Assembly (NCBI GenBank): GCA_904063045.1 | Contig: CAJFCJ010000009.1 | Location: forward strand, 1,984,968 to 2,048,967 | Origin: Dimorphilus gyrociliatus | Taxonomy: Eukaryota; Animalia; Annelida | Direction: 5' to 3' | DNA length: 64,000 bases | Shown here: positions 1-64,000 of the stretch, in pieces | How the letters are laid out: every line of letters begins with the position of its first letter | Numbering within the stretch: the stretch's first letter is position 1 | Program-made: the position numbers and the translations under genes | Notes under the pieces: model-generated | Databases searched by the model: none | What the model was told of the DNA's origin: nothing | What the model saw: the letters and a program-made list of their open reading frames with translations, nothing else

Positions 1-3000
1 TGGGTAAGATGATAGAGGAAAGAGTAGAAAATATAAATGATTTTGAATGGATAAGTCAACTACGTTACTATTGGTCTGATGAAAACCTTTATATAAGGGC
101 TGTAAACGCTGAATTTTTATACGGATACGAATACCTCGGTAATACTGGAAGATTAGTTATCACTCCACTAACTGATCGGTGCTACTTGACATTAACCGGA
201 GCTTTACATTTGAAATTTGGAGGAGCTCCAGCAGGTCCAGCAGGAACGGGTAAAACAGAGACAACAAAAGATTTAGGAAAAGCAATGGCCGTACAATGTG
301 TTGTATTCAATTGCTCTGATCAATTGGATTTTATGGCTATGGGTAAATTCTTCAAAGGTTTGGCTAGGTAATTTAAAAATAATGAATTTCAATATAAATT
401 GATTTTTAAATTGAAAAAACTTTACTACTTTCTAGTGCTGGAGCATGGGCTTGTTTCGATGAATTTAATAGAATTGACATTGAAGTATTATCTGTTGTTG
501 CTATGCAAATTACAACTATTCAAAAGGCACAACAGCAAAGGGTACGATAAATTGAATACTAATTTGCATATTGATAATTTAAACTTTTTAATTAGGTTGA
601 TAGATTTATGTTTGAAGGTGTTGAATTAGCTCTAAAACCATCTTGCGCTGTATTTATTACAATGAATCCAGGCTACGCCGGCCGTACGGAATTGCCTGAC
701 AACTTAAAGGCCCTTTTCCGACCTGTTGCTATGATGGTACCCGATTATGCATTAATTGCGGAGATATCATTATTTTCATTTGGTTTTTCGGATGCTAAAA
801 ATCTGTCCAAGAAAATTGTCACAACTTTTAAATTGTCTTCTGAACAATTGAGCTCACAGGATCATTATGATTTTGGTATGAGAGCTGTAAAGAGTGTTAT
901 ATCCGCTGCAGGTAATTTAAAACGTCAAAATCCGGATATGAATGAAGAATTAATAGCACTAAGAGCAATTAGAGATGTAAATGTACCGAAGTTCCTTATG
1001 GACGATCTGAAACTCTTTAATGGAATTGTTTCTGATTTGTTCCCAAATATTAAGTTAGTTATGCTATTTATATATAAAAGCATTGTTTTGCTAACATTAT
1101 TATTACCTTTAGGGAGGAGCCTATAGATTACGGTTCATTAGAGACGGCCTTGAGAAAATGCTGTACGAAAAATGGTCTAAAAGATGTTGATGGATTTATT
1201 CATAAATGTATACAATTATACGAAACAACAGTTGTAAGACATGGTCTTATGTTGGTTGGTCCAACAGGAAGTGGAAAAACGAAGGTTATTTTTCAAAAAC
1301 TATCGTAAATTAACTTATAAAATATACATTTCGTTTTCAATAGTGCTACGAAACTCTGCAAAAAGCGTCAACATCATTAAAAGGCGAGTTATCGCCGGCT
1401 GGAACAAATTTCGAGACAGTCTTAACTTGCGTACTAAATCCTAAATCTATTACCATGGGCCAATTATACGGTGAATTTGATCTTCTAACTCATGAATGGA
1501 CTGATGGTATTCTATCATCTCTTATTCGTGTTGGAGCCTCCTCAATGGATGAAGATAAGAGATGGTATATGTTTGATGGTCCAGTAGACGCCGTATGGAT
1601 TGAAAATATGAATACTGTTCTAGACGATAACAAAAAACTCTGTTTAAGTTCGGGTGAAATTATTAAATTGACTGAGAACATGACAATGATGTTTGAAGTA
1701 CAAGATTTGGCTGTAGCATCACCAGCCACAGTTTCACGTTGTGGTATGGTCTATCTTGAACCATCAATTCTTGGTTTACAACCATTTGTAGAATGCTGGT
1801 TAAAAAAATTACCTGACCTATTATACTCCTATCGAGATAAATTTCAAAGTTTATTCGATCATTTTCTGGAGCCTTCCATCAATCTGATTAGAAAGAAAAT
1901 GAAGGAGATCGTTCCAAGTGTCGATTCCAATTTAACATATAGCTTGTTAAAAATGTTGGATTGTTTCTTTAAACCATTCCTTCCAAAAGAAGTAAGTAAG
2001 AATTTCTATTATGCTAGGCAAAAAAAGAAACACCTACGAAATATTCTTAGGAAATAGATAATAGAAGAAAAAGTGTCAGTTTTATATAAGAGATGACACT
2101 ACTAAATCCATTTTAATAATAATTAAGAATACTATATTTTCTTTATAATTGATATATTTATCTATTTATATAAATTTATGTATTACCTTCAGTCGCGATC
2201 AGGTTATTCGGTAAGATTTATCAATAAATTCTCTGCTTTTTCCGCGATTGTGTACTTTTTTACTCGACTTTTATTTTTCTACTTTTACTTCCCGCCTTTT
2301 TCAATTTGAAGAAGAAGAAAGTCCTTTTCTTTTCCCCTCCTGTCTTTTTTTCTTTGGGGATAGCTAAAATATTCTATTATTCCTAGTCTTTTTCATATTT
2401 ATATAAATGTATATACTGCATATAAATATATACAGTATTTAATACAAAATTAGACCTATTTCTTTAGTATTACTGTTATTATTATTATTATTATTTTTTC
2501 TCGCTTTTATTCTATTAGAAATTATCTTCTTTTCAAAAAAAAATGGTAAGAAACGAGTAATTTAAGCTTATAAGCATTGATGATTACAAACTAGTCAATA
2601 TAACATATATTCATATTTTTGTCCTATTAATTATTATCAAGATTTATTTATAGATTTCTAATTAAATTCCATTTAATTTATAAATAACATATATGTATAT
2701 ATATATAAATTTATACGTGTTGAAAGACATCCTACTATATCTTCCATCCTAATGAGGTATCCTGATCAAAGCAAAGCAGAAAAACTCTTTGATCATTTAT
2801 CAAAAATAAATTAGAATAGTTACGTGTTTGATTCACTTAACAAATTAATTAATTTGTTTAATTATCAAAATATAATAAACATAGAAAAAAGATGCATGTC
2901 AAAGAAATTTATAAACGCATAAAAACATCATTTAAACAAATAATGACAATTACAAACATATAATTGTATTATTAGCATGACAAACAGTTTCGTAAGCGTC

Positions 3001-3107
3001 TATATGTTTTCATTTTTTAGGGACAGAACCTAAAATATGAAATGATTAATGTTTTTAATTGTATAGCCTATTTTACATTCATGTTTAAATGTATACAGTA
3101 TATCTAA

Positions 3108-3152
<45 letters not shown>

Positions 3153-6100
3153 CTGTATAAACTGTTTATCGTTCATTTACTTATTCAATATTTTATTTTT
3201 TTATTCTTTCTCTTTTCACTTTCAAAATTAATTTATCTTTGTATTTTCGCTATTCTTATAAAAATTTCTGAATTCAGGGTGACAAACCAATACCTATGGA
3301 ACGATTGGCAAGAATAGAAGAACTTATTGAACCTTGGTTTCTATTTTCTCTTGTTTGGTCTGTTGGAGCTACTGTAGATAATGATGGAAGAAAAAAATTT
3401 TCTGAATATATTCGGGAAGAGTCTAAATCATTTGGAGTAAGTTTATAAAGATTACATTTTATACGAGATAACCTATATCGAGTTTCTTTACTTTATAGAT
3501 AAAACTTGAATTTCCATCTGATGGATTAGTATACGATTATAGATTAGATGATGCTGATATATCGCTACCTGCAGCGGAAGAAGAAGAAGAGGAAGAGTTA
3601 AAAAAGAGAAAGGTACGTTTGAAATCAATGTTAGCATATTACATAATTAATCAGTAAAGGTACCGTTAAACGAAAGATCGTCGTCATAGTAACTTTTCTT
3701 TTAAATAAAAACATCTAAATATAAATTACAAAAAGCAAAAACAAATATCATATATAAATTTTTAGAAGCGTCGTATGTTGTTGCAAAATCCTAATCAAGA
3801 GATAAATGAAGAAGATTTAGAAGAACGTCCCAAAAATACTACGGTTTGAAAATAGACAATTATAAAAGAAACCGTCCCATAAAACTATAAAAATATGTTT
3901 AAAATATAAAAATTGAACGATTTTACAACAAAATCAAAACAATTTCTTATATTTTATGTTTTTTTTTCTACCCTTTATTCACTTTTTCTTTATTATTTAT
4001 TATTAAATTTTTGTATTCTTTTTTTTTTAAAAAAAAAAGAAATAAGAAAAAAATGTTTTTTTTCTTCTTAATTTTGGTTTTTACATCCAAAATTTTAGAA
4101 AAGTTAAAAATAGAATATACATATATATCTATATCTATATATAAATGGCTGAAAAATATATTAATTTTCTAACTCTTCTTTCTCATAGGCCTAACAATTT
4201 ATAAAAAAATATGAACAAGATTTTGAGAGATGTTATTCCAATCGAAATCTTATTTTTTGATGAATTTTCTCTGCATTTACTTTCAAGATTAAGAAATAAG
4301 AGAGTTTTATTAATTAAAGCGTTTTTTATAAATAGGTTCAATGGATCGGCTGGATGGAAAATATACCCGAATATGTTATAACTACAGATATGAAATTTTC
4401 CGATATCATTGTGCCTACATTAGATACTGTACGATCTGCTTTCCTACTCGAAATGCTCTTAACCAACAATAAAACGGTTGCTTGCGTTGGACCAACAGGA
4501 ACGGGAAAATCTCTAGCAATTGCTAACAAGCTGGCCAGATCAATGCCTAAAGAATATATACCAGAATTTATTACATTTTCGGCTAAGACGAGTGCAAATC
4601 AAACCCAAGATTTAATTGATGGTAAATTAGATAAGAGAAGAAAAGGAGTATTTGGCCCACCATTAGGAAAATACTTCCTTTTCTTTGTTGACGATCTGAA
4701 TATGCCAGCGCTGGAAGTTTACGGTGCACAGCCTCCTATTGAACTTATCCGCCAATGGATGGACTTTGGTGGTTGGTATGATAGAAAGGCTATTGGAGAA
4801 TTTAGAAATTTGGTAGACGTCAATTTTATTGGAGCTATGGGACCACCTGGGGGAGGAAGAAATCCCATTACGCCTCGTCTCTTAAGACATTTTAATTATT
4901 TGTCTTTTACCGAATTAGAAGAGGAAAGCATGATGACCATTTTCGGTAGAATTCTCAATTTTTGGATAAGCAACAATGCTGGTTTATCTCATTTAAATGA
5001 AAACATGGTCAAAACGTGCATTAGTGTTTATAGTACTATTACAACCCAATTACTACCGACTCCGGCTAAATCCCATTATACTTTCAATTTGAGAGATTTA
5101 TCAAAAGTTTTTCAAGGTATGCTTATGGCTGATCCTTCAAAAATTGCTAACGAGCAAGAATTACTAAGATTATGGTACCATGAGAGTGCCAGAGTATTTT
5201 CTGATAGGTTGGTTAACGATGACGATAGAAAATGGTTTAAGGAACTTTTGGAGAGTAAGATAAAAAACGATTACAATATTGAACCTTCTGAGGTGATTAC
5301 TAGCGAACCTCTAATGTACGGCGACTTTCTCAATCCAACCGATAAACAATACACCGAAATGGCCGATCATGAAAAGCTTACTGCAAGTGTGGAGGAAGGC
5401 TTAGAAGACTATAACCAAATTAATACTGCAAGAATGAATTTAGTTCTCTTTATGGATGCTATAAAACATCTAAGTAGAATAGCGCGTATCATAAGGCAGC
5501 CTCAAGGCAATGCTCTCCTTCTCGGTGTGGGCGGTTCGGGAAGGCAGTCTTTAACTCGATTAGCCGCTCATATGTAAGTTTTAACCTTATAAGTTGCACA
5601 GGGGAGGGAAAATTTACATGTAATTACTAAACTTTTGTAAACAGAGCGGAATACGATCTCTTCCAAATCGAATTATCAAAAAATTACGGTGTAAATGAGT
5701 GGAGAGAAGATTTGAAAAAGGCTATGATGAAAGCTGGATTGGAAAATAATCCTATGGTTTTCCTCTTTAGCGATACTCAAATTAAAAATGAGTCTTTTCT
5801 AGAAGATATAAATAATATCTTAAATAGTGGTGATGTACCAAATCTGTACGGTTTGGACGAATTAGATTCCATCTATAACACTATGAAGCCAATTGTCCAA
5901 GATGAGGGTTTACAAGCAACTAAAACCAACCTTTTCAGCGCTTTCACAAAAAGAATTAGATCTAATTTGCATACAGTAATCACAATGAGCCCCATTGGAG
6001 AAGTGTTTAGGGCTAGACTGAGACAGTTTCCTGCTCTTGTCAATTGTTGCACTATCGATTGGTTTTCGGAGTGGCCTGCCGATGCCCTCAGATCGGTAGC

Positions 6101-9100
6101 CCTAAGATTCCTACAAGACGCTCCAGATGTAGATGCGAGTGGAGATATACTCGAAGGTCTTGTTAATATGTGCCAAGAAATTCATATATCCGTTACGAAA
6201 AACTCAGTATTATATTTATCCGAACTCTCTCGTCACAATTACGTTACTCCTACATCATATTTGGAATTAATTAACACTTTCGTCAAGTTAACAAAACTAA
6301 AAAAGACTGAATTAATGAATGCAAGGGATAGAACGAAAACTGGATTGGACAAACTACTTTCAACTGCAGAAGATGTTGCCAAGTTACAAGAAGAACTTAA
6401 ACATATGAAACCTCTTTTAGAGGAGGCCGTTCAAGAATCTAAAGCAACTATGGAGCAAATTGCGAAAGATACAATTGTAGCTGAGGAAACTAGAACTGTA
6501 GTTCAGAAGGAAGAAACGGAGGCTAGAAATAAAGAAAAAGAAACTCAAGCTATAGCTACAGATGCTCAGCGAGATTTGGATGAAGCATTACCGGCTCTAG
6601 ATGCTGCTTTGCTATCCCTAAAATCTCTTAATAGGAACGATGTTGTTGAAGTAAGAGCTATGCAACGTCCTCCAGAAGGTGTTCAAATGGTTATTCAAGC
6701 AGTTTGTATCATGAAAGGGGTTAGGCCGAAAAAAGTTGCGGGAGATAAACCCGGAAGTAAAATTGATGATTACTGGGAACCCGGAAAAGGCTTATTGACA
6801 GATCCTCAAAAGTTTTTAGAGTCATTGTTCACTTTTGATAAAGATAATATACCAGACGACAGAATTCAAAAAATTCAACCATACATCGATTCCGAGTCAT
6901 TTACACCGGCCAATATAGCCAAAGTATCGAAAGCTTGCACAAGTATTTGCCAATGGGTACGAGCTATGCATAAATATCATTTTGTAGCCAGAGGTGTTGC
7001 TCCAAAACGTGAAGCTCTAAAAATTGCTGAAGCCGACTTGGAAAAGACACAAAAAATCTTAGCCGATGCCAAAGCACGATTGATGGAGGTGGAAAATGGT
7101 GTTGCAACACTAAAGGCAAAATATGATGACTCTGTTAAAAAGAAAGCTGAGCTAGAAAATAAATGCGAAGAATGTGAAGCGAAGTTAGGACGGGCTCACA
7201 AATTGATTGGAGGATTAGCTGACGAAAAGATAAGATGGCAAGAATCAGTAGAAGAATTGAATGCAACTTTAGCAAATATTATAGGCGATATTTTAATTTC
7301 TGCTGGATACGTTTCCTATTTAGGATCTTTTAATGGAGCGTACAGACATAAAATGTTAGAGGAATGGGTAGAAAAACTAGGTGAACATAGCGTCCCATTT
7401 AATTCTGATCCAAATTTAATTAAAGTAATGAGTGATCCAGTTAAAATTAGAACTTGGCAGATTGCTGGACTACCTAAGGACAATCTTTCTGTTGAAAATG
7501 GTGTAATTGTTCAATTTTCTTCTAGATGGCCTCTATTTATTGATCCTCAGGGTCAGGCAAATAAATGGGTTAAAAATTTGGAGAAAGAGAATGGTATTGA
7601 TGTAATTAAATTAAGTGATAAAGACTTCTTGAGAAGTTTGGAAAATGCTGTTAGATTTGGAAAGCCTTGCCTTCTAGAAAATGTAGCCGAAGAATTGGAT
7701 CCGGCACTTGAACCAATCCTCTTGAAGCAAGTTTTCAAACAGCAAGGAAGTTTAGTTATCAAGCTGGGAGATGCTGTTATTCCCTATCACGAAGATTTCA
7801 AATTTTATATCACTACAAAATTACCAAATCCGCACTATACACCTGAAACGTCAACAAAAGTGACACTTGTTAATTTTACTCTATCACCAAGCGGTTTGGA
7901 GGATCAACTGCTGGGTATTGTCGTTGCTGAAGAGAGACCCGATTTGGAAGAAGCTAAAAATCAACTGATAGTCTCGACCGCAAAAATGAAATCGGAATTG
8001 AAAGAGATTGAAGATAAGATACTTCACAGACTATCGGCATCTGAAGGAAGTCCAGTTGATGATATTGATTTAATTCAAACTTTAGAAGCTTCAAAATTTA
8101 AATCGGAAGAGATTAAACAAAAGGTCGTCATTGCCGAACAAACAGAAAAGGATATCGATGAGACAAGAAGTCAATATATTCCGGTAGCGGTTAATACACA
8201 AATCCTCTTCTTCTGCGTAGCAGACTTAGCTAATATAGATCCTATGTATCAGTATTCACTCGAGTGGTTCATTGGCATATTTTTAGGAGGAATTAGTAAT
8301 GCTGAACGGGCAGACAAGCTAGCTCAGAGAATTGAAAATATAAATGAGTATTTCACATTCTCCTTATACTCCAACGTTTGCAGGAGTTTATTCGAAAAAC
8401 ATAAATTATTATTTGCATTCTTATTGTGTGTGCGAATTCTTATGTACAAAGGCAAGATTAATATGGATGAGTGGAGATATCTATTAGCTGGCGGTACCCA
8501 CAAGGTAAAAGATATGAATAACCCAGCTCCTGAATGGCTTTCTGAACGTTCTTGGGGTGAAATACTTACTCTATCATACTTATCATCTTTTGCTTCTTTT
8601 GCGGATGACTTTCCTAATCTTCTACAAGGATTTAAAAAGATATTCGATTCTATTGAACCTCATAAAGAAGAGTTACCAGGTAAATGGGCTGAAGAATTGG
8701 ACGATTTCCAAAAATTACTTGTACTCCGTTGCCTTCGAGCTGATAAAGTGACAAATGCTATGCAAGACTACGTTTCTAATCATCTAGGTCAAAGATTTAT
8801 AGAACCCCAAACAGCAGATTTAAATCTCGTCTTCAAAGATTCATCACCAACAACGCCACTCATATTCGTGCTAAGTGTGGGTACTGATCCGGCTGCAGAT
8901 TTATACAAATTTGCAGAAGAGATGAGATTCTCGAAGAAACTAAGCGCTATATCACTTGGTCAGGGTCAGGGACCTAGAGCCGAAGCTATGATGAAATCAG
9001 CTATGGAAAGAGGCAAGTGGGTATTTTTCCAGAATTGCCATTTAGCTCCAAGTTGGATGCCCAGCTTAGAGAGGCTAGTTGAACAAATTGACCCGGATAA

Positions 9101-10643
9101 AGTACACAGAGATTTCAGGCTTTGGTTGACATCTATGCCAAGCCCTAAATTTCCTGTTTACATTCTACAGAATGGTTCGAAAATGACTGTAGAACCACCC
9201 AGAGGAATAAAGGCAAATCTATTACGATCCTACACATCTTTTACCGATGATTTCCTTATGTCGTGTGGTCTTAGGGCGTTTGAGTTTAAGTATCTGCTAT
9301 TATCACTTTGCCTTTTCCACGGTGTTGTTCTTGAAAGAAGGAAATTTGGACCTTTAGGATTTAATATACCTTATGAATTTACAAATGGAGATTTACGAAT
9401 ATGTATATCTCAGCTAAAAATGTTCTTGGAAGAGTATGAAGATATTCCCTACAAAGTTCTGAAATATACCGCAGGCCATATTAACTATGGCGGAAGAGTA
9501 ACTGACGACTGGGACAGACGTTGTCTTATGAATGTGCTTAATGACTTTTACAGATCGACTGTTCTAGATGCTCAGCATAAATATAGCTCATCAGGAATAT
9601 ACAAGCAAATTGATCCAGATAATGATTTAAAAGGTTATATCGCCTTCATTAAGAGTTTACCAATTAATGATACACCAGAAATATTCGGTTTACACGACAA
9701 TGCCAACATCACCTTTGCTCAGAATGAAACCTTCCTTTGCTTAGACGCTCTTCTAAAATTACAACCGAGATCGTCATCTGGTGGAGGAGCATCAAGAGAA
9801 GAAATTATGGAGAAAACAGCAAAAGATATACTGAACTCTGTACCAAATCCAATCCCTATCGGACCCGTAATGGAGAAATATCCAGTTCTATACGAACAGA
9901 GTATGAATACAGTTCTTAGTCAGGAAGTTATACGATACAATAGATTATTAAACACCATTCACAAGAGTCTTAATGATCTTCTGAAGGCCCTAAAGGGTCT
10001 TGTTGTTATGTCTCAAGAATTGGAAAATATGGCAAACTCCCTATTTATTAACCAAGTACCATCTCTTTGGTCGGGAAAAGCATATCCATCACTAAAACCA
10101 TTGGCATCATGGGTAATCGATCTAGAACACAGAGTAGAGTTTATTCAAGATTGGATTAAGGGTGGAATTCCATCTGTCTTCTGGATTTCAGGTTTCTTCT
10201 TTCCTCAAGCCTTCTTGACGGGAACTTTGCAGAATTTCGCGAGAAAGAAAGTTATTTCTATTGATACGATTAATTTCAGTTTCGAAGTAATGAGAGAATC
10301 GGCAAACGAACTAAAGGAGCATCCAGAAGACGGTTGCTATATAAGAGGACTTTTTCTAGAGGGTTGCCGCTGGGATCCTGCTAGGCATCAATTAACAGAA
10401 TCAAGGCCAAAAGAACTATATACAGATGTGCCATGTATATGGCTTATACCAATGGCTAATAGAAAACCTCCAAGTGACGGTATTTACGATTGTCCAGTTT
10501 ATAAAACCTTAACAAGAGCAGGAACTCTATCAACGACTGGACATTCCACAAACTTTGTTTTTGCAGTCGAATTACCCACAGATAAAGAACAAAAATATTG
10601 GATTCAAAGAGGCGTCGCTATGCTTTGCGCACTAAACTATTGA
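1..10643 (+). CDS. DNAH1: Axonemal inner-arm dynein heavy chain 1, 5' end outside the window. Exons: <1-367, 436-541, 596-1053, 1113-1284, 1344-1991, 3278-3436, 3499-3612, (3766-3843 candidate), 4336-5573, 5645-10643
   Basis: Four P-loops ([33 protein letters not shown]) plus [23 protein letters not shown] and [17 protein letters not shown] junctions keep the frame. Segments [41 protein letters not shown] and the C-terminus [14 protein letters not shown]...[14 protein letters not shown] match the DNAH1 subfamily as I recall it. Confidence 0.93.
3116..3143. repeat. (TA)n microsatellite in a DNAH1 intron
   Basis: Seen directly in the sequence. Confidence 0.95.
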
Positions 10644-11813
10644 TCCGATTATTTAACAAAGACGCTGCTAGAAATCTTGTACGATATAAACATTTATTTA
10701 ATAGACAACGTTTTAAGCTATTCTTATATTTTATATATATTTTGTTTTTATAATTATTCTACACATTCAAAATGGAATAAAATAACATTCTTAAGGCAAT
10801 AACAACAAAAACATGTAATATTCCTCTCATAGGTAGATGGCGTTGTAGTTGATTTATTAGCTGGGCTATCTTTGCTATATAAATAGTAAAAGAAACTTAC
10901 TTATTTGGAAGACAAATAGTTCGGTTTACTCCGTGAGAAATATTAATTGAAAAGAGTAGTAATAACAATAGTAATAATCGAACGTCAACATAGAGTAAAG
11001 AGAGAAAGAGAGCGAGAGAGCAAGAAGGAAGATTTAAATTCTCAGTTATAAAAGAGAAAGCCCAGGAAAATTTTATCACCAAATATGTCATTTAAATTTA
11101 TTGTATTTACTGTTCTAGTAATGAGAACAAGATGATATTTCAGTGAATAACCCTTTAGTTTATCATTAAACCTAAATGAACTTTGAGGAGAGATGGCCCT
11201 TTTTTGTTTTTTATAGAATATAATACAACACTATATAGTATAGTTTTGTTTTTTTGGATTTATTGACTTGTTTATTAGTAATAAAAGAATAAATTGATTG
11301 TATAATAGACTGAAGAGTGACAAATTATTGACTAATTTTCATATTAAAATATACAGGAAGAGAATATGCTCTTAAATTATACTGGATGTGTAAATAGGGG
11401 AGGGAAGGGAGGATGATTTTAACCAAGGACGTCAAAGGGGCGGTATGTAATGTGTTTAATCAAACAAAATAATTGCAGGGACAGAATTTTTTTTCTTTTC
11501 GAAGCCTGAAATTTATAAATATCTTCTTTATATATATAATCTATCTTTCAACAAAGAAACTGCTATTTAACTATATCTACTAATCGTTTCAATCTTTTGC
11601 TGTAATAACTCATTGCTAAAGAAATGAAATTTCTATAGAATATCATTGCTGTCGACTTTGACAGCGCTGATAGGATACTATGTAAGATGTAGGTGGCGTT
11701 TTAGATATTTCTGTGGACGGTAGCATTCGAAACTAGATCCGACAGTAGGCCTTTCTAATAAAGATATCTTATTTTTTCAAATTTCCTTTTATGTTTTATT
11801 TCAATACTTAAAG

Positions 11814-13014
11814 ATGAAAACAATGTTACCTACCCAAGAAGGAAACCATCATAAAAAATTGAACAAGATTGGAATAGGATGGGTCTTCCTCTCTGTAATT
11901 TGTGCGTTTAGCTGCTCAGTAGGATTCTATGCTCCATACTGGCTAAATGGAAAATTTATAAATGGTACGGAATCTCATCTTGGAATATTCCGGCGATGTA
12001 ACTATTTAAAATTAAATAAAGGAGAACTGGAAACAGTTAAAGATTGCGGTATGTACAAGACATTCTCGGACATCCCAAGTACTTGGTGGAAGGTTAGCAC
12101 ATTGACTGTTGGTTGTTCAACATTTCTCACGGCAACAGTAGCTTTTGTTGGATTGTTCGCTTCTTGTATACGAGACGCCCTCTCGCGAACTATTATTAAA
12201 TTATCTGGACTCTTCCAGGCGTTTTCCGGTGAGTGTTACTAGGCCTATGAGACCGTTTATAAGCACACCCTATCTCGTGCGTATTAATCCTCTTTTTATC
12301 GTTTGCTTTCTAATGAAAAACAGCAAAGACATAAAAGCAAAGAAAGCTTCTTTTCTTAACCGGAATTGACTGTACCGGAAAAGGAATATTTTTCTCACCA
12401 TTTTTGCTATAATAGGTTTTTTTGGTTGAAGAATCATATATAGTATTTAAAGTAACAAAAAAAAATCAGGAATAGAAAGTTCTCTTGCCAAGCTCTTTCA
12501 TGTTATTCATTTTCTACCTTTTAAAGCGGACAATATAGCGACAAGAAGCGAAATTTAATCGCTCCCCTATTCTCTAAGGATTCCTTCGTGGATAGCCTAT
12601 TTGTTTATGCATGTAAACAAAATATAAAATCTACACCCTTATTCCAGGGATAAATACCAGCATCTAAACGGTAGAAATGAAATATATTTGACAGAAAACA
12701 TTTTAATCTTCCAGAAATGTCGGACTAATTGAAAAGAAACTTGCATACTGCTTATCCAAGAGTAGAATATATAAAGAAATAGCCAGGGAGAGGGAAATCA
12801 CGTCTAGAATATAAACGCTTATTACCCTTCGCGGTTTGTCAGATACGTCACGCCTCTTCTCTTGATAGGCTCAAATAAGCCCGTTTAAGCACGTATTTTT
12901 ATTTTTGTTTAATTCAGCTTTTAATCTGGAGATAATAATCTAAATTATTCGTAATTTACGATTTCCTTTTATCGAATTAAATTCTAGCTTGGACATTGAT
13001 TAATACATACTCCA

Positions 13015-13050
<36 letters not shown>

Positions 13051-14116
13051 AATAGTCAAAGGGCGGGATGAAGAGAGAAAAACGAAAAGATTTTCGAGTT
13101 TATTATAAAATGAAGAAAAAAAAGACGAAAAAAATAATCCTATTGTCACGTGATTATCAGTCTTTTCCAGCCTAATTCCTTTTAAGAATGGAAAGGGAGG
13201 AGGGGTATTTTTCGAGATAGGGAATAGGTGGTAAATGCTGACCCGTCGAGGATTAATCTTTTCGCGATTAGTTTTATTTACGCTCCAATTATTATAAATG
13301 GATCCTCAGCTAAACCCGCTATTTATAGGGAGAATACAAAATACTGTTGCTCTTGGTAACTAAATTGCATTTTACGACTAAAAGAAGAAATTTTTCTTTT
13401 GCATATATATTTATAAGTCTTGACAAACATAGTTTGTAGGAACACACGATAAAATCTGTATTTTTAATTTAAAAATACTTGTTTCCTATATTAAAAAAGG
13501 ATTAGGCAAGTAGAGAATTCAAACGAGAAGAATTTAAATTGATTCTTCCCTCCAGCAAGAAATTAACTTCTCCTTTAGCCTTTAGAAACTAGCTTTCGAA
13601 TAATTCCCATAATTCGGCTGTATTTTTCTTGCTTTCCTGCTCCTATTATTTCTTTTATTTTTTTATTTTCGTGTATTAATTATATCTATTTATTATTTAT
13701 TATATGTTATTGTTAATCTGTCATTGCAGGAGTATTAATGGCTGCAACTTGCATTCTTTTCTATCCTTTGGGTTGGGCAAACTCCGAATCGAAACAAGTA
13801 TGTGGAGATGAAGCGCGCAATTATAAATTAGGTTAATTAAAGCACATTTTCTACTCTCTTAACCCTCATTCTTTTTATTTATGCTCGTCCCATTTTATCC
13901 ATTTCCCTTACTTTTAGCGTTAATAATGTGATAATATTGCAAACAGGGCATTGCAGTTTGGGTTGGACGTACTTTCTCGCTTCGGGCACAGCAATTTTAG
14001 AGCTTGTTTGCTTTATTCTAACACGTTACAGCATCAGACCGAGATATGATAATCCAATGAAATACGCCTCTGTTAAAGCCTCTTGCTCTCAAACAACGGA
14101 AATACAACAGCTGTAA
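11814..14116 (+). CDS. LHFPL6: LHFPL tetraspan subfamily protein, LHFPL6/LHFP-like. Exons 11814-12228, 13730-13831, 13947-14116
   Basis: Spliced product contains PYWLNG, LGIFRRCNY, FSDIPSTWWK, FYPLGWANSESKQVCG and LGHCSLGWTY, with four hydrophobic segments. Phase-1 junctions are consistent. Confidence 0.8.
13021..13048. repeat. (GA)n microsatellite in LHFPL intron 1
   Basis: Seen directly in the sequence. Confidence 0.95.
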
Positions 14117-14652
14117 AGGAATGAAAATATTAAGTAAAAACCCTCTTTGTATCTCGAAAATAAACTAGAGATGACGCTATTGGTCAGACGAAAAGTTTAG
14201 ATCGATTTATTAATGAAGAAAGAGAAGAATTAAAAGATTTATCAACGCTTCTTCAAATGCAAATTGATGTTAAAAACCTTTATTATTGAGAATCTATGCC
14301 TTTTATATGAGAAAATTAGTAAACTAATGTTGAAACCATATAAATTTGAAATATTGAATTGTAAATATAAGATAATGTTGTTTTTTTCAGTAATTCCTGC
14401 TTTTTACCTAGTAAAAGAACGTTATTAAAAAAAGACTTTTATATATTATATGTCATTGACCTTTTATATTTAAATAAACGGTTAAAGTATTGCTAAGTCT
14501 TTACTTAAGACGTTAGAATGTCCAGATGGCGGCTCTTAATTATCATAAAAATATAGCAGTAGGCATTAACATAATTATGAATATTAATAAGAAATAGGAA
14601 AACTTTGCCTATAGTCTTGGACTATCTTACGAATTGTATTTGAGCTGGAAGG

Positions 14653-17013
14653 ATGAATTCAGAAGAAGGTAACCAACAAACAAAATGTGAAAAGCTGCTT
14701 TTGACGATAAAGAAGCATAGGACGTTTCTTTTAGTGTTTTTAGCCCTTTTCCTGGATAACGTTCTAACAACAATAGTTGGTAAGAGCTTCTTTCATATTC
14801 TATTTAAAAGAGAATTATAAAATGTTTTCATTCAAAATTATCTTCAAAATTTCTATTCTTTATCTTATCAAAACAGTTCCAATAATTCCTGATTATTTGG
14901 GTAATTTTAACGGAAAGAATACTAATTTTACAGATTTTGACAACAATACGTTCATGAGGTAAAAATTTCATTTTATTTCTATTATCAAAACTTATCTTAG
15001 ATCAATTAGCATTTTAGTAAGTTACGCAATTGGAAATAAGGATCATTTGTGTAACTTTTATTTCCTTAGAAAATCTTGAAAAGTTCTACTACATTTTTTC
15101 ATTTTCTCTTAGAGATGATACAAGAACTGGATGGCTATTTTCTTCCAAGGCGATAGTGCAACTTTTCTTCAACTTTGTAATAGGGCACATAGTGAACAGG
15201 TTAATAAGGGTTGAAAGGTAATTTTACGCAAGACGGCTTTCTAATGATATCTCTTTTATAGATATGGACATTTGTCCTGCATGGTATTCGGTAGTGTCAT
15301 GTTTGTAATATCTTGCATCCGTAAGATATTATACTAATTTATTCACGTGTCCATAAGTAACTTTCGTGTTTTCTTATTGTAGTTTACACTATTGGAACTA
15401 ATTACGTACAGCTTCTTATCGCACGATCATTACATGGAATTTCTTCAGCTGGTATGAATGTTGCAGGATTTTCGGCTTTGGCTAACAAATATCAAGAAGA
15501 TAGAGAGAGAAGTTTAATCATAGGCCTAGCTATGTCTGGAGTTGCTAGTGGTGTAATAGTTGGCTATCCTTTGGGCGGTAGTTTATATGAGTTTGTTGGA
15601 AAGACGATGCCCTTTGCAATTTTGACATCTATTGGTATAGTACAATTGTTCTTACAATTTACTGATTTACCAGAAGCTAATGAATCTTTAACAATTGGAT
15701 TTGGGACAAATCATTCATTTTACGATCTTTTGAAAGATTTTAGGTTTTTAGTTTTATTTGGAGCTCTTTTATTGCCGGAAGTTGTTATAGCAGCTATAGA
15801 ACCCACGTTGCCTCGTTTCTTAGAAGAGAAAATGGACGCTGAAGAGTGGGAAGTGGGTGCAGCTTTTTTGCCTGACAGTCTTGGGTTCTTACTTGGTTCT
15901 TCTCTATTTGCAACGCTGGCCAGAAAAATCGGACGGAAATTGCTGACAACCGTTTCATTGTTACTAATGTCCGCTTGTCTGATTGCTTCATCTTATAGTC
16001 GACAGGTGGCGCATTTAATCTTGCCTCAATTCGGAGTTGGTTTAGGATTGGGCGGTAAGACTAAAATTCTTTTCCAAACGCAGATAGAAATACTTGAAGA
16101 AACTTATTTGTTATATATAAAAATAAACAGGAATAGACGCTTCACTGATACCTCTTCTGGCTCTCTTAGTGGATCAGTACTGTCCAGGACAATACGGAGC
16201 CGCCTACGCAATTGGACAATCGGCAATTTGCTTAGGATTTGCTTTAGGTATATTTGATTGTTTTACTCATGAATAAAGAACTGTTGTATTAATTTGTCTT
16301 AAGCTATAATATAAGAGTAAAACACAATACGAAGATAATTAATAGAATTATGAGAAAACGATACCAAAAAAAAAATAATTTTGAAGATTGTTTTCTTTTT
16401 TTTTTTTAAAAAAAACAAAATATACAAACAACTAGATAGAATATATCTATATATACAGATATATCATATATATTTTGTATTAAAAAATCTTTAAATGACA
16501 AATAAAGAATGAGTAGAAAAAAGAAGAAGAAGAAGCCAAAGTATTAAAAATAACAGCTGTTGTTTTTTTATATATTTATCATTAAAATTGCAATTATCCA
16601 TTGCATTATTATTAACTTCCTTATTGTTACTATTAGTATTGTGTTGTTCTTTTTTTGTTAGTATGCCAAGTAGTAAGCCATGATAAAAAATAATATGCTT
16701 TAATATAGTATATAAGTAATGTAGCAGAAAAAAAATCCAGACTATTTTACGTCAATGGAGAGAGGAGATGTTTTCATAATGTTAATATTTGCAGGTCCAG
16801 CCTTTGCTGGATATATTACAGACGCTCTTGGATTTAGGTGGTAAGTAGTATTTGTTGATTCATTTTAATTGTTTTTGTTTATTAAACTGTCGATTTTGGG
16901 ATTTTCTGACCAGGCTTTTAAGAATTTTGTGCTGCTTGGCTGCTTCCTATTCTTGTGTAACTTGTCTTTGTTTTCCGTCAATTCAAACGGGTGTTTATAA
17001 TCAACTTAGATGA
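14653..17013 (+). CDS. SLC18 vesicular neurotransmitter transporter (MFS), portabella-like rather than canonical VMAT/VAChT. 9 exons: first 14653-14779; TM10-11 exon 16131-16247; then 16795-16840; last 16914-17013
   Basis: ALFLDNVLTTIVVPIIPDYL (TM1), WLFSSKAIVQ, LLIARSLHGISS, GGSLYEFVGKTMPF, AAIEPTLP, AFLPDSLG, GIDASLIPLLALLVD, YGAAYAIGQSAICLGFALGP. The stop is tga at 17011-17013. Confidence 0.88.
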
Positions 17014-17445
17014 AAAGATATATATGAAGGTTTGTAATCTAAATATTAAACGCTAACGAATGTACCAGCGATAGCTATAACTGACTAATTTAAATGGTTT
17101 TCAATGTTTGGTAATATTTCTATTGTTAAGCCTCTTGAAAGACTCTGCAAATGTAAAACTATACGCTTATGATGAGTAGTTGTAAGAGAAGATAGATAAC
17201 AAAAATAGGGATTTTGTTGACACAGTGTAGCATGCATAATGCTAACCTCACCAATTGGTACTGTCCCCCTTCACAAAGTATTAAGTTTTTAAAGTATCCC
17301 TCAAAAAAGATAAATGCAATAGATCAAAGGAAAAATATACACATACTAGCTGAATAAATAGTAATCTCTTCATTGTGTGTTTTGTTCTCTTTTATTTTAG
17401 ATTGTAAATGTTTATTTTTCAGAATTGTCGATATTTCTGACCGAA

Positions 17446-18549
17446 ATGCCTGAGGATGGAAAAGATCCTCTCTTGATATGGGCGGAATATCATCTACATC
17501 CAAATTTGAGTAGAGAAGAGGCTTTTAAATTATTGCAGCCTCATAATAATGATTTTCGATTCACGTATGGTTTAGCTTCACTCTTCATTACATTGTACAG
17601 TATAACAGCTGTTAGTGCCCTTATAGTAAACTCCTTAATGGCCTATGTTCTTATTAGTAATAAGACTCTTAGGAGTGCTAATAATGCTTTTGTGACGAAT
17701 TTGATAATCAGTGATATATTATTAGCTCTTATCGTTATGCCTTTATCAACCATAATGCTTATTCTAAAAGAATGGAATCTTGGAGAGACCTTTTGTAAAA
17801 TGACTCCATGGTTAAAAGCTACATGTGTATCATGCAGTACTTATAGTATAAGCGCTATTGCAGCTATACGATATCGTTGTATTGTGAAAGGATCTAAATT
17901 ACCGTCCTACCGAAATGCCTCACTTGGTATTGCAACTATTTGGGTTGTTTCCACGATTATTGGATCACCAATGTTGTTTGTTGTTCAAATACGAATCTAT
18001 AAAATAGCACCGCCGTATCTTTTGTATAGGACTTGCTCAGAACATTGGCAAAGTTATACATTAAAAGTCTTATATAGTGTGACGGTCATGACTTTACAAT
18101 TTATTTTACCTCTACTTATTATAGCCTTTGTCCACTGGAATATCTGTAGTGTTCTAAAGCGTAGAATAAATGCTAGACATAGGCCATTAGTTAGAGCTCT
18201 ACGTGAGGCAAGACGTCATCGGAAGAATTCAACATTACTCATGATGATTGCTTGTGTATTCGCCTTTTGTTGGTTTCCTTTCAGTTTTTTCAACTTGATA
18301 GCTGATTTAGAAAGCAAACAAATCAGCAATGAATATTTCATGGTTATCTACGGATCTTTCCTATTAATAGCCCTGAGTTCAGCATGTTTGAATCCATTGC
18401 TTTATTGCTGGACAAATGAAGCTATCAGAAGAACTATAAAAGGATTACTAAAGAGAAACACTAACTATAATAGAAGGAATACTAACTTACAAGAAAATAG
18501 TTTAATCATGAGAGTGTTACGAAATCAACCTCTTGTTCACGTTTTATAG
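17446..18549 (+). CDS. Rhodopsin-class neuropeptide GPCR, NPY/NPF-receptor-like, single coding exon
   Basis: Seven hydrophobic helices; N-x4-D in TM2 (NLIISD); WNLGETFCK; IRY in place of DRY; CSEHW in ECL2; FCWFPFSFFNLIAD; SSACLNPLLYCW. ATG at 17446, with an acceptor-like tttttcag at about 17415-17422 upstream. Confidence 0.8.
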   Translation: MPEDGKDPLLIWAEYHLHPNLSREEAFKLLQPHNNDFRFTYGLASLFITLYSITAVSALIVNSLMAYVLISNKTLRSANNAFVTNLIISDILLALIVMPLSTIMLILKEWNLGETFCKMTPWLKATCVSCSTYSISAIAAIRYRCIVKGSKLPSYRNASLGIATIWVVSTIIGSPMLFVVQIRIYKIAPPYLLYRTCSEHWQSYTLKVLYSVTVMTLQFILPLLIIAFVHWNICSVLKRRINARHRPLVRALREARRHRKNSTLLMMIACVFAFCWFPFSFFNLIADLESKQISNEYFMVIYGSFLLIALSSACLNPLLYCWTNEAIRRTIKGLLKRNTNYNRRNTNLQENSLIMRVLRNQPLVHVL

Positions 18550-21309
18550 TCAACTTTCATATTTCTCATTGTCGCTCTTAAAAAGAAAGATAAAACGAAA
18601 AACGAGAAGGGAAAGTTTGGAAATTTTTACTTCTATAGAATTAGACTTGTATTTGAACAAACGAAAAGTCTTTATACCTCGTTTTTCCCTATCTAAAAAA
18701 TTCAATAAATATCTTATTAAGTGTGTTCGTACTTCCTTGCTATATTTATTAAAACGCAGCAATGATGAAATTATAACAGACTTATATAATTAATACTTGT
18801 TTGAATGCCAGCGATATCTCTTCCCTCATCGCTTTATTGGATAAAAATATTTAAAGATCTTTACTAAGAAATATACTATGTTTAGGATATGACAGCGGTA
18901 AAAACTAGCACATCAGTGGCGCGTACGTATCCTTTATTTCTGGATACAAAATCTCTTGACAGATAGAAGCTGGTCTGTAATTAGTACTCATTTTATACTA
19001 ATAATAGTCAAAAATAAATATTTTTATATTATATTTAATGAGTTTAACTATTGTTTTTTTTTAAAAAAAAGATAGTCTACATACTTCTATATAAGCATTT
19101 CTTTCGCTCAAAATAGAGCCAATGAATCATTGAGAACATTGTGATACAGTAACAAGTATTGATTTGTTAATTGATTATTTGTTGGAATATGTAGTACATA
19201 AATAGTAATGACTAAAACAAATTAAGGAACTCTTTCTATATGCTCATGTAAAACTTAAAAGACTGTTCACATGAATATTTTAACTATCCTTAATATTCTT
19301 ACATCCTCCCATGCAGTTAGGCATATGTTGGATATACTGTAAATAGTCATTTAATACTCTTTTTTTGGCCTAGTTAACCTCCTTAAACTTTATTTTAAGG
19401 CTCTCACTCTGGAACACAGCTTATAATTGAAACTTAGGTTCTTGGATAAATAGGATTTTTTTCAGAGACTCTGTCATTGTTACCGACTTTTAGGGGAATA
19501 TCCAATCATCCAAAAGCTCATCATCTTTAACCTTCGCTAGCTTTCTATCAGACATTCTCTATGTCTGAACACTTATTGGTACTGCCAAAAAGAATAATTT
19601 TATCGAGGAGGATACTTAGGATTGCTATCAAATTTCTCTAAATTAGAATAACACTCTAAACTAATATATAATCTGTGATTGCACAAAGAGGACTAGGAGC
19701 ATTGAGAAGTGGACTTTGAGATGTTCATGTAGATTTATAATTGTCTTTAGATTTTTCATATCCAATGTCACTCCACTTTTAATTTGAATGTTTGTCTTGT
19801 TAGAGCAATGTACTTACTTAGCACGTAGTGTTTCATATGGGTATTCTTTAATCTCTCATGGTATATTGTATTTTTATGAGAAGCGACAACAACCAACAAT
19901 TTTTACAGTGTTCTTTAGTTCATTTCCATGAATATAAAACAGAGTTCGCAAATTTGTTTGCTGCCACCTTCTTTGGCTTTGAAGATGCATTGATCTGATA
20001 TGATAAGTTCAGTTTAGGCCTAATACCTTGTGAAATTCATATTATGGAGCTTTTGAACTGCCTCTCTTGATACCCTAAATAGAGTACAGATATTTAAAAT
20101 CCGCTTAAAAACCGTAAAGGCTCTTTTTGTTTTAAATTATTCTATTTGGTTAGTGGGTCACTGAGAGAATACAACCCACTTGTAATCATCGTCAGGCTGA
20201 CTCCTAAGGTCTATCTAATCAATATACGCCATACTATTAAAACCCCTTTTTAGTTTAATTTTACCGATTGTCCGTTAAAAAAAAGAATACTCTACATATT
20301 TTATTCGTGCTTGTATTTGAGTAGTTTGTCAAAAAATATCTGGCTATTTGATAAAAATAATTCATAAAACGATAGGAAAGAAAAGATAAAAGTATGATAA
20401 AACAAGATGTACACGAGGTATTTTATACAAATGTGTAGTTTCAGTCATAGTATTCTATTTCCTATTGTTGTTTTTGTTTGTCTATTCTTTCGTGTTAATT
20501 GTTTTTTTTTTAAGCAGAGAAATACAAAAAATTTTCCGCTAAAATTGCATACTTAATAAAAAAGAGTGATTATCTTCCTTATGTATGCTGTATATTTTTT
20601 TTGGAGTAATCATCAATGAGATATTAAGAAAAGGAGTATTAGGAAACAAAACAAAAGTAATGGAAAATGAGATATTATCTTTTTTCATCTCCATCTTCCT
20701 CTATAATCATTTATTTAAAGCGAGCGAATAGCTATAAACTGTAAGATGATTTATCTTCCCTCAACGTCGTCCTTCTTTCTCATTCAAAGGTAAAAAATTT
20801 CATTATGCACTTAAAAGGTTAAGGTAACGTAAGAGCGAAAAGTTATATCTGAATTTCTAGGAGCTTATTTATTTTATTAAATTGATTAATAAAGAATAAG
20901 ATATAGAGAATAGACAAAACCAATATTTTTAATTATGTAAAAATTACTCGTTTTTGTATTCATTACCACATGTTTGCTTGTTTAGTTTGTTTCGTTAAAA
21001 TATAATTTCATTAATGAGTTTATGCATAGTCGAATATTTAATATGCAGTCATCTCTAGAAACAATATATAGACAGATTGAGAAAAAAGATGTACATCTAA
21101 TTATTTCACAATAGACTTGATGATTTTATATTAGTTATTAAACTGTATACCACGTAGGAATTTCTATAATAAACTGATTAGAGTAGAATTGCTTGAGAAA
21201 AGTAATATTCTTTTTTAAACAAGTAGATATGACCAAAAGGGGTTTTCTTGGATTTCTATATTTGGTAATTCAATCAATAATTATGCACTTTTAAGGTATC
21301 ATATTCATC

Positions 21310-23951
21310 TTATAAATATAGATCCAACTGATGAAAGTTCGTCGAAAGATGACAACTGATTTTCATCATCGTCAGAAATAAGATTACAGTTTTCATCTAT
21401 AAACTGTACAACACTATCCATTCCGCTTTCGTGAGCTTTTTCTCTCAACGATATCAGTCTATCTCCATACTAAAACAAAGAGTAAATAATCGTTTCAAAT
21501 GAAAAGAGGATGTTATAAATATTCTTACCTGTTTCCATATTCTTGTTTTGCACCCGCCATTTATTAAGCTTTGAGCAATAGCATCTTGATTTGATTCTAT
21601 GCAATCAAATAATAAATGACTAAAAAATGATAAATCAGCGTATTCCATGACAAGAGGTACTATTTCTTCAACTTTGTCTAAATTTCCTTCCTATAAAGTG
21701 ACAAAAGTGACAGCATCAATTAATTTTTTACATTTTTCTCATTTTACGTATTTCATCACTTTTATGAAATGATAAAGAATGTCCTTACCGCAATATATTC
21801 TCTTATTTTCGATTCAAAATCGATATTATGTAAATGAACCCATGTAGAAAATTCCACTACTTCTCTTGTCAGTGTCTGATGTTCTAAAGTAGTAATGTTT
21901 CCTTCGAAATAGTTACTCGGAACTCTTCCTCTCTATAGATTTATAATAGAATGTTATGAAAGAATATCGTGAATGTTAAGAGACAACGGATATTATATTT
22001 GAAGAAATATTAGAATAATATATACATTAAAAATCTTTTCAGGTCTAAAATAACTTTCTACTTTTCCAACCTGCTAATAAAAGAGAACGAGTCTACTTAC
22101 AACATCTTTCACTTCATCTGATCCACCAAAAGCCACCATTTTTGAGACAATATCGTTTCTGCCATGTAGTAAATAGCCATAGTGCATAGATGTCCGATTA
22201 AGCTGATCGAAGATTAATGACAAATAAGTGGAAATAATATACAACTGTATACATATATATGTGTGCATGTATGCACAGTAGCTATAAAGAACAATCTTTT
22301 ACATATAATATATATACAATAAATTGTATTCTATATGCTTTAGCGTTTTGTTAGAAGAATGAAAGTGAGTATGGAAAACATTTTGCTTTGACCATACAGA
22401 AAAGCTTTCCTCTTTTTTTTTATTAAGAATTTCTCTCCATAATTATTGCTTTTTATAATAACATATATAAAAAAAGAGCTTTCAATTGATGAGGTTTTTG
22501 CTACATATAAAATACTAATATATTAATGCATGTAGTATATGATAAGTAACATTCTTAATACCTTCATTTTGTAATATTTTAAACTTACGTTGTCACCGAA
22601 ATTAACCAAGTAAGGAAATCTTTCAATTAGGGATATAATTAATAATTCGTTGTCAGTTAGTAAAGCCTTATGAAGTATGTGTCTACCACAAACATCACGA
22701 GCTAATGCTGCTTCGTTTTTCATGTGAAATTGACCTTGAGCGTATTTGAGGACAGTAGCTAAATCTCCTTCATCAACCGCTCGAAACATCCGTTCGCCAC
22801 ATCGCTTTTAGGATATTCGAATATTTAATCAAACAATTAGTATATATATATAGTATTTTATTTGTTAACAAAATATATCAGCTAACCGTTATATATCTTA
22901 TTTGCCGAATAAATTTTGCAGTTTCTTTGAACAATCTTCCTTCCAGTTCACTTTTTACTTCATTCGCAAGGGTAGAATTAGACTCGAGAGCTGCATATAT
23001 ATAATTATAGCCTTTGAGAACCCAGTTTTCTAAAGACTCCAAATCTCTCTTTAAAATTGTCTCTAAAACGTATTCATCAATTGCCTATTGAAAATAGTAG
23101 AGCTTACATTAAATAAACAAGAGGAAAATACATAAAGTTTCCAAGTTAACAGTAAATTAACCTCAATATAGTCATCTCTTGAAAGCTCAGCAGCAAAATC
23201 TCTTGGCGTTCGACCTTTAAAATCCCTTTCTGCTAGATCAGCTCTATAGCTTAAGATATCCTTAAGAACTGCCGCCGGAAAATTTTCTTTCATAGCTGTG
23301 AATAGAATATTTTGGCCATCTTGATCCTTTATTAGTGTATTAGATTGTCGAAGTACTGCTTGAATAATTTTATAATCGAGAAGTTTTGGTGGTCCAGTAA
23401 GAACATGAAAGAAAAGGGGTTTAATACGAGGCTCCTGCGAATTTTCATAAGGAGTGGAAGTGTCAGGCCAAAGGGTAAGTAATTCTTCTACGACCCCAAC
23501 ACAATTTTGCTCCCAGACAGCTGCCAGCAGAGGCTGAGGAATTTTTGGAAAAGAATCATAGTAAAACCGATAAGAAAAGTCCTTTGTATTTACATCTGGT
23601 CGACCTAAATAGTTCAGTTAATATACAGTAGTATTACAGGATAAATGTTTGTAATTATTTAAAATTACCTCTTTCTAAGCATTTCTTCATCCAATTTATT
23701 GAACCTGCCAGGCATGCTGCTACAAATTCAGAAGTTTGATCAAATTTTCTTAATAACTGCAAGAGTGCAGTCTTCCTCTCCAGTGATTCTCGATTCTCAA
23801 CTGCTCCAAGTAAATTCAGTCTACCACGACTTTCATTCGTTATTCTTGTTAAACACCATGACTTAAGTAGGCGTTCAACCGTTTTTAATTCCGGAATGTC
23901 CTTTTGCAATTCGTTTACTAGGCCTATAGAAAAAGCGTTTTAGGATTTGTA

Positions 23952-23990
<39 letters not shown>

Positions 23991-24452
23991 AATAGATATT
24001 TTACCTGGCGAATACTCTTCTAGCCAATAATAATTTTCCTCCCAACCTTCTGGCTTCGATTGTAATAAAGATTCTTTCACTGTAAGCCCTTCATTGTCTA
24101 GAGCAAGTGGATTAGCTCCGCATCTCAATAGTGCAATAACAATCCTAAAGACTCCGCGCTTCTTTATTAGTTCATGTAAAACTGTATTATTGTTCTCATC
24201 ACGATTGTTAACGTCAATTCCCCCAAGGCACAGCTGATAAACAACAGGGACGGCTAACGGTGATGAAAACTTTTCATAGTGATCCGAAATAAGGAATAAA
24301 TAACCTCTTCCTTTCTCATCCTTTAAGGTGACGTCTCTACCACTTTCAATCAATCTTAAGGCTTTCTTTGAAACCTTATGTACAGGTTCTTCGGTGAGAA
24401 CCTTATATATCTTAGTTTCCTCAAATCGTAGCATGCAGTTGCTACGAAGCAT
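21310..24452 (-). CDS. Multi-exon ankyrin-repeat protein of unassigned family, about 8 exons. First 24452-24005; last ends ...NFHQLDLYL*
   Basis: Ankyrin-like units DVNNRDENNNTVLHEL, GANPLALDNEGLT, IKDQDGQNILFTAM, ADLAERDFKGRTPRDFA, ARDVCGRHILHKA and NRTSMHYGY are joined by GT-AG introns on the minus strand. Some internal junctions were not fully verified. Confidence 0.75.
23955..23986. repeat. (TA)n microsatellite in intron 1 of the ankyrin gene
   Basis: Seen directly in the sequence. Confidence 0.95.
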
Positions 24453-24951
24453 TTTGGTTATTGTTTGTCGTCAACGAGACGTTCTATTCAAATCGGTTGT
24501 ATAAACGAGAAATATTGAATAAGTCGATCGATGGCCTTATCCTTTATAGGCCTCTTTAAGCGTTCGTCTTTTAAAAACCTCTTATATCAACTTTAAGAAC
24601 ATGTCAAGATCGAAAATGAATAAACAATAGATTTGAATTTGATATTTAAAAATATACAAGCAGACAAGTAAACAAACAAACAAAAAAACCAAGCAAATGA
24701 ACAAGAAAGAGCAGATTAACAATTAATAAATTTTCTATACGAGCTAATCTTTATAAATATTCACAAGTTAATATTATTAAAGTGTATTATAATTGTTAGT
24801 ACGTTGTAGAACAAAATAGTAAGATGAGGTCAATTAAAACGTTCTTATTATACCGTATTCGAGTACGCTTTTCCATGAGGTGAACGAAATTGATTTGTAG
24901 TTCCGGTTCCTTAATTAAAATGAACAAAGATATATTAGAATATGATGAGTA

Positions 24952-24982
24952 TGTGTGTGTGTGTGTGTGTGTTTGTGTGTGT
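24952..24982. repeat. Imperfect (GT)n microsatellite
   Basis: Seen directly in the sequence. Confidence 0.9.
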
Positions 24983-25305
24983 ACGCGTAGAGTGTGAATG
25001 TATTTTCTCTGTCTTTCTTGCTTTGTATACATAAAGTTATAATTTTTCTGAGAGTATGCACCTATTATTTTTTATCTTACACTCCTCCTTCCTGAATAAT
25101 CTATCGGTTCATTTATTAAGCGTTGTCATTAAACTTTAGGACTATGATATAGCTTAATTGTTTTTTTAAGATATTAGAATTTTCCATTAAATAACATCTT
25201 ACTTTCAGCGTAGAGTATTACAAAAGATTATTCTTCTTTACTCCTGCAGTTACACCATCCAGCACTTTCTCAATAAAAACTACGGTCAACTAATATGATA
25301 AAAAA

Positions 25306-26873
25306 ATTGGGAAAATCGCTTACAGGTGACGTCTCTATCTAGTTAAATTGAGGATGCAAAAATAATGACGTGTTAATGAAAAATCCATTTTGATCTATTC
25401 CTTTTTGAAGATTTAATAGTAAATAAGGCCTATAAGGCTAAACCTTTGACGAAGAATATCTTTAGTTATCTACGGTTGTATACTTTTACAACGCTTTGAG
25501 AGTATTTCTATTCAGTGAAAATCAGTGACAAACATCTTGAAAAGTTGTAATACATTCCTTACTTTTTGAGAACAGAAGGAAATCAATATAATCATATTTC
25601 AATTCACAAATTTCAGTGTATTTCTTTTCTCTCTCCTCTTTATAAATAAAATGTATGTTTTCAAAGATTTTAATTGCTTGTAATCTTAGACTCTCTCTTT
25701 CTCAATTTCATTCAATTGTTATTCGTTACTTAATACATAATTCCTGTCTGACTTCTCCTTTTAATAAGCCAAACGTCTACATAGGTTTTTAATAAAGAAA
25801 AATTTTCCCCATAACCGTTACCGTTCTCCTTGAACTAAAATGTAAGATATCTGTAATATTTGTAATACTTTCTTTATATTAACATAGTTTAGATTAATAA
25901 TACATATTAATATTAGTATATTTAATTAACAAGCTTTATGTGTACCTATTATAGTAGCTTTTTTGAAATGACTACACTGTCCTCTCTTGCACTAAATGAC
26001 TCTTTAAGACTTTCAGAGTGTATCATCACATATCATATTTTACATTTAAAAAGGCTTTGACATGACATTTACAGCTATGATAATTAAAATGAAGCTAAAT
26101 ACTTAATAATACTTAATTTATGAACAATATTAGACAAAAGTTCCCACGCATAAGTGTCTTTTGTGCATCTTTGTGGAAAATTTTTCTCTGCATCACCTGT
26201 ACTTAAAAAGCGATTAAACTGTAGACCATTTTGGATTAGTGACTTATTGGTAAATCTCTAGAGAGATTATAAAAACTCTTAATGTCAAAAACCCAAATTT
26301 GAAAGTTTAATTGAAGCATTTAAGAAAATTAGATACTCTCTCTCTCTCTCTGTCTCAAATTAATATTGTAGAGGTTTTAAATCGATCCAGTTAACGTTTG
26401 TTCAGGGAAGGAGAGTTTGTTTATTTTTTTCCACTTGTTTACTTTCGATTTTAAAAAACACTCTATATACTAATATCTAAAAGTATACTTACTGTATATA
26501 GTATTATGAAAAGAGAAAAATTAATGAAAATCTATGAAATTCTTTTAAATAAACTTACTTACGCTAACGATATCGAGAGTCAAAATATCAGTATAAATAA
26601 AGAAGGAAGCGAATTTACCCTTTATTTAATTGATTTTGGAGTGGCTACCTATGGAGTACGTAAAAGGAGTTTGTTAATGAAAGAGATGAAAGTCTGTGAA
26701 TTTCTTCTTTTGTACGACTATTTTCTCTTTACAGTTTAACCAATTTTATGCTTACTTGCATTTATCAATAGTAAATTAGTTATTTCAAGTATTAATATAT
26801 TCACTAAATAGGATTTTCATCATAGATTATTGAACATTTTAATCTTTACAAATTGACTAGCGACATCTACAGT
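25306..26873 (+). pseudogene. Decayed Ser/Thr protein kinase remnant
   Basis: Kinase-like fragments appear in the correct order: IGKIAY(+1)GDV(+2)YLVK (25306, subdomain I), VLMK (about 25370, II), LIGKSLERL (26243, V), NDIESQNISI...LYLIDFGVA (DFG at 26632-26640, VIb-VII) and SDIYS (26859, IX). They are interrupted by frameshifts and stops. Confidence 0.5.
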
Positions 26874-27335
26874 CCCAAAAGTCTTTCCATTCTCTTATCT
26901 ACAATCAATTATCTTTTCTAAAAAGGATAGAAAAGTTATAGCAATATCTTAGCAGAAATAGTACAATGGAAGACAAAATGTTGATTAAGTATTCTGACTT
27001 GTCATACTTTCGTTATATAAAAAGTCCAATTTACTTTAATTACTTTTGTAAAAAATTTAATTAAATAAAGTAAAGATTGCAGTAAATACGGAAAACTCAT
27101 CTTTTTAACTGTACTGTATACTGTATATGCACGTTTGATATGCGTACTTTGTAATTAGTTCTGTGTTATGGAAAAATAATAATATACTTGTATACTATTG
27201 TATGATCTAATTAAAGAGAATGATTCATACGTCTATTATTAATTTCTTAGATTATAACAAAAAAGATGTCTATGATAAAAATAGTAATCTGATCTTTTAA
27301 TGAAAGTAGGTGCTCTTGTTTTTCGATTAAAAATA

Positions 27336-27367
27336 TCATGTGATTTTTTGAGTTGTGGTCACGTGAG
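27336..27367 (+). promoter_or_regulatory. M-box (TCATGTGA, 27336-27343) and CLEAR-like E-box (GTCACGTGAG, 27358-27367) in the alpha-SNAP promoter
   Basis: Exact motifs 115-150 bp upstream of the ATG at 27483. They match MiT/TFE (MITF/TFEB) or USF consensus sites. Function is inferred. Confidence 0.45.
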
Positions 27368-27482
27368 ATTTATCGTGGACATTGCCACGTTGTTGGATTA
27401 GAATTCGAACTCTGGAGAAAATTTCTTCTTATTCGTGTCAAATTTTCTGTTATTTTAAAAGTATCGTGACAAAATAGAAAAC

Positions 27483-29269
27483 ATGTCAGATCATGAAAAG
27501 AAAGCTCAGGACTTGATGCTACAAGCTGAAAAGAAATTAAATTCCTCGGGAGGGTTTTTTGGATTTTTCGGGTATGTTTTCCTGAAACTCAATTCGACTA
27601 CTAGAATTTAATATATGGCTATATTTAAAACATTGTTGATAGTTTTTAATACGCCCGTTAAAGTTTTTCTCAACTAATTTAGGAATTCTTCAAAGTTTGA
27701 AGATGCTGCAGAATTATTCGATAGAGCTGCTAATGCTTTTAAAATGGCCAAAAACTGGACAGGTAAACAATCACTATACGAAACAACAACTGTTGAGTAA
27801 TCGAGAAACATTCAACACTACAGGTGCTGGTAACGCGTTCTGCCGATCCGCTCAGATTTACTTGAAACAAAATAGTAAACACGAGGCAGCTTCTCATTAT
27901 GTTGAAGCTGGCAATGCTTTTAAAAAATCTGACATTAACGGTGAGTGAAGGATATTTTGAAACAGTTCTGAAAATAATATTGTTTATATATTTGAATTTG
28001 TAAATAGAGGCCATTTCTTGTCTAAGTAAAGCGATAGAGATATATACTGACATGGGTAGATTTACAATTGCCGCTAAACATCATATATCCATCGCTGAAG
28101 TTTATGAAAGTGACTTAGTTGATATAGATAAGGCCATAACTCATTACGAACTTGCTGCTGATTATTACAAGGGAGAAGAATCGAATAGTTCAGCAAATAA
28201 ATGCCTGTTGAAGGTTGCTCAATACGCTGCCCAGTTGGGACAATACGAAAAAGCTATTGACATCTACGAGCAAGTGAGTTACAGTAATATTTTAAATATA
28301 TTAATATATTGCAATAATCTGTGTTTCTTGTAAGATTGGAGAAAGTAGCTTAAATAACAATCTTCTTAAATACGGAGCAAAAGACCATTTCTTCAGAGCT
28401 GCTTTATGTAGATTAACTCAAGATCGGGGTGATGCCGAAATAGCACTAGAAAAATATAAGAATATACATCCAGCATTCGTGGACACAAGAGAATTTAGAT
28501 TAATGAAGGTAAAAAAAATGTTACTTAATCTATAATATAAAAACAACTTGTTTTGCTTTAATCCAGTAACAAATTAGCCTTAAAAGCTTTTCTCAATGTA
28601 CTAAATCTCTCTTAAATATTGCTTCTAGGAAAAGGAAATTTTTAATGGTTTCAAGCAATCTTCTGCCTCTCGTTGCCTTTTTGTCTTGCTTTTTTTTCTC
28701 CATACTTTACTTACACGCAGATAAGCTTTAAATATTTTCATCTTCAACTCTGATTAGCCAAATCGTTCCTCTACCATTACTACTACATTATTAATAGTGA
28801 CAATAAAAGTGAGGGAAATATTCTAGCAGTTTTAATTGTTAAAAATGTTGTTTAAAGCAGGCAATTTTTGTAACGATTTTGTTAAGCTAAATTGAGAAAT
28901 CCCCCCTATTCCTCTTCACTTTAGTTCCTTACACCACTTGACCTTGTCAGTACCATTTTCTTTCATTCCCGCGTACCAATATCTTAGAATTTTAGCTTCT
29001 CTTCTTTTTCATCCCTTTTTTCCCTCTATAATTTTTTAGAATTTCATTTTATTAAATAATTAGATATCTATTATTTTAATTATATATTTATGATGTTTTT
29101 CCCTATCTAAAACATATAGAAACTTATCGAGACGATGGAGGATGGAAATGTTGATGGTTTTACGGAGGCTGTGAAAGAATACGATAGTATATCTCGTTTA
29201 GATCAATGGTATACTGCAATTCTTTTAAAAATTAAGAAAGGAATGGAAGGAGATGTTGACCTACGATAA
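27483..29269 (+). CDS. NAPA: Alpha-soluble NSF attachment protein (alpha-SNAP)
   Basis: [101 protein letters not shown] and the diagnostic C-terminal DLR* (stop 29267-29269). Six exons. Confidence 0.96.
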
Positions 29270-29676
29270 ATAAATTATTAAAGGAAGAAAAATCTGGAAT
29301 AGTATCATATTCTTATATTTTTGTTCGTATTCTATTAAGGAAACGCCAATATTCATTAAACAGAGAGAACATTATAGTAATTTCTTAAATAAAAATGAAA
29401 TGTATTATACATATAAATATATATATATATATATATATATCTTTAAAAAACACGCGTCTCACTTATTTCAGTAGAAATAAAGAGCACTCTCATATAATTA
29501 AGCATTTGTTACCCTATAGTACGGAAACTATATAAGATAAATAAATGATTATTATTTGTTTATTGCTTTCAAATATAAGTAATATGATACAACTGGTAAA
29601 ATTTTACGTTTAACAGCTTTTTTTGTCCTTGTAAAAGTGTCCTTGTAAAAGAATCCTTGAAAAATTGAATATGTAC

Positions 29677-29678
29677 TA

Positions 29679-29715
<37 letters not shown>

Positions 29716-29727
29716 ATATATACAGTA
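29677..29727. repeat. (TA)n tract bracketed by the inverted repeat TACTGTA...TACAGTA
   Basis: Seen directly in the sequence, between NAPA and TPC3b. Confidence 0.85.
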
Positions 29728-30020
29728 TATATAGTATTAGTATATATTCTTATATATAATTATGTATTGTATGCAAAAAAAAAAAGACTTTCATTATATA
29801 AAATATGACAAATAACTTATTTATTACATATATAGATTCTAACAGCTAATTGGTTATTTTTAAAATTTTATAAAAATACAAATACAATCACTTTTTAATT
29901 GAAATCAGAGATGACATTTGAAAAAATATTTCAATAATTACAAATTTACTAAATTAATTATTCATTCATCTAATTTACATAAAAAAAACAATCATTATTA
30001 TTTATTAATAACTAGAGGTT

Positions 30021-33000
30021 ATGTCCGATATTTCTTGGGATGAAGATAATGAAACTTCTGAAAGTGGAAGATGGAGGAAGAAGAGACACAAACATAAAAA
30101 ATCAATTGATGGGATTTTACCAATTGAAGAACATCCAAATAAATCTATAACTCCCTTATTGAATACATCAAATACTTCTGATTTTATAAGTAAGATTAAG
30201 GAGAGCCAAGATGAAACCAGCGAAAAAGAGAAAGAAGATATTGCAGAAAAGAATATAACGAAAGCTGAGAATAATGAGGGACGAGAAGTACCAGATAAAG
30301 ATTTTCAAGATGTAACTATCCCAACAAGATCGGCTACAGAAGAGGTAAGGATTTAAAATTGTTCTAATATTCCATATGAGAATTTTAGAGTTTAACTATA
30401 TACATATATATATATATATATATCTTTTGATAAACAGGAAATGAATCTTGCCATAGTTTTCGTTAAAGATGCAATGGATGGTAGATTTTTCATGTTAAAA
30501 ACTTATGACCAATGGTGTGTTAAGTATGTAAACAATATATAATTCCTTTATTATTCCTTATAACAATTAACATGTTTCTTTGATAAACAAATTATAGATC
30601 ATATAAAGTTTATAATTGGGTTATATTTACTCTATTGTTAAGAATCTTCAATATTTTACACTTATGTCTTCCCGTAATTGAAAAGCCTGCTACATTTACA
30701 TTCAATGGAATTGAATATCATCTTCATGAGAAAGTTGGACTATGGTCGATAGTTGCAGAGATTATTATATTTATGTATTACAGTGTCCGAATAATGCATA
30801 TGCATCACTTTGAAAAAGCTGAATCGTTCTGGAAAAAATGGACAAACCGATGTATAGTCGGTGGCATGGTAGTACGTATTTAGAGTTTAAGCATTATTTT
30901 ATCTATTTATATTTCTCTGTGTTATTTAACTATATATGTTATACTTTATAATTTTACGTTATTCTTAGTTAACAGCAATAGATATTGTTGTATTTATCGG
31001 AGTGGGGCAAAATAATGGATTAAGAGTTACTAGACTACTAAGACCTGTGTTTGTAGTTTGCTTTGCTGACAACCGAATGGTATTTTTGTAATTAAAGCAC
31101 TTTTATTAAATTAGAAAAATCAATCTCTTCTATCTTCACAGTTAATGAAAACTATTCGGAACATTGCGTTTACTGTACCGGATGTTGCTAATGTTCTGTT
31201 TCTGTTAGCTTGCAGTATGGGAGTTTTCTCACTCTTTGCACTGAAGATGTTTCAGAAGGATCCAGCTGGCAATGAAAAAATTCCAAAATGGTCAAATGGA
31301 GATCCCTACTTTCAGAGTTATCCAAATGTTGTTTGGCAAATGTACGTGCTAGTGACTACCGCAAACAATCCAGATGTATCTTTACCTGCAAGAACGGAAA
31401 ACGCCGCCTACGAAATATTCTTTCTTATTTATATATTAATCAATTTATATCTATTTATGTCGATATTGCTGGCTGTAATCTATAATTCTTATAAAGAAAG
31501 ATTAAAGGAGGAAGTATTATCAATTGTAAAGAAAAAACAACAGAATCTTTTAAGGGCATTCGACCTGATCAAGTCTAATGTTGCAGGATTTGGAGAATGT
31601 GTTACGTTAGCAAATTTTTATCAATTAATGAAAGGTATTTTACCGGATATAACGCAAAATTCAGGAGAGTTCTATTTTTGGGTTCTCGATAATAATTTAG
31701 ATGGGGTATTGGTCAAGAAAGAATTTTTTAAGGTTGCCGATTTATTAAATACTCAAGTTAGAGAGGCACAAGACCTGAGACCAAGATTTGCCAGACTATG
31801 TCCAAACTTTTATTATTCAAAATTCTCTGGATTTTTCGTAAGATTACATCATAGTATCTATTATAAGATTCTAATAGACGGTGCAATTATTGCTAATGCT
31901 GTTGTCATCGGATTGCAAATAGAGAAAGCAGAGCACATATTCGTTGCGCTATTTACATTTGAAGTAGTCTTGGGAATCTATGCAGAAGGTCCTAAGGTTT
32001 ATCTTAGTCGTTTCTTCGACGCTTTTGACACGATATTAATCTGTTGTAGTTTATTAGTAAATATTTTGAGTATTGTAAATGATGACATAAAAAAGGCCAA
32101 GTTTGTACTGATGCTTAGAGTTTTACGTCTTATACGGCTAACGAATAAGGTTAAAGGATTTCGTATTGTTGCAGAAACTATTGCAAATATTAAAGGATAT
32201 CTACTAATTTACTCATCGGTCCTGTTCCTCTTTTACTATTTTTACGCTTTAATTGGAATGGCTTTCTTATCCCATACAATAAGGGAGCATAGAATATCCC
32301 AGGATAATTATCACTATTGGCCTGGTTGCAATAATTCGGCACCTCGCATGAATACTTCAGACTTTTATAATTTAGGTTATTGTAGTGTGAATTTCAATAA
32401 TATATTACGAGCTTACGGCGTCTTATTTATTGTCACTGTTGTTAATCAATGGCATGCTGTAACTGATGGGTTTGCTTTTGCTGTAGGATGTGGAACAAGC
32501 AATTGGCAATGCTTTAAAGTTAGGTTATATTTTATGTCCTTTCATCTTATTGGCGTTTTTCTTCTAATGAATATCTTTCAAGCGTTTATACTTGAAGTAT
32601 TCTTTATTGAATATACAACTGAACGCAATAGACTATATCTGTTTATTGAGGGTTTACTGCAGAAATTTAATCTTATAGCTGATGAAGAAGAGTTAGCTTT
32701 AGAGAGACAAACTAAGAGGGAAGCTGCAGAATTAGCCATGGAACAACGAAGGGTTTTAGAAGTAAAAGGTCGATCTGGTGGAAGTTTGAGAGTGCGACAG
32801 TCGTTTATACCTGCTGCTGAGGCTGAAGAAATTTTATATAAAGGAACAGAAGAAGCACCTGCAGTTCCCCCTGTAAAAAGGTCTATAAAAGATGGTAATT
32901 ATAACGTTACCGTTCCCTTGCCGAAGAGCATTCGCTGTCCTTTCAAATCAGAATACGTTAAATTTATATTACATAAAACGGGTAAGATTATTAAGCAAGA

Positions 33001-33233
33001 CATTTTTTATAAAAATTTATTAAAAACGGCTTTAATCAAAGATTGTTTTATCAGGTCGTAATCATATGATGACTCTAATAGAACAAATGTTTGAAGAAGA
33101 TGTAAAGAGTTTGGAGAAGAAGGCTATTGAAGCGGCAAACGAGTTCGGCTTCATTGAAATTGCTGATGTAACCGATCCGGAAAAATTAAGAAAGATTATA
33201 CAAAAGGTTCGACCTGATGCCTTTATCATTTGA
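30021..33233 (+). CDS. Two-pore channel, divergent TPC3-type paralog ('TPC3b'). Exons 30021-30344, 30438-30523, 30598-30871, 30969-31079, 31142-32981, 33055-33233
   Basis: Two 6-TM repeats; filter I VTTANNPDV; filter II VTVVNQW (the TPC3 signature); S4 segments LRVTRLLRP and LRVLRLIR. All splice phases are consistent. The true stop is at 33231-33233; the ORF track reads into the last intron. Confidence 0.88.
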
Positions 33234-33379
33234 AAAAGCTTGGAAAGATTTAAAAAAAAGAACAAGAAAGAATTAATGAAAGAGAGAAGCAGGAACAAGA
33301 TACTATAAGATTCTTTCTTCTCTACTTCTAGTCTTTTATTTTTATAATCATACAAATAATAAGAAAATAAAAATCAAAA

Positions 33380-36300
33380 TTAAGCGTTCGTAAATTTTCT
33401 AGATTCTCTCTTATCGATTTCGTGGACACCAATATTAACAATATCCCTCCTTTCTTCGTCGTCTTTTTCAAGTTCACTTTCAAACATATTTCTTAATAGA
33501 GTTATTAAATGTTTACGATCTGAAATGTTAACGACAGAGGATAAAACAAGCAGGAATGTTGTTGTTTTATGAATTCTTACGTCTTTTACGCAGTTTGAAA
33601 CGTATGCCGTAATCCTTCGTAAGGATATCATCATATGATGTACCAGAATGTGACGATTCTGGATCTTGTTCAATACCATCGACGATATTTTGATTATCCG
33701 ATGCATTCGATGAATTAGGTAAGTTCATTCCAACGCCCAAGCCCAATTCTTTAATACGGCTTTCAACAGCACTTTGTAATTCAGTCCTTGAAATTGTATA
33801 TTCCAGAATAAAGACTTCTAAGACAAAAGCAGTAAAAATACTGGGAGAATAATAAGCAAATGGTAACAAAGAAAGCCATATAAATAAAAAGTTTACTTGA
33901 GTAGCAATGTTACGCATGTAACATGAAATGTTAGGAAAAATAATCTAGCAGCCTTAGAAGTGACAAGAACGAAACCTTGAGCGATTATATGCCATTGATT
34001 AACAACCGTCAACGTAAATAAGACAATTAAAGATGAAAGAAAATTATTAAAGTTTAATGAACAATAACGCCTATTTGCAAATTCGGATAATTGTAAGGCG
34101 TCATTTCCACATTTTACAGCAGTTGAGTTTGTATTATTATAGCCATAAAACTTTATTCTATTCTGAAAGATTTCCATACCCAAAATACCGTAAATATAAT
34201 AGAATACCTGTGTATTTTATGTAATTTTATGCAAGTTCATTTAGAAAAATACCACATATAGTATTACAAACTTACAAAGATTACAGCTCCGTACACGCCT
34301 ACAGAAGGCGCTATATTATATATTGTTGAAATTATTGTCTTAAAACTATTAAAGAATAACATATATATACAATATATTAAAAAATGTACTATACTTACGC
34401 AGTTATACTATTTGCAATACGAAGTAATCTAAGTACTCTTAGAACAAGTAAGATAGCAAGAATTTGCATTCTAACCGAACTTTTACTATTTAAAAATGCT
34501 TCTACGATCGTCATAATTAGAGCAGTAAATATAACGATAAAATCAAAACTAATATATAAAGTATAAAGGAAAAGTTAATATAGATTTATTAAGTTCTTTA
34601 AATATGTATAATTATACTTACGTATTCCACTTATTTTTAAAAAAGTTTATTACTCCATAAGTATATATTTTAAGTATAATTTCTATGCTAAATAATGCCA
34701 AAAACGCCCATTCAGCAGGATCTAAATTGAAACCAATACAAATAGCATTTCCAACAATGCATACATCAAAAAACCAACGGAAAAATCTATAGTTTATAGT
34801 AATATATATATGTAAATGTAATTTAATTAGAGCAGTAATTTTTTACCTATGTTCAACTACTTCACGAAGTTTTATGCTTATCTTATGATTATACATTTTA
34901 GGAAATTTCACTTCTAGTATTGTTTTTACGTTCATTCTTTCAACTAATTCAATATTTAACAAATCAGCTGACTTTAAAAATTCATCTCTTTCTTTTAATA
35001 AAAATATTATTGTTTTTTATTAGATGAATACTTAAAATTATTTTAATCGCTACCTATAACACCGTTATCACTTGTATCTAGTACCGTAAATAATAGGACT
35101 GATTGTAATCTGGAATATTTTGGCCTAGCAATACTTAGTAATTCATTCCATGTTATTTTATTAATTCCAACAAAGCCATTCGTTGTTGTTTTGAGAAGAT
35201 TAAATGCTTGATCTAAATATTCTTGTTTATTCTTTAGAAGATGTTTTATTTCATTCTGAAATTGTTTTCTCATCGCAGCTTATTCTTTAATTAAAACTAT
35301 CCATTTCCCTTTATATTTATATTATTACCTTTAAATGGCGTCTATAGTTGTTATAAATAACAGCCAGGACAATACTCATAAATAAGAATAAATTAATTAC
35401 TAGAAATAGTACAAAGAAGATGGCGTAATAATGCGATTTGTTATAACTTGGTATCCTGTTGAAAGAACATATTATTTATACGATGACTTACGATATAGGC
35501 CTAATACTCACATAACATCGGGATTATTGGCACTTGTTACAAGAACATATAAATCCCAAAATCCATCGAAAAAATTTTGAAAATATTTTCTTCCATCCGA
35601 ATACGAAATGTTCCTTTTATAAAATTAGTAAGGTCAAAGGTTACAATTAGTCTCCTTTCAACTGCAAATAGTTCAACTATTGTATTCTAGTGACTTACTG
35701 CTTTTCGAATAATTTATAGGCCATGAGTGAGAAGAATAATAAACTGCAAAAATATAGTACAAGGACACTTAGAATACCAGGAAGAGTTCGTCGAATATTT
35801 CTAAAAACTTGACGAACTTGCCGACTTTGAGGGAAATTTATCAGATATAAAGGACGTAGAACTCTAGACCATCTAATAGCATTCGAACCCAAATTGTACC
35901 ATATAAGATATCCAATTATATCAACTACAGTCAACTATATAAAATACATTTAAAAAAAATAAAAAACTGATTACTAAAATACATACTGCAATGACTGCAA
36001 CAACAGTAACGTTTTTAGGATCCTTTAAAAAGGATTTTTTATCTTGAAACATCAGTTGATTTATTATTCTTGATATAAAAAATAAAAGAAAAATAGATTC
36101 CAGTAGTATAAGTGCCTAAGAAATTAGAAATAGGATAGTTAAGTTAATCTAATTAATAAGTTAAAAATCTAATAAAATACCCATAGTGGTGTTTTAATAG
36201 ACGCTGGATTTTCGAAGATAACTAAAAACATATTACACCAGATAATAAGATATAGAAAAAACTTGTATACCCAATTATTATAAATTGTATAGGCTCTGTA

Positions 36301-36688
36301 AAAACAACTTGTATCATTTTTAATGTTATAAAGGTGTATAGTATCTATATTGAAATTATTAGTATACTTTTTAATATAGTATTACTATTGCGTGTTGTTT
36401 TACCTAAGTGACTTCTCATCCGTTTTAAAATGTAAACATCTACCAGACATTGCATCTCTTACCAATGTTCCAGCCAATAGTAGGTCCTATAAGAAACTAT
36501 TATTAATCCATTGAAATAACTTGTAATATGTTCTTTATGTTCTTTACCTTATTGCTATATGCTTCTTCAATATTTGTTTCAATATTTATAGTACTAGGTT
36601 GAATTTGTTCCCCTTGCGTTTCGCCCTTTCCCTCATCATCAACATCTTCTTTATAATTACAATTTGAAATTCCTACATTATTGTTCAT
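33380..36688 (-). CDS. TPCN3: Two-pore channel 3, canonical-type copy ('TPC3a'), 15 exons
   Basis: DLLLAGTLVRDAMSGR, IRWSRVLRPLYLINFPQSRQVRQVFRNIRR, filter I WDLYVLVTSANNPDV, YNNYRRHLKNEIK, LRVLRLLR, filter II NFNNFLSSLIVLFTLTVVNQWH and IFTAFVLEVFILEY. I traced 14 GT-AG introns. Confidence 0.9.
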
Positions 36689-37817
36689 TTTTTTTTCAGC
36701 AATCTAAGCAGAAATCAATCAAAATTATAACGTCTTGTTCTACACCTAATAGCATTAATCTATTATAAATAAAGAGAAAAATTCATTTTTACTTACTTGA
36801 TTTTCCTATACTTTCTATAAATTTTCTTCTATATTCTCCTTCTCAATGCAATTTATTAGTTAAACTCTTCCTAAACTACAACAAAACTACCAATAAGGTT
36901 TGAATATTATTTTGGCCTATATACATTAAAAGGAGTCTTTTTAATAGGATAAATAGGCCTAATGTTTACTAAAATATATTATAAGAAATCTATAAATACA
37001 AGTTTATAGATTTTCCTTGCATTTTCAATCTAACTAACAGGAAAGCAAAATATGAAAGCAAAGAAAGAGAAAGATTACTAAAAATTAAATATCCTACGCA
37101 TATTTGTTATCATATTCCTCTTTTCAGTTATCTTACCGTTTTCAATATAACATACATTAATTAGTTGGGTTAATAAATTTAAAACTAACTCTCTTATCGT
37201 CTGCTCTATAGATCCGCCCATTAATCACATGATCACATTCCTCTCCTATTATTTAATAGGCTAATATGAACCTAGGCTTGTCCATAATTAGTTAATTTAT
37301 ATCATATATGTATGTATATATACATGTATAGTAGAATATGTTTGAAATATGCTTAAAAGCGATAAGATAATAAGTAAAGTGGATGACTGAGTCTTTTCCT
37401 TTTTTTTCATCCTTCCTTAAAAAGGAATTATTTTATGCAGTTCATATTGCATTTGATTTTCAAATGGCATACTGCCATTACTGTTATAGAACAATAGTAC
37501 ATATAATCTATTATAACATTTATATATAATACTAATATATTAATATATAAATATACGACAATACAGGAGATTTAACATTTCAAGATAAAAGAAGAAAGGT
37601 TATTTCCGAGTTTATTATCCGAAATAGGAAAGTTTGCATTCGGAAAATTACCAGCCATGAATTACGTTAATTAGTATTAAAATAGCCCAGCTAAACTAAT
37701 AATTAACTTACTTAATAATTAATTGAACAATATTCGAACGATTTTTTATTTGGTACTCTCCTATTGTTTGTCTTCACATCCGAATAAGCTACTGAAGAGT
37801 GAAGAGAAAAACTAAAG

Positions 37818-38412
37818 ATGGATGTTATAGAGGGAAGATGGAAAGTATGCTCAACTGATGAAAATATGCCAAAAGTACTAAAGGCAGCTGGCTATTCAGA
37901 TGAATTTTTGAAAAATATGAAAAGCGGCAATGATAGTCAGTTAATTAGAACTGTCTCTCGCCAAGTAAAGTGAATTTTATAATAAACGCATAATCTATGA
38001 AATGAGTTAATAAAATATTAATAATCTAAGGATGGAGGAATGAAAGTAAAGACTGAAAATAATGGCGTTGTTATTGAAGAGACGCTTTTAAAGCCTGGAG
38101 AAGAAACTGCTGGAGTAAATCTTGAAGGAAAAGAGATTACGGTAATCCTATAATATAGGCACAACCATAAAAAAATTGAATTATATTTCTTTAAGAGAAA
38201 ATTGGAAATTGAAGATAAAACTATCACTGTTGTCGAAACTTACGGTGGCAAATGTCTTAAAGGAACATCAAAATTAGAAGATGGAAAAATGATTATTGTA
38301 TTTGAAATATTTAATTTATATGTAAATGTATTATTAATATCATCTTATTGTTTTCTAGACACTCCAAAGTGGAGATGAAAAGGCTGAAGTCGTTCATGAA
38401 AGATTAGAATAA
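37818..38412 (+). CDS. Divergent fatty-acid-binding protein (iLBP/FABP family), 137 aa. Exons 37818-37964, 38031-38141, 38196-38297, 38359-38412
   Basis: N-terminal IEGRWKVCSTDENMPKVLKAAG, LKPGEE...NLEGKEIT and KLEDGKMIITLQSGD. The last two exons (102 and 54 nt) match the FABP3-type exon sizes as I recall them. All junctions are phase 0. Confidence 0.7.
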
Positions 38413-39063
38413 ACAAGAGAGAGAAACCACACAACTAATCGAGAGTTTATATAAATAAACTATACTATATTAACAATTTTCTAATAAAAACCATAGAACA
38501 TTATTCTAAAATATCATTTCTTGCCTTTATAGTATCATTCCAGTGATTGCATGTATATAGAAGAGAGATCATATCTTATTCAATACTGCATTTGATTTAG
38601 TAAAATTACGTAAAACGCAAAAATCATATCTGTATTAATAAGTATTTAACTAATAGGAATGCTTCTATTTAGCATCATTCTTATTGTCATTTCCTAGTAT
38701 ATACAAAGATGATATAGCTTTCAGCCTAGTTACTTTGAAGTAGTGAGGAAAACCTAGAGGGTTTAAGATAATTAGATATAGGGTGCTATCTTCTTGATCT
38801 TGGAAGTAAAGTAAGAGCCTTTTTTTCATTTCAAAACGCTATGATCTTTCAATGAGACTTTAGTTGTCTAATCTAATTCCTTATAATACAGTTTAATGGA
38901 AAACTTTGCAAAAGTAATTGTAATTATAAGATTGTTTAAACAGAATATATTTTAACATGATGTATATACAAAAAAAATATGATTTTCATCAATCTATATA
39001 TATATATATATATAAATTTGATACTCAAGTTTGTAAAATGATATACAATACTCGACTACCCAT

Positions 39064-40064
39064 TTAAAACCTTTCAGAGGTTCTTGCGGCAATTGTTCTC
39101 ATAGTTCCGTAAACTTTTGAAGGCGGGCTTCCTATTATAGAAAAAGATAATTGTTTTAGTAAATATACTTATTGGATATGAATATTAATTAATAAAATAT
39201 TTTACCTAATATTAAATTACAAATTGCAGTTCTAGCTACTTTTATATTCTGGAAAGATCCCATTAAATGAATTTTTCTGAAAAGATAACTTATTTAAAAC
39301 TAATTTCTGACAATATTAACACTTAATGACATAAATATTTGATGTAGTAATATAAAAAACTTACGAATCTGCCAAGATAATTCTTGTTTTTGTAACATTT
39401 TCAATAGTAAATTTTGTTTTCCCATTTTTACCAGCAACTCTTCCGATTGCTCTTGACAAATGATCACCTTTTAGGGGTTTTACATCAGTTATTTCAAAAG
39501 ACTCCAAAAATAAATCGTCTAATCGTACAAGCGCTAGAGCATCGTCTATTTCGAAACCTAATGTGAAAGCTTTTACAAAATCTGCTGCTTTTTGAATTGC
39601 TCCTATATCCGTTGTTTGTTTACAAGTCTAATAAAGAAAAATTCATTTTATTAAAGGAACAAATCTAAATTAATAATGTTAAACATACCCGAATTTCGAC
39701 AGTTCTTGATTTTAGATTAAATCTGATTTGTAGTTTTAGATATTCCACAACAGGCGTAAAAATTCTCATCCAGTTTTCTTTTAGAGGAGTATATCTATGG
39801 GAAGGGACAGACACTTTCCTTGTTTCCGAGTTAACACCCTAAAAGATTGCAAATTACGTCGTAAACAGCAGACAGATTAAACCACGTGTCACTTACACTT
39901 AATTTATCCGCACTTATCGCAGGCAAATTCGGTTTCTTTGGCTCAGATTCACTTGTATCCATATCAGACGATTTTTCATCTAACGCTCTTTTACGTTTCG
40001 GGGTTAATTTTTCATCGTTTTTCGACTCTTCAACTGGCATGGTTTTAGTATCGGCTTCCGCCAT
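39064..40064 (-). CDS. PNO1: RNA-binding protein PNO1/DIM2 (KH domain, 40S biogenesis)
   Basis: [84 protein letters not shown] and [22 protein letters not shown]. Confidence 0.96.
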
Positions 40065-40219
40065 TTTAAAACTTTTTTTGTGGAACAGCATACCACGCCA
40101 TTGTTACTACAAACCATACTACAGAAATTTGGCGGGCTAAAGTTATCTTTTTCAAATTTGAAATATTATTAGGAATTATTGATTACAGTTACATTCAAAC
40201 AATTCAAATCAATTGAATT
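40065..40219. promoter_or_regulatory. Very short bidirectional promoter between PNO1 and DDHD1
   Basis: The divergent ATGs (40064 minus, 40220 plus) are only 155 bp apart. A YY1-like AAAATGGCGG overlaps the PNO1 start. Confidence 0.7.
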
Positions 40220-43200
40220 ATGGAAAGAAACAGTCGTAAAAATTCTCTAAGAAAGGAATTAGCCGAGAGCGAAGTTCGTTGGTTCTATTCTGAGCCATTT
40301 AAATCTCAAGAATGGGTTTCCTTTATGGGCAATGATTCGTTAAATTTAGAAAGAAGTTATAGACAATTCATCGGAGACAATAAAGAATTTTCAAAGGTTC
40401 TAGTTCGTGGCAATCTTTACGAAGTTGATTTAAAATTAAAGCAATCCTCTCCGATATTTTGGTCAAAAAGAGAAGGTAGTAACGCCTAATTTGTGATATT
40501 TTTCAAAAAGAACTAAAAACAAATCTTAAAAAAAGAGGATGAATGCCAAATTCGAAGAGGAACGTGGTTTAATGACAATTGGGAACCTTTAGATGAAGCA
40601 TTATCCGATGTTATCGAATATCATCATAGAATATATATATCAAAAAATGAGAATAAAGTTGGAAGATTCGAAAGATTCAAAAGTACTGTTCAAGAAGTTA
40701 TTCAAGGTTTCTTATCATAGCATTTAATCCTATATTTCACCTTTTATGTTATACGTTGAAGGTCCATATACGATTTTAATAGATCAAAAGAAAGTAGAAT
40801 GGCATTCAGAACATGAAGTTGGTTTTAGATAATTATGTAAATTTATCTAATTATTCACTGTAGGCTTAATTATTTAATTCAAGGTATTCTTAATTGACGA
40901 CCAAGCAGGCGCAAAATTAATTAAATCATTAACAATCAAAATTGGTTTAAGTAGAGCTGGTATGAAACTACATAGAGGATTTATAGATGAAGCATCCGAG
41001 TTAGATAGATTACCCGAAGTTTCACATTTAGTATTAGTCGTTCATGGCGTAGGTCAATATATGCTTAAAAAGAATTTAACTAAAGAAGGTGACATTATTG
41101 CCTCAACACTTACGTAATGAACAGTTTTTTATTTGAGATATCTCTTCACTAAAATTTGAGTTTTAATACGAATATTTTAGATTAAAGAACGCATGTTCAA
41201 GTATACTTCAAGACGATTTAGAAGGTAAATATAGAATAGAATTTTTACCAATACAATGGCGAAACAATATTGAACTTGACGAAGGTTAACTTTTCATCTA
41301 TTTGTATTTAATTGGTTATATTAATGAATTTCAATTTACCCTCAGATTATTTTAGTAACATTACTCCGTCGAAACCAAGAGCAGTAAGAGACGCTATACA
41401 ATCTACATTCATCGATCTTTTATACTATATGTCGCCAATATACAACTTAAAAGTTTTGAATAGCTTAAAGAATGAATTTAATAGAATTTATAAGTTATTT
41501 AGTAAATATAATCCAGAATTTACAAAAAAAGGAAAAATCTCAATTGTGGCTCACTCTTTAGGAGCGTAAGCTTAAACAATATAGATTGAATTATGATTAT
41601 TTATTAAGTTATTATAATTATTAGAGTAATGTCTTATGATCTACTTATGAATTGGAATCCCTCTAAAGCATTTTCTACCTATCTTCAACAAAATAGGGTA
41701 ATGGATAGATGTCTTATCACTGTAGGCTGAAATGAGATTACTTTTGTTTTCAGACTCAGCAAACTAATGGAAAATCCACTAAGAAAGTGGGGATAAATTT
41801 GTATCCATTGATATCAGAGTAATCTTAATTTAAAATAGTTTTTTAGCAATCAAAGATAGAAAAACTATATGTATTTATATATATTCTATTTTTCTTCAAT
41901 TTTTATAGTCGTTTCGAAACAAGACCCGATGAATATCTTAGTCAACCTTTCTTTATAAATTTTAAAGTATTTCACATTTCAGTTTGCTTATTACATTACC
42001 ACTGAAAATTTAGTTTTACCCTCCTTTCCCTTTTCAAAAATTAATAAGGTAGAGAATCTAATATGTATAGGTTCTCCTTTAGGTGTTTTTCTAATCTTAA
42101 GAGGATTTATACCTCCAAAATTATGTATGGAAAGAGATTTATTCCCAAGTTCAGCGTTCAAAAATTTCTTGAATGTCTATCATCCTTTAGATGCAGTGGT
42201 AAAATTTTAGATATTTTTCTACTTACTCTTTGGCTATTTTACAAACTTATAGGCCTATCGAATAGAACCTTTACTTAGAGATAAATATAAAGATTACAAA
42301 CCTGTAAAAATAAGGAATATTGATGAAAAATTTTGTACAATGTTAGAATATAATCGGATGCCGTTAATGAGGTTAAAACGAAATAGAAAAGGTTCAACAG
42401 ATTTATCAACAGTAACAAATAGTAAGTTTATACTATATTTAATTAACCTATATTTAACATTGAAAAATAGAGGAACTATTATATTGTAATTTTAAACTGT
42501 TGAACAGTTAAAATTCGAAGACGTTTCAAGAACAATGATATTTTAGGTATAAATAATATACTTAGAAAATTAAAACTAACTAAGGTATGACCTACTTTCT
42601 TTCTAATTGTTATTTATATTTAACAAGCTATTTATTTATTTATCTTTAAAATTAGGAAGATAATCTTGAAAAAATAAGGAAGAAAGTAGATGATAAACAG
42701 ATAAAATTATCAAAAAATTCTTCTTCCGGTTTAAGAACTTCAAAGCGTAGTTTTGATTTACCGATTATTAGTTGTTTAGATGCGGAAAGTGGTAAGAAAA
42801 AACAATAAAAAAGTTTGTAAATATTGATTATTAGGATATATTCTTCTAACTATTTGTTAGAAGTTGATACATTTAAGGATGAAATGAAAGATAGGCAAGA
42901 AGCAACCGTTGCAGAAACCTTAGGAATTGCTGGTCTTTTGGGTAATATTGTGAGTGTAGAAAATATTATATATCATCAATGAATACCAAGTTATAATATA
43001 TTAAACTCTTTATGTACCCATTCTCTACCTCTAAGCATAAAAAAAGTTATAGGAAGCAAGTTGAAAAGAATAGTCGAGAAGAATTCGCTGAGGAAAATTT
43101 GCAAAACTCCCGAGAAAAATCTGATTCATCTACAGAATCTTTCGAGGAAATGAATCGTATGCCAATTATATATATATATATATATATACTGTATATATAT

Positions 43201-43417
43201 ATATTTGCTGTATGTATACTTTACGATAGGTTTAATGAAGAGATATGATTTTGAATTGAAAGAAACGACATTAGAAAATAATCTTTTCTCGCCTATATCA
43301 GCAGTTATGGCACATTTAAACTACTGGAATAATCCAGATCTTGCCCTGTTCATCCTACAGCAATTAACATCCGATAGTTACATTAAAGAACAATTAAAGA
43401 ATATCCATAAGCTTTAA
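40220..43417 (+). CDS. DDHD1: Phospholipase DDHD1-like (PA-preferring PLA1), multi-exon
   Basis: EVRWFY, FMGNDSLNLE, VLVRGNLYEVD, HLVLVVHGVGQ, EFLPIQWR, the lipase nucleophile motif SIVAHSLG, CIGSPLGVFL, NVYHPLDAVAYRIEPL and the C-terminal AHLNYWNNPDLALFI. Confidence 0.88.
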
Positions 43418-43478
43418 AATCTTAATACAATATTCTAAATCTCGATAAAAAAAACATATTAGAATATATAAAACCCTT

Positions 43479-43490
43479 TAGATGGCGCTA
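43479..43490 (+). promoter_or_regulatory. CTCF-like motif TAGATGGCGCTA
   Basis: Match to the invertebrate CTCF core (TAGATGGCGC) in intergenic DNA just past DDHD1. Confidence 0.45.
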
Positions 43491-45605
43491 AAGTACAGTT
43501 TGTACTGAAACAAACTATCACAACAAACTATACTAGGTACGTATAGGCCGAAATTTAAAAAGCGTAAATTTATCGTTCAAGGATACTTGTATGATTTACA
43601 ACAATAATAATAATAGTAGAAAAAAAAATTGAAGATGGAAAATTGACAGAAACAAATCAATATAAATGAAACTGTCGCCATTTTATCGAATTTAAAAAGT
43701 ACTTAATAAGTTATAATTAATTTTTCTGACTAATAAAAAGAAAAAAGAGATAATACAAAATACTTTATTAATTAAAGTAAAGAGAAAACATCTGTTTATT
43801 ACTGTTAAAGGTCATTTTATGATTTTAGTACGTTATTTAATATACGTTGTTAAAACAACAGAAATCTATATAAACAATATATTGTATATACTGTATATAT
43901 ATCTATATATGATAGATATAAAGGAACATTTATTTCGTAAAAGAGAAAATATAATATAAACTAGGCTGGACTGTTTATTTTGTTTTTTTTTATTTAAAAT
44001 AGGCCAACTAACTGTTTTTTTCCTGGAAAATTCCATTCTATTCTACAGTTTAAATTACCGTTTTTTTCGTATAAGCTAATATAAATAAAATACAAAATAA
44101 CAGCGAATAAAACTGAGAGAAAATATATTAAAATATAATAAAAAAAGAAAAGGACATAGAGATAGAAAGGGAGTGGAATAACGATTGATAACCGTTATTA
44201 ATCTCTTCGAAGGGAAACAATAGCTTATATTGTTGTATAATGTAAATGTGTGAAAGTAGTCCTATGAGAGAAATATTTGAATAAAAAAAAAAGAGACCCA
44301 ATGATTAATAGACATGTTGAAAATATATATAAAAAAGATAGGTAGAAACCTTAGATGATGGGAATGGTTGCTATTGTTGCTATTGTTACTCTCTTAGTTT
44401 TTATTGATATTGAGTGATAGTTAATCATCTGTATTTAATGCACATATAAATAAATATTTATAATAATAAAACAGATATTAATAGCAAAATCACCTTAAAA
44501 ATGAACAAAAATCTAGGTAAATAATGTAGGAAGTTATATATAATTACCCCAATAGCAATTGTTATTATAAGCCGAGGTCTACGTGTCGACTTGAGCATAC
44601 GCTTTAACATATTGCAGTTTTTTTTTTATTTCACTTTAAGTGTAACACAACAGTACATAGGTTAATGTCATTGAATACGCTTAATAGTCTTGCATACGAA
44701 TTGTATGAAGTCAAGTGTAGGTCATTGCAGAGATGATAATAAAAACTCTTATAGGGAAGAAGATGATAATAGAATCATTTGTAAAACTTTAATGATATTT
44801 GTAGTAAATAAATGAATATCGTTTAGTAGAGTTGTATTTACTTTTATTATAGTATTTTATTATAGGAGATAAAGGGGGAGAAAAGGGATTTCGTTAGCTG
44901 TGTGATCATGCTGTTTAAGCAATTGAATAGTTTGTATTGCTCTAATCAATTAGAAGAGTATGAAAAATGATATTTTCATTTACGCAGCAAGGCTCCATTG
45001 AATATTAATTTATGTGCAACTAAACATTTATTAACCTCAAATAAACTTTTGACCTTTATTTTTACACAATTATTAACGGTTTTTACTTTTTCACCAAAAA
45101 AAGAGCTAAAGATGGGTGCGTGCAGAGGACGATTGAAAGTCACCTTCAGCTATGGAATTTTTATAGGCCTGTCTCAATACACTCTTCTGTAGAAAAAAAA
45201 TCCTCTACTGTCGGCCAACTCCCCACCCCCTGCTGTATAGATTTTGCGCACGTACATCAATGCCTGGACGGCTTTTCGTAGTATTTTATTGTATTTGTCG
45301 TTAAGGCAATCGATGAAACATTTTATCACAAACTCTTAATAGCAGCAATTCGACTGATAATTATCAAGGAAATCTGATTTTGATAAAAAAAGCATCGTTG
45401 ATAGGACTATTCGCGTACAAACCAATAAATCTCTCTTAAAACCCAAATCACAAAAAATGTATACTTAGTAATTTTTTATACATAAAAACTACATTTTTAC
45501 AATAGAAAGATTATTATACTATTATTTAAAATGCTTTTTAAAGAATTTATCCTTACTCCTCTCCTCCCAGACAACCTATTCAAAAATGTAGAGCAAGCTA
45601 CGGTG

Positions 45606-45663
45606 ATTGGCTATAGTAGGCTTTCTATGTCACGTCAGCCGCTTTCCCTAGACTGTATAAAAA
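45606..45663 (+). promoter_or_regulatory. Myohemerythrin core promoter: reverse CCAAT (45606-45610), CACGTCA (45631) and TATA box TATAAAAA (45656-45663)
   Basis: Motif matches at plausible spacing, with the TATA about 140 bp upstream of the ATG at 45802. Confidence 0.55.
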
Positions 45664-45801
45664 GCGGTTTGGAACTAGAAATTATTATAACTATCGGTTG
45701 AATTCGAACTGAGTGAGGTTCAATTTCAGTTGAAATCTACAGCACAACTTTGCAAATCTTTTGAAGTATTTTACTTTGCAACAAAACAAGAATCTTTAGA
45801 A

Positions 45802-46381
45802 ATGGCTCATCCAATCCCTAAACCATTCAAATGGAGCAACGAATTCGAAGTTTTCGTAAGTTCTCTTTATATTCTCTCTTTTATTGTAAACGTATTTATT
45901 ATATTTATACGTATTTCATAGTATGCCAACTTGGACGACGAACACCGTGGTCTCTTCGACGGAATCTTTGCTTGTGGTGAGGCTAACACTGCTGAGAACT
46001 ATGGAGCTCTTGTCGAAAAAGTCAAGACTCATTTCGCCAACGAGGAAAAAATGATGAGCTCTTCCAACTACGCTAACTTTGCTACCCATAAACAGGCTCA
46101 TGATGAATTTGTTGGTAAGTCTTAAAAAAAAACGATAAAAAGTAATTACAAGAGATTTGGGCGTGAAGCAATAGAGATATTTGATGCCTTGCAATTACTT
46201 TATTCTGTTTTGTAAACAAATATCCAAAAAGAGAGAGTTTCTATATATCTTAAAAAACTTTATAGGAAAATGTGGTGGACTTTCTGCTCCTTTGTCTGAT
46301 GATAATCTCATCTACTTGCAACAATGGCTCGTTGACCACATCAAGGGCATCGACTTCAAGTACAAAGGCAAATTGAACTAG
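45802..46381 (+). CDS. Myohemerythrin, 120 aa. Exons 45802-45855, 45922-46114, 46266-46381
   Basis: [30 protein letters not shown]...THFANEE...THKQAHDEF...GGLSAPLSDD...WLVDHIKGIDFKYKGKLN*. All seven di-iron ligands (5 His, Glu, Asp) are present, plus the C-D loop insert typical of myoHr. Confidence 0.97.
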
Positions 46382-46774
46382 ACGATTGAACAAGAACAAG
46401 ATTGAAGAGATAATGTTATTATAACATTAGTGTTTTTTTTCTTTGAGATAGATAGATTTATCTGCAGTTTAAAAAAAAATTATAGCATTATCTTCGTATT
46501 ACTACAGTACTATACTGAATAGTGTTTGTCTTTTGTATTAATTATTATTTTCAATGAATAAACATTGAGGGAAAATGGTAGAGAAAAAAAAATGAAAAAA
46601 CAATCTTCTTCTTTGTACCTAATGTATTCTTACAACTAGACTATTGTATAAATATTTGAAAACATCGATTCAAAAAATAGGCCAATTGTTGTATTCGATA
46701 TAAAACAAAGTATATGGTAAAGATTATTTTATAAAGTTCGAATAGTTTAACTAACAATAGAAAGTAAATCCGAT

Positions 46775-49746
46775 TCAATTTAACTTTGATCTAAATTGAT
46801 TAATTTCGTGAATACTTCTTGATAATCTAAAAGTAATAAGTTATATATAAGTATAAAGGTAATCTGTTAATAAATGTATACAACCTTCCAAATGCATTAA
46901 ACAGAGAAACAATTTCCGTTCTTTTCAATTGTAGATTATTGCAATTTGTTTCCGTATTTAAAGGTGATTTACACTGTTGATCTTCGTTTGTAAAAAGTAT
47001 TTTTAACGCTGTTCCTAATCCTCTTGTTTGTAATTTACCCCATAATCTACATTTATCGCAACCAACGCAATCCATTATTTTTGATATATTTCTAAAATGA
47101 GATTTAAACTCTTCCTATAATTTAACGATCAATGATTAAGTAATAATAGACTACTAAATCTTATTAAATATTTTAATCTCACTTTTAATTTAATAGGATT
47201 ATTAAATTCATCTTTAAATAATTGAGTTTCATCAAAATGTGCTGGAAAGCTTGAAATTTCCGATAAAAACTCTTTTACTAGATTTTTTACATGGCGATCT
47301 TCAGTTTGGTTTCCGGTGTAATATGATTCCTAAATATTCAGCAAGAAAAGATTTTTTTTGAATAGGGAATAAGTAATACAACAAAAAAAACCCCAGCCTT
47401 TACCTTATTTAAATAAGGAGCAGCTTTGGCAATAGCTCGTAATTCGACTAGATAAGTAAAATACAAATTTTTTAATCTTTGTGGACCCTCCCCATCGGTT
47501 GTTACAGGATCAAATCTCCTTTTGAATTCTTTAACATTGGGTCCCCATGTTACTTTGTTTGTAAAAGGATCTAAAAATAATGAAAATTTCAGTAAAAAAT
47601 ACCTATCTTAAACGCAACAAAGCCTATTATGTAAATTATTCATTATTATACTGTATATAATACCTTTGAATTGCCATATAGCTGTCAAATGGGTGCTGAT
47701 ACTGGAATGTAATCCCGAAACTAGTCTATAAAACACCCGTTTTTCCAAGCACATAACTGTTAAATACAACAGATAAAAAAAATCGTTTTTAATATTTTCT
47801 AATATAAATATTTGAAAGAGAAACTTGAACGTTATATTTTAAATTATTCTATTTTATACAATAAAGCCCTTAAAGTTTTAACTATTTTCAATATAGACTT
47901 TTACATAATTCCCAAGAAATTAGAAAGTTATAATTGAGAAATGAACAATAAGAAGTAAAAGAATAGACAAAAGTTTATAATATAAGCTGTGCAGAGATTT
48001 TTCGACTGGTGTATATCAAAAGATGAAAAATAAAAAAAAATTTCAAATATGCTACGCTAATTTAAATAAATTATTCATAATACCTTTTAGTTTGGTTTCT
48101 ATTGCTAATTAATTAACTAATTAATAAATTATTCAAGTATAGTTAACGTACGTATGTTATATAGGTTAATTAATTTTAAATTATTCGAGAAGAACTTGAT
48201 TTTTGTTTTTTTATTACAATTTACAAACAAACGTACGCAAACGTAGACAACTTGTTACATTCCCTTCCCCTTATTTCCCATAAGTATTTTTCACTAAACT
48301 TCTACTATTTCTTAATCCGTCTAGCCCCAAAATGGGAAATAATAAAAGGAAAGTAGACAATCATTCACTTAAAAAAGAATTATAAAAGTAGCATAAAAGC
48401 GGTTTGTTATACCTGTAGAACTGCTAGGTTGTTTAGAGTCTATTTATGGTAAATTTTTTAATATAATTTTTTAGGTATTAGTCATCATTGAGTGAATTTT
48501 AAGTAAAATGGGAAAGGATTTTGTCATATTCAAAAAATTTTTTGTCACGTACCTTTATCAGCTGACTGAATGTAGGCTATGTAATCATTAGCCTCTGGTC
48601 TATTGTTAATTTAATAGTTAATAGATAGTAAATTTATATTTCTTTTTTGTTTGTTTTTCTTACTTGAAACAGTTCTCTTCGTATATGGAATTCCAGATTT
48701 TATGAGCCGAAGGTCCATTATAGCCTGTATAACGTTCTGGATTTAATTGAAGGTCAACGTAGGAAGAACTTTCTGAACTATCATCTATTGGTATAGATAA
48801 AAAAAAGATACCACGTTACGTTTGGACTTTTAATACTAGATTGCAAAAAAAAAACCGTCTAGTTCGCAAAAGTTATCTTGAGCATCGTCATGTTTTTTCC
48901 AACTGTCAAATGCCTCTTTATCCTCAATACTAATCGTTCGATCTAATTTTCCTAAAGTGCCCTTATTATCATCACATTTTTCTCCTTGACTCTCTTTGCT
49001 ATGCTAAAGTAGAGAAAAACAATATTCAAGCAAGTGTTATAAACTTTTCCTCATTTCTTTAAAAATAGATGAATACTTTATATTTAGAATCTTCATCCTT
49101 TATTCCATCTGGCAATTGGGTCTGTAATAATAAGAAATTATAATAAATTAACTCATATATTCTACTATTACTTGTTTATTTATAAATTATAATTATTCAA
49201 GGTGACTTTGATGGAGTAAAAAAAATAAAAAAAATCGATAAAACAGCACAAACCTCTTCACATTGGTTGACGTGGCAATCTTTAGAACTACATTGGGAAT
49301 TATCTTTCCAAAATGGGCAGTCTTTATTCAAATTAACCTAATTAATTATAAACTAATTAGTGACGATAATAAGAAATTCTTAGAATTACCTTGAAAAATT
49401 TAAAATAATCTCTCTGAAGAATGTTCTGTAGTCTTGGATAGAGCTTTAAGTTGTTTAAACTATCCACATTATTAACTGAACAAGTACAATGATCAACGTC
49501 ACTGTTCAACTGTAAATATATATATATATATATATATATATTAGTTTAATAGTTTTCATTTTACCTTAAAATTTAACATAAATATAGATATTTGTTTTTG
49601 AAAAGCGAAAATAAAGTACCCTTTCTAAACGAGAAAAAATATATACAAACCTCACAAAAACAACTTTCTTTGCCATTTTCCGTCCAGCAATACTCTATTA
49701 GGATTAAGAAATAGAAAAAATGACAAATTTTAAACTTATTAAGCAT
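46775..49746 (-). CDS. ERO1: ER oxidoreductin ERO1-like, multi-exon
   Basis: Signal-like N-terminus, then [14 protein letters not shown], the outer site [37 protein letters not shown], the inner site [16 protein letters not shown] and [19 protein letters not shown]. The stop is at 46775-46777. Confidence 0.96.
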
Positions 49747-50150
49747 CTTTAACAATTGTAATATGACTTCTGAAAAGTTTGCGGTAGATTCTCATCGAAC
49801 AACTCAACGTCTTTAAAATGTAAACATTGCTCAATACGTGAGACGTATGTCATTTTTTTAAAAGTCAACGTGTACTTAAATAAAAGTTTTCATATAAAAG
49901 CTATTTATAAAATATATAATTAATTGTCTTATCATTATTAACCATAGTACTTTGTTTTATAAAGTAAATTTTAAATATGTATTTTCTATTGCGCAATATT
50001 TAGAAAAGAAAAATCTTTGGTTTTTATTTTCATAAAGTATTCTTACAGAAAAGATTACAAAAATCTTAGATATCTATTTCTTTCATTTTGAAAGCTTTAA
50101 GTAGTGATATGTATTTATTATTAATTATGATTTATTTATTCCATACGTTT

Positions 50151-50165
50151 AACGCCATCTATTGG
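50151..50165 (-). promoter_or_regulatory. CTCF-like motif CCAATAGATGGCGTT in the ERO1/NUDT14 bidirectional promoter
   Basis: Close match to CCASYAGRKGGC, about 55 bp upstream of the NUDT14 ATG. Confidence 0.5.
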
Positions 50166-50219
50166 TGTTAATTTTGGTGATAACTGGTAAAGAGATAGAT
50201 AAATTTAATAGCCAAAAAA

Positions 50220-51166
50220 ATGGATAAAGTGGAAAATGTGAGACTTGTCGAAATGGGACAATCAAACTTTATTAAACCTTATAGAATACTCTTTAAGCAG
50301 GTTCGAATTATGTTTACGGGAACTTAAAAGTTCAATATTTTAAAAAAGGGAATATCTCTTCACTCATTCTAGTTTTGCTTTAATCTCACAGAATAAGAAA
50401 GATAGAATTTGGGATGGAATTAAAGTTCACGACAGTGTATCAGTTCTTATCTATAACGTAACTAGAAAGAAAATAATTGTAGTTAAACAATTTAGACCAG
50501 GTAATAATCTAATATTCAATATTTTCCACATGATTGTCTTAAATTGCATAATCAATCACACCTTGTCCATTCAACCTATTATCGCTATCAAAGCTTTCTC
50601 TTGCATCCTATTAAGAGATGTGTAATTATAGCATCTAACTTATTTATTGTTGAAATTCAGTATTCAGCTATCTTTTCCAATCATTTCGGAAATATGAAGT
50701 AATAAGACTACCATACTTTTTTTTTACAGTTGTTTATGTTTGTAACACTACTAATAACGTCCAAGAAGGAATTAGCATCGATACGAACAAAAATCCAGGA
50801 ACTAAGGGTATAACATATGAATTATGCGCAGGAATCATTGATAAAGATAAATCTGATGCTGAAATTGTAAAAGATGAAATTTTAGAAGAATGTGGCTACG
50901 ATGTTCCAATTGAGAATATCGAAAAAATTACCAAGTTCAAAAGTAGTGTTGGTATAGCGGGATGTACACAAACACTTTTCTATGCGGAAGTAACTGACGA
51001 TATGAAAAAGACGGAGGGAGGTGGACGCGAAGAGGAAGGAGAACTAATAGATGTTTATGAAATTCCAGCTGATGAATGTTTAAAATTTGCAATGGATGAA
51101 TCATACGACAAACCAGTTGGAATGATTTTCGGTCTTCACTGGTTTCATATGTATAAATTAAAGTAG
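50220..51166 (+). CDS. NUDT14: Nudix UDP-glucose pyrophosphatase. Exons 50220-50300, 50392-50500, 50730-51166 (missed by the ORF track)
   Basis: IWDGIKVHDSVSVLIYN, VVKQFRP, ELCAGIIDK, the Nudix box EILEECGY, SVGIAG, LFYAEVTD and GGGREEEGELIDV. Splice phases are consistent. Confidence 0.92.
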
Positions 51167-51731
51167 AAAATATACTTTATTAATATAATTAATAAAGTAT
51201 AGAAGTTTTTGTTTTGGTTTTAAAGCTGATAGTTGAAAAAAAAACATCTCTATGTAATAAATAACAACACTTAAAAACAAAATTTCAATATCACGTGATT
51301 TATTCCTTTATTAAATCTTTCATTGATTTTTTTTCATTTATATTTCAGTATTAATCTAAACATTGAAATTTCCCTAGAACTATTCAAAAAGAGTTTTTAA
51401 AATAAACGATACCGATAGGCAGAATATTTTTCCCTTTGAACAGCTCTTTTTATCTTGTCGTATGTTATGTTTACCTTATTAAATAGGTTGAAAGAGAATT
51501 TATCGTATGACAGATTGAAAATAAGAATTGATTAGAAATAATATTTCAACGAAGATAAGGAGAATAGCTATAATCGACAGTAGCTGTTTACAAATTAGTT
51601 AATTTCCTGTAAAATTTAAATACTTTAATTAAATATCGATAAATAGGCTTAAATTAGAGTACAACCAAGAAGCAAAATCAATAGTTAGTGAAAGAGAGAC
51701 GGACAGACAGAGAGAGAAAGAAAAAAGTATT

Positions 51732-53075
51732 CTACTCCTTTTCCATTTCGATATTAAAGTTATGGATATACTCTTGTAATATCGTATAATAGTAGTCCTT
51801 ATCGATTGGACTAATTTTATACTTATGATCTAATTTTCCATGGCTAACTTGCTGGTGAATATATTCAGATAATATGGATTCCGTATCATCATTCAATTCC
51901 ATTTCCAATAAACTGTACATTTTTTTAACTTGTTCTAATGGATTTCTTACAAAATCATTAAAACAAATATCTATAAATCTTGAAGATGATTCTAATGTTT
52001 TCTTTTCGCTTTCTTCAATTCTGCATCTGATTTCAAAGTAATTAACGATGGCATTAACATTTAAATCAACAACTGGTTGTTTCATTGCACTGAATTCACA
52101 TCTCCAATACGGAAAATAGATTCTCGACATTATTGAAACCAAAGATAATAATGAATTAATTGCCATAATTGGATCTCTATACAATGTAATAATTTTCGAG
52201 TCTGGGAACACTTGACAAATAGCATCTAGATTGCCCAAGCACATGTGATTCATTGCAAGCAATCTCCTCTCTTTATAATTCAACATATAACATTTAAAGT
52301 TTCTTTTCATCTTCTTGTAAATATCGATCCATTGTTTTGTTGTAATTGAATCCATGGCATGTCTAAATTCTTCCATGCCTTCCATAGAGTAGAATTGAAT
52401 AAAAAAGCCATAACAAGATAATTCAAAGTAAATATCTTCGGGATCTGTTACGTCCAAATCGTGAGTCATTTTAATATCGTTCCAAAAATTTAATGAACGA
52501 AACGTATGATGCTCTTTTTCGCATTTCTTTAATTCATTTAAGTCAAATTTAGAAAATGGATTTGAAGGTGAAATAGAAAGCGTCATTTGCATCCAAGTTT
52601 GCGGGGCAAACCACGATTTATCATTAGCCAATAGACAATGCAGGAAACTGCTTCCAGTTCTCGGTTGGGTAAAAATAAAGACAGGTTTCACTAATTCTAC
52701 TTTATCTATTAAATGACGATTATTCTTATAATAATCTTCGAATTTCGCCCGATTCTTTATACATCTAATCAAATATTGAAAAGTTACTATATGACCAAAT
52801 AAAGACATTTTAGTTTTTGATAATTCTTTAAAAATCAAAGATGTATTTTCCATAAGAAATTTATCTTCTTGCAATATTTTTTTCTCATTTTCATCAAGAT
52901 TATCATACAGTCTAGCGAGTGAACCAACAAATAGATGACAGCCAAATATTTTATAATACGCTTCTCCAACTATGTCAATTAAAAATTTCATACATATGTA
53001 TAATGATCTCATTATAATATGCATATTTAATATGTATACGTATATTAGTTCTAATTTTTTACTAATATATTTCAA
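51732..53075 (-). CDS. Sulfotransferase, Sulfotransfer_3/mycobacterial Stf-like type. Uninterrupted 447-codon ORF; the true start may be an internal Met or an upstream exon
   Basis: 5'-PSB loop PVFIFTQPRTGSSFLHCLL, 3'-PB motif KIITLYRDP, PEDIYFEL and the C-terminal F.DFVRNPLEQVKKMY. Confidence 0.8.
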   Translation of the reverse strand: MKYISKKLELIYVYILNMHIIMRSLYICMKFLIDIVGEAYYKIFGCHLFVGSLARLYDNLDENEKKILQEDKFLMENTSLIFKELSKTKMSLFGHIVTFQYLIRCIKNRAKFEDYYKNNRHLIDKVELVKPVFIFTQPRTGSSFLHCLLANDKSWFAPQTWMQMTLSISPSNPFSKFDLNELKKCEKEHHTFRSLNFWNDIKMTHDLDVTDPEDIYFELSCYGFFIQFYSMEGMEEFRHAMDSITTKQWIDIYKKMKRNFKCYMLNYKERRLLAMNHMCLGNLDAICQVFPDSKIITLYRDPIMAINSLLSLVSIMSRIYFPYWRCEFSAMKQPVVDLNVNAIVNYFEIRCRIEESEKKTLESSSRFIDICFNDFVRNPLEQVKKMYSLLEMELNDDTESILSEYIHQQVSHGKLDHKYKISPIDKDYYYTILQEYIHNFNIEMEKE

Positions 53076-53938
53076 CTTAAAATACAGAGTATGACTATTC
53101 TCTCACAAAAGGATATATTTTTCCGCTTCACGAGAAATAGGTCTCAAATAATAATAACTTTCATTCTGGTATTTTTAACATTGAAGAGATAAAGTTGGCC
53201 TAGAAAGTATTTCATAAGCTTATTGATTTCTCAAAATATATTTGACTACAGATAGATAATTAGACAATTGAAAAAACTTTAAATTAGAGCTTATTATACA
53301 GTTTAATATTTATAATAGTATAAATATCCACAAGCTATTGTCTTCCCTTATCTTTCTACTCTTCTGCACTTTAGTTGTTTCAGCGTTTTTCAACAAATTT
53401 GAACGCTAAAGAGACGACTAGAATAAGAAGGAAAAAGTTTATTTTTACATAATTCGAAGTCATGAAATGTAAATTTACAACCGGAAGTATAGTATTCGAT
53501 TTTTTTTATAAAATAATTTAGTACGTAAATTCTATTGATATTTTACCTTATTAACATAACTTTAATGCTCTTTTGGGCGTTCTCAAAGGTTAATTGACAT
53601 GAAAAACACCTTTCTTTTATAATCTTAAAATCCGATATTTAAATGTATTAATTAATAATAGACTTTATTTTATATCATCGCTAAAAGGAAAAAAAAACCT
53701 ATAAAGTAATTGATTAAAAGAGAAATTTATGATATACTGAATAATAAACGTCTTGTTGGAGGCGTTCCTTGAATTAACTCATTAAAAATTTTGTTTTCTT
53801 CTTTTTTTCTCTCTCTCTCTGTTTCTCAGTCTTTTTACCTTTTCACTAAATGGCTGCGTCGCTGCCTATCGATTTGAATAAGAGCGCTTTTTAGACGCCC
53901 TTTAGTCAGACTCAAGAGCTCTTAATCGACTTTTGAAA

Positions 53939-54439
53939 ATGGAAGATCCACTTGAAGTGAGAAAAATGACGGAGTTAGTTAGAAAAAAGAAGAAAAAGAT
54001 GAAAGATGGTAAACTTCTACCTTCAAAATTACCAAGACCAATTAAGGATTTATCGCAATATATAAATGTAAGTTTTTATTGCTTAAGTATGATAAAGCAT
54101 TCTTTAGATTAAAACTATAATATACTTGCATTTATCCTTTATCTTTAGAAGATCTTATTATTCAATGATGATTTTCCTTCCTAAATTCTATGAAAATTTT
54201 CAAATACAACCGTTATTAATTAAAAGAATAAAAAACTAATTAAAAAGTAGAATAATGATTTTTTTCTAGCAAAATCATTAGGATAATGTGAAAAGTTTGA
54301 CACTATCCTCTTTTATTTTTTAAATGTAGGTTAATTAGTAAACAAAAAGAATTGAGGAAGCGAGTTAATTAATTTAATTAATTGTAGTAGAGTAAAAGAA
54401 AAGTATAAAACGAAAACAAACGAATATAATATCTATATA

Positions 54440-54480
<41 letters not shown>

Positions 54481-57400
54481 TATATTAGTATTATATAAAA
54501 AAAATACAGGAAGACGTTTAAAACTGCAACTTTTCAATCTTTCATTCGCCAAAATCAATATCTTATTAACCAGCCAATTATATTAAATAGAAAACTATTT
54601 AACATCGCCTCTCTTTTTACTTGGAAAACAATCTTACAGCAAGATTTTTTGTGGACAAGTATAAAATAAAAAAGAACTATATGTAAGAAGAGATAAAGGA
54701 AGTTTTTAAAAGAAAAGAGAAACATAAGGAATAGAGAAGAGAATAAAAATTATCGCAATAAAAGGGAAAGAAAATGATTTTAAAAAAGAATCTCATATTG
54801 CTTTCTCTTCTTCGTTCAATTAAATGTATACAAAATCGATTAGATAAGCCTTTGCTAAACGTAGGCCTTTACAAGAGATTTTATAGTAACAGTTGCGAGG
54901 TGATTATTGAACGATTGAATGAATAGAACGAACGAGTGGGTGGAGAAAGAAATAAATAAGAGTAAATTTAAGGGTACCAAGGCCTACTTGGTTTGTAAAT
55001 AGAAGGAAAATTTCCGCTACGAATTCTAAGGAATAAAGAAAAAGCTTTCTTTTCTATTCAGTATATTTTCAATTTCGAAATAAAAAGATCGCTTATTTAA
55101 TTAAACTTATTCAATTATACTTTTATTAACTAGTAATTATTAATTTATATTCATTAAAGAGTTTAAATTTTTCGCTTCCACCCCTTCTTTTCATTTTATC
55201 CTCGTCCTCATTGTTTACACGATTGAACTGTGTAATTAATCGTATAGGACCTAGAGTATCGATCAAAAACTCTTTTTCCTATCTCTCTTCCCCCCTCCCT
55301 TCTCTATTTTATTTGTCCGTCCGCCCCTACTCCCTCCCCCTACCTTTACCTGCCAACCCCCCCCTCTCTCTCTCGCTCTCTCGCTCCCTCTCTTTTCATT
55401 TCTCAATTCAAAAGCAATTGCATCCGCCAATCGTTTTTTTATTTCATTTTCGCCACTTCAGCATTCGCAAGACGAAGATGATATAGAAATCGACAACGAA
55501 GAAGAACAAATGAAAAACGGAATTGACGATAGTACTCCTCGAAGGGGTCATCTAGTGACGTTTTTTAGAAATGGTGATTGTAACTATAAAGGTTTGAGGA
55601 CGGCTATAAGTTCAAAACATTTTGGTAACGTGGAAACGCTAATGGTTTGGTTGAATGACAAAATACCAACAGCTGCCGGAGTTCGCTATATTTTCTCGTT
55701 ACCAGAAGCGAAACTAGTAAGGGATATTACTGAATTTGGTAATGGGGGATCCTATGTTGTTTCAAGCGTTAGAAAACTAATAGGTATAGTTATTTTTTAA
55801 ACACAATTGTTTGGTGTATATTCAATATACGACAATTTCGTTTGATTAATCGATTAAGTAATCTATCCAACTTTTTTATATTCGATTTATAGACGTCGAT
55901 TACGGGTTTTCAAAGGAAGGTTATTGGGTAAATAGACGGCCAACTGCGTCGAAATTTCGAAGATCCGATCAGAATTTATTAGATCTTGCATCACCAGTAA
56001 CTAGCCAAACCTTGTCAAGATCAAACTCTTTGAGAAGCGTGGAATCAACACCCCGTGAATTATTAATAGTCAGTAACACGAAAAGATCTTCAAGACAAAA
56101 GATTTTCCTTAATCCTAAAACAAATCAAGACTTTTCAAGATTTCTTTACGACTTAGGTAATACAGTAGAGCTTGATTATCCGCCTATTACCGCCCTTTTT
56201 ACCGCACAACCACCTTATAAGAAGGTCGAGAGCTATTCACAATTATTGAGAGATTGTAAACTCAACGACGCTTTTATTGCTTGCGGTCAAGAGGGTAAAC
56301 CTAAAGAGTTTAATCAAAGCGATTCCGAAACACCAAGAAACCAATCAAAACGTTCTTATTTACAACAATATAAAGCAAATAAACAAGCTGTACAGCCGAA
56401 GAGAGATCGCTGGGAAAGTGAAGATACATCCATACCAAAACCTAAGCCTAATGAACTTGACCATACAATCAATGTTCTGCGAGCCGAAATTAATGGAAGA
56501 AGAAGAAGTTTTTTAATTCCTACTTCTCTAACAAAACAAGCTAATTCTCTTAGGCCTAAGAAAAGATTAAAATTAGATTGGATTTATGGAATGAATACGT
56601 CATCCAAGCATCCTCTTCATGTACTATCGACTGGTGAATTAGTTTATACAGTAGCAAATATTGCTGTAGTTTATGATAGGAAAAAGTCAGCTCAGAGGTT
56701 TTTCACAGGCCATAAAATGCCTATAACTTGCTTAACAGTTCATCCAGATCCACTTCAGCCATATGTAGCTACAGTTCAGTCGGTGAGGCCTGTAATAAAA
56801 ATATGGGACGCCAGATCACTCGCCATTTACGGCGAGATAGGAGAAGGTAGTTTACAAGGCAATATTTCCAGTATTCAATTCTCAGTTACGGGATTAATGT
56901 TAGCCGTTGACTCGTCAGACAAGCACACTCTCTTCATATGGGATTGGAGGAACAAAGAACTTCTCATAAGGACAATGGTAAGTTCATAAATCTTTATATT
57001 TCTTTATAGTTTATAGTTCCATTTAACCCCCTTAGCCTATCCTTTGCTTAATCCATGTTTTTTAAAATTAATCGAACTTTAGTAAACAATTATTATTTCG
57101 TCTTTTCCTAATTAATCGTCAGTTGGACGGTTGGGCTGATTTTTTAACATCTTTAAGATATTCAACACTATCCGCCAAATACATGATGCTATTGGTAAGC
57201 TTAAGCACAACATGGAAATATCAAACTTTCCCTTATCTTTTTTTTTAAAAAAAAAAAAAGACAAAAAATAAAAAGTAAAAATGCAAATTCTTTTTATCAC
57301 GTAACATAAATGAAAGACACTAAATATTTTAGATTCTACACGCATATTTAATCTTTATATATATGTATGTATACTGTATATATAAATATACGGTATATAT

Positions 57401-59254
57401 GAATGAAATGCAAGTTAATAAATGAATTATAATCAACATTAAAGAAATATAAGAGAATATGAAACATATTGATTATAATAAATCACTATAGATTGTATTT
57501 CTTTTATCATTATTCAATAAACAAAAGCATTCGCACTGCACTAACAATTGGGAAAAAGCTGGATCGGTAAGGCAAATCTTCTACTGTATATTATATGCAA
57601 TACTGTAGTACACATGATGTTCTGTTATGATATCTCTCTCTTCTTTATTATAACTATATGTATTTGTATTCTATCTTCATCCACATTAGATTTAAAATGA
57701 AATATTAAACTTTTCTTTTCCAAATTATTTTTTTTATAAAAAAACAAAATTGCACAAAAAAATTATTTTTTTCTATTTTACTTTATTTCATGATAGTAAT
57801 GTTCTAAAAATGTTTATTATTAGGCTACAACGGAAACTTCAGTGGTATCTGCTATTTTTCATCCACACGATCCGAGTTTGATAATTACCTACGGCAGGCA
57901 GCACATACATTTTTGGAAGTTATTTACCGAAGGCGATAACTCGTACAAGTTACTCAGAGATAAGGATAGTGGAAATTTTATCGATTATTTTGCCCCAATT
58001 CCAAGCCATGTTACCGCTGTATCATTTTCACCAAGTGGAGATGTTGTTACTGCCGATTCTGAAGGAAGGATTATTGTTTGGAGTAAAGATGAAACTGATG
58101 CTTATACCATTAATGAAGAATACAGCGGGGATTTATTACGAGCTCATTATAAGAAGCCTATAACATCCTTAACTACCTTAGGAGATGGTACATTATTATC
58201 GTGTGCTGGTAATGAAATAAAAGCATGGGATTTATCGGCTGATTATCGATTTGTGACTGAACGTTTAATACCGGAAGTTGCGGGAACTATTAAGAGTGTT
58301 GTAACAAGAAATATTGGTGGAATGGATGGTGCTATTTACGTAGTTACGGCTAAATCATCATTTTTAGAGGGATCTTTACAAGATAAACTGTCATTCGTCT
58401 TCCATGCTCATTCTCAATCAATAGCAGGGCTCGCTGTTCATCCAAGTGAACCTTTCTTTTACACTGCTGGTCAGGACTCTTACGTTTGTAAATGGTCCGC
58501 TGCGAAGAAGAAGATGATCTGGCGAATTCATGTTGATATTAGTTGTTCATCTTTGGCTCTTGACCCGCATGGAAAGGTTCTTTCAGTGGGTACTTCTAAT
58601 GGACGTCTAATTGCTTTGAATGCTTTAACTGGCGATCATCTATCGTCGATTCAAATATCAAATGATTTACTTGATTCAGTCAGCTATTCACCGAAAGGCG
58701 ATCGCTTAGCAGCCGCGTGCCATGACGGAAACGTCTATATTTTCGACGTACTCGACGATTCCGTAGTCTATAGGAGAAGAGACAAAAAAGGAACTCTCCG
58801 AGGTCATAACAATGCTGTTTTAAACATCGATTGGGACAAAAGTGGAAGATATATACAAAGTGAATCGCGAGACTTTGACATATTGAATTGGGATACTGAT
58901 AAAATGAGTATTGTTAAAGAAGAAACAGCTGCAAAATTTGAATGGAGTACGCATAGCTGTACAATTGGAGCCAGAATTTCTGGAGCTTGGGCAAACATAG
59001 CAGATGGAGGCTATATAAGTTGCTGTAATACAAATTGGAATGGAAAATTACTATTAACCGGCGGAGCGGAAGGTTCCATAAAACTTTACAATTATCCTTG
59101 TTTACCAAATTCAAATTTTGACGAAAGACGTCCGTACTGGGACGTTGTTAGACGAGTTAACTTCTCGGCCGATGATTGCCACGCATTTACAATTGGTGGA
59201 AAAGAGAGCGCCATTCTACAATGGTCTCTCTCCGACCAATTAGAATTTACGTGA
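53939..59254 (+). CDS. EML-family microtubule-associated protein with N-terminal doublecortin domain(s), DCX-EMAP type. Exons 53939-54067 (probable), 55462-55783, 55893-56977, 57824-59254
   Basis: DCX signature VTFFRNGD...GVRYIFSL...GGSYVVSS; a second DCX-like stretch PRELLIVSN...; HELP motif KRLKLDWIYG; many WD40 repeats (e.g. LRGHNNAVLNIDWD, GGKESAILQW). Confidence 0.87.
54443..54475. repeat. (TA)n microsatellite preceded by ATACTG, in EML intron 1
   Basis: Seen directly in the sequence. Confidence 0.95.
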
Positions 59255-59699
59255 ATAAAAAAGTAAAAGTTTACTTATCAAAAATTCAGAATTATGCATT
59301 TAAAAATGAATTTATTATGTAAATACCAACTAACTATTTAAGTACAAATTCAAAAACAAATAGGGTGAAAGAAATGCCATAAGTAGTTTACATTAATTCC
59401 ATTTATTAACATTAAATTACACAAAAGAAGACTATACTATCAAACTATTCTACTAAAGATTATATAAATACATTTACAAACACAATAATCTTTTGTAAAT
59501 TAGTGATATTTTCAGATAATAAAGATAATATAGATGGTATCTTTATTATCATCATTGGCTTGTTTTTCAACAGAGGTACAATATTAAAAAAATAATCATT
59601 TTGACCTTACTAAAAGGAAAGGAAGAATCTGAAAATATGTGCGTGTGTTTGTTTGTGTCTAAGAGTGTAAAGAGTGTAAAGGTGTAAGTTCTTTTTTCC

Positions 59700-62581
59700 T
59701 CACGTCATCGTCATAGGTTCAACCGGAACAAGTCTAAACATCTGATTGTTATTTGCCAAGAAGAAGCCTCCATTTGCTAGAATGCTTGTTGGTATTGGCT
59801 CAGGATTCGCAATTTCTGTCACTTCATTTTGGGTTCTTACAGGTTGTTCCTGTATATCAGATAAGGTTGGGCCATCTTTCATTAACTCCTGAAAAAGTTG
59901 ATTTATCCACGCTTCCGAATCGCCTCTTTCGCTCATTCTATCTGAATCTGAATCAGCATTATTACCGAATGCTGGTGCAGCAGGATTATAAGGTCGACTA
60001 AATATATTCCCATCGGGCGAGCAAGGAGATGAATTTGGATCCGATCGATTTTCACTACCAGCTATTTCATCATGTTCATTCTCCCTTTCAACTTTCGAAA
60101 CATCAACAACAATAATTGTTGTCATTTGTAGTTCTTCATATGAGGTTGAACTGCCTTTAGACATTTCTATAGGAGAAGTACAGCCTTTGAAATTCTACTT
60201 TTACTCTTCTTTATTTATATTTAAATAATTTTTATCAATAACTAATAATATACCTGGAACCATACTCAAAATATATTCGCTGTTATTTACAAACTCTTTT
60301 TCTGATCCATCATAAATGACCAGTTTCCTCAGTAGGGGGAAACGTTGTCTCTTTCTAAGAAAAAGATAAAACAAGTCAGCGATAAACAAAAGAATAAGTA
60401 GGCAGTAAATTATAGAAGGTATAATATGTTATTGAGTATTATAGAGCACCAATACCGATTTAATGATAACTTACATTGGACAATCATACTGCATTGAAAG
60501 TAGAATACGAACAAGGCCAGTTTTCTTTAATTCTTTTTCTTTAAGATTTTGTCTTGTTTTCAAAATGATTCTTTTATCTCTAGAAGTTACATATAAAACT
60601 TCTAGAGTTAATTGTCCGCAAACTTCCTGAGACTGATCCTTATTTATAGCCTTTTCGCTAAATCTTACAAGAAATGCACCGTGCTTCCTCTGTCCATCAA
60701 ATAATATTGCTTTTACGTGATTGGGTGTAGCAAAGCCAAAAATAACCCTAATAAATTAATGAATGATTATTAATAATTTAATTTAAATTTCAATTATTAT
60801 TATACCCTTTGGCCCATTCAATTTTATAGTTACTGGCAGTAGTGAGGCAAGCGTAGAAATATTTCCAAAAGGTAAAATCCTTACCACTTTCTTCGCGAAG
60901 TCGTTTCTATAATAAAGAATAGTTGATTAATAAAAAAATATCAAAGTTACACAAATATTCTATAACGGACCCTATGAAATTGTTCCCAAGTAACTTCTTC
61001 ATCATCAAAATTGTCTCGATATTCACAGCCTATAAAAATTAAAATAGATTATTAAATATGTAAAATATAATTCATTTTATATTTATTTATCTTACGGAGA
61101 ACTCTCGACGCTAAATATTTCAGGTCGTTATCATTCAAAGGTCTTTGATATTTAGCAGTAAATGTCTTCTTTGACCAAATAGATTTTAGAAATTTCTTTA
61201 AATAAACCCATTTAACTTTTGTAGGTATTTGGCTATCCTGTACTCTACCTCTCTGTAAACAAAAAAAGCAGATTTATATAGTTATATACATTATATATTG
61301 TTTACCAATTAAATTAAATCTTACCGATGAATTGCCGAATAAATTAAACCAAAAAATTGTACCAAGAGCATCAACAGTTTGAGTAACGTGTTTTATCAAA
61401 GTGATTGGCAATGTTATATCCTAAAATGAATTTTATTGTTTAAAATGAATTTTAGATTTATTATATAAACTTATATAAACTTACTTTGGCAAGACAACTT
61501 TTAAAATGCGGTATATCTGTTTGGCATTCAACTTGTATAACAAAAAAATACTTTTTCTCCCTTATAAAGTCTTTTTTATCGGATTTTTCTTGTCTGTTTA
61601 CACGATCCATACTAAGTTTCTGAATATTCCATACGATACTTCGGTCTGTTGATTCGCTATCGTGTCTCAAATGTTCTTTGGTAATAATTCGTCCAAATTT
61701 GTTTATATATCTTTCAGAATCTCTATCCCATACTCTCGACGCTTGTTCGACATCACATTCGTAAATGGGTATTACTTGAAGGGGCGACGTTACTTTTAAA
61801 CAATCTTGACCCAACAATTTCACAACCATTGGAATATTCTTTATAATCTTTTTATCAACTTTTAATATTTGAGGTGGTTGATTGACAATTATCAATGCCG
61901 AACTAATTGTTAGAGATCATTTTAAAGTATAAATAATTTCTATTTACGTATTATCAAAAGATAAGTAAATACCGTTCTACAAAATCCATAACAGGCTTAT
62001 ATAAAAGATTTATAATTTCTCCGGCTTGATTCACATGCATATGATCGATGCATTTTTCCACAATTTTTCTTGCCGTTAATAGAAACATTCGAGATCTGAA
62101 CGGATAGAATGAATGGATTGATAGATAAATGAATAAATAACTAATGTAATTACCCGTCATCAATGAGTCTTAAGCATTCGGGACCATGATTTTGAAAATC
62201 TTCAACAAGACCTGAACCATTTAAACTTTTTCTTTGACAAATTTTCCAGTAATCAATAACATACTGTATAATTATTATTCAAATTAGTAAATTAGGTTTT
62301 AATTAGGTCTTTTCAATGGAAATATTTACACATAATCGGCCCTTCAAATCGATTAGCATGTGACAAACATGCTTAAATTCTCCAATTCCTCCAGAGAAGT
62401 CTCTCTGTATTGTTGACAGAAATTTGACTTTGCTATAAGACGTAGAATCATATTTTTAGTAAAATATTCAAACCTTGTTTACATCATTACAAGCATCAAA
62501 TATAGATTTATTAAAATTCTTGACTTCTTCTTCAAGAGAGGAGTATTTACAAGTCCTTTCCCAAAACGACGACTCCCCCAT
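59700..62581 (-). CDS. STAT: Highly divergent STAT transcription factor, about 695 aa. Exons 62581-62474, 62404-62330, 62263-62154, 62095-61973, 61902-61485, 61420-61325, 61252-61096, 61029-60971, 60906-60806, 60747-60475, 60354-60254, 60166-59700
   Basis: Collinear matches to STAT5-type domains: coiled-coil YWKICQRKSLNG; DBD SALIIVNQPPQILK and LPITLIKHVTQ...TIFWFNLF; linker VKW...LNDNDLKYLASRV, VTWEQFHR and FTFWKYF; SH2 WAKGVIFGF...GAFLVRFSE; tail NSEYILSMVP. All 11 introns are GT-AG and the total of 2088 nt keeps the frame. The start codon and exon 1-2 junction are the least certain parts. Confidence 0.85.
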
Positions 62582-64000
62582 TATCCGAATGAAATCTTGA
62601 AAAGCAACTGACTGAAAAAGATCTGATTCGTGCTTCTGTAGGCGATGCTTATTGGTCGAGTAGTTGGCCTATCCCTGCTCAATATTATTCTTCGCGTTAT
62701 TGTTAGAGATATTTGCTAATTTTTAATATTACACAATTAAAGATGTACTCATAATTCTACAACATATCTTTGATAACTGAGAAAAAACTGATGGCTTATT
62801 CTCAAGAGTTCAGACTTGTAACTACTGTTTATGGTACTGCTCTATAAAGCATTTTTGAGTACTTATCATAAACAACATTGCATTGAAAGCAAGATAAGAT
62901 AGCGAAATGATAATAGACTGTTTTGTGATATTTAGTATTTTATATAAAGAAACCTGCCTTTGATGCAAAAATCAAAACTTCCTCATAGCTTTATTTCAAA
63001 CTCGAAATGGCGGTATAGTGTATTCTATAAATAACTTACAAAATGGAAAGTCCCTTTTTTTCCATAGATGCGATAAATTGATAGAAACAGAGTAGTCACA
63101 ATGAAATGTTACGCATTATATATTTAAAATTATTTAGTTTTATTACAAGATGTTATCATTACCAGAGAAAATATTCTACAATTGTTGAATAGAATTTTTA
63201 TGTGTTATTGAAAAACTTTGGACGGAAACGGGAGAAGCAGTAAAAGAGAGAGAGAGAGAAGGAGAGAGAATGAAAGAGGGAGGGAAGATATAGAAAAACA
63301 TTCATTTATAGTCATACACACGTAAACACAAATAGCACACACAAAAAAAACAAAGATAAATGATTGAAACAAGATATGATTTTATTCTCATATAGACTAT
63401 GATTCATTATATCCATTACATATTTGTTATGATTTCCCCAGCTTCTTTCTTTGGCATAGTTTAAGATATAGAATATGTACCGCTCTATTGTCATTGCTTC
63501 GCTATTGTAAAATGATCTTTTTACGTCATTAGTAATGCTCCTAAAGAAAATAGTCCTATATGTATCAGACTACTTTTTCATACTTTAACAAAAACGTACC
63601 AATTCTTTGCATACCTTTTTCTATACTGATATATATTTTCATCTTTTATTTTATTCTCTCTCTTTAACCCCTGAAGGATTGTTCTGGGAAGAATAAATGA
63701 TCCCTATTGTAGAAATCGTTCCTGCCTCTCCAACGATGATGACAATTAATGTTCTAATTAGATTTACTATTATATATTATATAGGTTAAATGTGTGTATG
63801 CTATCAAGCGAATCAAACTATTCAATTCATAAAAAAACAGGTCATTTTTTAATAGAAAAAGCAAAGAAAAGAGATACTCTTTTCATTAAAATCACAAATA
63901 AGATAGACCTCTATCTTTCTCTCTAAAACAAGCCTATAAAACAAACTTATAACAGATTTTGTACTTTATTCAGTTTTTGGACAAAACTAGAATTCGAGTA

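Follow-up and report, generated by a model that had tools for sequence, protein, structure and literature searches.

The locus examined here raises the question of whether a gene of the annelid Dimorphilus gyrociliatus, present in the public annotation with no name attached, encodes a STAT and, if so, what kind of STAT can be built from the domains it retains. A preliminary description, made from the letters of the analyzed window (the whole stretch of DNA, 64,000 nucleotides of contig CAJFCJ010000009.1, with positions counted from its first letter), had proposed a cryptic and highly divergent STAT apparently lacking the N-terminal domain. The genome paper of D. gyrociliatus with its supplements, and other papers mentioning the species, contain nothing on STAT or JAK, and the gene repertoire of the species has been reported as largely conserved (PMC7854359).

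Gene Structure and Transcript

DgyrCDS7762 is a real, transcribed gene, spliced as modeled. On the minus strand, a GT-AG model of 12 coding exons runs from the ATG at 62581 to the stop codon at 59702-59700 and gives a coding sequence of 2088 nt for a protein of 695 aa, which is identical letter for letter to the public protein P0001 (DgyrCDS7762). A 5788-nt RNA contig from run X4 has joints for all 11 coding introns, reading CT..AC (GT..AG in the orientation of the gene), and several of these introns also appear in RNA contigs of runs X1 and X3. The 12 small exons in STAT order proposed beforehand were thereby confirmed with correct coordinates, and the RNA contigs revealed in addition one or more non-coding 5′ exons. 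An acceptor for exon 12 at 60184 was dropped, as the joint in the RNA contig places it at 60166; the 155-aa acidic tail of the preliminary description matches this RNA-supported acceptor.

The non-coding leader of the transcript consists of one or two exons spliced to the acceptor at 62674, with joints from 62673/4 to 63614 in the X4 contig and from 62673/4 to 62734 in the X1 contig, the latter skipping 60 nt. The leader exon lengths are given as lower bounds. A promoter near 63010, previously thought probable, cannot be the sole one because the transcript has one or more additional non-coding 5′ exons, one of which ends at 63615, and it is at best one of two. The features of the locus are as follows.

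59700..62581, minus strand: STAT coding region, stop included; model equal to P0001, every intron in RNA contigs
62582..62674, minus strand: untranslated 5′ portion of the exon that holds the ATG; acceptor 62674, in-frame TAG at 62671-62669
63615..63644, minus strand: leader exon 1a, non-coding, 30 nt or more; joint in the X4 contig, GT donor 63614; carries an upstream ORF of 17 codons
62735..62789, minus strand: leader exon 1b, non-coding and an alternative to 1a, 55 nt or more; joint in the X1 contig, GT donor 62734
62162..62581 (introns included), minus strand: shortened four-helix coiled coil, aa 1-140, exons 1-4 and the start of exon 5; AlphaFold2 helices
61485..61902, minus strand: exon 5, the bulk of the DNA-binding domain (DBD), aa 140-278, IREKK at aa 252; Pfam STAT_bind and STAT5B alignment
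61325..61420, minus strand: exon 6, end of the DBD, LPITLIKHVTQ with His289; phmmer alignment to STAT5B/5A, invariant in the ortholog
60806..61252, minus strand: exons 7-9, linker domain, aa 311-415; Pfam STAT_linker
60475..60747, minus strand: exon 10, SH2 domain, aa 416-506, FLVRFSE followed by the BC-loop insert; alignments to STAT5/6 SH2 from alphaA to betaB
60254..60354, minus strand: exon 11, end of SH2 and tail segment with candidate Tyr534 (60275-60273); residues invariant in the ortholog
59700..60166, minus strand: exon 12, acidic tail, aa 541-695, stop at 59702-59700; acceptor from RNA

STAT Identity and Subfamily

Profile matches support the order of coiled coil, DBD, linker, SH2 and tail that had been read from the exons. 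With the full-length protein, Pfam PF02864 (STAT_bind) matches residues 146-285 at 29.9 bits (E 9.3e-7; cut-off 27), and exon 5 alone reaches 32.6 bits (E 1.4e-7; cut-off 27), while PF21354 (STAT_linker) matches residues 317-399, between DBD and SH2, above its cut-off (48.6 bits, E 1.1e-12), and scores 46.6 bits in the ortholog. Of the other profiles suggested beforehand for HMMER, the Pfam SH2 profile gave a partial match to residues 423-449 at 12.8-17 bits (12.8-19.5 bits in all), below its cut-off of 21, and neither PF01017 (STAT_alpha) nor PF02865 (STAT_int) matched the 695-aa protein. In phmmer searches of the PDB, the full-length protein matched STAT5B/5A over residues 127-450 (E 2.6e-21, 78.7 bits), STAT6 (E 1e-11, 46.7 bits) and STAT1/3 (E 1e-10, 42-44 bits); queries made of exon 5 or exon 10 by itself recovered no STAT. 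To call the protein highly divergent is fair in relative terms, given that its full length still matches STAT5 at E ~1e-21, but “cryptic” is an overstatement because the protein is public and gives STAT Pfam matches.

Predicted structures point the same way. The best 41 Foldseek matches are all STAT cores, at 13-17% identity, and VIA-align of the predicted model gives Z ~15 to STAT5, STAT3 and STAT1, with model residues 17-296 aligned to STAT5/6. Over residues 8-639, the ESM Atlas model reaches a TM score of 0.66 to clusters of STAT5A and STAT6. The proposed superposition of an AlphaFold model did align to STAT cores, but with confidence for residues 11-140 only: AlphaFold2 with three sequences reached a pLDDT of 44.5, with these residues usable, and a second job on residues 279-572 reached 41.0. 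Sequence matches and models together support the assignment of DgyrCDS7762 as a divergent STAT in canonical domain order. It is an odd member of a known family, not a new pathway.

Searches for relatives returned little. Word-index searches with the full length, with residues 140-450 and with a two-sequence profile recovered the protein itself and one ortholog, and an exhaustive HMMER search of 1.84 billion representatives with the DBD of exon 5 found the protein itself and a 147-aa fragment, with no canonical STAT. The match scores rank STAT5 above STAT6 and STAT6 above STAT1/3, and His289 aligns with the His of STAT5, both in pairwise alignments; according to a 2026 survey, invertebrate STATs all fall within the STAT5/6 branch (PMC13203501). 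We consider it reasonably probable, as part of the explanation favored below, that DgyrCDS7762 is a STAT5/6-type protein that evolves fast and is restricted to its lineage, a subfamily assignment made from match scores and the His.

Absence of the N-Terminal Domain

The N-terminal (STAT_int) domain is absent, and the protein opens with a shortened coiled coil. Extension of the reading frame upstream is precluded by an in-frame stop in the spliced leader, a TAG between the acceptor and the ATG of the same exon that is common to both leader forms. A Pfam scan of ORFs found nothing STAT_int-like upstream in the 2.4 kb as far as the neighboring gene, and the orthologous transcript (L001, from another sample) has its first Met at the identical position and an in-frame TGA of its own upstream. 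In the structural alignment, model residues 14-17 are paired with STAT residues 136-138. An upstream coding exon is ruled out on these grounds, and the loss of the N-domain anticipated in the preliminary description stands, with no upstream exons for a normal N-domain found before the neighboring gene.

The same observations bear on a simpler reading, in which the gene would be the ordinary, fast-evolving STAT ortholog of the species, and its N-domain would be missing only because the 5′ end is truncated in the data or because another first exon encodes it. The leader does occur in two forms, and hence has a variable 5′ structure, and the contigs do not reveal where transcription begins; with the TAG shared by both observed leaders, the matching start and separate upstream stop of the ortholog, the lack of a STAT_int-like ORF in the 2.4 kb as far as the neighboring gene and STAT residue ~136 as the starting point of the structural alignment, we regard this reading as very improbable. 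STAT_int defines the canonical STATs and not the family as a whole, since Dictyostelium members are without it (PMC8607625). Nematode STATs, too, are not known to carry the N-domain.

The AlphaFold2 helices at residues 13-36, 43-75, 81-116 and 119-140 (pLDDT 70-87) form a four-helix bundle spanning residues 11-140, which aligns to the STAT2 coiled coil 141-315 with Z 11.9 and an rmsd of 2.3 Å over 130 aa, values of Z that helical bundles often attain by chance, and which also aligns to whole STAT cores from STAT residue 136-138 onward. Homology of the coiled coil is favored because the bundle is continuous into the DBD. The coiled coil is ~45 residues short, its first two helices being shortened, and the conserved Trp, which the preliminary description had placed after about 60 aa, is W67, in WKICQRKSLNGSG. 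The shortened helices, like the Pro in alphaA of the SH2 domain described below, are absent from the earlier account.

Constraint and Remodeling of the DNA-Binding and SH2 Domains

The ortholog is 52-56% identical to DgyrCDS7762, and dN differs widely between domains: 0.15 in SH2, the lowest of all, 0.23 in the linker, 0.34 in the DBD, 0.60 in the coiled coil and 1.07 in the tail; dS is saturated. Constraint is thus strongest on SH2 and linker. Both remodeled DNA-contact segments of the preliminary description were borne out, and IREKK and His289 are kept in the ortholog: the DBD loop reads IREKK in place of VTEEK (VTEE to IREK), and KHVTQ at aa 288 includes His289, which aligns with the DNA-contact His of STAT5/6.

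FLVRFSE, at aa 441-447 (60674-60654), aligns with FLLRFSD of STAT5/6, and its betaB5 Arg444, the putative phosphotyrosine-binding Arg, is intact as first described and invariant in the ortholog. FLVRFSE is directly followed by the BC-loop insert KAINKDQSQEVC (aa 448, 8-9 residues), likewise recognized beforehand and invariant in the ortholog. An insert of this length could change or abolish the binding of phosphotyrosine. Alignments by HMMER to STAT structures end right after betaB, including those from a profile of the SH2-tail region against the PDB, and structural support for the SH2 fold comes from the ESM Atlas model only. The alphaA Lys of the STAT5/6 SH2 is aligned with Pro424; in STAT structures this Lys (K591 in STAT3) helps to hold the phosphate.

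The candidate activating tyrosine is Tyr534 in NNSEYILSMVP, positioned as proposed, ~90 residues after Arg444 and within a motif NSxY[IV]xSMxP of which Y534, S537, M538 and P540 are invariant in the ortholog. With the insert allowed for, the spacing from Arg to Tyr is presumably about that of STAT5. The remainder of the tail (aa 541-695) is acidic, with a pI of 4.2, and nearly unconserved in sequence, Tyr550 and a VDVSKV motif being conserved within exon 12. PCSP at aa 588, which had been likened to the PMSP serine site, is not conserved in the ortholog, and this comparison was not upheld.

These features can be read in more than one way. DgyrCDS7762 could be a STAT-derived protein that no longer signals by phosphotyrosine and keeps its SH2 as a structural or protein-docking module, with control by tether release, Ser/Thr phosphorylation or constitutive repression, a situation comparable to that of unphosphorylated STATs and of C. 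elegans STA-2 or STA-1. The replacement of the alphaA Lys by Pro, the BC-loop insert and the SH2 score below the Pfam cut-off fit such a protein, and the closest ESM-feature clusters are nematode STAT-like proteins, a weak lead. Neither JAK nor cytokine receptors are needed for the N-domain-less STATs of nematodes to act, and control of STA-2 is by release from hemidesmosomes (PMC8607625). Set against this are a betaB5 Arg and a Tyr534 with a STAT5/6-like Ile/Val at +1 that have stayed invariant in so distant an ortholog, the strongest constraint falling on SH2, and an Arg-to-Tyr spacing presumably close to that of STAT5; we think this loss of phosphotyrosine signaling possible, though on balance unlikely.

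A further possibility is that the protein acts mainly on other STAT paralogs of this genome, as their partner or as a dominant-negative regulator, forming heterodimers through SH2-phosphotyrosine contacts but no tetramers. STATs truncated at the N-terminus are, as is generally known, unable to tetramerize. The N-domain has a role in STAT-STAT contacts (PMC8607625). A complete and conserved DBD with its DNA-contact His and conserved basic loop, together with an acidic tail of the kind typical for activators, speaks against this role, which we judge distinctly unlikely.

A more far-reaching proposal would place DgyrCDS7762 in a clade of N-domain-less STATs with a short coiled coil that dinophilid annelids have evolved for themselves. 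Dimerization in this clade would follow a code of its own, set by the remodeled SH2 (alphaA Pro, extended phosphate-binding loop) together with the tail motif Y-[IV]-x-S-M-x-P that matches it, insulated from canonical STAT and driven by a non-JAK kinase. If true, STAT signaling for immunity would have undergone a lineage-specific expansion in a miniaturized animal, but we offer this as a speculative and rather improbable extension.

Proposed Mechanism

Building on the observed gene structure, start and constraint, we infer a mechanism that we hold to be the best explanation and moderately probable: DgyrCDS7762 would be a latent transcription factor of the STAT5/6 type without an N-domain, activated through Tyr534. 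Phosphorylation of this candidate tyrosine would activate the latent factor and a parallel dimer would form via reciprocal SH2-phosphotyrosine contacts, which is predicted to bind GAS-like palindromes through the STAT5/6-type His289 and the more basic IREKK loop. Because the N-domain is absent, neither N-domain-mediated tetramers on tandem sites nor N-domain-dependent unphosphorylated dimers would be expected. The acidic tail would serve as a putative transactivation region.

Comparison with Known STATs

N-domain-less STATs of nematodes and Dictyostelium have been used as an argument that STAT signaling predates JAKs. A conserved and expressed annelid case would offer a natural test of the need for the N-domain and the long coiled-coil hairpin, and would show how far the phosphate pocket of an SH2 domain can change under strong constraint. 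With this study a public protein gains a name and a domain map, which is an advance at the level of annotation and not a new principle.

The best sequence matches of DgyrCDS7762 are vertebrate STAT5A/STAT5B and STAT6 (PDB 1Y1U, 6MBW, 4Y5U, 5D39), with which it shares the predicted succession of domains from coiled coil through DBD and linker to SH2, the FLxRFS Arg, a Tyr in the tail with Ile/Val next to it on the C-terminal side, and the DNA-contact His, found in VVIVHGSQ there and in LIKHVTQ here. Unlike them, it has no N-domain, an alignable coiled coil of ~130 of ~175 residues, IREKK for VTEEK, Pro for the alphaA Lys, an insert of 8-9 residues and an unrelated tail. Dictyostelium STATa-d (PDB 1UUR) have coiled coil, DBD and SH2, as DgyrCDS7762 is predicted to have, and likewise lack the metazoan N-domain (PMC8607625). 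They differ in having no transactivation domain and in belonging to a non-metazoan lineage, and 1UUR is a much weaker match than the vertebrate STATs (E 4e-4 in Foldseek; E 0.44 in the profile search).

C. elegans STA-1 and STA-2 are likewise animal STATs of reduced architecture. According to PMC8607625, their function in innate immunity involves neither JAK nor cytokine receptors, STA-2 being without coiled coil and tyrosine motif and STA-1 without a transactivation domain. The annelid protein, in contrast, retains a conserved Tyr, an acidic tail and a coiled coil, albeit a short one, and its N-domain was likely lost independently of the nematode STATs.

STAT identity of the gene product

The preliminary description had proposed a cryptic, highly divergent STAT without an N-terminal STAT_int domain (N-domain), and this observation is confirmed; that the gene product is a divergent STAT lacking the N-domain is well supported. 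Searched against Pfam, single exons were enough to match STAT_bind at 32.6 bits (cut-off 27), STAT_linker at 24.9 bits and SH2 at 17 bits. The full-length 695-aa protein matched STAT_linker (48.6 bits, E 1.1e-12, residues 317-399) and STAT_bind (29.9 bits, residues 146-285), with SH2 scoring no more than 12.8 bits and no Pfam match to STAT_int or STAT_alpha. The best PDB sequence matches were STAT5B and STAT5A (E 2.6e-21, residues 127-450), followed by STAT6 (1e-11), STAT1 and STAT3 (1e-10) and STAT2.

The ESM Atlas contains this sequence, and its model (pTM 0.68) matches the STAT5A and STAT6 clusters at TM 0.66 over residues 8-639. An AlphaFold model built on three aligned sequences was of low quality as a whole (pLDDT 44.5), but residues 11-140 were confidently predicted as a four-helix bundle; when this model was compared with the PDB by Foldseek, all of the best 41 matches were STAT cores. 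VIA-align superposed it on STAT5, STAT3 and STAT1 with Z of about 15 (rmsd 3.3-3.8 Å, 230-247 residues), and residues 13-145 on the isolated STAT2 coiled coil (141-315) with Z 11.9 (rmsd 2.3 Å, 130 residues).

Gene structure, transcripts and neighbours

The window is AT-rich (G+C about 30%) and the introns are very short. Twelve open segments bordered by GT-AG join into one in-frame coding sequence of 2088 nt, after a last-exon start at 60184 in the initial model was dropped in favour of the border at 60166 placed by RNA contigs. With the largest exon as query, exhaustive HMMER searching recovered an identical public 695-aa protein (P0001), which a word-index search named as DgyrCDS7762 of Dimorphilus gyrociliatus, located on scaffold CAJFCJ010000009.1 of GCA_904063045.1. 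"Cryptic" is thus only partly apt, since the gene is already publicly annotated though its product is unnamed. The features of the locus are:

62581 to 59700, minus strand: STAT coding sequence, twelve exons
62582-62789 and 63615-63644, minus strand: alternative non-coding leader region of the STAT mRNA, from RNA joints with a shared acceptor
55255-59251, plus strand: convergent neighbour, doublecortin (DCX) domain fused to EML-type beta-propellers, 988-aa public product
L002:1-7604 (DNA past the window end), about 64978 onward, minus strand: upstream neighbour on the STAT strand, giant lectin/mucin-like secreted protein of >3539 aa with PAN, C-type lectin, VWD, C8 and TIL domains

Four public RNA runs were compared with 58200-64000 as assembled contigs, which inform on presence and splicing rather than on how strongly the gene is expressed or where its transcripts end. 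In run X4 (organism A), one contig of 5788 nt contains each of the eleven coding introns as a CT..AC joint, equivalent to GT..AG on the minus strand, and several of these joints recur at at least 99% identity in contigs of X1 (a coral-tank metatranscriptome) and X3 (an invertebrate run). The X1 contig also carries three base differences (62020, 62047 and 62059, within 61973-62157) and, next to a normal intron, an odd non-GT-AG joint from 62096 to 62157 (TG..CG, two letters between); both probably reflect strain difference or assembly error at a depth of about 3.5. One X4 contig runs unbroken from the last STAT exon across the 450-nt gap (59252-59699) into the DCX/EML gene, so the 3' UTRs of the two genes probably overlap antisense; polyadenylation signals lie on both strands inside this gap.

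The acceptor of the ATG exon, 62674, receives one of two leader exons, which end at 63615 (X4) and at 62735 (X1). A promoter previously suggested near 63010 would serve at best the second of these leaders. One form holds a 17-codon uORF and the other two very short ones, and the two leaders hint at alternative promoters and translational control.

Absence of the N-domain and a shortened coiled coil

Four independent lines concur in the absence of the N-domain. Firstly, in both leader forms the frame of the ATG reads GGA TAG immediately past the acceptor, placing an in-frame stop (62671-62669) within the ATG exon itself, with only short uORFs upstream of it. Secondly, the ORFs in the 2.4 kb that separate the ATG from the end of the neighbouring upstream gene on this strand are all of low complexity, and none of them matches Pfam. 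Thirdly, a 56% identical orthologue (P0003) is encoded by L001, a transcript contig of 2660 nt obtained from a different sample (SRR31837527). The first ATG of this orthologue opens MTESIY..., aligned with MGESSF... of the D. gyrociliatus protein, behind an in-frame TGA. The public P0003 call begins at a GTG ten codons 5' of this true ATG, owing to the prokaryote-style gene caller used. Finally, the structural alignment begins at the first STAT coiled-coil helix, model residues 14-17 pairing with STAT residues 136-138.

W67, in WKICQRKSLNGSG, is invariant in P0003 and resembles the turn with WKRRQQ that is typical of the coiled coil in STATs. As W67 lies 79 residues before the DNA-binding domain (DBD), as in STAT3, but has only 66 residues ahead of it from the start codon on, the shortening of the coiled coil falls on its first two helices.

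Functional residues and constraint

Residues were compared through tool alignments to STAT5 and STAT6 and through orthologue alignments. FLVRFSE pairs with FLLRFSD, retaining the betaB5 Arg (Arg444); LPITLIKHVTQ pairs with LPVVVIVHGSQ, retaining the STAT5/6-type His (His289); and IREKK pairs with VTEEK. All three segments are invariant in the orthologue, in agreement with the intact SH2 Arg, the conserved His and the VTEE to IREK change described initially. The segment KAINKDQSQE, directly after FLVRFSE, is likewise invariant and extends the phosphate-binding BC loop; we take it to be an insert relative to SEIGG of STAT5/6, and the HMMER alignment ends at this point.

Nei-Gojobori dN between the two orthologues rises from SH2 (0.15) through linker (0.23), DBD (0.34) and coiled coil (0.60) to the tail (1.07), with dS saturated (>1 almost throughout). 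Preservation is thus strongest in the SH2, an argument that this domain still has a specific role. The acidic tail (pI 4.2) is nearly unconstrained apart from a VDVSKV motif; that of P0003 is longer and otherwise unrelated in sequence.

Tyr534 (NNSEYILSMVP, against ANSPYVKSMTP) and Tyr550 are both kept in the orthologue. The likeliest mechanism, which we favour with some reserve, would be an ordinary tyrosine-triggered SH2 dimer, incapable of tetramerising. The initial picture is weakened in two respects, since the PCSP motif proposed as a serine site is not kept in the orthologue, and the alphaA Lys of STAT5/6 (GFVNK, GFISK) pairs with Pro424 in both orthologues. The main rival, a phosphotyrosine-independent, STA-2-like mode, appears unlikely beside the tyrosine-triggered dimer.

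Relatives and comparison with known STATs

The only relatives found were P0003 and P0002, a fragment of 147 aa that is 52% identical. Apart from these, nothing among 1.84 billion representatives reached E 0.001 with the DBD exon, nor did word-index searches add any protein; the lineage is thus narrow and fast-evolving. Papers on D. gyrociliatus make no mention of STAT or JAK. The Ile/Val following the candidate Tyr534 is reminiscent of STAT5 and STAT6. Nematode STATs are likewise not known to carry the N-domain. A review (PMC8607625) describes Dictyostelium STATs without N-terminal sequences, and C. elegans with two STAT-like proteins but without JAK or cytokine receptor components. A 2026 survey (PMC13203501) assigns invertebrate STATs to the STAT5/6 branch and reports N-domain-less STATs in Lingula and lamprey.
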